Origin: Lepidodermella squamata
Taxonomy: Eukaryota > Animalia > Gastrotricha
DNA length: 64,000 nucleotides
NCBI GenBank assembly: GCA_047495785.1
Contig: JBLDXI010000064.1
Span: forward strand, 186,001-250,000
Direction: 5' to 3'
Part shown: positions 1-64,000 of the stretch, in pieces
Layout of the letters: the number at the start of each line of letters is the position of its first letter
Numbering within the stretch: the first letter of the stretch is position 1
Made by a program: the position numbers and the translations under genes
Notes under the pieces: model-generated
Told to the model about the DNA's origin: nothing
Database searches by the model: none
The model's input: only the letters and a program-made list of their open reading frames with translations

Positions 1-499
1 GAAAATCGACAACCACATGCTATTCTAAGGCCCGATGCGCATATTTCCCATCAGTTACTGATTTCAGTGAAATTTTCAATTTCGCTATTTTTTTAAATAT
101 AGTATTGTCGTCAAAAATATAGGTCGAGTCGCTATGACAATTCGATATTTTACGGTATAACATATCGTTTCCGACTTTCAAAGTTTGTGAAGTTGTAGCA
201 GCCGTTGTAGCCGCATCTCTACAACGGCTGATCTACAACGCGAGGTGAAATACTTTCGGACGAAGAGCTTATAGGAAGGGGCGCATTTTCCGAGCCGATA
301 TCAATGCTTTTATCGATGAAAATGGCTTCGAAAATAGCCTCGAATAAATTACTGGTAATTCTGCCTAACAAGTAGCCTAACAAAAAAAAATTAATTAATT
401 AATCTCTCAAACTCAGCAAAACTGCCCATTTACATGGCATGATGAATCGAGTTTCACTTTCGACGCAGCGCAGTGATGTTAAATTTGACGGCTGAGTTT

Positions 500-580
500 C
501 TATCGACAAGTGAATTTGCTTGCTGTCGAATCGAAACATCGGATGTGCGGCTGCTCGGTGATCGGAACAGTAACTGCGAG
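500..580 (-). pseudogene. Relic exon of the 4-Cys repeat family (exon-7 type)
   Basis: Encodes AVTVPITEQPHIRCFDSTASKFTCR*, matching VAVPVSEKPHIRCFDSATGKFNACR of the gene at 22654-26018; premature stop, no neighbouring exons found. Confidence 0.7.
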
Positions 581-1206
581 TTGCAAAGTTGCGAGTTGCA
601 AAATGCGAGTTGTGTATAAAGTGCTCCCTCGTTTGTAGACCACGATGATTACGACGATTTCGATGTTGAATCGAGCGAAATTACATGTTCTAGACGCTAC
701 CATCCAGATGGTGAAGAAATTTTAAAGATACTTACGACGACCTCTGGAATGATACCAATAAGCGAAGCGCGACAAAAGAAACTCGCCACTACAGTGCTCC
801 CTCGATTAGTGCACGGGGTCGGGGCTGTGGGTCTTGCACTTATCCAGGGTTGCAGCTAACGAGGGCTGTTAAAGAGCTAGTGATGAATCATAAGTGCGTA
901 ACTACGTTTTTTTCTTAGTTGCTAAGGAGACGTTGTTTTTAGTGGTTAGCCATATCTGAAACCAAGCCCGGGATCAATTTTTAAGGATCCGTATTTTTTT
1001 TCTTAAAAGTATCTGTTGCCAGTAATGGATTGAAAATGATCGTTGGTCCACTGGGGTCATTCGGATTATGTTTCGGATCAATGGCCTTTGGCCTTTTGTA
1101 GCAATCATGGTAATTAGGTTGCTTTTCTCATGATTTAATCAATACCAAAATAATTTTTTAAATCGGGCTGGTAGTTATTACCATGTCAACATTTAAAGCA
1201 GAATGA

Positions 1207-2055
1207 GGATTTTGGGGTCAATCAAAAAAGGGCAAAATTTTTCCTTTCAATACTCATTTCGTAAAACAGCTCTGCCGAATACCCGCTGCGGCGAGGGACG
1301 AGCTCGTGAAACGAGAATTCTATCTAGATCCTCCAAGCCTGATCCTCACTAAAACAGCTATTCGTCACTTTCTTAAACTAAAATTCGAGGACAACCATAT
1401 TCTGCTGAAGACTGCTTTCGAAATAATTGATTCTAACAAAAATCTATATAAACACATCTTCAAAAATTTACCAGAAGATGTTGAAAAATTAGGCGGAAAA
1501 GAAATTTTTAACGCTACATCTAAATTTGAGGGCCTAGCCCTGCTTGAGAGATGGTACGAGAAATGGGTCGAAAATGATAAATTTTCGACGGCCTCTTCTC
1601 TGAAATCGCTCTACCAAAATCCTGTCTACTCTGAAGAGAAATTCGACAAACTATTAATATACTCTAGTACGCGGCAAGCTTTCTGGTCAATTAAAAATAT
1701 TCAAACTCTAGCGATGATCAGAACTAATTCCGTACACAAACCGTTTTGCTACATAAATAACTTCGGCCTTAGATGTATCTTCTGCTTGAAAAATAGTAAT
1801 AATCCCGCCCTATCTCTAAATAGCTTCTCGGACTCTGTCGAATTGCTAACACACCTATATGTAGAATGTAACCACTTGCCATTGCTATATAATATTAATA
1901 ACGCCGAAATAAAACCCGATAAACGCGACATTATCAATTCTATAATTCGTTGCGAATCCAGCGGCTCTGCCCATCTTTCAAAAATACTATCTCTCGCCTA
2001 CAGTTACCGTACGACGTTAAAGCTACATATATATCCTTCTACCTTAACTACCTAA
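1207..2055 (+). CDS. C-terminal fragment of a non-LTR ORF2 with a CCHC-type zinc motif
   Basis: CIFC...ELLTHLYVEC matches the C-x2-C...H-x4-C knuckle at the C-terminus of non-LTR reverse transcriptases; no ATG, frame begins at the TSD. Confidence 0.65.
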   Translation, partial: GFWGQSKKGKIFPFNTHFVKQLCRIPAAARDELVKREFYLDPPSLILTKTAIRHFLKLKFEDNHILLKTAFEIIDSNKNLYKHIFKNLPEDVEKLGGKEIFNATSKFEGLALLERWYEKWVENDKFSTASSLKSLYQNPVYSEEKFDKLLIYSSTRQAFWSIKNIQTLAMIRTNSVHKPFCYINNFGLRCIFCLKNSNNPALSLNSFSDSVELLTHLYVECNHLPLLYNINNAEIKPDKRDIINSIIRCESSGSAHLSKILSLAYSYRTTLKLHIYPSTLTT

Positions 2056-2360
2056 TTCTGACTGGGTCCTTGATTTTGGTTAAAATAAATGTAAGTAAAA
2101 TATCGCTCTCATAAATTATATTAAAATATATTATCTGCACGTGTGATTGTGACGTCTGAATCTGTAATATATTTCGAACGACGCACGCGTATACCTCTCG
2201 ACGCCTATCTATATGTTATATCTATCTATATGTTATCTATACGTTATACGTTATATCTATATGTTATATCGCCAAAGAGTTGTGATATTTGTGGTGCGCC
2301 CAAAGCCCAACCGTGTCCGGTGCTTTTTATTTCTTTTGAAACAATAAAACAAACAGCTTG
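1208..2360 (+). mobile_element. 5'-truncated non-LTR retrotransposon with 17-bp target-site duplication
   Basis: ATTTAAAGCAGAATGAG at 1191-1207 and 2361-2377; reading frame open from the left junction to 2055; 3' UTR with TATCTATATGTTATA repeats and AATAAA near the end. Confidence 0.8.
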
Positions 2361-2626
2361 ATTTAAAGCAGAATGAGTGCTCGAATAAATTTGAGATTTC
2401 TGGAATTATTGCACTATTAAAATTCTCTAATTTGCCAAGTCATTAAATCATCCACTATCCACCGTTCCATCAATGAGATTGTAGTAGTTGTGAATGAAAA
2501 AAATCACGAATAAGTCAGACGCGTGCACACTATCAATCGCTCTCTCAATAATCTAAGATAATAATAATAATAATAATAATTTTATTTCGAAATTGCTTTC
2601 AGGATTAGAAGGGCAGGCCACTAACA

Positions 2627-5527
2627 CTAACCCAGTAGTAGTTTACATTTAATATAGGATTTAAGATCCACGCGAAAAATATTTGCTTTGAAGATTTCAT
2701 TACGTACTTTAACAGGGAGAGAATCAGAAAAATCAAAAACACTCGGGTGAAGATTATTCCATATTTCAATGTTACGATTAAGAAAGAAATTTTTATACAC
2801 TGGTTTAGTAGCATTACGGAAGGTATTATTGGGATTTTTTACAATATAGCGAAAACGATGCCCACGATTGCTATTTGTTAAGAAGATAATGTTGTTTTTC
2901 AGAGTTGTGTTTACAGAGCCATTTATTATTTTGTAAAGAAAACAGAGATCATTAATAATGCGACGTTCCTCAAGCGAGCGAATATTAAGATATGTAAGCC
3001 TTTGTGGATAAGTAGAACGGTTTTGGTCCCGAATCGAGAATCCAAGAGCTCGTCTCGTGAAGTAGGACTGCAATTTTTCTATCGCAACAATATTTTCCTT
3101 TAAATATGGTGACCAGACGCTGGAACAATACTCAAGAAGAGGGCGAACATAGACACAGTATGCCCATTTAAGGGTTTCAGCAGATTGCCCCTGAAGCGCA
3201 CGTAAAATTAAATTAGCTCTGAGATACGCTTTTTTTATAGCTTCATTACACTGGGCTTTGAACGATAATTTCTCGTCAACAAGCAAACCTAAATCTTTAT
3301 AACTGGAGCATTTTTTAAGAGGCACGCCACCAAGAAGATAATTAGTTTTTGGATTTTTAGACCCGACATGTAAGATTGCACATTTTTCTAGCGAAAGTTT
3401 GAGTTGCCAACTACTGATCCATTTGAAGAGGTTCTCAAGCGATAAGACAAGGCGGTCAGTTTTACACAAATCGTCGCGGCTAAATACGATATAAATTTTA
3501 CAATCGTCTGCAAAGAGCTTAATTGAGACACCTTGAGGTAGCGAATCGGCCAAGTCATTTATATAAATTAAAAACAACAGAGGGCCAAGGACCGATCCCT
3601 GAGGAACACCACTTGGAACGTCACATTCATCGCTAAATACTCCATTCACACAAACTTTTTGTTTTCGACCACTAAGGTACGATGCAAGCCATTCAAGCAG
3701 TTCTCCACTGACTCCAATCGACTCAAGTTTAAGTAATAATTTTCTGTGACACACGGAGTCGAAAGCCTTAGCAAGATCAACATATACAATATCAACGCAA
3801 TCTGAACATTCGACCGCAAACGCCCAGTCAAGGAAAGATTCCAACATTTGGGTTGTAGTTGACTTGAAACGCATGAAACCATGTTGGGTTGGCGATATAA
3901 GATTATGGTACAGAAGGTAGTCAAGCAAGTGATTTCTGATAATAGTTTCAAGAACACGACACATTGTACACGTTAGCGAAATTGGTCGATAATCAACAGG
4001 ATATTTTGAGTTTCCTTTTTTAGGCACAGGGGTCACAAACGCGGATTTCCATTCATCTGGAACGACACCTTTAGCAAGTGAAAGCGATAAAATTCGGGTA
4101 ATGGGAGTAACCAAGCAAGATTTCAAGTTTTTGAAGAAAATTGATGGCAATCCATCGGGACATAAAGAATAAGAATTAGATAGATCAGAGAGCACTTGTA
4201 ATACCATTTTTTCATCGATTGGAATAGACGTAATTTTATCAACAATGTTCGAGCTTAAGGTGGGCGTGTGCATATCATCAAGCGTAAATACAGTAGAAAA
4301 TTGATGATTCAGAGCATTGGCCTTTTCAGAGTCTTCGGTACACAATTTACCGTTGGAATGGATTAGTGGTGGAATACTAGAATGATTCGATAATTTTGAA
4401 TTTACAAAGCCATACATCTTCGATATGTCTCTTGAAGCAATCATTGACCTCACATTTTCACGTTCAAATTTTTCGACAGCACATTTATATTCAGAAGCCA
4501 AGCGATTGTAATGAGCAAGGAGAGACACGTAATAAGGTGACGATTTATCAGAACGATTTGCTCTCAATTTTTTCCAAGACGCCAATTTTTTACTCCCCAG
4601 TTTTCGAATATATTTGGGATATTTGTATTTTCTTGGAGAGTCACATTTTAACGGTACAAATTTTACAACCAAAGAATTAAGAAGGGAAATAAATTTAACA
4701 TAACATTTATGTATATCATCATAACAGTCGTAAAAGAAATCATACCATGAGAAAGAATTTAAACATTCGATAATTTTTGGAAAATTAGCCTTTCGAAAGT
4801 TACGCGTTTTATCATTAATTTGCGGGGGTGTTAAGGTTACGTCAATTTCAAATTTTAAAGAAGAGTGAATACTAGTGGAGAAATTTTCTATTACAGACAG
4901 ATTGTACACACTACGTTCTGCATTAGTTAGAAGGACATCGAGAATCTTGTCGTTACAAGTTGGTTCAGTAACTAGCTGACTGAAAGAGTTTTCAAAGAAG
5001 CATTCGATAAATAAGGTCTCCATTCTTCGATAACTTTTGACCGTATCAGTCCAATCAATTTTACCCAAGTTAAGGTCAGCTAACAGGTAAATCGGCTGAA
5101 CGCACTTAGCAAGGTAAGATATTGCAGAACACAAAACAGAGCCGTACTCAAAGTCGGTTTGAGAAAAATAAGGCGGGCGATAAAACCCGACAAATCTCTT
5201 GGTACAATTTTTTGAGAAGAAAACGTCTATGGCGATAATTTCGGCTTCATTTAATTCAGAAGGAATTTCAACACGGACAAAATTCAATTCTTTTTTTATC
5301 AACATGCAGACACCGCCACCACCACATTTTGTACGATCATTTCGAATTACAACATACTCTTTATTACACAACATGCCATCAGTAACCGTAGGATTTAGCC
5401 AAGTTTCAGCTATGATGATGATGTCATAAACACCCTGATTTAGAAGGTTTAAAAGTTCGGGAAGTTTGTTTTTCAAGCTACCAGCATTGCAGAAAAAGAC
5501 ACGGCAGCGTGTTAGGCCTGCTGTGGC
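2627..5527 (-). CDS. LINE ORF2: AP endonuclease + reverse transcriptase
   Basis: Endonuclease motifs CNAGSL, AETWL, RNDR..GGGV, YRPP, ADLN; RT motifs PKKG, YRPISLT, QHGF, DLAKAFDSV, GVPQGSVLGPLLF, FADD, DLG; uninterrupted frame that extends upstream to the ORF1 stop. Confidence 0.95.
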   Translation of the reverse strand, partial: ATAGLTRCRVFFCNAGSLKNKLPELLNLLNQGVYDIIIIAETWLNPTVTDGMLCNKEYVVIRNDRTKCGGGGVCMLIKKELNFVRVEIPSELNEAEIIAIDVFFSKNCTKRFVGFYRPPYFSQTDFEYGSVLCSAISYLAKCVQPIYLLADLNLGKIDWTDTVKSYRRMETLFIECFFENSFSQLVTEPTCNDKILDVLLTNAERSVYNLSVIENFSTSIHSSLKFEIDVTLTPPQINDKTRNFRKANFPKIIECLNSFSWYDFFYDCYDDIHKCYVKFISLLNSLVVKFVPLKCDSPRKYKYPKYIRKLGSKKLASWKKLRANRSDKSSPYYVSLLAHYNRLASEYKCAVEKFERENVRSMIASRDISKMYGFVNSKLSNHSSIPPLIHSNGKLCTEDSEKANALNHQFSTVFTLDDMHTPTLSSNIVDKITSIPIDEKMVLQVLSDLSNSYSLCPDGLPSIFFKNLKSCLVTPITRILSLSLAKGVVPDEWKSAFVTPVPKKGNSKYPVDYRPISLTCTMCRVLETIIRNHLLDYLLYHNLISPTQHGFMRFKSTTTQMLESFLDWAFAVECSDCVDIVYVDLAKAFDSVCHRKLLLKLESIGVSGELLEWLASYLSGRKQKVCVNGVFSDECDVPSGVPQGSVLGPLLFLIYINDLADSLPQGVSIKLFADDCKIYIVFSRDDLCKTDRLVLSLENLFKWISSWQLKLSLEKCAILHVGSKNPKTNYLLGGVPLKKCSSYKDLGLLVDEKLSFKAQCNEAIKKAYLRANLILRALQGQSAETLKWAYCVYVRPLLEYCSSVWSPYLKENIVAIEKLQSYFTRRALGFSIRDQNRSTYPQRLTYLNIRSLEERRIINDLCFLYKIINGSVNTTLKNNIIFLTNSNRGHRFRYIVKNPNNTFRNATKPVYKNFFLNRNIEIWNNLHPSVFDFSDSLPVKVRNEIFKANIFRVDLKSYIKCKLLLG

Positions 5528-6208
5528 CTAGATGGCCTTCTTGCTTTTAGATGGCAACGCAGCAGGAATCGGGTCTTCGACGAGAGAACCATCGCCAAAG
5601 CTGTATGAGAAAGAACCAACCGACGTTATCAGTTGAAATCCACCTTGACCGAAAGCAATTTTAAGATTCTTGTTCGTCTGCTTCAAATCCTCAATTTTTT
5701 CCCGGAAAAGTTTACTAGCCGTTGAGCGATGCTTAGTACGACAAGGACGACAGGTGATGCCATCTTGTTTGACCTCAGTAGGCTTGTATTTCTCAAGCAC
5801 GGTTTTCAGGAGGCCATGGTTTGACTTGATTTCGAGTTTGATAGGCCTGGCATTTTCACGGGTCGGACGACCCGAAACACGTTTTCCCAGTCGAAAACAG
5901 TTGAATTCAGCGTCATGTAACTCCGGTATTTCCTGACGGATTTTCTCCGGTAGCTTATCCGGCTTTTCTTCGCCGGGATCGATAACGCCGAACACGACGA
6001 TGGAATTAGCAAGCTTGCTTTCCTCAAGTTGATTGACACGTAGTTGCAAATCATTAATAACCTTGGTCTGATCGGTCACTGTCGTTCGGAGTTGCTCGAC
6101 TTCAGACTTGAGCTTTACAAGTTCCATGGTAAAATGCTCCTTGATACGTACTTCCGTGCCCGTCATCAGCCGTTCGAGCCTAGACCATTCGGCCTCGTCA
6201 ATAGGCAT
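5528..6208 (-). CDS. LINE ORF1 (coiled coil + RRM-like region)
   Basis: Heptad-rich N-terminus followed by NSIVVFGV...FRLGK...RPIKL, typical of LINE ORF1 proteins; lies directly upstream of ORF2. Confidence 0.85.
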   Translation of the reverse strand: MPIDEAEWSRLERLMTGTEVRIKEHFTMELVKLKSEVEQLRTTVTDQTKVINDLQLRVNQLEESKLANSIVVFGVIDPGEEKPDKLPEKIRQEIPELHDAEFNCFRLGKRVSGRPTRENARPIKLEIKSNHGLLKTVLEKYKPTEVKQDGITCRPCRTKHRSTASKLFREKIEDLKQTNKNLKIAFGQGGFQLITSVGSFSYSFGDGSLVEDPIPAALPSKSKKAI

Positions 6209-6228
6209 GTTGGCAAAGTGCCAGTATA

Positions 6229-7899
6229 CAGTGCTCCCTCGTTAGTGGCACCCTCCTTAAACGAACTCCCTCGTTTGTAGACCGTAATTTTGGACCCTGC
6301 TAAATAAATTAGTTGTAAATTTTTAATTAAACAAATAATAATTATTTGATAGATTAAAAAAATTAAGCGTGAAAAATTAGCGTTCCTAGAAACCTAGCGT
6401 CGCGTTGTCGTGGTTTTGAGAGATCCAGTTATTTCAAGTTTAGTCCAAACGAGTTGAAAGATCATCAGTGCATTAAGCTGTTCCTGTGGCTTTGAAATGG
6501 CTGTGATTACGCAACAGAGTGTGTGGATTAGCTGCCACTCAAGTCGTCTTGTTTTTTTGTTAAACTTTTTCATCAGAAATTACGCCAGTTTATCAGACAA
6601 AATCAGCAATTCATTTCAATAACTATAAAAATGCCCGTCAATCTTCCATCTCCTTGATTTGCAGATTTTTCTTCACGTCAATTGCTGATCAACTAAAAGG
6701 CTCATCTGAACTGCCCTGATTTTTCATTTTTTAGCTTTTTCCCGGCCAGAAAATCTCTTGACATTTACCAGCATTATTAGCATGATCAAATCGGGATATA
6801 AATCGTGTTTTTTTAAGGAAAATGAAACTTCCTAATTTTGTTCCCGGCTGGGTTGCGTAATCATGAAGAATCATGTCCTTGTTTTAAGATTTATTTTAAT
6901 TTCGATACATGGATTCATTCTCATAAAATTAGACCGATTTCATTCGTTCCAGTTTCCCTGAGTTATTGGAATTATTAGCCGATTTTCGATAGTCGATAGG
7001 CCTGATCTAACATGAAAATGGCTGCCACTACTCTACGATTTCATTCCTCAACGTCTTGGCAATTTTACGGGTTTTTTCACAACTTTTAATCATTCAATTT
7101 TGACTTTGAAAATCGCAACATCCCGAGGAGGGGCGGCGGGAGCTTCTGCCCGATTTTGTACCTTGTCCTGATCTTAATAGGCCAGTTGAATGAAAACGAG
7201 ATCACGCCTGAGAAGATACAAATTTATTCTATATTCAATCTAAACATCCTCTTGTTCCCTCTTCCCTCTTGACGGAACCACACGCCTTATGCCTTGAAAT
7301 CGGCCCGTGATTGCTCAATGCCATTAATTCGATGAATTTAAAAAAGAAAAATTCAGGTTAACCGCGAAAAAATTGTCGAAAATACATTATTCATCCTAAT
7401 TGTTTCAATTTTCATTTTTTAACTAATTCTACGAAGTATTCTGGTCAATCTTGACCGAGGTGATTGATTTTTTAAGCTGTGATTTCAAATGAAATTTGTT
7501 TGCGAAATCGGACGAGCTTGGCATTTTTGAAGTAAATTGAAATGATGAGATTCCAGGTTTTTTTTATTCTGAGTTCGTTAACCCCAGGCAGGACTTGAAA
7601 TCAGAGTAAAAAACAAGGCTAACCAGTCAAATCAAAGCCGCCCTGGCAAATAAGAATAAAAACTTGGCGACGAACTTACAATTCATAGTGTTACTGTTTC
7701 ACAGCCTTCAGCGAGCGAAATTTGTAATGACACGTAATCCGTGTCCGTCTCTTTCTGCGCGTTGGCATGCCAACTGTCTTAAGTCGTAGAAACGGTCTAT
7801 TTTTAGCTTCTGCATTCAATTACAGCCCTCGTTATAGCTTTCCCTTGTTTAAAGACCGGGTCTGGCTCCCGACCCAGTGCTTTTATCGAGGGAGCACTG
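6229..7899. mobile_element. Second TA-flanked element of the same family as 792-13253, in opposite orientation
   Basis: TA|CAGTGCTCCCTCG at 6229 and CGAGGGAGCACTG|TA ending at 7899; its right end resembles the 792 end and its left end resembles the 13253 end; no intact ORF. Confidence 0.8.
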
Positions 7900-8136
7900 T
7901 AGTAAATTTGAGAGAGGGTTATCAAATGTGTGTAAAAACACAAAAAATTCAATTTACGTTTAGAATGAAATCGCGTGAGTAGCGAGAAGATAAAAAACGT
8001 TTATCTGTAAACAGCGTAGAAAGTAGGAATTTTCCTGAGGGGGGGATAGAGTATTTTGGTCAAAAAATTTCGCTCGCGAACGCTACGCGTTCGCTCGCAT
8101 CATCTATTCACATTCTTCCTATATTTCTCAAAGCAT

Positions 8137-8207
8137 TCTTTGTCCTTGGAATCGAACCAAGATTTCCGCCTTTTAGGGGCAGCGTCCTACCATTGGACGA
8201 GACAAAG
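8137..8207 (-). tRNA. tRNA-like gene with a complete cloverleaf; nominal anticodon TAA, atypical C33, short variable loop
   Basis: Acceptor CTTTGTC/GACAAAG, D stem GTCC/GGAC with AATGGTA loop, anticodon stem CTGCC/GGCGG with CCTAAAA loop, T stem CTTGG/CCAAG with TTCGATT loop; A- and B-box-like sequences present. Confidence 0.75.
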
Positions 8208-8243
8208 CTAATTTTGAGATTGAATTCATCCTAATTCTATCAA

Positions 8244-11026
8244 TTATTTTCGTATAAAAATGGTGGACCTGATTTTCTCCACCGGCGAGTCGATTGGAGC
8301 CGGAAGACGGGCTTGATCACGGGCACTGCGACGACCCTTCTGCAGCCATGAGCGCACGAATTGAGTTGGGTCGAAGTTGTGAATCGCAGGCCCATTAATA
8401 CACACGAACATCAGAGCTATAAATCAGAGTTTTTTAATTCCAGTATTTACGAATCATCAAATTGAAACTTACAGGACATGGTAACAACGTAAAGCCTATT
8501 GCGATCGTCTGATTGAGTGCGGTTCATTTCAGAAAATCCACGCTCACAGTCAGACGAAGTGACGGCGACTGTCTTCAACTTTATCATGAGCTGACCAAGC
8601 GCTGACGATTGCAGGGGTTCGCGACCTTCTTTCCAATCGCGTAGATCCTTCGTCACCGCCCACCAATCAAGGCCAAAAGAATTTGCCAGAGTTTCGACTT
8701 CGAACTCGCCGAACTTGAGGAACTTGACACTTGATCGTGGCGGCCAGTTAAGCGGGACGAGGGCTGAAGCTGCTTCCAGAAATTTCTGCGATGTCGAGAC
8801 ACGTTCGCGCAGGCTTTCAGCCATCTTGCTGGATAGCTTCAACTTTGTTGCTGAAAACGCTGCAAGGGCGGCATCAGTGCAGTTTCGAAGAGGAATGCCG
8901 TTCAGCTGTTTTTCGGCGTAGGAGCTCATGAGATTTGACACGCTCACACCGTCAGACACGCCCATGTTGTCGAGGTGCTCAATAGTTCGCCTTATATGAG
9001 GCCAAACGTCCAGGGGCGACGATTCGGACCTCTGAAGGGTCAGGGATAACCAGGTCATCTCTCGTAAGGCATCATGAATGAACGCCAGCTGAGCGAGAAA
9101 GGTGAAGTCCGTCAATGAGTTCACGATCTTCTTGAGGCGGTCAACCTTGTCATTCTTCTTCTTCGACTTCGCCGTTTGAATCTTTCCACTTAGGTGCTTG
9201 AAGATCGCTGGAATGTTGTTAGCCAGCGCGTCGAGAGAACGGAAACTGGAATACGCCCAGCGAACATCCAGAAGACGCTGCATCGTTTTGATGACGATGC
9301 CAAAATCGTCGGCGATGAGTTTCAGTTCACGCAACGCCTTCGGTGAGCGTGAGTAGTAGGCATAAATGTCATTCACTAAATCAGTGAAAATCTTGACAGC
9401 GAGGTTGCCTTGAAGAGCGTCACGGATAGCCAGTTCCAACCGATGAGCGAGACAGTGAATAACGAAGACAAGACTTCGATACTTGCGCTGCATAAGTTTG
9501 GCTGTATTCATTTAAAAAAATCAAAATTTCAGAAATTAAACAATTTAAACAATTTAAATTTAATTCAATAATTTAATTTAATTTCACTTTAATTTAGTTT
9601 CAAACAAGTTGAACAAGTGGAAAATACCTGCTCCTTTGACTTCCCCCATCATGACTGACGCCCCATCCATTGCCATTCCTATAAGGTGAACCTCGAGAAA
9701 TTCATCACTGAGACCGGCTTCATTGAGAGATTTGATTATTGAGTCGCAGATTGTCAGCGCGTCCATACCCTCCAACTCGACGAGGTCGAAAAACCAGTTG
9801 CAAGGTACGTCATTTTCGACCGTTCTCAAGTAAATGATCAGCGATGATTTCTTCGACTTGGTGGTAGATTCGTCGACCATGAGACAAATATCTCTCTTCT
9901 CCCTGAGAATGTGATTACAAAGTTCCGATTTCATTTCGTCGCTGATATGAATGGCGATGTCATGAGAAGAGACTTTAGAGAATAAGAGTGTTCCCATGTC
10001 GAGGCCGTTCAGACGTTGCAGGCAAACTAAACTTTCGTGCTTTTCGAAGGCGATTCGCTCCTTTACCTCCCAATAGACTGTTCGAAAAGTACGAAAAGTT
10101 TCTACCGCATTGCGCTGTAGTCGCGAGTTGATCTTTTCATTAGCCTCGTTGAATCGCTGCTTGATTGTGTGGCGCTCGGATTTCACTGCCTCTTGAAACG
10201 CAGCTTTATGAGCATCTGACTCAACATGATTCGAGATTTTTTCCCACACCTTTTGCCGCTTGACGCCACATTCGATACCAACCGTCGTCCATTCCTTAAC
10301 AAAATGAAGACCTCGAGGCAATTTATGACCTTAAATTCAAAACAGATATTCAAAATTGATTGAAAAAAAATCAAAATTAAATTACCCATTTGACATAATG
10401 AGCAAAACAGCTTTCCGGTTTTGCAGTATGTCCCTACGCCATCTAGATCTAGAATTTCGGATTCAACCCATTGACGGAATTGTTTAGGCGATTCTTTCCA
10501 GGGCGGATGTGTTTCGTCAGAACTTTTACGTGCTGCATCACGCATTTTGAGCAGAGTTCGTCTTTCAAAGCTGTTTCGCGTTATTTTCGACGGTGGTAAG
10601 GGGTCAACAGCTGGTTCTTCGTCGCTCAGGAACACTGACTCCGAGCTCAGCAGCGACGCAACGTCATCGACATCGTAAGACTCGATAGGACGAGACTTTT
10701 TAAGTTCACCAGGGGTTTGCGATGGCCTATTAGAGGTGAAACCAGAGCGTTTCGATACTGAATCTAAGAAAGATATGCATATCAAAAATGGTTGTTAGGT
10801 AATTGATCAGGATTACCTCGAGGATCAACGTTAGACATGGAGGAGATTGCACGGCTAGGACCAGCTTCACTTGAATCATCTCGTTTCCTGGTTGCAACGG
10901 ATTTTGGACGTTCTAAAGCTATTATAAAGATTAAAAAAAGAGAGAAAGATAATTATTACCTTGATCCTCTTTTCCCTGAGAGGCAGCTGACTTTGCGAAA
11001 AATGAATTAATTTTGCTTTGAGCCAT
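8244..11026 (-). CDS. hAT transposase, ZNF862/KIAA1586-like, six exons
   Basis: Spliced frame MAQSKINSFF...IFIRK* through GT-AG introns; motifs LFCSLC...H...H, VDEST, MDGASVM, HCLAHRLELA, VRW, SSDCERGFS. Confidence 0.88.
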
Positions 11027-11085
11027 AATAAACAAACAACAGATTAAAATCTGAGAATAAAAAAATTCCGTAGTAAAAAAATGGG

Positions 11086-12414
11086 AAAAATTGACTCAAA
11101 GGTGGCAAATCATCTAGATCTGAAAGAAAATATAACATCTTTACTAAAAGAGGGTCTGGGAATCAGAATATGACTTTAGATTTACGCCATCTATCGCCAG
11201 ATTTGCTCTAGTCCCTTCAGAATGACATTTTTCGGATGGTCAAAAGTGAAAAATCGAAAAAATTGACTCAAAGGTGGCAAATCATCTAGATCTGAAAGAA
11301 AATATAACATCTTTACTAAAAGAGGGTCTGGGAATCAGAATATGACTTTAGATTTACGCCATCTATCGCCAGATTTGCTCTAGTCCCTTCAGAATGACAT
11401 TTTTCGGATGGTCAAAAGTGAAAAATCGAAAAAATTGACTCAAAGGTGGCAAATCATCTAGATCTGAAAGAAAATATAACATCTTTACTAAAATAGGGTC
11501 TGGGAATCAGAATATGACTTTAGATTTACGCCATCTATCGCCAGATTTGCTCTAGTCCCTTCAGAATGACATTTTTCGGATGGTCAAAAGTGAAAAATCG
11601 AAAAAATTGACTCAAAGGTGGCAAATCATCTAGATCTGAAAGAAAATATAACATCTTTACTAAAAGAGGGTCTGGGAATCAGAATATGACTTTAGATTTA
11701 CGCCATCTATCGCCAGATTTGCTCTAGTCCCTTCAGAATGACATTTTTCGGATGGTCAAAAGTGAAAAATCGAAAAAATTGACTCAAAGGTGGCAAATCA
11801 TCTAGATCTGAAAGAAAATATAACATCTTTACTAAAAGAGGGTCTGGGAATCAGAATATGACTTTAGATTTACGCCATCTATCGCCAGATTTGCTCTAGT
11901 CCCTTCAGAATGACATTTTTCGGATGGTCAAAAGTGAAAAATCGAAAAAATTGACTCAAAGGTGGCAAATCATCTAGATCTGAAAGAAAATATAACATCT
12001 TTACTAAAATAGGGTCTGGGAATCAGAATATGACTTTAGATTTACGCCATCTATCGCCAGATTTGCTCTAGTCCCTTCAGAATGACATTTTTCGGATGGT
12101 CAAAAGTGAAAAATCGAAAAAATTGACTCAAAGGTGGCAAATCATCTAGATCTGAAAGAAAATATAACATCTTTACTAAAAGAGGGTCTGGGAATCAGAA
12201 TATGACTTTAGATTTACGCCATCTATCGCCAGATTTGCTCTAGTCCCTTCAGAATGACATTTTTCGGATGGTCAAAAGTGAAAAATCGAAAAAATTGACT
12301 CAAAGGTGGCAAATCATCTAGATCTGAAAGAAAATATAACATCTTTACTAAAAGAGGGTCTGGGAATCAGAATATGACTTTAGATTTACGCCATCTATCG
12401 CCAGATTTGCTCTA
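11086..12414. repeat. 172-bp tandem array, about 7.7 near-identical copies, inside the hAT element
   Basis: TTGACTCAAAGG recurs at 11091, 11263, 11435, 11607, 11779, 11951, 12123 and 12295. Confidence 0.97.
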
Positions 12415-15400
12415 TACTCTTGCATATCTATGAAAGTGGACGAGAACGGCTCAGGTCTGCCGCTTTAAGGTCTGCCTGACCTCACCTTGCGTAAAAAGTC
12501 TATACCTCGCTTCTTTTATAATTCCATTATTGTGAGGGATGTCATATATAATTTAGATATTTTCAATTATATTTTTACAATCTCGCGATTTACAGTTGAA
12601 AGGGCTTTTGCGCGTAAATTTCAAATTTTGGCGTCAGATTGCGCTCACTTCACCCCGCTACCAGTATCGTCCCCAGTGCAGTTTCGGCTGGAGACCAGGA
12701 TATAACCTCATCCCCCGGGGGATGAGCTGTCGTCCCTTGCCAGGTCGGGATGAAGCATCGCCGAGACCAGGATGATACCCACCGTCCCCCCCCCTACTTT
12801 CTACACTCGTATATTTTCTTTTCTACTCTCGATCTTTACAGACTGTAAAGATCGAGAGATCTCGTCGCCTAAAATTGCCGGGTTAATAATCAGGCAGGTG
12901 AAACGTTTATCGCCTTCAGCTAATTCCAACTAAATTAGGCCGGCCTGTATCAATGGGGTAATCTTCCTTATTAGAGAGCGAAACTTATTCGAAAAGAATA
13001 AAATTAGCTGTTGAAATTCCCTGCGTCGATCCAAGCTTAACCGGCACCGCCTTTTCATTGATGAAAAAGCTGTTGCTCAGCCAGCGTTGCTAATGAAGCT
13101 ATTTTCTTGAACTTTAATAAATTAAATTTTGTAAATAATTTTTTCTTTCACAAATAAAAAATATTTAATTACCAAATTTGAGGGGGCTGTAAAAGTGTGG
13201 CAGATAACGAGGGAATTGTACATAGCCAGGGTGCACTTAGCGAGGGAGCACTGTATATAATCACTTGCTACAATTGCTACATGAAATTCCGATGTCATAA
13301 GTCAAAATTTGGTTTTGAATAAAACAGGCTGGCGCTTTGAGACACTGCGAACGGCATGTTCACTCTTGTTCAACTCGCGAGTGATTACGATGACGAGGTG
13401 TATTTCCGACGCTTTTAGTCAAATTTGACCCCGGATGTATAGTGAAAAGTGTATCTTAGCGCACTTCTACTCATTTTCAGCTATTTTCAGCGAAAAGCGA
13501 GTCTTAAGGGAAAACAGGCCATTCTTGTTGAATAAGTCGCCATCACCGCTCTGTAGTTGTTAGAGTCATGGCAGAGTTGTACACGGGCGTAATTTTTAGA
13601 ACCCGGCCCGGCCCGTGGTCACAATAAACACAATAAAGCTGAATATTTCTGCTGAATTTGCACTGGCTCAAAAGCTTAACTCATGGCTATACAAGTTTGA
13701 CAGTTCTTAGTGTTCCATATTGTCATTTGAGATTAATTACATACGTGTTAGTAGTTCCTAGCTATCTAAGGGTTTTGAGTTTTGAGCCTTACTAGGATGG
13801 GTCTCAAAAGTCAGACCGGAATCCGACGCGTACCCGGCACGGCCCCACCGCCATGATGGAAGTGTGTGATGAATAATTAAGTATATAGTATATCGGTTTC
13901 AATTCCTTCGCTCATTTGCATTATTTAGCTGCCTTAAGAATGAAGATAAAGATGTACTTAACCTGGTCACGTTCACTCGTTTTTAAATCCCGTAGAACAT
14001 TCGACCGAAGAATGAAGAATTCATGAAGAGCATGAGAAAAATATGAGTTAAACAGGTTTATAGGCGAAGAAGCTGAGTTACTCCCTTCAAGAGTCTAAGA
14101 ATCAAGAATCGCTGAGAGCGCAAGATCGCTGCTTTTTATAGCCCCTTAACTGAAGGTAGTAATTCGGGATGCAACCGCTCCACAGTTGTAAATAACCGTA
14201 AATATGATAGTTAGAAATATGCGCTAGCACTGGCGGTTCCTTACCTCACAACACAAGCGATTTGAGCTTCGCATCAATTGTGTACAGTTTAAATCGAACA
14301 CTAGGAAAAAAATTTAGCTTTTTATCCGAATAAAAATCCATCGCCTCAAGAGTGCTAATAATGCTTCCTACGTACCCTTATTTAGCTTTTTGTCTATTCA
14401 ACCATGAGATATTTAGGTAGTTTGGCTATTTAGTTTCTTGCCTGTGGTGGCTCAGCTTGGTTGCGTAACAATGGTGTCGCAATCGACCGCAGCTGCTCGC
14501 TTTCTCCTTCCCTCAACCCAAAACTTAAAAAATAAAATCAACGTTTTTTCGACTTCAGATTTTATTTATTTTCAAACTCTTCAATTTTTACAATCTTTTA
14601 TCACAGGTATCACATAATGAGAAATAAGACAGGCACAAGAAAATTCGTTTCAATGTTGTCTTGAAGAAGCTTTGAATAACTTGAAAATTTTCCGCTCGAT
14701 TCAATTCCGATCGGCAACCGCTTGATTGCTTTCGGCATTTGAGGACTGGAATTTGCTTCTAAAATAAGAAAAAATTGGTAATTTTCGAAATTTCAAGTTT
14801 TCGGAATTCGTTATCAGGATAGAAGTCGCCTCAATTTTGAATACTGAAATAAAAAATTGGAAATTTCACTAGGAGAGAGAGATAGAATCACTTTTTTCGA
14901 CTCGAATTGAAAATTATCTTTCATAATTTAGAGACAATACCTACAAGTATGCAATTAAATTAGATTAAAATTAATTAATTAATTAATTAAATTAAAATCT
15001 AGAATCCCGAAATTTCTAAAAAATGAATTATAGGTAACTCGCTTTAATTTTCGAATAGCCAAGCCAGATAAGCCGAATTGTTTTTTGCCGTCGTCCGGAG
15101 TGACCATAACTATTTCGCAACGCTGCACTCAAATAGCCTCGAGATCTGGTTTGAAATTAGCGGCATTATTCGGCCTTGAAAGGAAACAGTCATAGAGCAT
15201 TGCACAGAAATTCCATGGCTAGAATAGCGATGAGCGATAAACGTATCCGCTCCAATAGCAGCTCGGGCAATTATAATTCCAAGTTCGAAATGTTGAGAAA
15301 TTATTAAATATTGCTAAAAATCAGGCGAATTTTCTATTGAATTTGAAACTTAACTATTTTCCGAACAAATTTTAAATATATTTGTTGGCATATTCAAGTT

Positions 15401-16643
15401 ATTAATATGAAGAGATGATTTTATCAGAATTTTGTTGACATTTCCAGGCGAATAAAACTAATTTTAAAATTTAAATTAAAATTTAAATTTAAATGTTTGC
15501 TTTAAAAAATTTTATATTTTTAAATTCATAAATTCATAAAATAAGGATAAAATACGGCTGAATGGCAGAAGTCTCATTTTATAGAAAATACTGGGGTTTA
15601 TCCTCACCTTGCTCCTTGCTTCAACATATTTCGCTCGTGATGGTCTTGATCTAAGGTCACCTGAATTCTGCTGAAAAATTCTGAAAATTAAGAATAATTT
15701 TAAATTGCAATCAAGTAAATGGATGAAATTTACAGTGGTGGTTTACCGCTCTAAATTTTGGTTCCAATGCATTTTTAGGGTGGCTTCAGCTCAACGAGCA
15801 TGACCTTTCTGACATTAGGCCGAGGCCCTGCCTAGACTTTTTATCTATCTTTGGCTAAATGGAATTAGCTGTTTAGCTAAACATTTTTCCTAGTGAACCT
15901 AACTAATCCATTGTCTTTTTTTACAGCTGAGCTTCTAAATGGCTCTTAAATAAATAACATAAATAAATTCAATTAGTGATTTTTTGCTAAAACGAACTCG
16001 GAAATGCAATTAGTAATTTTCAGTACAATAGATAGTTATGTGACAAGTGCAAAATATGTATTAAGAAACTAAGACACTAATTTAGGCTTGAGATATTATT
16101 AGTTCAATCATCGCTCTCAGATTGGGGGCTCAGAACCAGGCGAGGCACTATTGTAGACCTAGGACCGAATTTCGGTTTTTACGGTATTTATTTTCTTCAT
16201 GGCGCTTAGAGCTTCATTTTTACCAGTGCGAATTCGTATCTTGGGTAATGGCAACCTTACTTCGACTGCGAAATAATCTGCCGACTTACCTGTCGTGCAG
16301 GAATTCATTATAAAGTAGCAAGTTCGTTATCGAAGTTTCTCGCCACCTTGGCAATTATTGAGTTTTCTGACCTGCTACGTGTGCGCCGTTGATCCCATGA
16401 TTATGGGCGATGTCTCAAAAACAACAGTCAACAGTCTTTTTTCGCTCATAAACAAATTCTAGGAATTCGAGAGAATGATCGCTACTTTTAATGTACTTTT
16501 GATTACTAAACTGTCGGATTATTAAACTAAGTCGATCTTTATTGATGTCATACTGAGCTCTGAATTCTTGATGTCATACTTAGTTTCATTCAACAGCGAC
16601 GCACTCTTCTGCAAAACATCAGCAGAACATTAGCATTCATAGC

Positions 16644-19600
16644 TCAAGCACCTGGCACAAATCGCTCGCATAGCGCTTTGCCAACAGTCTCATCACAGCC
16701 AATTTGAAAATAGAGATATTTGTTGAACCCTTGCTCGACATAAGACAAAGAAACGCAACCATCAACAGGTACGTTAATCCACTGATTAGGAATCAATTCG
16801 AAATCGGAGCCATCATCCCATTTTAACACGTTGTTTCGCTGAATGAGTGCGATCCATGACGTTGACGTAACCACACCAACCGCCAATGCTGACCTAGCCA
16901 TCTCCAGTTCGTCATTAGACCTAATTTGAGCTAACTGATCGCCGTTATCGATGCATGCCTGTGCTGCGTCTTCTTTATTGCCGCCATTGCCCAACGTCAC
17001 TATATCGTAAACTTTGCGCATGCCATTGCATGTGGCTTCGTCCGGATAGGTGCCAGCAGCCGGAATTCGAACGTCCGTGTTTGCATCGCAGCCAACCGTG
17101 TCCAGCAGGCATCGAACTGACGCGCTGCTTTTGTCAACGCAGCGGAAATAGACAGGCTGCAGAGGAGCAAAATTAAACAAAATTAAATTCTAGCGTGAAA
17201 ATGTGAAGAAATAATGCCATGTAGACTCTAGACTACGAGACAATTTAGGTTAATTTTTTTTTCCGGAACCGAATACTGCAATCCGGTACAACTTTGAACA
17301 CCTACGTCCAGGCTTACTTCAATGTGCTGCGTGAATTCAACAGATGTGATTTTGGCCCGGTTTTTAACGTAGTTCAAATGGGGCCGCCCACCGTAACATC
17401 GTCATATTTTTTATTCTCGGAAATTCGCAAGCGTGAGGATTTGGCAAGGGGTACCTCAAAAGTACAACGTAGAACTTTGAACACCAAGGTTATGTGAAAA
17501 GAAGAGTGAATAACGTGAAGATCGTGAAAGAGAATTTTGTGCAAATAATTTCACTTTTCACCCATAGCATTATGCTAGTTCTCTCTATAGTTCAAGTACA
17601 AGTGAGGAAACTCACGCTGGAAACTTGAAACATTAATTCGAAGGGGTTTTTTTAAGCCGGATCTTATTACAAAATGCGCGTAATTTTTAGCGCACTTTTC
17701 TTGCGCAAACCTACCAATTTTCCGCAAAGCTTTTCTCCGGTTTTACTACTTCAAATCGGACTCACCTTTTTGGTGACTACGCCTGGTCTTGAACTTCAAA
17801 ACTGCAAAAGGTTAGGCCGATATATGCAACGGCTAAGCCTTAGCACCCTCCCTGGAGCTGAACAATTTCAGCGACGTATGGTGGACGAGAATGTTCCGAA
17901 CTACTTGAAACCCCAAATGGGCGGGTCCGTTATTTAGAAAATTTAGACTCTTACAGTAAGATAAAGATGGTAAAACTTAGTAAGAGATAGTTCAGAGTAT
18001 GGATGCAATATCACGAAAAATAGGTTTCCTTTGAAGAGATCCTAAAAATGTTCTATTGCGTATACGGACCCGCTCCTTCGAGGTGTTAAGTAGTTCAAAG
18101 CATTCTCGTTCTCCATACAAAAATTCATTTAAATCGGCGACCCTCCTTTCAACGAAAAAATTCGTTGAAAATGAGCTATTTCTGCGAAATTCCGATTATT
18201 TCCGAATCAAGGCTAAATTGAGGATGCTCATTTCAAGGTCAATAGCTCGCGAGCACAAAAAAGTCCTATACTCATCTTAATTTCTATTCCAGAATCGCAA
18301 AGAAAACGCATTTTGTGGAAATCTCCAAAATAATTGATATCCCTGCTCAGATCAGCTATAAAGCGAATGATTCTCAAGCATTCGCTCGTTTTTGGTGTGC
18401 TTCAGCTTCAGACACAGAAGTCGGCTTGGAAACTCCCGAAAATTGTGGTGTTAACAACGGGCAAAGCTGTTCAGAATAGCATTCAGAATAGCATTCAGAA
18501 GATGGATTTTTTATTTTTGTGGAATCACCCTTCGCTATGTGATTTTTTGCATTTTTTAGGGGTAAAAACCCACGTAAAACAAAGAGGGTAACCGCTTCCT
18601 CTCGGATGCTATGTATAATCGGAAAAATCACATAATAAGCTTAGGCAGTTTATATATATAAATAATCAACAAAATTTCGGGTATTTTCAAGGGAGAGACT
18701 GTGGGGGCTAAGTTGATGAAACTTGGTAAAACGCTGGATCACAAGTAAAATTCCCAAGCGGAAGATCCCCATGGTTTCAGATGAAAGCGAATTTCAAATT
18801 TGCGTGAAATGTTCGAAGTTGTACCGGATCACGGTATGCTTAAGCGGAGCCAGCAGGGTGCGATCTTGGATCCTCGAGCTGCCAGGGATGGAAACAATTT
18901 TTTTGCTGTATTTGCCTAAATTACTAGCGCTAATCTTGTTCCGGTGAAAGGTTTGAGCAATCTTGGGTGGTTCGAAACACAGAAAACCTTTTCCTGTCTC
19001 ATTTTCAGCCTCAATCACAAGAAAAGCTATGCTTTGAACTTACAGCAGGCGGCGATATTTCGTTGATACACTTGTCATGATTCTGTTGGAAGGTCTGCAG
19101 GTCAGAGAACAGCTTATCCTGTAGTGAACGAAAACAGTTGGTCAGTTACTGCAATTACACTGCCATTTGTTAAGCCTTACCTGCGTATAGCCCCGAGGGC
19201 ACGCTGCGTAGCAAGACAGCTTTTGCGATGCATCCTTGCATGAAACAGCATTCTGGAACAGAAAGCGATTACAATTGCGAATAAATTTTAGAGTTAATAG
19301 CTTACGCCTAGCAGGCAAGTCTCGCGATTGATGTACACTCTGGTCGAGTATTGCTGAGTCTCGTTGTTTCCATAGCAACCAGAGCTTTGCGGTCGGCAAT
19401 CGTTGAACTTGCCGGACGTTGAATCGAAGCATCGGATTTGAGGCTTCTCGCTATCCGGTGCAGCGACTGAAATAACAATAAGACATAGCTGCAATTCTTT
19501 GCTCAATTCAACTCACCAGATCCAGTGGTGCAAGACGCGAGATTGGAATACACAGGAATTGGAATACACATTGGAATACACATCAGAATGTCATCACCAC

Positions 19601-20312
19601 GAGAAAATGAAGTAGATGTCACTCACCAAGTTGTTCGGGCAAGAGTAAGGATATGGCACACAAGTTTTGATAACGCTGTTTAAAGTGCAACGCGTGAATT
19701 GCAAATTCTACAAAAAATAAAAAGTAAACATAGCATAACTTCGAAGTTTCAGAATTCTCACGTTGAACACAGCTCGTTTCTTCTCGCATTCGTTGAGGTT
19801 GACTCTCAGGTTCAACAGTGGATTCGGATTTCCGAACCAGGACAGCTGAAAAATCGGATCAGAGATAAATTTTGTAATTTGGAAATTATAATTTGAATGG
19901 AATCGGACCTACCGTCATTTCACCCTGATTGTTACAGCCGATGTTCCAGGCACGCAAAACGGGGTCAGCGCCTCGTATTTGTAGCACATTCGACCATGCT
20001 ACTCATAATTTGTTGTACAATGGAAAATAAATTGCGACAATTAACTCACCCCACGGCTACAAGCGCCTGGTTTTCCGAAAATCGGGCCCATCTATCAATG
20101 GAAAACATCAAAATTACCAGATTATAAACGAAACAAACCTGGTATTCATTGAATGGATCACAGCCATCGGCAGCTGGGACACAGTTGGTTTATCGGTTGC
20201 TGAACCGTGAGAAGCAGCGAACCCAGTTCAACGGCCTGTTGCCAACAGCAGCCACCTCGCTACACGCCAGCATAAGCAGCAGCAAAAGCAGAGGGTTGAA
20301 TTCTGCAATCAT
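16644..20312 (-). pseudogene. 4-Cys repeat + C-type lectin gene (copy A), disabled
   Basis: Signal peptide MIAEFNPLLLLLML..., same exon series as 22654-26018; TAA at 20190-20192 replaces TTC, frameshift in exon 3, damage around 19540-19680; lectin exon (16644 to ~17158) still open. Confidence 0.85.
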
Positions 20313-21106
20313 TTGAAATGACAAACTTCAACAGCAAATCAACTAAAAATGTGTAAAAAAATTTGAATACACTTTTTAAGAGTAGAAAATTGTAACGAAT
20401 GAATTGGGAATGACAGTTCATTTTTAGTGGCGCCACCGACTCCTTTGTGAAAATAGTGGAGCACACGTTTGAAGACCGCACAGTCACTACGTCGAGAAAA
20501 TTAGGAATGGGGGGCGTAGTGTCAGTGTTTTATTTTTTGCTAAACGGCGCTAGAAAAAAATAATTGCGTAATATTTCTTGGCACGCTGAAAATAGGGCGA
20601 TTCAGAGTCCGGATCCGGGCAAAAATAATTGGGCCAAATAATACAAAAAATAAATCTCAGACACACGAAAATTCATTCAGACCAACAAGAAATATCTGTT
20701 ATTTAAACCTAATTCTGTAATTAAGTAATTTTGTAATCGATTTGCCTTGATTGTTATTAGCGAAATAGACATAACCATAGCAGAATAGGAGAAGTGAATT
20801 ACTACGAAAGGTTTTATTTGATTTCTCTAGGCCAATTTCTGTTTATTCACCGAAATTGCTTCCCACCAATTGTTGATAGAGTTTCACTGATTCACACCAT
20901 CACAGTAGTATACTGATTCATGCCAAGATTTAAATTCAACTTTAATAACGAATAATATGGATGACTCATTCGCCGAGGCGAGAAACTACTTTTTATCCAT
21001 CACAGGCGATAATCTGGCGATATCGCTTTTGGTCAGCTGTCTACCTCACCCATTAACAAAACTCATTTCTCATAAAGTTGTCTATCATCTCTTTGAAAAA
21101 CACAAA

Positions 21107-21433
21107 ATGGAAATGAAATTGTATCTTATGCTTGTGCTAAACACCTTGATCGTATCAACTGCATGTCAAGGTAAGTTTTTTGGTTTTTTTTTTTAATTTA
21201 GATTTTCGAACTGCCATGACGAATATCGCCAACCGCATGGATGCGGCTTGAAAGCTAGAGCCGACGCCTTTGCGAAGTGCGTCATATCGGCAGTTTCAGG
21301 CGACCGCGTCATGCGGTTGGCCTACAACCAGGACGTTTGCGTTCGCCGCATTCTAGCCGAAGAAATGCGCTCGCCGCGCTCATCAGCTTCTGCTAGAGTT
21401 GTGGCTTTTGAAAATCTGAAAATCTTTATTTGA
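21107..21433 (+). pseudogene. Possible small secreted-protein gene or relic
   Basis: MEMKLYLMLVLNTLIVSTACQ signal-like exon with a G|GTAAG donor; the downstream Cys-containing ORF is out of frame with the obvious acceptor. Confidence 0.3.
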
Positions 21434-21699
21434 ATCAATAAAATATGAACACGATAGCAAGCTTCAAATCTTTTGATAGGCATTCAAGTAGTCGATCATT
21501 GTTTTCTAAGAGCTGGGTTGAAAAACAGAATGTTGAATTGCGGCATTATTTTCTGGAAATATAAACTGGGTTCAGGTATTATTCAGGTTCAGATAATTTT
21601 GCTCAGGTAGGCCACCAACAAATGAACATACTTTGCCGTAAATGATAACAATCAAGGTACTCTGATTTCCAGTCACGGCCCTTGTCAGTGAGAAGCCAC

Positions 21700-22010
21700 T
21701 GGTTTTTAGCGATCACTCGCAAATTCAAAACGACCACAAAAGCCCCGACTGCTCGGCTCACAATGAAACTAATTAGGTCAAACTTTGAGCCGGCTGTTGC
21801 TAAACAAGCGCTGACAGCGGCTTATTCTCTTGATAATTGCGCATTCGAATGGGATGATGGATCGAGTTTCACTTTTGACCTGCAGCGCAGTGGGTTGTTA
21901 ATGGTACTTTTGACGGCTGTCTTTCTGTCGACTACGTCTACGACGATTAGGTATAGTTCAGCCCCACTCAACGGTTATTAATTACTAGAGGTGCGCACTG
22001 TGTGATGTCT
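21700..22010 (+). pseudogene. Degenerate C-type lectin terminal exon
   Basis: Fragments AKQALTA, WDDGSSFT, QW and NGY match the lectin exon of 22654-26018; frameshifted. Confidence 0.6.
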
Positions 22011-22653
22011 CTTCAGGAGTCTTATTTCTCCTCGAGAACAATGCCTATTGTTAGATGTTTGTAAATAATTGCTTCACCCAATATTCAGAACAAAGTCATA
22101 CATTTCCAGACAAGTAACAGCGGTTATATTTAAGGCGATTGATTTCGTGGCGAAAACTAAAATTGATGGATTTGGCAGACAAACTGTGAGATGCCGAACG
22201 ATACAAACACAAGTTTTGTTTCTATATAGTGCCTCTTGTGAGCGTCCTTGATTGAATGGCTTTACGCTGTTTACGGCAAGTTGATAATAATTTCCACGTA
22301 AAACGTGCGTATCCTGCTTTTAACAATTTTAATCGAACGTAATTCGAAAAAATCCTGAGGGCGACCCAATTATTTCACTGTCAAAAATGATCTCAGTGCA
22401 CTTGATTAGGCACACGATTCATGCGATTACGCAATCACCTTTCAACCAGTGTGACTTGAAATAAAACACCGACAAGCCAAAAAATGTCAACCAAAAACAC
22501 GTGATTTTATTGAAGATGATACACAGTAGAAAGTGTGCCTCAAGCAACCATTTTTTTCACTTAAATACGGCGTCGCGATTCAATTTTTCATTCACTCACT
22601 TTTTCTCTGCGAATTTTTTTAGCGAATTACAGCTTATTGTTCCGGGCAATAAA

Positions 22654-25600
22654 ATGGTTTCTTATCACCTTGCTATGCTGCTGGCCCTAATGCTATCTTC
22701 AAGCGATGTTGCTTTAGGTAAAGAGAAGAACTGGGTTCGATGCTTCTCGCAGTTTAGCAACCGATTCACCAGCTGCAACACAGCTGCCGATGGATGTAAT
22801 CCGCTCACCGAATACCAGGTTTTTCTACTCAATGTTATCTTCGAATCATAGACAAATAATAATTTGTCTATTATTATTATTATTTGTCTATGCTTCGAAT
22901 AAAAACAGTTCATACACATTTTTCTCCATCGACAGTTAAGCTCAATTTTTCGAACAACCGGTGAATGCAACACTGGGGTATGTCAACTTTTCTGCTAAGT
23001 CTGTTTTTAATTGATTTTTCTATAGAATGCCAGGATGTGCTACAAATTCGAGGCTCTTACTCCGTTCTGCGTACCTGGCAACGTCGGCTGTAACAACCCA
23101 GGTGATATGAATGTAAGCCTCATTCCATTTTGTGAAGTCTCTAAATCAAACTATTTGTTTGCTTTTTCTCACATCGTTGAAGAAATATGATTTTTGTATT
23201 TCAGACGTTCTGGTTTAACGATCAGACTGCGACGCTGAGCTTGAAATTCAACCTCAACGAATGTGAGAAAAAGAAAGCTGCATTCGAGGTAAGATTTCCG
23301 GAAACTTGACTGTCACGGAATATGTTTCACGTTTGTTTTATTCCAGACTTCGAAATTCAGGCGCTGTACCTCGAACAATGCCATCAAGACTTGCGTTCCG
23401 GATCCGTTTTCTTGCCCCAACAACTGGGTGCGTCATTTGCACCGTCAGTGGTCTCGTATTTTGTATTCTCGTCTTCGTTTCGCCTACAGGTTACTGAATC
23501 AACTGTGTATCCGAATCTTGCGTCTTGCACTAATGGAACAGGTTTGTGGATTTGATGTACTTATTTGGTAAAAAATGTGTTAAAAAAATCGGTCAATTAA
23601 TCGTGGGGGTTAGTATTGGAGGTAGGATATTCTAAGAAATACTGTATCACAATAATTAAAAAGTTGTAGCCAGTGAGATTTGCGGATTGCCAATGCAGGC
23701 AGTGCGCCGGAAAGGATCCTCTAGCTAGGGCTATTGCGTGCTAAAAAATTTAAATCAAAAGGGAATTTCCTGTTATCTCTCCGAGGCCTCTCGAGTTGAT
23801 TTCTTGACATTTTTACATTTCCCCTTGCTTGAAAAATTGTTGAAGGTAGGGGTTAATTTAGTTATAGGGTGCTTAATTTTGGACGCCTCGCTAGCATATG
23901 TTGGAAAGGCACAGACATTTCGCTCTCGTCAAGATACTGTTTCAAGAATATAAAAAAATTGAAATTATTTTCGACCGGCATAGAGAACGTAGTGAATCAC
24001 TACGTTCTCTATGTCGACCGGGAATTAGGGAGTCCCAAACAGGGAGTTTTGTTATTTTATTTATTCAATTTATTTCTTTAATTAGGGACCTTCTTGATTC
24101 GATCATAGCCAATCATTGCCCCGTATTTCGTGTTCTATTCCAATATTTCAATTTCCCTAAAATGAAGAAGATATTTTTGCCCCCAGCTATTTCTATCGGT
24201 TTATAAAATTTGCTAAAAATCGGATATATTTCGCAATTCAGTATCGCTAATACGCTGGATACGGGGGTAACAGTGGATTTTGGAAAAAATCCAAAGATTC
24301 ATCGTGTCGTTTTTCTGCGGAATTGAATTGAAATCTAAAGCTGATGAATCGCAAATCCACGTTTTGCGGTGGATCTTTGATGAACCATTTGGACTACACA
24401 GAAACTTTGAAGACTGCTAACCAGTAGACGAGCCAATGTTGAAATGGTTAATCATAGATCCACCGTAAAACGTGGATTCTTCAGCTTTCGATTTCCCTCC
24501 CAGGACAGTCTCTTTATCCAATTTTGAACAGTCCGACGTCATTTTCAAGTCTTGCATGACATTGATTGAGGTTTTATGTTTTCGTGTTTTTCAGTCGCGG
24601 TTCCTGTGAGCGAAAAGCCGCACATCCGCTGTTTCGACTCGGCAACTGGCAAATTCAACGCCTGCCGGCCACAAAGCACTGGCTGCTTGGCTAACAATGA
24701 AACTCAGCAATATTCGACTAATGTGTTCATCAACTATCAAAGCTGCCTGCTCGGAGTAAGTCTTTTCTAATTTACTTGCAGTTGATGTCTAATTTTTTAT
24801 TTGAACAGAACGCGGTTTCATGCAAAGATTCGTCTAACCGAAGCTCATGCTACGCCGCCTGCCCTCGAGACCTAACTCAGGTGAAACTTTGAAAACTCAC
24901 GAATAAATTTTTCTATAGGCATGATTCTAAAACAGGTTAAGCTCTTCTCGGACTCGCAATCTTTCCAGCTGAACCACGGCAAGTGCATCGATGAGATAAC
25001 GCCCAAGGTGAGTTCGCATTAATTAACTTGTTCGGAATCCTGAATGTCGCTAGCTAGTCGCAAGTTCAACTGAAATTACATTTTATGGCATACGGCCTAG
25101 TTTGAGCTTTGGGTTTGATGGTATAGCAATAAGGCAATCAGTTTAGCTTCATCGCGGCTTCAATCGGACAATCGATGCAAGAAGAGCCGTGTTCCAGCAT
25201 GCTTAACGTGGATGTTCATATAGCTTTTAAATTTTCAATTCCCAAAAACTGTAAGATCTGTAAAAAGAATGGGATAGTCCCCTGGTACATTTCAATATTT
25301 TCAATCAATTTTTAGAAGTTATTTATTTTTTGATTAATTGAAAATCAACAACAACAACAAATATGATTCATTTTGTGGGTCTAACGGAAGGGAAAGAAGG
25401 GCGTGGCGTGAGGGGCGTCTCCTGGCTTTATTACTATCACTTGAAACTTGAACAAAATCGAGATGACAAAAAATGTTACCTACTGTCACATGTAAATTTT
25501 AGCCGTCTGGGTATTTCCGCTGCGTCGACAACAGCGATGGAACAGTTCACTGCGTCACGGCGTCGGCAGGCTGCAATGCGGCAACTCAGCTTCGAATTCC

Positions 25601-26018
25601 GGCTAATGTGGTCTATCCGGACGAGAACACTTGCAAGAGTGCGACCAAAAAGTACACGGTGGTGGGTTATACGGGTGGCTTATATTCGGGTAACAGAACT
25701 GACAGCGTGGCGAAATGCGCCGCAATCAATGCTACGATGGCGACGATTCGGTCTGACGCTGAGCTTGCTGCTGCTAAACAAGCGCTGACGGCGGTGGGGT
25801 ATGGTCAAGCTTGGATCGCTCTCAATCAGGAAAACAGCAAATTAAGTTGGGATGATGGCTCCAGTTTCACTCAAGCCAGCCAGTGGGTTGGTGGTGTTGG
25901 CAAATGTGGTTTCATCTCATATTACTACGCCGCCTTTGGTGCTGTCAAAGTCGATGGTTATTACTATACGGTAGCTAGTTGTAGTATCGAATTACCCGTC
26001 TTATGCGAGTCGTTTTAG
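22654..26018 (+). CDS. Secreted protein: six 4-Cys repeats + C-terminal C-type lectin-like domain (copy B), 10 exons
   Basis: Signal peptide MVSYHLAMLLALMLSSSDVALG; all exons join in frame via GT-AG; last exon 25503-26018 has C...MATIRS..E, AWIAL, WDDGS, C...C...LCE. Confidence 0.88.
24330..24495. repeat. Fold-back/MITE-like inverted repeat in an intron
   Basis: AATCCACGTTTTGCGGTGGATCT versus AGATCCACCGTAAAACGTGGATT, with further flanking complementarity. Confidence 0.65.
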
Positions 26019-26363
26019 TGATACAATTTTCTTCTGAAGCACGCCTTGTGACTTGTGAGATTGTCGTAAGAAGCCGAAGTAAAATAATACTTTTCGGGGA
26101 AATTATATTCTTTTGACACGTGACAAGTTGATTGATTTTCATCAATGGCCAAGATCGACGGGCTCCGAAAACTTTAAACCAGAAACTATTAAAACTATTA
26201 AATAGCATAAAATTCGCGAATATTTATGTGGAGGTCGCAGATTCACGTGAATGAGGACGCAAACAAAAATGCTGAAACGCGAAGTTTGGCAATTTTCGAC
26301 ATAGACTGAATCCGATCCCGTTCGATCATGCAAGATCCTGAAATTGAGATGAAAAATTAATAT

Positions 26364-26995
26364 CTCTCAGCGGAACCAAAGCCGTAACATGCCAAGAGTC
26401 ATTTGTTGAATAATTTACGAATTTCAAGCTAGGAAGGAGTTCTGAAATTCCTACCTAATATTCTTAACAATCTTGAATTTCCCGAAATAATATATTATTT
26501 ATGGCTCATTTCGGTCTTTAAATTATTTAATTTTTTTCAATTATATTCCATATAAATATTATTTTTATAATAAAATGCAGAGGAATCCCCTGAAACTTAA
26601 TGTGTATCACGCGTAATTGCATCCAATAAATCTATCACCGATTATCGTTTTGAAAAATCGAAAATCGGCCTCAGGAAAGCAGCATCACAGGCCGCCTTCC
26701 AAGCTTTATATTTCTTTCTATGTAGATTTTGTTATATCTTATAGCGGAACCAAATTTACGGTGAGCGGAACCTAATTTGCTGTAGCGGAACCTATCAAAA
26801 TTCATTTTTTGAATATTTCTACGAAATTTAGGCTAAGGATGAATTTTGAACTGAACACTTCGTCTTATTGAGAATGTTGCCCTGAATTCACTGGTGAATT
26901 TTCTAGAATTATTGTGACCAATCTTGACCTGCAAGAAATGTCAAAAAACCTATTTCAGGCTACTACAAAATTCCAAAATTTGGCTCCGCTGACAG
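26364..26995. mobile_element. MITE-like element
   Basis: Ends CTCTCAGCGGAACCAAA and TTTGGCTCCGCTGACAG are imperfect inverted repeats; internal AGCGGAACC repeats at 26743-26792. Confidence 0.5.
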
Positions 26996-27389
26996 GAGGA
27001 CTCTTGTTATATCGAAAATATCGACAATATTATCTCTACACTTGGTCATAGCCAATTTTTAAATGCTGAAAAATTGTACGTGAAACGTGAATTACTCTCT
27101 TTGACGAGTTGGCAGGCGATTTTATTGCTTCGAAGATGCCCACGTTTTAATTGATAACTAACAGAGATAACATGGTAATAAATCGATTTGGGTCACGCCA
27201 ACGCGGACGGTGTGACCTGATTTATATTACAAGCCTTATATTCGATGTTGTGCGTGCGTTTTATTACCAAAACATCACCACATATTATTACTATTATTGT
27301 TATCTTACTTGAGAATCGCGTTTTAATGTGGGGCACATTCAAATATTTTTATTATTTTTATTCAGAATTTAATTTTTCGAAAATTTTAA

Positions 27390-28539
27390 ATGTCGCTTGT
27401 TACTCTGCTGGTCAAGGTCCTTAAAATTTTTCCTTAAAATTTGTAAAATTATTTTAATTTTCAACACAGCAACTTTTGGATGGCATGACAAGGGCTGATT
27501 TGCAGACTCTGTTGACGAATCACTTCAATTATTCGGCGACTAATCTCGCGCCGAAAAAGAAGAACGAACTGCGCGATTTCGTCGATCGCGCCATTTCCGA
27601 CCTCGAAAGCGGCTATGAAAACGAACAGCTGTTGAATAGCATCGTCGAAATCGGCAGGTAACATTCTTTTTTTTCTCGAGGGAATTTTTTTACAAAATTT
27701 GTAAAATTTATTTTTAGGTACAAAAATATTGCTAAAGAAATGTGAGTTTTCGCGATCAATAATCTTTTTTCAATTTTTATTTTCATGATTAATTTTAGGA
27801 AAAGAACCGCGGCAACGTCCGGTGAGCCAGTTTATAAGGGACCTGTTACTATTCGGAAACGGAAATCGGTAATTTTTAAAAAATTTATTAAATAATTTTT
27901 CAGAATTTAACAAACAATTTAATTTCTTCCTATTTTTGCAGATTTTTTTGCCAAGTGACGAAGGGACTAATAGTAAATCAGATGAGCTTGTTACTTCGGA
28001 GTGCTCCTCGTCATCCTTAAACTCGCCGGCATTTCATTCAAATTATCGATTTCGAGAACGCCAAAGTTCGAAGAAAATCGCTAGAAAATCCCGATATTTT
28101 CTCCGCGAAACAATCGCAACACCGGCTAATCGGTTCTTCTTCACTCCCTCTGAAGGCGTAAGTTAGAAAATAAATTCGTTGACTGATTGAAGTTGAAACC
28201 ATTATTCAATAAAATTAAATTAAATTGTTTCTCGTCAAAAAATTGCAATGGGCATTTTTTCTAATTTCTATGTACACCTGATTTTTTTTTAATTTTAAAA
28301 TTAGGATAAGACTGGAAAAATATTCTTAATAATTTTAGTCGAATAAATTCTCCTGCTCGAAATTTAGGTTTTATGCTAAAGAAAAATTTATCAATTTGAA
28401 TATTGAAATTTTTTGTAATTTTGAAATTTATTTTTTAAAGACGATCGGATCAGTGTTCGATAGTACTACGGTGTTCGACCGAAGCAGCGGCGATGTGTAC
28501 CTGCCATCAATCGATGTTGAATCCACGTCAACTTATTAA
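27390..28539 (+). CDS. Uncharacterised six-exon protein with a possible N-terminal SAP/Rho-N-like helical motif
   Basis: Exons join in frame: MSLVTLLVK|QLLDGMTRADLQTLL...PKKKNELRDFV...|...IRKRKS|...|...VESTSTY*; AATAAA downstream. Confidence 0.6.
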
Positions 28540-28919
28540 AAAATTTCAAGACTCTTTTTTTCGATTTTCGATTTATTTCAATAACGAAAATGTAACAGCA
28601 ATTTATCTGATAGCTTTAAACAATTTATTAATGACTTTGAAATAAAACACCTTTAAATTGGCATTTCGATGTAAAAAAATGTTGCTCTTTCAATCTTGTC
28701 AATTGCTTTCTACTTGAAATATCCGGTTACAAGGCAGGCAGCTGCTTTCAATGTAGCTAATCGGCTATTAGCAGCGATTGAATTTTCAGTCCGCATACAT
28801 TTTGTTTCCAGGGTCTTGGGATTACTGTCACTCGATATTCAGTTTATTTCACGTGTAACCATTTTTCAAGCTACATTTTCTGCGAAAAAATGTACAAGTT
28901 ATTTTTCATTTTTTTAACG

Positions 28920-29660
28920 ATGCTATTGAACGACGTGATATGCGATGAACCGACATCAACACAAGCGGATGAATCCAGGCAAAAATCACAGCTCAAAGGT
29001 AAGTCATTTCAGGCAAAAATTAAAACTTAAAAATTAAAGAATAATACCTGCATTTTTGGGAGATGACATTTTTAGCTTTCGAAATTCGGAAAAACATTGA
29101 AAAAAATTTCAGAAAACTTTGGAAAATTTTTCGGAATTATGCAAGGTCAATCAACAAACTAAAATTTTTACGAGGATTTATCCAATGTAAAAATTATTTA
29201 AAAAAAATTCAATTGCATTTTTTCGTAATTTATTTGAATATGTTTAGAAATATTTCTTCAATTTCCCCTTATTTGAATTTTTTGAATATTTTTCGAGATT
29301 TTTTGAATATTATTAGGAATTTTTCTAGGACTGTTTAATATCACTTTTTCAAAATCCCAATTCTAATTTTCAGGTTCGATACGGCTTAAATTACTGAGAG
29401 AGGCCTTTGATAGTTATTTTTCGCAAAATGGAACCGCGATTGGAATTGATTCGAAAATCATCGAACAACAGCAGCAGCAGGGTGTGTACAAGTTAGCTGT
29501 TCTACCGCGATTGGCTCGGCTGATCAAGCGGTTCGATCGAGCGGAACGGCACAGTCGATACGTGGCGTGCCTCAAGCGATACGGCCTCAATAAAACGGCT
29601 AGGTTAACGCTGTTGCTCGTTCAGCGATGCAGCCGCGAAGCGGCAAATCGAATTTTCTAA
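28920..29660 (+). CDS. Small two-exon protein of unknown function
   Basis: MLLNDVICDEP...SQLK(G) with GTAAG donor and TTTCAG acceptor; second exon open to TAA; AATAAA at ~29692; true start uncertain. Confidence 0.5.
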
Positions 29661-29883
29661 TGATTTAATCATTTTCAATATTTTCGAGATGAATAAAAAA
29701 AATGATGTGTTATTTCTAGAATGTTTTGAATTGTTACTTTTTCCCACGAGCGGTAATCAGTCGCGTGCTGTCAACGTGGCGCGGCCAGGAAAAATAATTT
29801 TCATGAATCAAAATAATTTTTTTTTCGGATTTTATTGAGTGGTATTGAGTTTTCAATTTAATTTGTTCATATTTTTATTTAGA

Positions 29884-32800
29884 ATGATTAGAATAGCCGT
29901 GCTAATTTTTGCGGTATTTATTACTGGCTCGTATGCTCCGCCTCCCACCCCGCTATTCGTAATTTCGCGGTTTTAATTTATTTCGCCAATTTTTGTTTTC
30001 AATTATTCCAGGATGCTCCAACTAAAGCTGTTTTGAAACAAATCAACGATCACCTGAGTGATGCTCATGGTTTAGCTAAGGTGAGTCGAAATCATTGAAT
30101 TTCAAAAAAATCTTGAAATTTCGAAAATTTAAATTTTTTTAAAAATTCCATATAATTTCAAAAAAAATTGTAAAAATTAAAAAAATGTTAAACAATTTTC
30201 ATGTAATTTTCAATTTTCAAAATAGAAGACTTAAATCGGTTTAACTGGGAATTTATAGAGAATTTAATCGAACAAAAATCATAAAATCATAAAAATTCAA
30301 TAAGGCTTAAAATTATAATTCTTTCAATTTTCATGCCATCAAAATTGTCGTTCTACTTCAAGTTGACGAATAACTTTCACCTCTGTTTTTCTATTGAAGA
30401 ATGCTGATTTTGCGTCGACGCAAGTTGTCGATTTTACTGCCAATCAAATGGTGCCGATTTTCAGCCAGCAACAGGCCGCCATGATTTACAATTACCTGCT
30501 TAACCCGAACGGTTTCACGGCGCCGGCCGATAGTGTGGTCCAAAAATGGGACAGTCCCATTTTCTACAAATTAGACGCTAGTGTACCAGGTAATAAAATG
30601 AATAGTCGGTTTTAAAAATTACGTGAAAAATTTATTTGCATTTTTTAATTTTTGGTTGAAAATTAAATTTTTAAAATTTTAACTGATTTAAATTTGTATT
30701 TTTCTTTAATATAGCCAGCCCGGACGGTGCTAAAATTGCCAATATTTTGACTGCTTTCGCTGATGCGGCGGGTGTTACGTTTCAAGAATGGCAAGGGGCG
30801 CCCAGCGGTAACGGCATCATCATCGAAAAATCAGACAGGTAAAACCTTGTTTCGCGCGGTTTTAATGAATATTCAAGCGTGAATTTTTGCTGCCAGTGAT
30901 TACGCGTTTTACGGCAAAATAGCGACCGCCGAGCCGCAGAAAATCTCCTACAGCGACGTGAAAAATTTCCTACTCGGCCTTCTCATCACTTTCGGCTTCG
31001 TGAGTTTCGAAAAATGTTTACAAAATTTTTTTGAATATTTTTGAAATTTTAGAAAAATTCGACATAAAATAGGATATTATTGAATTTTGCCATTTGACAT
31101 TCGGAAAAAATATCGGGAAAAATGTGGTACAAACGGGTAAAAAAACCGAAAATTACCGAGCCGGGTACCATCAAATTCCTTTAAGTTAATGATAAGAGAT
31201 TCTCTTATCAAAGCCTAAGACATATTTTTATTCGATATAATTTCAAAAATATGTTTTTGAAATATCTCGAATTTGAATTTTCAAATTTTCAAATTTTTTT
31301 TTTCCGAAATTTGTCTCGCTGATGAATTTTTGAATTTATTTTTTATACAGCCTCCTGAACATACCCGAATCGATCGCGATTATTCTATCACCGTTAATTG
31401 GGCCGCCATTGCCTGGTGAGTAATTGAATAATTTCATCTCATTTTAATTTTAATTCAATTTTCTAATTTTTTTCAGGGATTATCGATTTTTATTCGCAAT
31501 TATTCCATGGCACGATACGCGAGCTTCGGTGCCGTTCGATTTCGCCTCAGCCTCGCTGTTCAACCCGCATTCGTTTTCGAACGACATTTTCCTGCGCGCT
31601 TTCCTGCCGAAAGATCTGCGCGATCTGGCGACGATTGCCTCGAACAAGTATGAACTGTCGCTCGAGGACAAGAAACGGCTGTACATCCTGCAATGGGGTG
31701 AGTTAACCGAACTAGTTTAGATGTGATATTATTCTAAAAATGTCATTATTGGTTGTTGGTTATTCAAATTCTCATAATTCTCCGAAAAACCGCAATACTT
31801 TCGTGAATTATATGCGTAAATTTTGGAGCAATTTAAAATTGATAATATAGAGAAAATCGGAATTGGAGGCAAAACTGACGATTTTTTCAGCAAATCTTCT
31901 CACCTTGGAAATTGATCGAATTTTATAACGGAAAATCAATTTATTTATCAGCTGAATCTAAACTTTTTTACATTGTTAAAATTGTTAAAAAATATTATAA
32001 AAAAGAGGAAAATAAAGTTCCAAATTTTGATAAATGTGAGCGGCATTAATGCAAAATCCAGACCAAAATCAGAAGACAAAGGACAATTTTTCAGGTGAAA
32101 CCCAAATTAACTTTGGTCTTATTAAAATTAGAGGTTCCCGAGAAATTTTTCTGATCTTGAAATTTTCATGGAAACATTTCATGCCTTTTTCAAAAATGTT
32201 TTCGAAAAATATTCCGCATACCCCGGGAAAACCCGATGGTAAATGGATCGGTATTATTCAGTTTATTCCACATTTTTCCGGATTAGTATCTTCAAGGTCG
32301 TTTCTCAGACTTCTGATACATTGGAAAAATCGCAGATTTTCCAAATCGATCGCTAAAATTGATTTGAAAATCTATCGGTTTGGCTTGGTAGAAAAGGAAA
32401 ATCGAGATTTTATGCAGATGAGGAAGGGTCTTACTATTAGCGCAACCAAATTTTGGAATTTTGAATGGCATTTAAAACCACGTTTCGAAATAGTCAAAAT
32501 TGTTTTGATTGATCGGCATGATTGTCAATAAATCACCTTAAATTTCAGCGCTAAATTCTGTACAAGACGCATTCATCACCGTAAAATTCATACAACGCCT
32601 TAATTTCGTTTCGCCTTAACCTTTCGCTTACCTAAAAATAAGGTTCCGCAACAGGAAAATTTGGTTCCATTTGGTAATATATTTGTTTATTATTTGTTTA
32701 TTTATTGATAAAAATTAACCAAAAATTACAAATCAATCGAATAATTTATTTTTGGGAATAATAATTTTTTCATTAATCGGTTATTAATTTGTATAACATT

Positions 32801-35643
32801 AATTTATAGGCTCATTGTGCTCATCGACCACGCCGTCATGCTTGAACGGCGGCTTCCCTGTGCCAGCCGCCAACGCCCCCGGCAGCCCAACCTGCAGCCG
32901 ATGCATCTGCCCCAGCGGCCTATCAGGCGCCGACTGTTCAACCATCGGCGCTGCCTCATCGCCGTGCAACCAAGACGTCGTCGAAATCCCACCCTGCAAA
33001 CGCGTCTCCTTCGCCTTGCCGACGTACGCGAGCGGCGACGCGTGCACCCGGCGCTACCGAACCGCCGGCAACGGCTTCATCTTCGGCTTCGACGGCCGCC
33101 CCGGCCTGAGGTGCGGCGCCCTGAATAACGACCTGGCTTGCGAGGACTACGTCGAGGTGAGGGCAGTGGCGGCGGATGGCAAGCTGGGACCGGCGAGGCG
33201 GTTTTGCGCGTGCGGCGTCACGGCTGGCCGCGTTGCGACCATCGACACGCATGAGGTCATCGTCACGTTCCAGAGCCGAGCGGCGACCCCGGGAACGCGC
33301 GGCTTCAAGCTCAACATCTACGCCACTTGCCAGGTAAAAATATTGAAAATAATCAGAGAATTTATGCTGATTTATTTTTTAATTAATTTTTTTAATTTGG
33401 ATAACAATTGAAAAAATTCTGAGAAAATTCGAATTAATCTCACCCTCAACTTTGAATTTTTCAAATTTTAAAAATTCACAAAATTGAAATTTTGATTTCG
33501 GGAAAATTAGTGAACAAAAAATTTCGTTTGGTTTGAAGCTCCGAAAATTCTGCACTTTGAATCGAACCTTTTGGGGGATTAAACATTCCCGACAGTTTGG
33601 CCAGTACAAATTTAAAAATTAATTCGAAAAAATTAATTATAAAACATTAGGAATTTTACTCAATATTATGAAAATTGGGACTGATTTGAGAATCGCAATT
33701 TTCGAACTCTTAATTTGAATGAACCTGTGTAGAAATGCCTGGAAAATTATTTTCTGAAATTTTGAAATATAGCCTTGGACCTGACCTCTGGACCTTTAAT
33801 AAAATAGTTCATGGGATGGATAATCAATCGCATGTCTCAACGATGCAATTGCTCCATTTATCTGAAAATCCTGAAAATGTTCATAATATTTTCAAAATTT
33901 CGAATTCCTAAAAACGAAATTTTGAATTAGCAGGAAAATGAAAAAATTAATTTTTAGTCTTTTGCTCAATTTTAATTTTTTTTTATTTTTAATTTCTGAG
34001 AAATGGGTGATTTCCCGTGAATTCTTATATAAATTTTTTATGGGAATTATTCTTCCGAATTTGAATTTCGCCTGAAGAATGTTTCATGCGTGTTGTATAG
34101 GGTGTTTCGGCTACGCACTACTCGAACCGGTGCCGCATCACTCCATCCGGCTACGACTACATAGGCATTAAAAGTGTCGCTGAGAACAACAAGACGTGCA
34201 TGCCGTGGCCGCCGGGCATCATCGACGACGAGCTCAACTACCCGATGGGCGATCGCCAGGCGTCGAAACACTACTGCCGCAACCCGTACCGCCAGCAGTC
34301 GGAGCCCTTCTGCTACACGGCGGCGTCTTACATCGAAACAGCCCAGTGCAATCCGATCCCGCATTGCCGTAAGCTAAACTCCTCATTGATACTTATCGCC
34401 CAAAAGAAATTACCTTTTGGCTGTTGGCTGAGAAACAAACATTTGGCTGAGAAAGTGAAATTTTCAGAAAAATTGAGAACATTTCAAAAAAATAATGAAA
34501 TTGAAATAAAATTGAAAAAATCAACACATTTCAGAAATCAAGCATTTAAGTGCAATTTATTTTACACTTTTTCAAAATTTCAAAATGTAAAAAGTTCAAA
34601 AGTTCAAAAAATGAAAACAAAATTGCGAAAATTCCCATCTAAATCGTTGGATAGCTGTGTCATAAGGCAACCTGATTGTTAAATCAGGCAGTCCCCATTT
34701 GTAATAAATGTTTATCTCTCTTTACAATTTTATTTCAATTTAGAACAGAAGTTTTTGTATTTGAAAATGCTGAAATTTTCTCAAAGTGAAATTTTGATCA
34801 GTTCCCAATCTTAAATTTATGAAATATCGGGAATCAAGCGATTTCCAGCTCCTTGACAACCGTTGCTAAGGTGTTTGCGTCAATAATTTATTGTTGATAA
34901 CCCGCAAGAAATACGAATGATTTTTCAGACTCGAGCGTTCGATGCAACCGGCGCAACGGCGACTTCAAGGCCTGTCGTGAATACAAGCCGAACGAGCCGA
35001 AATTCGGCTGCCACCCGGACGAATCCACGGTTTGAAAAAGGCACCATGAATGCGTTTAAATTTCCAAATCTTATCGTTAAACGCAGTTGACGCCACTTCG
35101 CGTATTCCCGGACCCAGATTCGTGCAATATTAACGTAATTTCAGGCCTCTTTTGATATAGCACTGATGTCAAAAATTTGGTTTAGGGTGTGAAAATGTGC
35201 TACGACTTTGATAGCTCGACGATCAAGTGCGTTGAAACGTTCCGTCAATGCCCTGCCCCTACCAGAAAGGTTCGTGCCCAAATTCCAGCCTTCAGTTGAA
35301 TCTTCTCATTTTTGTTGAATTAAATCAGATCGGCCACATCAGCTTGTACAAGCGATTCGAGAAGAACATGCGTTTCTGTAAGATGGGCAAGGTAATATTC
35401 CTGATCTTTTGACTCACTTCCGGCGTGATTCGACCCGATTTGTAGGTTCCGCACTTCCGCTGTGTCACCTATGCTGATCCGAATTCTTTCAAAGCCTGCC
35501 GACCTGTTAGCGTTGGATGCCGCAAAAACGTCGAGGTAAGCAGCAACTGTGACCATTTGCACAAATATACTCCCGCAATTATTTTCTAGTATTCGGTTGG
35601 CGAGTACGAAGATCTAACCAGTTGCATTCCTGAGTGGCTATAA
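29884..35643 (+). CDS. Secreted inactive astacin-like protein: signal, pro-region, dead M12A domain, EGF, CUB, kringle, three 4-Cys repeats
   Basis: Spliced frame intact; GFPPEHTRIDRD astacin signature remnant; CLNGGF...CICPSGLSGADC EGF; CEDYVEVR...RFC...VTFQS...GFKL CUB; YDYIG...CMPW...YCRNP...PFCYT kringle; ends YEDLTSCIPEWL*. Confidence 0.85.
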
Positions 35644-37541
35644 AGCGACAGCTTCGACTCGAGCCATTGATTTCTCTCTCATGCGATTTTTGAAATTCAA
35701 CTATTTATTTTTCTCGCTTTTTCTGGCGGCAAGGCTCATGCTTTGAAAATTTAATAATCGAATATATTTATTTGAGTAAATTGGAAAATGAATCATTAAA
35801 TAAATTGGTCGTAATTCGTAATCTTGCTGAATATCAACCTAAATATTCAGCTAGATAACGAAAAAGTTAACAGCGAACCAAGTCTCATTTTGGTCTTTTT
35901 GATGCAATGAAAGAACCAACAGCCCTCGTGGCATCGTCGACGAGCACAGGAAATATAATGGCGTTATATTTGAATCTTGGTTCACTCAGAAAATGAATGG
36001 CTGATCAGTTGGTAACCAGAAAATTTTACATATTTCCAGGATTTCCATGAAAAAAGTAAAAAAATGGAAAATTTGAGCAGTGATCTCCTTGCCATAGCAG
36101 CGTGAAAAATTTTTCTAAATTGAATTTTTCAGTTTATCATAGAAACTTCTGTATTAAACAGGGATGGATGGTGCCCACGATGGTGCCCACCATCCATAAC
36201 TTGAGGCCGGTTGAAAAATTGCTACATAACTGGACATAGGAGACGGATAATTTGAAATTCGAAAATGAGATTGATGGACGTTCATTCTTTGATAATTTAT
36301 TCCAAATTGAGATTCACAGAAATTCATTAAGTAATTTTGTAAAATATCGAAACTTTACGTCAGTTTTCCGGGTCGACTTGAAGAAGCCGAGCAGTGATCA
36401 TCTGATGCCAATTGATTAATTTTGATTTACCCTTAGAATAGTCAACATTCAAAATCTCAATTCATTTTGCCAACTGTTGAAGCCCTCTAGCTCATGAGAA
36501 GCCCTTTCATTATTTTCATGATTTAATGATGATATACGTTAAAAGAATACCTTTAATCTATGAATGTTATTGTTTTGACAAGGTTCACGGATTGTTTTCT
36601 GGAGTTCAGCCGTTAATAAAATATCATTTTCATGTCACGCATTCGTAGTAACATTTCGAAGCACAACAAAAAACATGCGAGGATAAATCGCGAAGTGCCC
36701 TCTATCAGATCGGCCTTCTTCTATCACAGATTCGGTCGACGGTGGCGGAGATCAGCAGATCTTATTTCAAGACAATCAGCGATCCATAACATCCAAGACA
36801 TGTCCAATGATGAAAATTGAAGATTTCGCAGGCTGACGAAACGATTTGCGTGCATTTTCTTGATTTGCTCCACATCGCCGTGCGGCCAATCAATGATCGC
36901 TGGAACGTGGCGTTCACGCTCGAAGTGCCTTGGACTATAAATTCCAAGCCAAGTGGATACAGTTTAATTATAAAACAACGTACGCCCATCAGGCCACCGA
37001 CTGGAAGTGCAGTGATAGGAATGAGAGAATTATTTTTCAATAATTGAAAAAAATGAAAAAATTTGATGAGATGGGGGATCATCCCCCAGCTCGGCTGGGC
37101 CAAACAACAAAATGCGAATTTATCCCACTGTTTCGTTAATTTTGAGAGATTTTCGAGCGTGTTTCAGTGGAAAATCTTCAAAATTTTCTCCCTTCGCTTG
37201 CTTTTTAGCTGAAATGACCAGTCATTTTTGGCAAGACAATTTTTGGCGCAAATCGGGTCACCTTCAGTAATTGCATTTGTTAGAATGACCGAATTAGGAC
37301 GAGACAATTTGTTGCCAATTATTTTATAGCTGAAACGCGCTGGTTGGATAATCACTCGATTATCTCGGAAATGCCTGTTTGATAATTGGGCAATCTGGAC
37401 AATATTATTGTCCAACTCGAAATTAGGACGAAAAAATGTTAGTTCCAGGAAAATCGATGTCAAAACACGCAGTATCCCTAGTTTTCATTTCATTTTGAAG
37501 CATTATTTCGAGTTTATTCCAAGTTGAATTCGCGCATTAAA

Positions 37542-40500
37542 ATGACCGGTTCTTATTTTGTTCTTCTGGCACTTACGCTGGCGTCGATCGACGTGGCTTG
37601 GGGCGCGCAGCCGTTGAACTGGGTTCGCTGCTTCTCGCAGTTCAGCAACCGATTCACCAACTGCGTACCAGCTGCCGATGGCTGTAATCCTCTCACCGAT
37701 TATCAGGTTTTTCTTCTCAATTTTATTTTTCTTCGAAGAGCTGAGTAATTGAAATATTTCTCTATCGACAGCTGGGCTCAAGCTTACGAACAACCGGCAG
37801 TTGCAACACTGGGGTCTGTTAAGATTACCAGTAAATCTATTTTCAATTTTGGTCTGTTTTGGTCATCTATATAGAATGCCAGGATGTGCTACAAATACGT
37901 GGCTCTTACCCCGTTTTGTGTACCTGGTAACGTTGGTTGCAACAACCCTGGTGATATGAATGTAAGCCCCATCACCCAATTATTTGGAATTAAGCATCAA
38001 ACTAAAATTATTACTGTTGTTGTGATATATTGTTTCGAATATTCGCCTTAGATGTTCTGGTTCGACAATCAGAATGCGACGCTGAGCCTGAAATACAATC
38101 TCAACGAATGCGAGAAAAAGAAAGCTGCATTCGAGGTGATGCATTCAGGAAACTTTGCCCCTCTGCTGATTATGCGTTACACCTGTATCGTTACAGACTT
38201 CGAAATTCAGGCGCTGCACATCGAACAACGTCACCATGACTTGTGTCCCAGACCCGTACTCCTGCCCCAACAACTGGGTGGGCGATTTTAAAAGGTTGAT
38301 GTGTTCCTGTTTGACGCTGATTCTTGTTTTCTAGGCCACTGAATCGACTTTGTATTTAAATCTTGCGGCATGTACCAATGGAGCAGGTTCGTAAAGACCA
38401 GACTCGATTTTCGAAAACTGGAAACAGAATAATTCATCCAGTACAATTGCTATTATTTTCCGTTTGTCATCTCAGTCACAGTTCCAGTCAGCGAAAAGCC
38501 GCACATTCGGTGCTTCGATTCTGCCACCAAAAGGTTCAACGACTGCCGACCGCAAAGCTCGGGATGTTTCGCTAGCAATGAAACTCAGCAATTCTCGACC
38601 AAAGTTTACATCAACCGTGCAGCTTGCATGCTAGGAGTAATTATTTAGTCATTTTCGTTACAGCAATAAATGCGCTTGTTTTGACAGAATGCTGTTTCAT
38701 GCAAGGATTCATCCAATCGAACGTCTTGCTACGCGATTTGTCCTCAAGATCAATCTCAGGTAACCTCTCAATGAAAATCACATTTTTTCTGGTATCTACT
38801 GTTTTTCATCAACAGGTTAAGCTGTTCTCGGACTTGGGCAACTTCCAGTTGAATCACAACAAATGTATCACGGACATAACCCCGGTGGTGAGTTCTCATC
38901 GAAGCTTTCAGCCCTATGGTGTGTGCAGCTATCGTTTCACTTCCTTATAACTTATTCTTGATTGCCCGATTTGACTGCGATTACTCTTGTCCAGAAGTGG
39001 AAATAACAGGGGACCTTCAGGAAGCGCCCACCCTCTAAACGAACTCGGGGTTCCAGATCGGAGGAAAGTATATTTCTCCATGGCTAGCCAATAGAGAGTT
39101 CCCCTATTGATTCGTCAATTGAAATGCGTAAACTGGGCTAATTAGAGGGACACAGGCTGGGTTATAAGCCTATCCTAGATAATTAGCTATTTTCATTTTC
39201 CCTAATTCCAATTCTCGGAATGTTTCAATTGCTCGAAGCTATGTCAACGTCGATGTGAATAAGGCTGAAATCTGAAATTTTGGAAGTATTTCCCCCATTA
39301 CTAAGAATAACATTTTTCTTAGGAACAACTATAATCCGATCGTAGACTTTTATTTTATACAATTGACCGAAAATAAGTGATGCGGGGTTTGGCGCATTTT
39401 CCGTCTTTTCCAGCCATATTCCCAGCTGATGGCTGAAGGTTGACTTGAAAGGGAAGATTCTGGGATTTCTGGATGTTTTAAGTCGGTTTTTCTTGAGGAT
39501 TTTCAAACTTCAGATTCCTAGGAGGCTCCCATCCACCTCAAGAGACGGCAGACCCAGAAGTGACGGCGAAAAGGCTTATCGCTCCATAGGTTGACGTGGA
39601 AACACTGGCTTCATTCCATTCACATTTTGTTGAGCATATCGCAAGATTCCTCACCTCAGATCAGTGCTTTGAATTTGATTTGATTTGATTTGATTCAGAC
39701 CCTGTTTTCACTTATTTAGATTTGAAATGATTGATTTACGTGGGGAAGCATTTTGATTTGATTGATTTTGATTTAACTTTGGAAATGCAATAAAAAAACT
39801 TGACATGTACTGTGAAAATGAAATTTGTCTTCATTTTTGCAAACATTTGCTCTAGAGAGGGATGGTAGTTCCTAATTTGTGCCATTTTATCAATTGCCTG
39901 AATTTTCATAGCCCCCAACTTGGTGAAAACCCTGATTTTTCCCGATTTATTGTGATTCATCGCTGTCGATGATTTGATTTGATTGATTTAGTCCCGTAGA
40001 AGTGGGACAATGATTGATTTTGATTGATTTGAGGAGTTCCATGATTTAAGCTGTAACTCATATGAAATCAAATTCAAAGAGCTCAGCCTCAGATTCAAGA
40101 TCTGCACAAATTCTACCTTAACCTTAACTTTGAAGCCGATTTTCTCAGCAACCCTGATAGCTATCGACCTCTGTTTGATATCGTTCGACTCCTCGTTCAT
40201 CGATCTTGAAACGGCATCAAAATTTCACGACGATGTCTAAAATATCGCCAAACCCCGCTTTTCACTTATTCCCGGTCAATTTATCTATATAACATAACCA
40301 CAACATAAGTTGTATAACATACCGTATTTCTCGAAAATATACACCGGGGTATATTTGTGATTGAACCAACACATTTTTAGGGTTGTAATCGGGGTGGGGG
40401 ATATTTTCGAGGTGCGGTATATTTATGATCCATCAACAATTTTCAGAAATGTGGTAAATACTGCTAACAATAATTTCGTTTTACTGGACCAAAGCGTGAA

Positions 40501-41424
40501 AAAGAAGGATTACTTAAGCAGTTCTGGAGGTTTTATCAGTTAGTTGTAGTTCTATACGATCGGAACATACGATATCAGCCATGAAATCAGTAACATAGAA
40601 GACATTTTTCGAAAAGAATTGAACGTGAAATTCAAAATGGACCTCCCCAACTTCGCCCTTCGTGCCTCCATTGAGTTATCACTGGCAATCTTATGCCCAG
40701 CCCAAGCTAAGCAACAGGCTGATGGGGTGCGTATTTCGTTTTTTTAGTAAAATGATACGGCGCTTTGGTTTTTTTAATAACATGGGGTAGAATTTCGAGG
40801 TGCGGTATATTTATGATCAAACGGTAAGTTTTATAGGGTTGTATTCGGGGTGGGGAATATTTTCGAGGTGCGGTATATTTTCGAGAAATACGGTAGGTTG
40901 ATAATTGATAAGAAATTTCTTGATAGACCACTTACCATCGATGTCTGCAAACTGCCGACAGTTCAGTATCCTGCCGACTGAGCTCGAGCGGCTGTGATGC
41001 CAACACGGAGAGACGATTTCCAGCAAATGTTACGTTCAGCGGCGAATCGCAGTGTCAAAACGCTAAAAGGACTCTGTTTGTGTATAGTAGCGCCGGCATT
41101 AATTTCAATCATTCAGCTGCAGCCGCAAAGTGCTTGGAACTGGGCGGCGCCTTGGCAACTGTTAAAATGGCTACAGACCTGTCCCGCATGATCAGCATGT
41201 TACCTAACGACCCCAGTGTCGTTGCCTGGGTGGGTCTTGCGCCAGAGTCCGGCGTCCTTAAATGGTCGGACGGTTCGGCTGTCACATACCAATCAAATCT
41301 GTTTTATATGCCGTTGAATAATGATAAATGTGGCGTGATTTATATCGGCATTCGTTTGATGATTTTCTATGCTTGCAACACTATTAATGTCCCTTACGCA
41401 ATATGCGAAACCTATGTTGAATGA
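37542..41424 (+). CDS. Secreted protein: six 4-Cys repeats + C-type lectin-like domain (copy C), 10 exons
   Basis: Signal peptide MTGSYFVLLALTLASIDVAWG; exons 1-9 closely match copy B; last exon 40927-41424 in frame with AWVGL, WSDGS, ICE. Confidence 0.88.
39361..40281. mobile_element. Non-autonomous TIR element in the last intron of copy C
   Basis: AATTGACCGAAAATAAGTGATGCGGGGTTTGGCG versus CGCCAAACCCCGCTTTTCACTTATTCCCGGTCAATT; internal TTTGA repeats. Confidence 0.6.
40322..40893. mobile_element. Tc2/pogo-like MITE
   Basis: TA|CCGTATTTCTCGAAAATATAC ... GTATATTTTCGAGAAATACGG|TA perfect TIRs; repeated TCGAGGTGCGGTATATTT subterminal motif. Confidence 0.85.
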
Positions 41425-41647
41425 GTGTTAAGGCATTGGGGGTGCCGTGAACTTTTGAAATGGCTGTTAAATAATTGATGATACGTTAAGAGTTGAGAGC
41501 TGTAGCAGCATAATAAAAATAGAATGAATCGGGCTTCCCCAATTTCTTTTTCAGCGTTTTCGAAAACAAGATTTGATTTATGAAATGGTGCAACAAATGC
41601 TCAGTTCACGCAACTCCGATTATTGAAGAATGACGAAATCATTTTTT

Positions 41648-42690
41648 GATCATCATCATCATCATCATCATCATGTGGTTTTGTGGTGACCATCGCGTCA
41701 TTTTCGCGATGGTGAGGCGTACAGAAGTTTTAACGACGGCGAGAGCGAGTAGTCAAGTAGATTCCGTTCCCAGCGACCTGTAGGCCAAAAATTCGCGAAT
41801 AAAGGCCCTCCATTTTGACCTGTCTTGGGCTGTATTTTCAAAAATTTCCCAATTTAGGTATTTTTCGTTGTCAATACATATGTTGTACGCCTATAGGGTA
41901 TTTAAGCCTTTAGGGTATGAGCATTGTATTTAACCAAAATAAAGGCCAAACCGTGATGGTGACTATCGATCATCATATATTGCTGTAATCGATCGATTGC
42001 TGTAATAAAGGGCTATCGATTGGTGCCAAATCGAATTCCGCGCGGAAAATTTGGAAATATGTTTCTTACCTTCAAAAATAAAAAAATGCGGAAAATTCGC
42101 GTTTTTTGGCCAAAACTTTTGGCCAAAAGACGATCGATATATGATGATCGATAGTCACCATCACGGTTTGGCCGCTATGACAGTTTAAAATATTGCTTAT
42201 CCCGTATAGGCTTAAGCCTATACCGTATAAGCTTAGATCCTCTATAGGCGTACAACACATACTTACAAAATTTTTAAAATTTTCCAAATGTTAAGCTTTT
42301 AATAGACTCTGAGTGTTGCAGTAGTCCCATCCTATTTTAGGCCTGCCTGTACTCCTTTGCCATTGCTTGTCTGGCGGTGTCCACTGGTATACCTGTTTTA
42401 CCAGGCTATCGTCCTCCATTCTAATTAATATGTTAGGCTAATATGTGGCCTAAAAATCTAAGGCGATAATGTTCGACTTGCGCGGACATAGGTTCAATCC
42501 CCTCGCACAGCTTCCTATAACTTCCTCACTTCTTACTTTATCCAAGATTGAAATGTTTGCTATTAACCTGAGCCATCTCATTTTTTTTAAATACCATGTT
42601 TTATTTGGATTCCAGCCCGCGATTGTATAAAGCCATAGCAATTTGTTGCTGATCTAATTTTTATTAAATTTTTATTAAAATTAGCTGCAT
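41648..42690 (-). mobile_element. Degenerate 3' end of an RTE-clade LINE, interrupted by a fold-back element
   Basis: Minus-strand fragments MRWLRLIANISILDKVRSEEV and RMEDDSLVKQVYQWTP...STGRPKIGW resemble RTE C-termini; (ATG)n tail at 41648-41674. Confidence 0.7.
41840..42290. repeat. Palindromic fold-back element
   Basis: GGCCAAACCGTGATGGTGACTATCGATCATCATAT (41944-) and its reverse complement (-42173); outer arms TGTTGTACGCCTATAG and CTATAGGCGTACAACA. Confidence 0.75.
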
Positions 42691-43631
42691 ATACCTACAG
42701 TCTACCTCATGTCAAGCAGAAATTAATTAATTTGTTGCCACAGGAAAACGCTAATGAATTCGATGGGTTTCAGTCACGTGACCCGTTTTTACCCGAATAC
42801 CCATTACCTGAGCGTTTCGCCACACCCGAACTTTTTCAATGGCATATTAGAGTCATTTCATTTCTCAATTCTTAATAATTTTATTCAACTCTTTACACCT
42901 GGGGCGGATTCTACCTACTAAACGGCCCTCGTTCTTCTAGCGTCCGATGTTAAGGGTATTTCAGTATTTTTGATAGAAAGACTAGTATTTGAACCCATTT
43001 GCGCATTACACGTCATATGAAGCAGGATATTTCTGTATTAAATCTTAGTAAAAGCAGTGCTCCGGGGAAAGAGGAAAACGACTACCTGTTTTCTTGGAAA
43101 ATTTTCGAATTTTGCGAAAAAGCGCAAGGGTCCCCCTAATGATGTGCTCATTTTAGGCCGATTTACCCCCTGAAAGCGGGTCCAAGTCGGCCTCTGAGTA
43201 AAATTAACGCGAAAACGGCTCAATTAATTTGCCCTGACTATTGAACATGCACGGAATTAATTTTTAATTTTTGCTGACATTTGTGCTGGAAATAGCCTAA
43301 AAGATTTCTCCGAAAGGAATATGATACAACATTTTTCACCGAGGAAATCGCCATTCATGCGCAATAAATATTTATATCCATGGGTTGTAACGGATCAATC
43401 GTGGTGTACAATTGTTGTATTCAAGTTGAACATCTGTAATCTGCAAGCCGTCCTAATAAGACTGGTACCTAGCCATGGAATCAGTAACTCTAATTGAGAA
43501 AGCTGGGTGGCAAAGAGTCATTTCGACCAGAAGTCATTATAATCTTTATTCTCTTCGATCAGTATACTTGCTCTTGATCGCAAAATAATCTCGTATCACA
43601 CCTCACATATAATCTCAACTCATAGTTACGT

Positions 43632-45007
43632 TTATATTAAGCTATCCACGCATGCATCATGATTGGCTTGATAGTTCTGGTACGTCGAGTACAGCGTCTC
43701 CTGTGAATTTTCAACAAAGATTTTCGAAAGCTATGGCGACTTGGTACTCATCTGTATTACCTGAGTTGATTCGCCAATGCACGATCCTTGACAAAATTCC
43801 ACGTCAGATTGGTCTTTACACTTCACAGCTTTCTGTAACGAAATTACGTCAGCAATTCAATTTTACGAAAGTGAAAACAAAACTCACCCCAGTGAGGCAC
43901 AAGTCGCGGTTTCCGTAAATGTAGACCCAATGGTTTCGAGTCTCGCCAGCCTGGCAGCCGGAGCTTTGAGGCCGGCAGTCGGCAAATTTCAAAGTCCCAG
44001 AATTGAAGCAACGAACGTGCGGCTTCTCGCTGTCCGGAAGTGAGACTGCAAAATTCGGGAAAAATAGTAGAAAAAATTCATCAAAATTTGAAAGCAACCC
44101 ACTCTGTCCGTTGGTGCACGATGCAAGATTATCGTAAACAGTTGTCTCAGTGGTCTGAGAATAAATCAGAAAAATAAAGAGAGACATGCGATAATTATGG
44201 GCCAAACCCAGCTGTTCGGGCACGGATACGGGGTTGGCACGCAGCTTTTAAGGGTGCCGGCCGAAGTGCATTGCCTGAATGGTAAATTCTGGAAGTAAAA
44301 GCAGAACAATCTATCGAAACGTCTAAACGGAGCTTAGATGAAACGCCCACCGCAAATGATCCCTTTTTCCTCTCGCATAGGTTGAGGTTGAAAACTAGGC
44401 TCAGCGTTGCGGGTCGGTTGAATGTGAACAGCTGAAAAAAAATCAGAAATTACTTCAGCAAGAAATAAAAAATAAATTAAAATTTTAGGTATTTTAGATT
44501 TTAGATTTCATAACTCAACAAATATCAAAAAGCCTGGATTCGAAAATTTTTAAAATTTCGAGTTTGAATTTTTCTTGAAGCAGAAGGGTTGGAATAGGGA
44601 CTGCGTACCGTCATTTCGTCGGCGGCGCATTGATCGAGCCCTGAAACACATCGCGGGCTGAGCACGTCATATTTGTAGCACATTTTGGCAGTCTGAAATG
44701 CAAAAATTCAGTTCACTATTTTGAATCAAATTAGCAAGCAGCTTACCCCGCGGTAGCAGGAACCCTTAGCTGGGAAGACTGGACCGCTCTGAAAATTGGA
44801 TAAATTGAGGCAAAATTATTTAGAATTTAGAAAATCTACCTGGTATTCGCTCAATTGATCGCAGGTCTCAGAAGCTCTGATGCACCTTGAGAATCGGCCG
44901 TTGATCTGGGAGAAGCAGCGATGCCAGTTTTTTTCCTTCTTACTCGATGCCAGGTCGATGCGAGTAAGCATCAGCGCGAACAGCATAGTCCACATAACGC
45001 CATCCAT
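43632..45007 (-). CDS. Secreted 4-Cys repeat protein without a lectin domain (copy D), nine exons
   Basis: MDGVMWTMLFALMLTRIDLASS signal; exons colinear with exons 1-9 of copies B and C; ends ANHDACVDSLI* where paralogs splice to the lectin exon. Confidence 0.82.
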
Positions 45008-45756
45008 TTCCAGTGAAATTCAACAGCAAGATAGAAAATGCTTGTAAAATAAATCAACTTTTTTGTTCGAAAAAATTTCGAATGAATGAAAGTATAGAAT
45101 TTTTTTCAGCGATTTAAACAGCGTTGACGTGTCTGATTCTTCGTACGGCACGCGTCCATTTTGCTGCGTAAATCAAAACAATCTTTGAACTCAAAATTTT
45201 AGGTTAAGCGAGGTAAAAGTTCTACTTATTTTTGTTTTGTTTCACACGAGAACATTGCATGAACATTGATGTTATCATAACAAATCATCGGAATTTTCAG
45301 GCATTTTCACACTGAAATAACAGGATGCGGTCTTGAGTCCTGGAGCTGTCAGGGATGGAGCAATTTTAGTTGCTGTATTTACCAAACTGACCAGTGGTTT
45401 TAACCAGAAAACGAGCGAAGCGAGGAAATTTTGAAGATTTTCGACTGAAACACGCTCCAAAACCTGTCATAATTAACGAAACAGCGGGCTAATTTATCAT
45501 TTTCTTGCCCGGTATGGCCGAGCTAGGGGCTAAGGATTCCTCATTTCCATATTAACAGAGCTGTTAAGGCGCACCCATCCTTATTTGACACCTTTCGATG
45601 ATTGGCTGATACCCAAATACAAGCCTTTCACACCTCTTTGTCGCCACATTGATGTTCCTTGTAAAGCTGCCTGGGTTTGTATTTGGGAATTCACGGTAGT
45701 TAAGTTACCACAGCCGCCTGAAAATGCTTTCCCAGCACGTCGGCCCAAGGGCTTAT

Positions 45757-45984
45757 TTGGCCCGAGCACGGGGGTCAACAACAGGAACCAGCGCTATTGT
45801 TCAGCGCCAGCCGGGCTCGGGCCGCCGGGTTCGGGCTGGGACTTGATAAAGGTATCGGATATGGCGTTGGTTGTAGGATGACCCAAGCACGGTGGCCCGA
45901 TTCCAGAGGCCCGAGCTCGGCTGTCCGAGTTCGGCGCTGAACAATAGCGCTGGTTCCTGTTGTTGACCCCCGTGCTCGGGCCAA
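45757..45984. repeat. 52-bp perfect inverted repeat (GC-rich fold-back element)
   Basis: 45757-45808 is the reverse complement of 45933-45984; GGCCCGAG motifs recur nearby. Confidence 0.85.
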
Positions 45985-46501
45985 GCCCTTGGCCGGCCCG
46001 CGTGCGGTGAAGCGTGATTCTATCGAATTTGTTAAATCTCCAGTAAACGTCGCATACTGGCATGTTACAGACTGGCCTGAGCGGGAGGTGCTGTTACCCG
46101 GTGGCATATGGGCCGAAATCGGGCTCGGGGCTCGGGCCCCAACAGTTGAGCCAGCCTTTTCAGAAAGAGCCGTGAGCCATTTCGGGAAATAAACAGAGAG
46201 AGAAACTCAAACGCAGATGTAGTTTTCGGCATTTAACTCGGTTGGATCAACATTTCTGCGGCTTTTTACTCGGAATCTCATCAAGTTGAACACTTGGATG
46301 GCTATTCTAATTTTTGGCCATGAGATGATGTAACTTCGCCTGCGACATTTAAGAGTTGCTAAGCCATTTGTTTGCATTTCTGTATGCTACTAGTGTTGGC
46401 GGTGCGGAAGCATACACCAGCAATTGAGTCTTTATTCATGAGTTCAAAATAAGAGTCATTTCATCATCGTCTTTCCTAATCTGAACCCGTATGTTACTGC
46501 A

Positions 46502-47642
46502 TCACGGCAAACAAGATCCGCGAGACGAATGGCTGCCCGATGTCAACTGCAATTGAAACAAAAAAACAGAATTTGAAATTTGAAAATTGTTGGCGATCGA
46601 AATAACACGACCTCATTGGCGGCGCATCCTGCTGATATTGGCCGGCAAATTTTAAACTTGTTCGTCGTTTTGTCCATGCAGCGAACGTGCGGCTGTAAAA
46701 TTATAGTGAAACGTCTCAGTTTCAACTAAAAATGGTGATATCAAATTTTCGAGAAATTTTCAGAAAAATGTGAATTTAAAAAAAATACCAAAAAATGTGA
46801 ATTATCAAACAATTTAAAAAAGAATTGAAATTTTCAAATAATTTCCAAAAATATACAAATTTTCATAATATTTTAAAAAATTTCAAAAAAATTGAACTTT
46901 CAAAGAATTACCAAAAATATTTGATTTTTTAAATAATTTCCTAAAATATTAGAATTTTAAAATATTTCCAAAAATATTTATATTTACAAAATATTCCCAA
47001 ATAAAATGTTAAATTATTATTTTCTCGATATTGAGAAAATGGATTGATTGATTTTATAAATTGAAAAAAACTCTTCTGGTGTTTTACCTGAGCCTCGCGG
47101 TTGCGGCACTCATTGTGATTTTTGCGGAAGCTGTTCGAATTGCGAAAAACGTCAGTCTGTTTGGGTTTGAAATTTAATAGCTTTAAAATTTGAAAAGTTG
47201 ATATCAATACCGGGGCTTCCGTGTCTTTGCAGTTCAATCCAACTGGAATGCATCGAATTTCATCCGTCAAGCGGTTGTAGCACTGAAGAACAGCCTGGAA
47301 AATGACAAAATTTTTCCATAATTTAAATTTGAAATTTAAAATTTGAAAATTTGACCAACCCCTTCACGGCACTTTTTAATGCTGGAAATTGGTTGGCCTA
47401 GCTGTTGTAAGAGAAACACACAAAATATTAGGATTTATTTTGGGAATTTGCAAAAATTAATTTACGGAATATTCATTTGGCGAGCACGATTGATCGTCGA
47501 TGTAAGGACGGCAGTGGGCGAATCGGTCCGTTGCCATGGTGAAGCAGCGGATCCACTTGCGATGAGGCTCGTGATGGCCAGCCTCGCTGAAACTCGCCAG
47601 TACAGCTATCGAACAAATGACGGCAATCGCACCGACACGCAT
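46502..47642 (-). CDS. Secreted protein made of a single A-B-C triplet of 4-Cys repeats (copy E1)
   Basis: Signal peptide; WIRCF...|LGQPISSIKKCREG|AVLQCY...|...NHNEC|PHVRC...CRPISAGC|...SCLP*; last exon frame less certain. Confidence 0.75.
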
Positions 47643-48451
47643 GATTAATTTTTATGAAATTATTCAACTATAGTGAAAAAAAATTGGTGATGATTAACAG
47701 GATTTGTAGGATATTTTTTTTTAATTCAAGAAAAATACTTCGAGTCGAGCACGCGTTCATTCAAGCTGTCACGCGGCGTCGCTGAAACCGTGGCCATTTT
47801 CAATCGTATTTTCGTCGTTATTTAGGCATTACTATTTCTGGATTTTTTTTTAATTATTAATTAATAAAAAAACAATCGGTCATCGTTCAGCCGATACACA
47901 AGCCAATAATTATAGATATTCGCTAATTTTACGTCATCGGTCGACGCTGTCGAGTTTGGTTTTTGGTTATCGATTTTAAAAATCAGTGATTTTCCGATAA
48001 ACGTGAATTTTGAAAATTACCACGGAATTTTTGGAAATATTTCAAAACTTCGAGATCTAATTAGTAATGATTTATTTTTTGCTAAATTGGATATAATTAA
48101 TCGAAATAATGGAAAAAATCATCGAATAAATTTCGAATTTCTGTTAGGATTGCTGTCATACTTCAAGACGTTGATCTTTCGAGCAAACGTTTCCGATGTG
48201 GCTAACGATACTATTTTATCCTCGCATGATAGCTCACTTGATAATGAATTCCGCCTAGAATTTCAGGCGATGCTATCAATATTTTACATTGAAATGAATT
48301 TTATTCAGCATTTAAATCATCATTATTTTATTCCGAAGATTGACGTAGAGCGAAAAATTCACAAAATATTCATTTTCAATCAATCAATATCAGTCGATTT
48401 CATTCACTGGAATATAACGATAAGCTGTCTCGTGATTTTTCTCCAATTTGT

Positions 48452-50440
48452 TTACTTGGGAATAACGTTGAAAGCCTCTGTGTCGAAATTTGAAAAAATT
48501 AAAATTTTAATGAAATAATTTAAATTCACTTTCGCAGTCGATGAGCGATTCGTACTCTTCGCCGGTCTTCTGGCCTGGTGGGCAGTGAAGCAGAACGGGG
48601 CGGCAGCCGAGGAATTCGTTCGATTTCTCGTCAAAGCAAGCGCGATGGGCAGTCTGATCGCACAGAATATTCGTGAAAATGTATTTTCAGACGGAATTAT
48701 TTAATTACCGGGGTCTTATCCAAGCAGCGGTTGTAGCTCGCGTTGAAATTGTGATGCTCATCGTCGAAAATTGCACCCTGAAAGCGGCAAGAAATTTATT
48801 AATTTCTTATTCTTATTCTTATTCTTATTATTCGTATTATTATTAATTTTTTAAATTATTATTATTAAAAATCGAATTTCCAAGTTTTTACAACTTTTGA
48901 AATTTTCTTCGATTTTTTAATATTTTCACAATTTGAATTGAAAAATTATTCTAAAATAATTTCAAAAAATTCAAGTTTAGGGTCAATCAATAAAATTTCA
49001 ATTATTGCTGTTCCATTTTTGTTTTCCAATTTTTTCAAATATTTCAAGCGTTACTTCGCGCATAGCTTCAGGGCACGGCTGATCGGCGTTGATGCAAATC
49101 GGGGTGATGGGCTTCGACGGCTGTTGAGCAGGGTGGTAGCAGTATTTAGCAGCCTGAAATTTCGAAAATTTCAAAAATTGAATTATTTTTAAGAAAATTA
49201 TAACTCACTCCAGCTTCGCAGGCTTTGATATCAGGGAACGCGAATTCATCAGACTGTTGGAAAAGAAAATCAAATTACAAATTCATTCAACTTTTCGGCA
49301 AGTTAATTGTTTTACCGAAATTTCAGTCGGCAGGCACTCGGAAAACCGGCACTCGGTCATGCGCATCGTTTCAGGGTTGAAGCATCGCAGGGCCATGCCC
49401 TTCGCTCCAAGAGTGCCTAAATTAAATCGAAAAATTATTTCAACATCAAACCTCAGCGTACAAATATTTCTTTTATATTTTGAAAAATAATTCGATAAAT
49501 TGTGATTTTTTTGAAATTTCATAGGAATATTCTATCCTGACCTTCCAAGCAGCTAGCCAAATTAGGATAACGAGCGTGTTCAACCTGAAATTAGAAAAAA
49601 ATTGAAAAAAAGCGAAAAAATGTAATGAAGGTCGAACCTCTCCCGTTCGAACAAGGCAGCCTGCGTATTCGGGGCGGCAAGCTTTGAACTTGTTATCCAC
49701 CGCCGTGTTGCATCGGAAATAAGGCTGGGAAAAATTTGAATTAAATTTATAAAAATTCTACTGATTTTAAAAAATTATTCACCATTTTAGCATTGTCACG
49801 GCAGGCTTCGTAATTTTTGCGGAATCGCGTGTGTTCGTTGAACAAATGAACCTTGACAAAAATTTTTTTCAAAAAATTGGAATTTTTCAAAATTTCAACT
49901 GCTGGTATTTTTTACCGCGTACTCGCCAGTTTTGCATTCGTAGTCGATGCTGATGCAACGCGATCTCGCTGCCTCGTAATTGTAGCACATTTTCGCATCC
50001 TGAAAAATTGGAATCAATTTGAATTCGATTAAAATTAATATAAAAAATTCCACTCACCCCTCGAACACACTCGACGATGGTTGGGAACGGAAAATCGCCC
50101 TGAAAAATTCAGATTAATTAAAAATTTCAAAAAAAAATTGATACATTTTCTTTTATTCTATAAATTTTAATTATGAATTACTCGCACATTTTTGAATGTT
50201 GAAAATTTAAATTTTTTTTTAAAAATCCAGGAATTTAGTTGAATTGAAATTTATGTATGAAAAACTTGAAACAGTGATTTTTTCCGTTGAAATTTTAACC
50301 TGGTATTCATCGGTGGAGCAAGAGCGGCGGCAGTGGACGAAATCGTCGTTGTCCTTCATGAAGCAACGGTGCCATTCATCGGCCGAGCTGAGAGCAGCAA
50401 CAGCCGAGCACAGCAGAGCAATCGCAACGGCAGAATTCAT
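48452..50440 (-). CDS. Secreted protein made of two A-B-C triplets of 4-Cys repeats (copy E2), about 12 exons
   Basis: MNSAVAIALLCSAVAALSSA signal; WHRCF, AKMCY, PYFRC, LRCF, AKYCY, HRACF repeat starts; exons join in frame to TEAFNVIPK*. Confidence 0.8.
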
Positions 50441-51661
50441 TTATTATCTCACCTTATTCAATAAATCAAACTAAAAGGTTTGAAAAATTTGTCAAATGAC
50501 AATGAAAATAAATGAATGATGTTTACGCGTTTATGTTATATTATTTTTCTCATTTTCGACTTCGCACAGCCACGCGATTCAATTTTTCCAAGGCGCTCGT
50601 GCGGGTTCGTTAAGAGTTGTTACGTTGCAGGTGGGAAAACAATAAATTGAATTTTTCGAAAAAACAATCCAATAAATAAGCGATGAAAAGCAATTTGTAA
50701 ATATGATTGAATTACCGTATTGAAATGGGCGGCGATGAATTAAGGCGGAAAAAAGAGTAATCAACTAATTTTAATAATTAAACCAGAAAAATCCCTCGAT
50801 AATTAGGTCATCACGGTTTATATATGAAGCAGGGCTTCTCAAACTATATAGGGGTCAGGGGTCTCCGCCAGATGAATTTGTTAAAATTAAAAAAATTCGG
50901 AAAATAGCGTTTGCTGAAGCTGAAAATGCGGCCAAGTTCTTGTAAACTATTTTTTTTTAAATATATGAAAAATGGATGTAATATGGGTTATAAACAACTT
51001 GAACGCAGAATTTCAGATTTATTAACATTAACGATATCGGTCTGTTGGGAGTATCGATTTTTGGGTCGCAAAAAAATTTTCGATTTTCCATGAATCTTTC
51101 CTGTTCTCCCAGGTTTCGCTTTTTGGGTTGCGACATTTTTTAAAATTTCAATCAATTAAAATTTCAAATTGAATTAATTTAATTTTTCCGTTGACAAAAT
51201 TTTCCACACATTTTCCTGATTTTTGAATTTTAAATATTTTAATTTTGAAATTTATATTTGCATATTGGTACATAATTATGTGGTATATTTCAACTAAAAT
51301 TATTACACTATTTTTGCACGAATGAAATTTGCACGATTTTTCCAGGTTTTCGGGTTTTCGGTCGGGGATAAGGTATGAGTTTTGAAAAAATAGAAATAGG
51401 AAAAAGTACCACATAATTATGATTATGATTATAATTACTTTTGGAGTTTTCAATGGGCCTAACACCCATTTTCGAAGCTATTAAGGATGTCATGATTGAT
51501 CGGCATAATTTTGAAATAAATTATCTTCAAATTCAGCGTCACATTCTGGATATGACGCATTCTAGACTATAGAATTCATAAATTGCCCTAATTTCTTGGA
51601 AATATTAGAAAAGCGGCCTTTTTCTTACTTAAAATTACCTACTGTCCCATGTAAATTTTAG

Positions 51662-52195
51662 CCGTCTGGGTATTTCCGCTGCGTCGACAACAGCGATGGA
51701 ACAGTTCACTGCGTCACGGCGTCGGCAGGCTGCAATGCGGCAACTAAACTTCGAATTCCGGCTAATGTGGTCTATCCGGACGAGAACACTTGCAAGAATG
51801 CGACCAAGAAGTACACGGTGGTGGTTTTTCAAGGCGACAAAAATTCTAGCTTGCCGAAATGCACCGAGATAAATGCTACATTGGCCACGATTAGGTCTGA
51901 CGATGAGCTAGCCGCAGCTAGGCTCGCGCTCCAGCAGGCTAGCTCTGCACTAGGTTCCCGGGTTGATGTTGCATGGGTCGCTCTAACCCGGCAAAACGGC
52001 ATATTCCAATGGGATGACGGATCGAGCCTCACTTTCGTCGAAACGCAATGGTATATGGCTCCATCTGTTGATGATGCGTGTGCAACTTTAGCTTATTATA
52101 CTAAAGCTGAATATGATGCGCCATCAGACGATTATTACTATGCTTTATATCTCTGTGATAGCATTGCAGATAGTGCCTTATGCGAGCATTTTTAG
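51662..52195 (+). CDS. Orphan intact terminal exon (4-Cys repeat + C-type lectin)
   Basis: TTTTAG acceptor, open frame PSGYFRCVD...ALCEHF*, AATAAA downstream; no upstream family exons nearby on this strand. Confidence 0.7.
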   Translation, partial: PSGYFRCVDNSDGTVHCVTASAGCNAATKLRIPANVVYPDENTCKNATKKYTVVVFQGDKNSSLPKCTEINATLATIRSDDELAAARLALQQASSALGSRVDVAWVALTRQNGIFQWDDGSSLTFVETQWYMAPSVDDACATLAYYTKAEYDAPSDDYYYALYLCDSIADSALCEHF

Positions 52196-52399
52196 TGAAG
52201 CTATTGAGCCTTTTTCTGATAATTTCTCGTGAGACGTTTTGCGAGCCGAAGGTAAATAATTGTATTCGATAAAAAGGAGAGATAATTGATCTGACAAAGA
52301 GCTAATCCCGTTGTGCATTTAGAAATAAAGAAGTAATAGTGAAACATGTTTGCTCTTCTTCGGGGCACTCTGATAGTGAAATTATGGAAATCATACTTG

Positions 52400-55004
52400 A
52401 CCCAAGCGGTGATTGGCGGCCGACAAATGATAGATCGCTGTGTAGGAAGCATCGATTGAAGCGCACGAAATCGGCATTATTACGGAAAACTAATTAATGA
52501 ATCAGCTCAAGAACGTCATGCTCTGCTATCATAGATTTTGGACAAACTTTTCTCCTGCGCCATGCTGAGTTGCGCCGCCTGCCCTCGAGACCTAGCTCGG
52601 GTGAAACTTGGTTATTGAAAACTCGCGGATCAAAGTTTCTATGTAGTGATGCGCTTCGATTTTTTGATAATCATGATTAATCGTGATTAAATCGAATCGA
52701 ATATTAATCGAATTGCCTTGGGGAGAATCGCGATTATAATCGAATCGAGTCGGACTCGATTAATCGAGAATTTTGTTTCGATTATTTGCCTTTTTCTATC
52801 GATTTTACACGTTCCATGGCGATACTTAACTGGTTTTGGGAGTCTAAGATGCATTTTTTGCACATTATTCCTACTCTTCTTATTTTCCTATTCGGTTTGA
52901 TTGCTGAACACTTGGAATCCCCTGAAAACTGTAGTTCATTACTAAAAAAATAAAAAAATAATAATAGAAATCAATCGATAATTTAAAACCATTATCCATA
53001 ATCGATGATTAATGAAAATATTTGCGATGAAACGAATGTTACCATTGTGATCAGCGTAAAATTTCACCCCAGTCCATCAATTTTCTCATGGATATTCGTT
53101 ATAATAAGAAAGCTATCTCAAGATCAACTTTTACTTCCTGTTAAATTAATCGGTCCATCTTAATTTCAAAATTTTAAATTGTTGATTCAAATCAAGAAAA
53201 CCGTTACCTTTGGTGACAAAATCAGAAAGCAGAATTTTCGCAGCTATCGCACTTCCGGAGATAATTAGCATTTTGTTATTATTTTATGACTTTATTGCTT
53301 CATATTTATCTCTCCCAAAATTGAATTTCTTAGAGATGTGTAATATATCAAATTACTCAGCTTTTCACGTAGATTCACGTGGTGCAATCCAAACTGTCAT
53401 TGGAGTTACCAATATGCTTTTATAGTATTTTTAATTATATCAATTTTTAGAGAATTTTAACATTTTTAGATTGATCTTTTCAGCTGAACCACGGCAAGTG
53501 CATCGATGAGATATCGCCCAAGGTGAGTTCGCATCAACTTGTTTTAAATCATGAATGCCGCCAGCTTGTTGCAAGTTCAATTTAAAGTACATACATAGGG
53601 CCTATTTTAAGCATGCGTCTGATGGTATGCAACACGGCAATCAGTTTAGCTTCAAGATTTCCCGGCTTCATTCGGGCAACCCAATAAACGGAAAGCTATG
53701 CTTACCTTGGATGTTCAAATGGCCTTTAAATTTTCAATTGCTAAACGCTGAAAGATCTCTTAAGAGAATGGATAGTCTCTTGGGACATTTCAATGTGTTC
53801 AATACTTTCGGACCCTACCGTTTCACCCTAACTGCGCTGCTTAATGCAATGGCGTTTTATTCACGAAATTACGGTGCTTTAGTTTTTGTTTAATTGAAAA
53901 TCAGCAACAAGAACTTCATTAATTTTGCGAGTCTAACTGGAGGGAAAGAGGGGTGTGGCGTGAGGGAGCTCTGTATTATCCCCTGGCTTTATTACTATCA
54001 GTTAAATAATTCTAGATAACAAAATATGTTTATTACTGTCCCATGCCATTTTTAGCCGACTGGGTATTTCCGCTGCGTCGACAACAGCGGTGGAGCAGTT
54101 CATTGCGTCGATGCGTCCACAGTCTGCAATGCGGCAACTCAGCTTCGAATTCCGGCTAATGTGGTCTATCGTCTATCCGGACGAGAACACTTGCCCGAGT
54201 TGGTGTATTATTTGGGTGACAGAGCTGCCAGCGCGGCGAAATGCGCCGAAGACAATGCTTCGTTGGCGACGATTTGGTCAGACGATGAGCTGGCTGCTGC
54301 TAAACTAGCGCTGGAGGGGAGGGGGGGTCTGAGGCTTGGATCGGTCTCACTCGCCAAAACAGCGAATTCCGAGGGGTTGATGGCTCAAGTTTCACTTACG
54401 TTGCATCGCAGTGGGCTGGTGGTAACGGCGACTGTGCTTATCTCACATATCGATTCTCAAGTTCTCAAAACGTCCCAGTCGATGGTTATTACTATATATA
54501 TGCTCGTTGATTGTAGTTACATTGCAAGCTTTGTCTTATGCGAGTCGTTTTAGTGGTTCACTTTATGAACAATGCCTTGTGAGATGCAGTGATCCGACTA
54601 GGTTCAGCTCTGAGGGGGGTAAATCGAGCATTTTGAGCCCAAAATTTACAAATCAACAGGGGGACCCTTACGTTTTTCTGAAATTTTCGAACGTCAGGGA
54701 GGGGTCATTTACCCCCCTTACCCCCCGTACTCGGAGCACTGGTGAGATGTCGTAAGAAGCCGAAGTAAAATATCTGGGGCGATTACCTATATTCTTCTGA
54801 CGCGTGACAAGTTGATTGATTTTCATCAATGGCCAAGATCGACGGCTACTAAAACTATGATAGAACATACAATTCGCGAATATTTATGTGAAGATCACAG
54901 TTTCACGTGAATAAGGATGCAAACAAAAATTACTGAAACGCCAGGGTTTGGCACCAGAATTTCTGACATCGTCTGATTTCGATCCCGTTCGATCATGCAA
55001 GATC
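52400..55004 (+). pseudogene. Chimeric pseudogene: inverted fragment of a copy-F-like gene fused to a duplicate of the 3' part of copy B
   Basis: 52400-52573 resembles 58510-58760; 52573-52640 and 53474-55004 resemble 24852-26336; lectin exon 54056-54553 is frameshifted; AT-rich insert with GATTAATCG repeats at ~52644-53470. Confidence 0.8.
54587..54741. mobile_element. 155-bp hAT-type MITE with 8-bp TSD
   Basis: GTGAGATG duplicated at 54579-54586 and 54742-54749; TIRs CAGTGATCCGA and TCGGAGCACTG; the paralogous site near 26055 is empty. Confidence 0.9.
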
Positions 55005-55719
55005 AGTGAACTTCATCAATTGCATGCGAAAAATTAATTAATCCGCATTAATGTATCTTGCGAGATATTTTGGCGGAATCGGTATCTCGGATTGGGATAT
55101 CGGTTAAACATTTTTATTCACAAAATTACGGCAACGACATAAAATGACTAAAATGATTATTTTTTATTTTACACCCTCTTTTCAGGCATTGTGATGTTAA
55201 TTTGATAGAAAAAAGAGAGAGCCTTAGCTTGGGCTTAGAGGGAGGCTGACGGCAGGCGATCGGCTTCAGAGACCGACAGATCGGTCGCGAACAACCTGCT
55301 TTTGCCCAAAAATCCGTAACTTTCGATGCTATTAAACACTAATTGCCATTCATCCCGATTTCCGCTGGTTTTAGTTCAGCAATTTTGCGAATTCCAGTGC
55401 GCCGCATTAACAGGGTCGACTTACGAGGACTCCCGCGTCTTACTGGCTACTGGCTCATTTGGGTTTTTATTATGTTTCACATGAATTTCGACCAAGCCAA
55501 TTCTAAGAAGGCTCCATTTTCAAGCAATCAGGTTTGCGGTTCACCTCGGGTCGACCGCTTTCTAATAATACATAACATTCGCGAGACTTTCCGTTTCATC
55601 GCATGAGTATGATTCATTTTGTGAATCTAACGGGAGGGAAAGAGAGGCTTCGTTACTATCACTTGAAAAAAATCGAGACTACTTACACAAAAATGTAAGT
55701 AGTTTTAGTTTTGTAAGTA

Positions 55720-56960
55720 GCCCTCGGCCTTGCCACCATCGTTCTCGCTATCATCGGTTCGCTCAATTCGACTTGCTTTTCGCGAGGAAACGCGTGGACC
55801 CTTTGAAACTCGAGATCTGTTTGATACAAGATGATGAAGCATTATACAAATCAGATCTTACTTACCGTTTCTTGGCGATTGGCTTACTGGGTTCTTCAAC
55901 AAAAGTACTCGAAGACGCTGGGTGAAAGTTCAGCTCGTCTTCATCGGCATCGTCAACGGCAGAGCTACGATGCTGAAGTTCTTGCGTACTTCGGAACTCG
56001 CTGCTAGCATTTCGAAGCTTTTACCAGCCATGGCAGAAATAAGAGACGTTTCAACGACGAAAGGCTCTTGGATGCGAACGCAGTGTTGTTTCGCGGTTTG
56101 CGGGATCGGCTTCACCTCCTCGAGCAACTTTGACAGCATCGGCTCGTTACGGCTAACTTCGTCGTTGCTGCAGTGGAGAACAGTTACTTTCGTTGCCAGT
56201 TTTTCAGCAAGCAAGGCAAATGCAGCGGCATCGCGTACGACGAGATTTTCATTACCCATCATTTCTTTGCGAACTGCTGATTTTACACAGCCTCCAACGC
56301 CGTCCACGGCACTCTTCCCATGGTAAGAGGCGAAAAAATGCCACTGAAGGCTTTCCAAGAAGAGCTCTCGCACAAGTATACTCAAGCTCCCCAGGAAAAA
56401 CCGCTGCTTGAAGTGGGTCTTCGCTCCGTCACTGAAACCGTCGAACTTGCGTAGAGCCGGATAGCGGAGCTTCAAGTGCGACAACACTTTGAGTAGGAAG
56501 CAATAGGCAGCATTCGAATCGTGAAGCATTCGATCGCTCGCCACAACGTAAGACGCGATTTCAGACCCAACCCAGGCGACGAACGTAAACAAAGTAACCT
56601 GTTGGTGGTTCCAGTGAGCTGACTGGACCTCAGACTAAAAAAATGAATTGGGCAAAGGTACTGACTACTGACATATATAGTTTAACATTTAATACCTGTT
56701 GCTGAAGTGCGAAATTTGCGGCGAAGTCTATCTGAAAAACGCATGCAGATTCATTAGAATCAGCGATCAATTGGTTAAATGTGGCCTGCTGGTGGGCCTT
56801 GACCCAGCAATGAGTCGTAAACGGCGTACATTGCCCGTTTATTTTTTCAAACAGGCACTCCAAGGTCAAAGTTTTTCCAACTTTCTCAGTAGCCTATAAA
56901 ACCGAAAGATCAATTGATCATCACTAAGTCAATGTTATAACTAACCTTTGTTGAATACGG
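55720..56960 (-). mobile_element. Spliced DDE transposase fragment, Sola2-like
   Basis: Motifs IDFAANF, VQSAHW..QVT, SD...H, FSDGAKTHFKQ, WHFFASYHGKSAVDGVGGCVK; both ends truncated, no TIRs seen; superfamily assignment from memory of motifs. Confidence 0.7.
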
Positions 56961-57041
56961 TATCTCAGTTTATTTTAAATTTTACTTCTTCATTCAACAC
57001 TCTTCTCACAACGAATTTTCACATCAAAACGCTCGACAGTC

Positions 57042-59493
57042 TCATACATATCTCTCGCATAGCTCGTAAGTAATTAAATCGCAAGAGCCGGCTGTCTGGA
57101 ACTTGTAAGAGCCGCCGTAGACATTTATAATAACGCAACCATCGTATATCGGAAAGGTCCACTGCGAAGCGACATAATTGAAATCCGAGCCATCGTCCCA
57201 TTTCATGATGTTGTTTGTCACGGTGAGGGCGATCCAGGCATTCGCATCCGTCACATTTCCAGCAGTTTGCAGTTCGGCCTCCGACCTTACCGCGCCAGGG
57301 CGCCATCGTTTGCGGCGCATCTCTGTGCGGCTCCGGCCCAGTTGGTTCCTGATTCGACTAGGAAGAATTTCTTCGTCACAGCAAGGCAGGTGGTCTCGTC
57401 CGGATACGTGACATTTGCTGGTAGTCGAAGCTGGGTTGCCGCATCGCAGCCAGGCGACTCCGTTACGCATCGAACTGAGTTGTCGCTCTTCGCAACGCAG
57501 CGGTGATACTTGGACCCCTGCAATATTTACATGAAATTAGTCACTTCTTCGTCAATTCCTTTCAGGGTAGGGTAAGGGGTATGGGACATCCGAGGGACTG
57601 ACAATTCGACAGGATTAAAATTCAGCCTTAAACGTCAGAAAATCTAGACGAAGCCAATGCATAATGACAGCTGATTTTTAAAAGTTCTCAAATCGGTAAA
57701 GGGATATCGTGAATTCATCACCAAATTATTCCTATCACTTCCCGCAATATTAAGAGCCAGCTTCTAACCCTAACCCTAACCCTAACCAGTTGAAAACCGA
57801 ATGAATTGGTTAGGTATTGAATTACATGAAATTTGGTACCACCGTAAGATTTTCCCATTGGTAAAATTCAGATAGAGATTTAGAATCAAAATAGTCTAAA
57901 ATGTTGTTACTTCAACAAAGTGGAGATTATCTCTCGGCAAAGCGATGATAAAGATTCCCACGCTATTATACAAGCCCATTTTATGTTCAACTTTCAGCCC
58001 TCCTGACTTTTACAAGCCCGGGTTGGAATTGGCGGCGATGCGGTAAGTATCAGAAAATTTGCAGACCTGAGACATCTGAGATTGCAGGCAGTCAGCATAG
58101 TTGCCGGCAAAGTCTGACTTCGCCCGGAAAATCGTTACCTGAAAAAGCATTAGTTTTCAAAAACACTACTTATAAGATAGACCTGTAAACTCATCCCGAA
58201 AAATAATAAATTTACTATCCAAGCTATTGATTAAACCAGTTTTTATTAAATCAGGTTTAGCTTACCACTGTCATAGGGGACGGGCACGTGTTTCGGCAAA
58301 CCATTCCATCAGACGTCGAGCATAAGGCTGCTGGCTGGAATATTTCATAAACTACTTTTCCAAGAAACAAATTATTATTATTGCAAAATAAACAAACGCC
58401 TGCAATGCAGTGATATCTGTCGATGTAAGTTCCGCTACTGTAGGTCTAAAAGATTATGGAAAGGACCAATTAATAAAAACGTGTTTCCGAACATTACAAG
58501 CAGCTTAACCCGAGTCATTGAGGCCGCATCGCAAGGCGTCGATTGGCAGCCAACAAAGGACCGATTGCTTTGCATAAAGCATCGGTTGAAGGGCACGAAA
58601 TCAGCATTATTCCGGACAACTATAGACAGAAATAACTTCGCTCAGAAACTTTAACCGCTAAAATGTATTCTGAAGTGACAGTGACTTATTCTAATTCGAT
58701 AAATAAGCTATTGTATTAGGTATGAAACCAACTTTTCTCTTGCGCCATGCACAGTTGCATCGTCGCATGACTGCCAACCGGGGTCTGCGATGAAAAAATC
58801 GAGAGCAGCGAATGGTTCAAGGATTCACTTTTATTGCGAAACTCACCCCGCTATTCGGGCAAGAGCCGTTGATCGGAATGCACGTCCGTTGGCCGTTTTG
58901 GTCACAGACTGTTGCCTGAATACTCTGATTCAAAGAAAGCGAGACAATAGAATGATCAGCATTAGATAAAGCTCAAATCGAACCAAGACGTTTTTGATCG
59001 TTGATCGGCACAGATCGTACTGCGATCCGAAAACGTCTCTGAGAAATTCAGCCGTCTAGGTTGTGGGAATAAGACTAGGTGTGAGAATCGCTTGAGACAT
59101 CTCAGGAACAAACCATAACTTCGTCATTTTTATCACAGCCAAGATTACGAGGGATACATCGCATGTTGATCGTTTTGAAGTTGAAGCAACTTCGAGCGGC
59201 CTGAAAATCAAATTAAAATGCGAAATTAGTTGAAAAATAATGAAAAACTCACGCCTGATTTGCAACTTAACAACGAGTTCAACTTGAGCCCAAGCTTTAT
59301 TCAATACAGTAAAAATTAGAGCAGAAAATCTAACTTTTGAAAAAGGGCTTGCCTGAACTTCATCGAGGAACGTACAGTTCTCTTTACAACCTGCGAAGGC
59401 GTCATTTAACCGGGAGAAACATCGCTTGAACTCTTGTGTACTCGCTGATGCTGCCAGGCTCAGGAAGAGAAAAATTCGAATAATTTCAGCCAT
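57042..59493 (-). pseudogene. 4-Cys repeat + C-type lectin gene (copy F) with a single frameshift in the lectin exon
   Basis: Signal peptide MAEIIRIFLFLSLAASAST; about 11 exons in frame (first intron GC-AG); 1-nt deletion near 57293 gives ...GALAR* while the lectin continues in another frame to 57042. Confidence 0.78.
57764..57787 (-). repeat. (TTAGGG)4 telomere-type microsatellite in an intron
   Basis: CTAACC repeated four times on the plus strand. Confidence 0.8.
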
Positions 59494-60149
59494 TATTCAC
59501 AATCTGAATTTTGTTCGAAAAATTAATGAAATAAATAAAATAAAAATGAAATAAAAACGTCACCTATTTTTAGCGGAGGACCGAGCACGTGATGTTTTCT
59601 CTCTGAGAAAAACAGTTCAACGATGACGCGTCTTTATTCCGTGGCTTGGGCTATTTTTAGAGCTATTTTTGTTATTTTTAAATTTACGCAATTAGGACGT
59701 GTGGCATGTCGTGGAAGACCACAATCGGTGATCTAAAAAAAAATTGATAAACAATACATCCAATTGGGGTTGTTTTTCCCAAGGAAAGCGTGGCTAGAAA
59801 ATCCTTCACACATTCTACTAGTTTTTCGATTTGTTCTCTTTGCTGAAAAATATCAGAACGATTTTTCATCCTCACATTGGGAGGTTCATTTGCACCCCTT
59901 TGGATGATGCGTTTAAGCAGGCTTATTGAACCCTGGCAAATTTAGGGGTAGTAGCCAAATTTCAAATTTTCGAAATGTCACTGTGCAAGTTTTTCAATTA
60001 AATTATATGAAACTTGTGGAAATAATGCATTAAAACACCGAGCATCTTTTGATATTAAACTCGTCCGTATCGGCGGCACGAGCGGGCCGCAAAAACGTAA
60101 ATGAAACTGTGCGTGGCTACTGACTCGTTGACCTGGCCTGCGGTTAAGG

Positions 60150-60330
60150 CAGGGTTTCTCAAAGTGGGCTCGCGGACCCTATTTCCGTGGGTCGCGGAAT
60201 CAGTTGGGGGTCGCGGGGGTCGCCGGATGATTTTCATAAAACTTTGAATATTGGGAAAATTCGGTTCAGTTTTAGTCAATCTTCCAGGAAAAATCTTCAA
60301 AAATAGCGTTAGCTAAAGCTCGCTTCGCTA
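60150..60330 (+). mobile_element. Truncated hAT-type MITE end; related copy at ~50830-50930
   Basis: CAGGGTTTCTCAAAGTGGGCTCGCGGACCC start; shares CAGGG.TTCTCAAA and AAAATAGCGTT.GCT.AAGCT with 50830; no second TIR found. Confidence 0.5.
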
Positions 60331-60719
60331 GCAAACAATTTTATTTGACCGAAAACCAGCTGAAAATGAGGTTGACGGTCGAGTTCATGAAAAGGTTGAA
60401 GAAATTATGGGAAAAATTATGTAAATTGGGTGATATTGTATAGATTGGACCTTGGACGCATAATTTTGGAAAAAAACGCAACGCTATTTTTAGAAGAGTA
60501 TTATTACGCGAACACCCTGTATTTCATGCACATTGCAGGTGGACAAGATTCACTCGAACGATTCACAAACCCACTATAAAGATTCACTCGAAATAACTAT
60601 GAAGATGCGACCCAGCCTTAAATCAGTCAAAATGCGGTAAAAATCAAAGCAAAGCAAATACAAGAGTTAGTTTGCGTGGCGACTATAGATAATTTCTTCA
60701 TACGCGCAAAAAAGTGTTA

Positions 60720-61420
60720 CCTACCACTGTCACAGGAGACGGGCACGAGTTTCGGCAAACCATTCCACTAGATGTCGAGCATAGAGCGGCTGGCAGATGA
60801 GAAGAACCAATCAATGAAAGCGAGTTTTTAATCTTCACAAGCCGCTTTTAAATCTTCACAAGCCGAGTCAGTGAGGCTGTATCGCAAGACTTCGATTGGC
60901 AGCCGACGAAGGACCGATATAGCTTAGAAGGAATCATCGGCCGAAATCAGCATTATTCCAACTACAACTATAAAAACGAATAACTTCCTCAATTTTATTT
61001 ATAAATTATTAGTGCTGATTAGATGGAACCAACTTTTCTCCTGCGTCATGCAGAGTTGCATCGTCGCATGACTGCCAACGGGGTTCTGTGACGAAAAAAT
61101 CGAGAAAAGCAAATGACTCAAGGATTCATTCGAAAAAAATCGGCTGTTGAATAGGGGCTTGTCTGAACTTCAGGACCCATTTTTAGTGGTGGATTGAGCA
61201 CATGATGTTTTTCAAAGAAAAGCAGTTAGCGAATGACGCGTTTGTATTCCGTGTCCAATATGACTGGGGCTATTTAAGAGCTATTTTTGTTATTTTTAAA
61301 ACGTAATTAGGTCTCGCTTGTAATGCTAAGACGGGGAAGACCATAATCGCTCATCCAAAAAATAGTGATAAAAAATACGTGATATTGGAGTTAGGGAAAG
61401 CGTTCTACTAGTTTTTCTCA
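60720..61420 (-). pseudogene. Deleted duplicate of copy F, including its upstream region (copy G)
   Basis: Blocks match 58262-58335, 58510-58830, 59343-59360 and 59566-59830, with intervening segments missing. Confidence 0.8.
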
Positions 61421-62142
61421 ATTTCTACTTGTTTTCTACTTCAAGGTGTTTTCTACTTGTTTTCTAGGACCCAGCCGAAGAAACCAAAGGCCCCTATGGT
61501 TTCTTTCAGCCTCCCTCTGGTTGGAGTACCGGAGCTGGGGTGTCGCGACGCCCCAGCACCCCTGTATACTTCGCTCCCTGCTTCGGCTGTTGATTTGATG
61601 TTGATACCTAACAAACCAACATTTTGTGATGAATTTGACATGACATGCTGATAGCAAATGACAACTGATAATCGAAAGATTAGTATTGGCATGACATTGA
61701 TCCGAAGTTTTTTGACAAATAATATCACTGTAAAGATATGACACCTATTTCAAATTGAAAAGATACTTATATCCTTTTTGCATTGCAGCAGAGCCAAAAA
61801 GTAATTTGGGTTTTGATGTACTTGAGCGATCAGAGCGGCGTCTTGCTCTACCTTCGCGGATTATTTTCCAGCACGATCAAAAATATAGCGAAAAATGACT
61901 ATTTTCAACATGACTTTTCACCCTTTCGAACCGCTCCAAACCCCTCGAATCTTATACCAGCGGATTCAGCGCAAAAAACTGTATAACATATGTCGAAACC
62001 ACGATGATAAAATTCTTTTTACCGAAATTTAATTTTATCCATATTCACACAGTCCATATTCAAGGGCCTTATTCACAAAATTGGCCAGAACTTCAGGTTT
62101 ATACCTCAAGTTCAACACATTCGCCCATTCTATAGGCTATAG

Positions 62143-62503
62143 GATGGGCGAATGTGTTACAAATACGAGGCTCTCACCACGTTTTGCGTACCTGGCAACA
62201 GATGTAACATACCATATACCCAGGTGATATGAATGTTTGTTTTTGAATATTCACAGAAACAGAACTCAATTTCACCAAATTCACATATTCGGTCTTTGGG
62301 GGTCCAAATTTTACTAATTTCATAAATAAATAAAATTTAAATTTATTGGGTCCATGAAGCAAGAAAAATGGTCTTCTTGCTGGATCGCATATATTTCAAT
62401 TCACTCTCATATTTTCCAGTTATTCTGGTTCAATAGCCAAGAGCCGCAGTTGAACTTGAAGTATAACCTGAACGACTGTGAAAAGAAACGAGCAGTTTTC
62501 GAT
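62143..62503 (+). pseudogene. Two-exon relic of the B/C-type gene (copy H)
   Basis: DGRMCYKYEALTTFCVPGN (then frameshift) and LFWFNSQEPQLNLKYNLNDCEKKRAVFD match exons 3-4 of copies B and C. Confidence 0.8.
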
Positions 62504-62537
62504 GTGAGTTTCAATCCTTGATTTCATTCATTGCAAA

Positions 62538-63835
62538 GGGCGTTTTTTTTTATTCCCCACTGCGCCCGGGGAGATCCGGCGGATTGTACGGGCGAGCAAT
62601 AAAAAAATCCGGGCTTCGCGGGCGCGTGTACATTTTTTTATTCCCCGGCTTTTTCTCCCGGGCCGCGAGTCGGGCATCACGGGCGACGTGAATAAAAAAA
62701 TCCGGGCTGTGCGGGCGGCCCGAAAACATTTTTTTATCAATACAACTTCTACGCGGGCGAGCTGGGAAACACGGGCGAGTAAAAAAACGTCATCGGGCTC
62801 GAGTGCTAATAACACTTATTTTCGCGATTTCTTACTGCGATTGCTGATTCATGCTTATGTTCACAAACCAAGGGAGAAAATTATTCGCACCATTCCAGTC
62901 TAACTTGATGCTTGCTTAATTAGGAAGGATAAAATCTACAGCATTATTTAATGAAATGTGAAATGTGACCGAGTACAGTTGATTTCATATGATATTTCTG
63001 ATCGCAAATTCCCATTCTTCAGCATTTAAAATATTCTGAAACAGGCCTGGTCAACCTGGTCAAGGTCATTCGCCACGCATAGTTTAATTCCGGTGTCCAA
63101 CTCGCTTCGGATCTGGATAAATTCGATCTCATATGATTCTCAATCATTCAACAATGTTCTAAATTTGTCATGAAATTTTGTAAAATTTTGAACGGAGGCT
63201 GGAATTTTGAATTCAAAATTACATTAATTAACATTAATTAAAGGCTTTTAAATGCAGCATTATTAAAATTTGATAATTAATACGGGTTTAGACTTTTGGT
63301 ATTCTTCAACCACTGCTATTGTGATTCGATACCCGAATCTACGATGAAAATCGATCTAAATTTCACATCTCTCGGTTCGATACCGGAAAGGAAAAATAAT
63401 TTAAAGCAATTCTAATGCGGGGCCATTTGAGATAAATTGAGGTGAAATACCCACCCGGGATCGCTTGCCAATCGCTGCGATTTTGCCGTACTTCTTATTG
63501 ACCATAATTATTTTTAAATTATTTGCATTTATTTTATGGTTTCCTGAATTATTATTCAGCAGCAGAAATAAAATCACTTGCACTACTTTATCACTCATAT
63601 TAAATGTTTTTTGCAATTTTTTGCTGCTTCGAATCGCGTGCGTGATCATTTTTCCCGCAGCTGCCCGGTCTTGAGAGGCCGGGCGTTATGGGCGATGTGT
63701 AGAGTGCGGGCAAGCCGGGCTAATAAAAAAATGTGTTCGGGCGCCCGTGGATGTACGGGCGGTCTGGGCGGAATAAATGAACGTGTGCGGGCAGTGCGGG
63801 CGCGGGCAAGTCGGGTCGAATAAAAAAAAACACCC
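62538..63835. mobile_element. Non-autonomous TIR element, possibly PIF/Harbinger-like
   Basis: GGGCGTTTTTTTTTATTC and GAATAAAAAAAAACACCC ends, AAA on both flanks (possible 3-bp TSD), many CGGGC and AATAAAAAA subterminal repeats. Confidence 0.65.
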
Positions 63836-64000
63836 AAAGAGTGCGGCACGCGACCACCTTTTTTGCCACCCAACGCTCTATCCGCCCATTATAATTTTAA
63901 TTAATTTCAAAAATTGAAAAGGCCACAGGTACCTTTTTCGAAAATTTTGATTTTATGCTCGTAAAAACTAGAAGCGGCCCTCTATCTAAGTATACCAGGC

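Follow-up and report, generated by a model that had tools for sequence, protein, structure and literature searches.

The window, by which we mean the whole stretch of 64,000 nucleotides analysed, carries on its plus strand a gene at 29884-35643 that we rebuilt from the sequence as 15 exons and 692 codons. Reading phases are consistent throughout, every intron has a GT donor and an AG acceptor, and the stop codon is at 35641-35643, in agreement with an intact frame of about 15 exons in the original prediction. Exon 1 (29884-29958) provides the start codon and a signal peptide, read directly as a hydrophobic core followed by SYA before PPP, with the cleavage site placed by eye; a three-copy comparison found this exon kept in both of the additional gene copies on contig C4. 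Exon 2 (30012-30080), in frame and bounded by AG/GT, encodes a propeptide-like segment with the same amino-acid sequence in all three copies. Exons 3-7 (30400-31697; individually 30400-30589, 30715-30838, 30897-30999, 31351-31415 and 31477-31697) encode an astacin-like domain of about 187 residues that is devoid of zinc ligands and of cysteines. Exon 8 (32810-33333) is assigned by sequence homology to an EGF-like module and a putative CUB domain, and exon 9 (34101-34368) is a kringle. The rest of the frame is made up of three modules with four Cys residues each (4-Cys modules): A in exons 10-11 (34929-35134), recognized by reading its Cys pattern; B, of the MCY type, in exons 12-13 (35186-35391); and C, of the RC...F..CRP...GC type, in exons 14-15 with the stop codon (35446-35643). 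Direct reading showed a signal peptide and no C-terminal hydrophobic anchor, and the product is a predicted secreted protein. All searches described here were done exon by exon rather than with the joined spliced protein.

Astacins are metalloproteases (MEROPS M12A, Pfam PF01400), with multidomain forms, including BMP1/tolloid, that carry EGF and CUB domains. Like these, the protein has a signal peptide, a pro-segment and a catalytic-type domain, some 190 residues long, that contains the family-specific Glu and the RxDRD block; an EGF-like and a putative CUB module come next. Matches to the Pfam Astacin profile are weak and collinear, with exon 6 covering profile positions 95-112 at E 0.09 and exon 7 positions 129-181 at E 0.21; Pfam searches with exons 3, 4, 5 and 8 and the module exons returned nothing meaningful. 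In a genome-wide search, exon 7 matched C81:24505-24672 (E 0.0066), a stretch that is itself recognized as PF01400 at E 1.6e-17, and exon 3 matched the start of the catalytic domain in a paralog, L018 (E 5e-5). Exon 7 alone found no astacin in the PDB; a profile of the exon-7 equivalents found astacin-family chains only (3vtg at E 3.5e-6, BMP1 and meprins). For exons 4 and 5 no individual match was significant, and these two were placed by order and by eye. An AF2 model of exon 7 alone, from an 11-row alignment, had a pLDDT of 43.6 and was unusable. On these sequence matches, exons 3-7 are identified as homologous to the astacin peptidase family (M12A/PF01400), and an astacin fold is predicted for them.

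In the active paralogs of the same genome, the zinc motif is interrupted by an intron between ...HExxHxxG[LM] and xHExxRxDRD. Because this intron is common to the active paralogs and to the gene described here, it fixes the register of the motif alignment, together with the exon-7 alignments. The first half of the motif, at the end of exon 5 (30970-30999), reads LLGLLITFGF in place of xHExxHxxGx and is identical in all three copies. The second half, at the start of exon 6 (31351-31380), is PPEHTRIDRD by direct reading, and is placed by the Pfam alignment and by the paralog sequence xHExxRPDRD. The motif is thus LGxxIxxGxxP against HExxHxxGxxH, and, as had been claimed, the three zinc His residues and the catalytic Glu are all lost (H1 to L, E to G, H2 to I and H3 to P). 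What is retained is the motif Gly, the family-specific Glu after the position of the third His, and the RxDRD block. The claimed Met-turn replacement FDFASASLF is also present, in exon 7 at 31535-31561, where SASLF faces SVMHY or SVMQY of the paralogs, with Ser for the Met and Phe for the Tyr. Moreover, all four astacin cysteines are gone from exons 3-7, which have no Cys at all; the expected four positions are filled in paralog L018, and two of them in an outgroup gene, L019. In contrast to the multidomain astacins, then, the domain has neither zinc ligands nor catalytic Glu, neither the Met nor the Tyr of the Met-turn, and no domain disulfides.

An unseen exon or splice form could in principle supply a working zinc site, in which case the gene model would be wrong; the model was built on sequence alone, and intron 7, at 1.1 kb, is a long one. 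However, no H[ED]xxH is found inside the gene in any of the six frames, and from 29000 to 36500 neither strand has an alternative exon that restores HExxH. Moreover, the exon 5/6 junction is the conserved intron of the family, and exon boundaries are kept in all three copies. We give this reading scarcely any credence. Nor do we find it at all probable that the protein is still an enzyme, working through non-canonical residues or another metal site. The conserved family-specific Glu and RxDRD block might be taken in its favor, but Leu, Gly, Ile, Pro and Phe now fill the five metal-binding or catalytic positions; these residues can neither bind a metal nor act as a base, and the Met of the Met-turn is lost as well. 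Since all the catalytic residues are lost, the protein most likely binds rather than cuts.

Exon 8 has no direct Pfam match to CUB (PF00431). Its assignment comes from BLASTP, in which an Owenia fusiformis astacin matched over its EGF-CUB region (E 2e-11); the CUB of that astacin is recognized by Pfam at E 1.6e-12. The genome that carries the present gene contains more than 150 CUB-like matches. The original prediction also named a kringle, and this is confirmed by exon 9, which has six Cys residues, scores 41.1 bits with PF00051 against a cut-off of 34.3 (E 2.2e-10), finds HGF kringles as its best PDB match (E 2.6e-15) and shows 99-100% identity between the gene copies. When the alignment is inspected by eye, the lysine-binding pocket is absent: NPYRQQSEPF replaces the NPD.D..GPW type, with its anionic Asp pair and the Trp before the fourth Cys. 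Nematode astacins of the NAS subgroup are organized as astacin-EGF-CUB-TSP1, and the kringle and the three 4-Cys modules occupy the TSP1 position of these forms. Nematodes had served as the frame of reference in the original prediction, with the kringle as a special replacement of TSP1, but the host is a gastrotrich, Lepidodermella squamata, and astacin-EGF-CUB-kringle is a standard arrangement in its genome, with at least 13 loci that have HExxH. Neither a pattern search nor Rfam RF00198 recovered the canonical nematode SL1, which is weak evidence, as the Rfam control gave no signal anywhere. HSP70, at 73-78% identity to many phyla, did not discriminate between taxa, and COX1 is missing from the assembly. 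The kringle has, besides, already been listed as a partner of astacin catalytic domains (PMC9848320).

The active genes of this arrangement (e.g., C81, C42, C74, C7, C55 and C36) have the same domain order as the gene described here and the same position of the zinc-motif intron; the kringle is 35-45% and the CUB about 40-48% identical between them and this gene. They retain HExxHxxG, HExxRxDRD, SVMHY or SVMQY and the astacin cysteines, whereas the gene at 29884-35643 has lost all of these but the Gly, the Glu and RxDRD. The tails differ as well, with C-type lectin domains in active paralog L018 and 4-Cys modules here. The gene is placed as a probable product of a lineage-specific astacin-EGF-CUB-kringle family.

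The two further copies on contig C4 are gapless and intact and have the same dead motif. One of them is collinear with the present contig over 40 kb and may be a haplotype or a segmental duplicate; as it is possibly an uncollapsed haplotype, there are perhaps only two independent loci. Computed from the in-frame part of each exon, with split codons dropped, dN/dS between copies is 0.09, 0.12 and 0.08, with bootstrap upper bounds of at most 0.20, and over the dead domain of exons 3-7 alone it is 0.06-0.07. The dS values, 0.10-0.15, are close to the divergence between introns, about 13%. A family that turns over, with stops in some paralog loci, might include silent or decaying duplicates whose open frame has by chance not yet been hit. 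We nevertheless consider it very unlikely that this gene is one of them, as 692 codons and 28 splice sites are intact in every one of the three copies at this dS, and exons are far better conserved than introns. The gene is thus very probably not a pseudogene; strong purifying selection maintains it at two or three loci. Selection of this strength (omega about 0.1) argues for a working non-enzymatic protein, and pseudoprotease, as originally predicted, is therefore the right class for this dead astacin homologue with an intact frame. In the nearest outgroup genes, the C48 loci, HExxH is missing too and the kringle is again followed by 4-Cys modules; the zinc site was therefore lost long ago, and the layout has been retained.

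Pseudoproteases are a recognized class. HGF and macrophage-stimulating protein are secreted proteins that combine one or more kringles with a dead serine-protease domain and act by binding; their fold is chymotrypsin-like, not metzincin, and their domain order is the opposite, so the likeness is one of analogy only. ADAM11, ADAM22, ADAM23 and UNC-71 likewise have extracellular M12 metalloprotease domains with substituted zinc-binding and catalytic residues, which serve protein-protein interaction (PMC11266112). They differ from the present protein in belonging to M12B, in being membrane-anchored and in usually retaining the Met-turn. No astacin (M12A) pseudopeptidase is listed in that review of inactive metallopeptidases (PMC11266112), and our literature searches turned up no astacin pseudoprotease with a kringle.

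The 4-Cys modules follow the pattern R-C-x10-C-x6-G-C-x19-C, which is common to this gene and to the lectin genes with 4-Cys stalks that flank it at 22.7-26.0 kb, at 37.6-41.1 kb and, on the minus strand, at 43.9-50 kb. Within the window, module B has counterparts in the lectin genes at 44686-44621, 49993-49934 and 23032-23100 (best E 5e-4), and module C matches lectin modules at 49724-49656, 46692-46615 and 24618-24701 (E 1e-6 to 9e-6; 52-62% identity). Taken together, B and C share 45-62% of their residues with modules of the lectin genes, and the matches of module A to other modules are only weak. The claim that the whole triplet is shared with the lectins thus holds for B and C and is weak for A. 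The arrangement differs too: lectin genes have their modules at the N-terminus, mostly with one exon each, and a C-type lectin domain at the end (Pfam E 1.9e-7), whereas in the present gene the modules form the C-terminal part and an additional intron divides each of them. The further claim, that the module links this gene to the lectins, survives as sequence sharing and not as a specific link, because there are more than 1000 candidate module copies genome-wide; the nearest outgroup gene, which lies on another contig, also has the module behind its kringle. Module C is 43% identical to the third module of outgroup L019. The module has no Pfam match and no sequence match in the PDB. Its AF2 model reached a pLDDT of 88.6, and searches with this model gave no Foldseek match at E <2, a best VIA Z of 4.1 and a blank Atlas result, with no credible relative among them.

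We think it likely that the gene encodes a secreted, zinc-less, non-catalytic astacin homologue, i.e., a pseudoprotease, of the lineage-specific astacin-EGF-CUB-kringle family, and that this protein acts as a multivalent extracellular binder. The former protease domain would offer a stable surface for binding or scaffolding, in which the old cleft is hydrophobic and the Glu and RxDRD are retained as structural core. The EGF-CUB region, the kringle and the three 4-Cys modules would add protein-binding sites, and it is because of these extra modules that multivalent binding outside the cell, rather than cutting, is proposed. As to how such a binder might operate, our tentative preference, held at clearly less than even chances, is for the bridging or sequestering of ligands in the extracellular setting of the adjacent 4-Cys-stalk lectins. 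The decoy, scaffold or inhibitor trap of the original prediction are likewise conjectures.

Next in likelihood comes a decoy role, in which the protein would engage substrates or partners of those astacin-CUB-kringle paralogs that are still active. Acting specifically as their decoy or regulator, it would use the dead cleft and the shared non-catalytic domains to retain their substrates, activators or inhibitors uncleaved. There are at least 13 loci of the same domain order with both HExxH and the Met-turn, and pseudoenzymes often regulate their active relatives (PMC11266112). However, the active paralogs share only 25-35% identity with it in the astacin part and about 40% in the CUB and kringle, and at such low identity shared ligands are not implied; we regard this role as rather unlikely. 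More speculative is a wider scheme in which this gene and the hundreds of lectin genes with 4-Cys stalks on contigs C64 and C4 would form one exon-exchanging extracellular recognition system of gastrotrichs. The 4-Cys module would be its common assembly or docking unit, and the dead protease, the kringle and the lectin heads would be interchangeable binding tips on a shared scaffold. We consider this scheme improbable, somewhat more so than the decoy.

Gastrotricha have, to our knowledge, almost no functional genomics. The gene offers a clean, selection-supported astacin pseudoprotease, in which the metal site, the Met-turn and even the disulfides are gone, yet the sequence is strongly constrained. 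It also illustrates how a single lineage built a large repertoire of secreted proteins out of astacin, CUB, kringle and C-type lectin domains together with a 4-Cys module that lacks an earlier description. No new principle is involved, and the practical value of the gene is modest, as a candidate for roles of the astacin fold without zinc and as a marker of a lineage-specific family.

A word-index protein search with exon 8 returned no matches. An exhaustive HMMER search with the same exon against 1.84 billion representatives returned five weak matches (best E 5.6e-8), with no orthologue of the full domain layout among them; the best identity in protein collections was 45-55%. The five comprise CUB-kringle fragments from metagenome or SRA assemblies, one astacin-CUB fragment and the Owenia astacin. 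Fragment P0002 has no counterpart above 55% identity in this genome and therefore comes from another species.

The pseudo-astacin gene (29884-35643, + strand) was rebuilt by direct reading, and the intact frame of about 15 exons in the original prediction held. The exons lie at 29884-29958, 30012-30080, 30400-30589, 30715-30838, 30897-30999, 31351-31415, 31477-31697, 32810-33333, 34101-34368, 34929-35029, 35087-35134, 35186-35269, 35329-35391, 35446-35535 and 35590-35643, with AG acceptors, GT donors and consistent phase, and the 2079-nt coding sequence (692 codons) ends at TAA. Secretion is predicted, by inspection, from a typical signal peptide at the start of the product and the lack of a hydrophobic segment at its C-terminus.

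Domain searches were run exon by exon, on single-exon sequences. Exons 6 and 7 gave weak, collinear matches to Pfam Astacin, at profile positions 95-112 and 129-181. Exon 7 also matched, at a genome-wide E of 0.0066, an exon at C81:24505-24672 that is itself PF01400 at E 1.6e-17, and exon 3 matched the same paralog, L018 (an active-looking astacin on contig C81), where its catalytic domain starts. When a profile built from eleven equivalents of exon 7 (alignment A2) was run against the PDB, every chain returned belonged to the astacin family (choriolysin 3vtg at E 3.5e-6, BMP1, Limulus astacin, meprins and TLL1), the matches lying in the catalytic domain at residues ~125-200. Moreover, active paralogs have an intron at exactly the position of the one between exons 5 and 6, HExxHxxG[LM]/xHExxRxDRD (the slash marks the intron). 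Together, these four lines secure, at the level of sequence, the assignment of exons 3-7 as an astacin domain.

With the register set by that intron, the zinc motif xHExxHxxGx/xHExxRxDRD reads LLGLLITFGF/PPEHTRIDRD. All three zinc His residues and the catalytic Glu are gone, as originally read: His1 is Leu, Glu is Gly, His2 is Ile and His3 is Pro, with the Gly turn, the family-specific Glu and the RxDRD block kept. The altered Met-turn in exon 7 was likewise confirmed, SASLF standing opposite SVMHY or SVMQY of the paralogs, so that Met is replaced by Ser and the Tyr ligand by Phe. Exons 3-7 contain no cysteine. Of the four that form the two astacin disulfides, L018 has all in the expected places and the nearest outgroup has two. 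An alternative exon cannot restore the zinc site, since H[ED]xxH is absent from all six frames within the gene over 29000-36500.

Contig C4 of the same genome (121.2 Mb, 151 contigs) has two further copies of the gene, at about 976 kb and about 1350 kb. The copies align gaplessly over all 15 exons, every splice site and the stop are kept, and the dead motif is identical. We estimated dN/dS by the Nei-Gojobori method on 687 codons, taking from each exon its in-frame part and leaving out split codons. The three pairwise dS values are 0.140, 0.096 and 0.153, with dN/dS of 0.09, 0.12 and 0.08 and bootstrap 95% upper bounds of 0.15, 0.20 and 0.13, respectively; dN/dS restricted to the dead astacin exons is 0.06-0.07. 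Intron identity is ~87%, similar to dS, and exon identity is 94-100%. Low dN/dS, close to 0.1, and exons better kept than introns demonstrate strong purifying selection on the protein, the former catalytic domain included, and the gene is not a pseudogene. What emerges is a predicted astacin-scaffold protein that has lost the means of binding zinc or activating water while remaining strongly constrained. The proposed class of pseudoprotease therefore stands, and judged by its residues the pseudo-astacin is a genuine one. Pseudoproteases of the ADAM type, but none of the astacin type, appear in a 2024 review of inactive metallopeptidases (PMC11266112).

Downstream of the astacin domain, exon 8 has no Pfam match; it aligns to the EGF-like and CUB region of an Owenia fusiformis astacin (E 2e-11), in which the CUB is confirmed by Pfam. 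Exon 9 encodes a kringle, over the curated Pfam cut-off (E 2.2e-10), its best solved relatives being the HGF kringles (E 2.6e-15); by inspection, it is devoid of the lysine-binding Asp pair. The kringle does not set this gene apart: the genome contains more than 150 matches each for the kringle, the CUB-like and the astacin exon, all lower bounds, and the astacin-CUB-kringle order recurs at many loci. HExxHxxG is kept at at least 13 of these, most of them with HExxRxDRD and SVMHY too. In L018 (C81:22001-27000, minus strand, about 4200-540), which has HELGHALGL, SVMHY and the cysteines, an active-looking astacin is followed in one gene by EGF, CUB, kringle and then C-type lectin-like domains, so protease and lectin parts are directly fused elsewhere in the genome. 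The kringle was also already among the domains joined to astacin catalytic domains in a 2023 review (PMC9848320).

The closest relatives are two loci on contig C48, with ~39% identity in exon 7, 40% in the CUB and 43-46% in the kringle. Both are without HExxH and have degenerate Met-turns (SSEMY, SALMV), and L019, the one whose sequence reaches past the kringle, carries 4-Cys modules after it. From these shared features, the apparent loss of catalysis is old and the 4-Cys tail belongs to the layout of the subfamily.

A word-index protein search with exon 8 returned nothing. An exhaustive search of 1.84 billion representatives gave five proteins at E <=0.001: four fragments from metagenome or SRA assemblies, of which three are CUB-kringle and one is astacin-CUB, plus an Owenia astacin. 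One such fragment, P0002, reaches no more than 55% identity with any sequence in this genome and so comes from another species; CUB and kringle are therefore paired outside this genome too. The protein collections, which appear to be without the proteins of this species, gave no orthologue of the dead gene, so that the lack of a transcript-derived match says nothing about expression. The L. squamata genome paper (assembly of 122 Mbp, 157 contigs) mentions neither astacins, kringles nor lectins (PMC11660948). The original reading took a nematode as its frame of reference; the canonical nematode SL1 leader was absent at up to one mismatch, and Rfam SL1 had no match, its control matching nowhere either. 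An HSP70 probe was 73-78% identical to bivalves, barnacles, tardigrades and flukes alike.

The gene product is probably a functional, non-catalytic secreted binder. To judge by the retained Glu and RxDRD core and by how constrained the former active-site helix is, the fold, and perhaps the cleft as well, would still serve as a surface, with the CUB, kringle and 4-Cys modules supplying further interaction sites. HGF, in which kringles and a dead serine-protease domain act as a ligand, is an analogy and not a relative. Given the loci that keep an active-looking site, such a binder could be a decoy or regulator of active paralogs, which we consider unlikely.

The tail comprises three 4-Cys modules (A, B and C) of two exons apiece. 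B and C have matches among the modules of neighboring lectin genes in the window, at 45-62% identity (E 5e-4 and 1e-6); module A matches only weakly. One flanking gene (22680-26015, + strand) has five such modules and a terminal C-type lectin domain (Pfam E 1.9e-7). The other on the same strand (37600-41100) has a run of modules. A module-plus-lectin cassette that is nearly identical is found again at 51668-52200. Ten complete single-exon modules lie within 17022-57511 (for example 24618-24752 and 25509-25640, both + strand); nine of this kind, aligned as A1, give the consensus R-C-x10-C-x6-G-C-x19-C. With the A1 profile, over 1000 candidate copies were found in the genome; the 150 that were scored all had E <1e-14, and most lie on contigs C4, C64 (that of the window), C36 and C42. 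The proposed sharing with the lectins is thus real in sequence but not specific to the cluster. A role for the binder alongside the 4-Cys-stalk lectins is a tentative possibility, somewhat likelier than the decoy or regulator role, and other extracellular roles take up the rest of the probability. The module itself had no Pfam match, no PDB sequence match and no Atlas lead. Its small, confident AlphaFold2 model (pLDDT 88.6) is a beta-hairpin, a third strand and a short helix, with no credible structural relative (Foldseek E >2); the top VIA match, MbtH-like proteins at Z 4.1, is in the noise range.

Window positions 22296-59638 are collinear with C4:1335914-1379930 over more than 40 kb, at 77-98% identity varying by block, and the gene copy of the window and the C4 copy at 1350 kb may be divergent uncollapsed haplotypes or a large segmental duplicate with gene-conversion patches. 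The 976-kb C4 copy stems from a separate duplication, the size of the gene. Between the window copy and the collinear C4 copy (L012), dS is 0.045 in exons 10-15 (4-Cys) and 0.156 in exons 3-7 (astacin); relative to the other C4 copy, it is the 4-Cys exons that have diverged most (dS 0.25). This mosaic divergence suggests gene conversion. Intron 7 is ~1.3 kb longer in the 976-kb copy, and in all three copies it holds a ~170-bp stretch (32483-32650), probably a dispersed repeat, that is 75-77% identical to 51469-51637, directly upstream of the lectin cassette at 51.6 kb.
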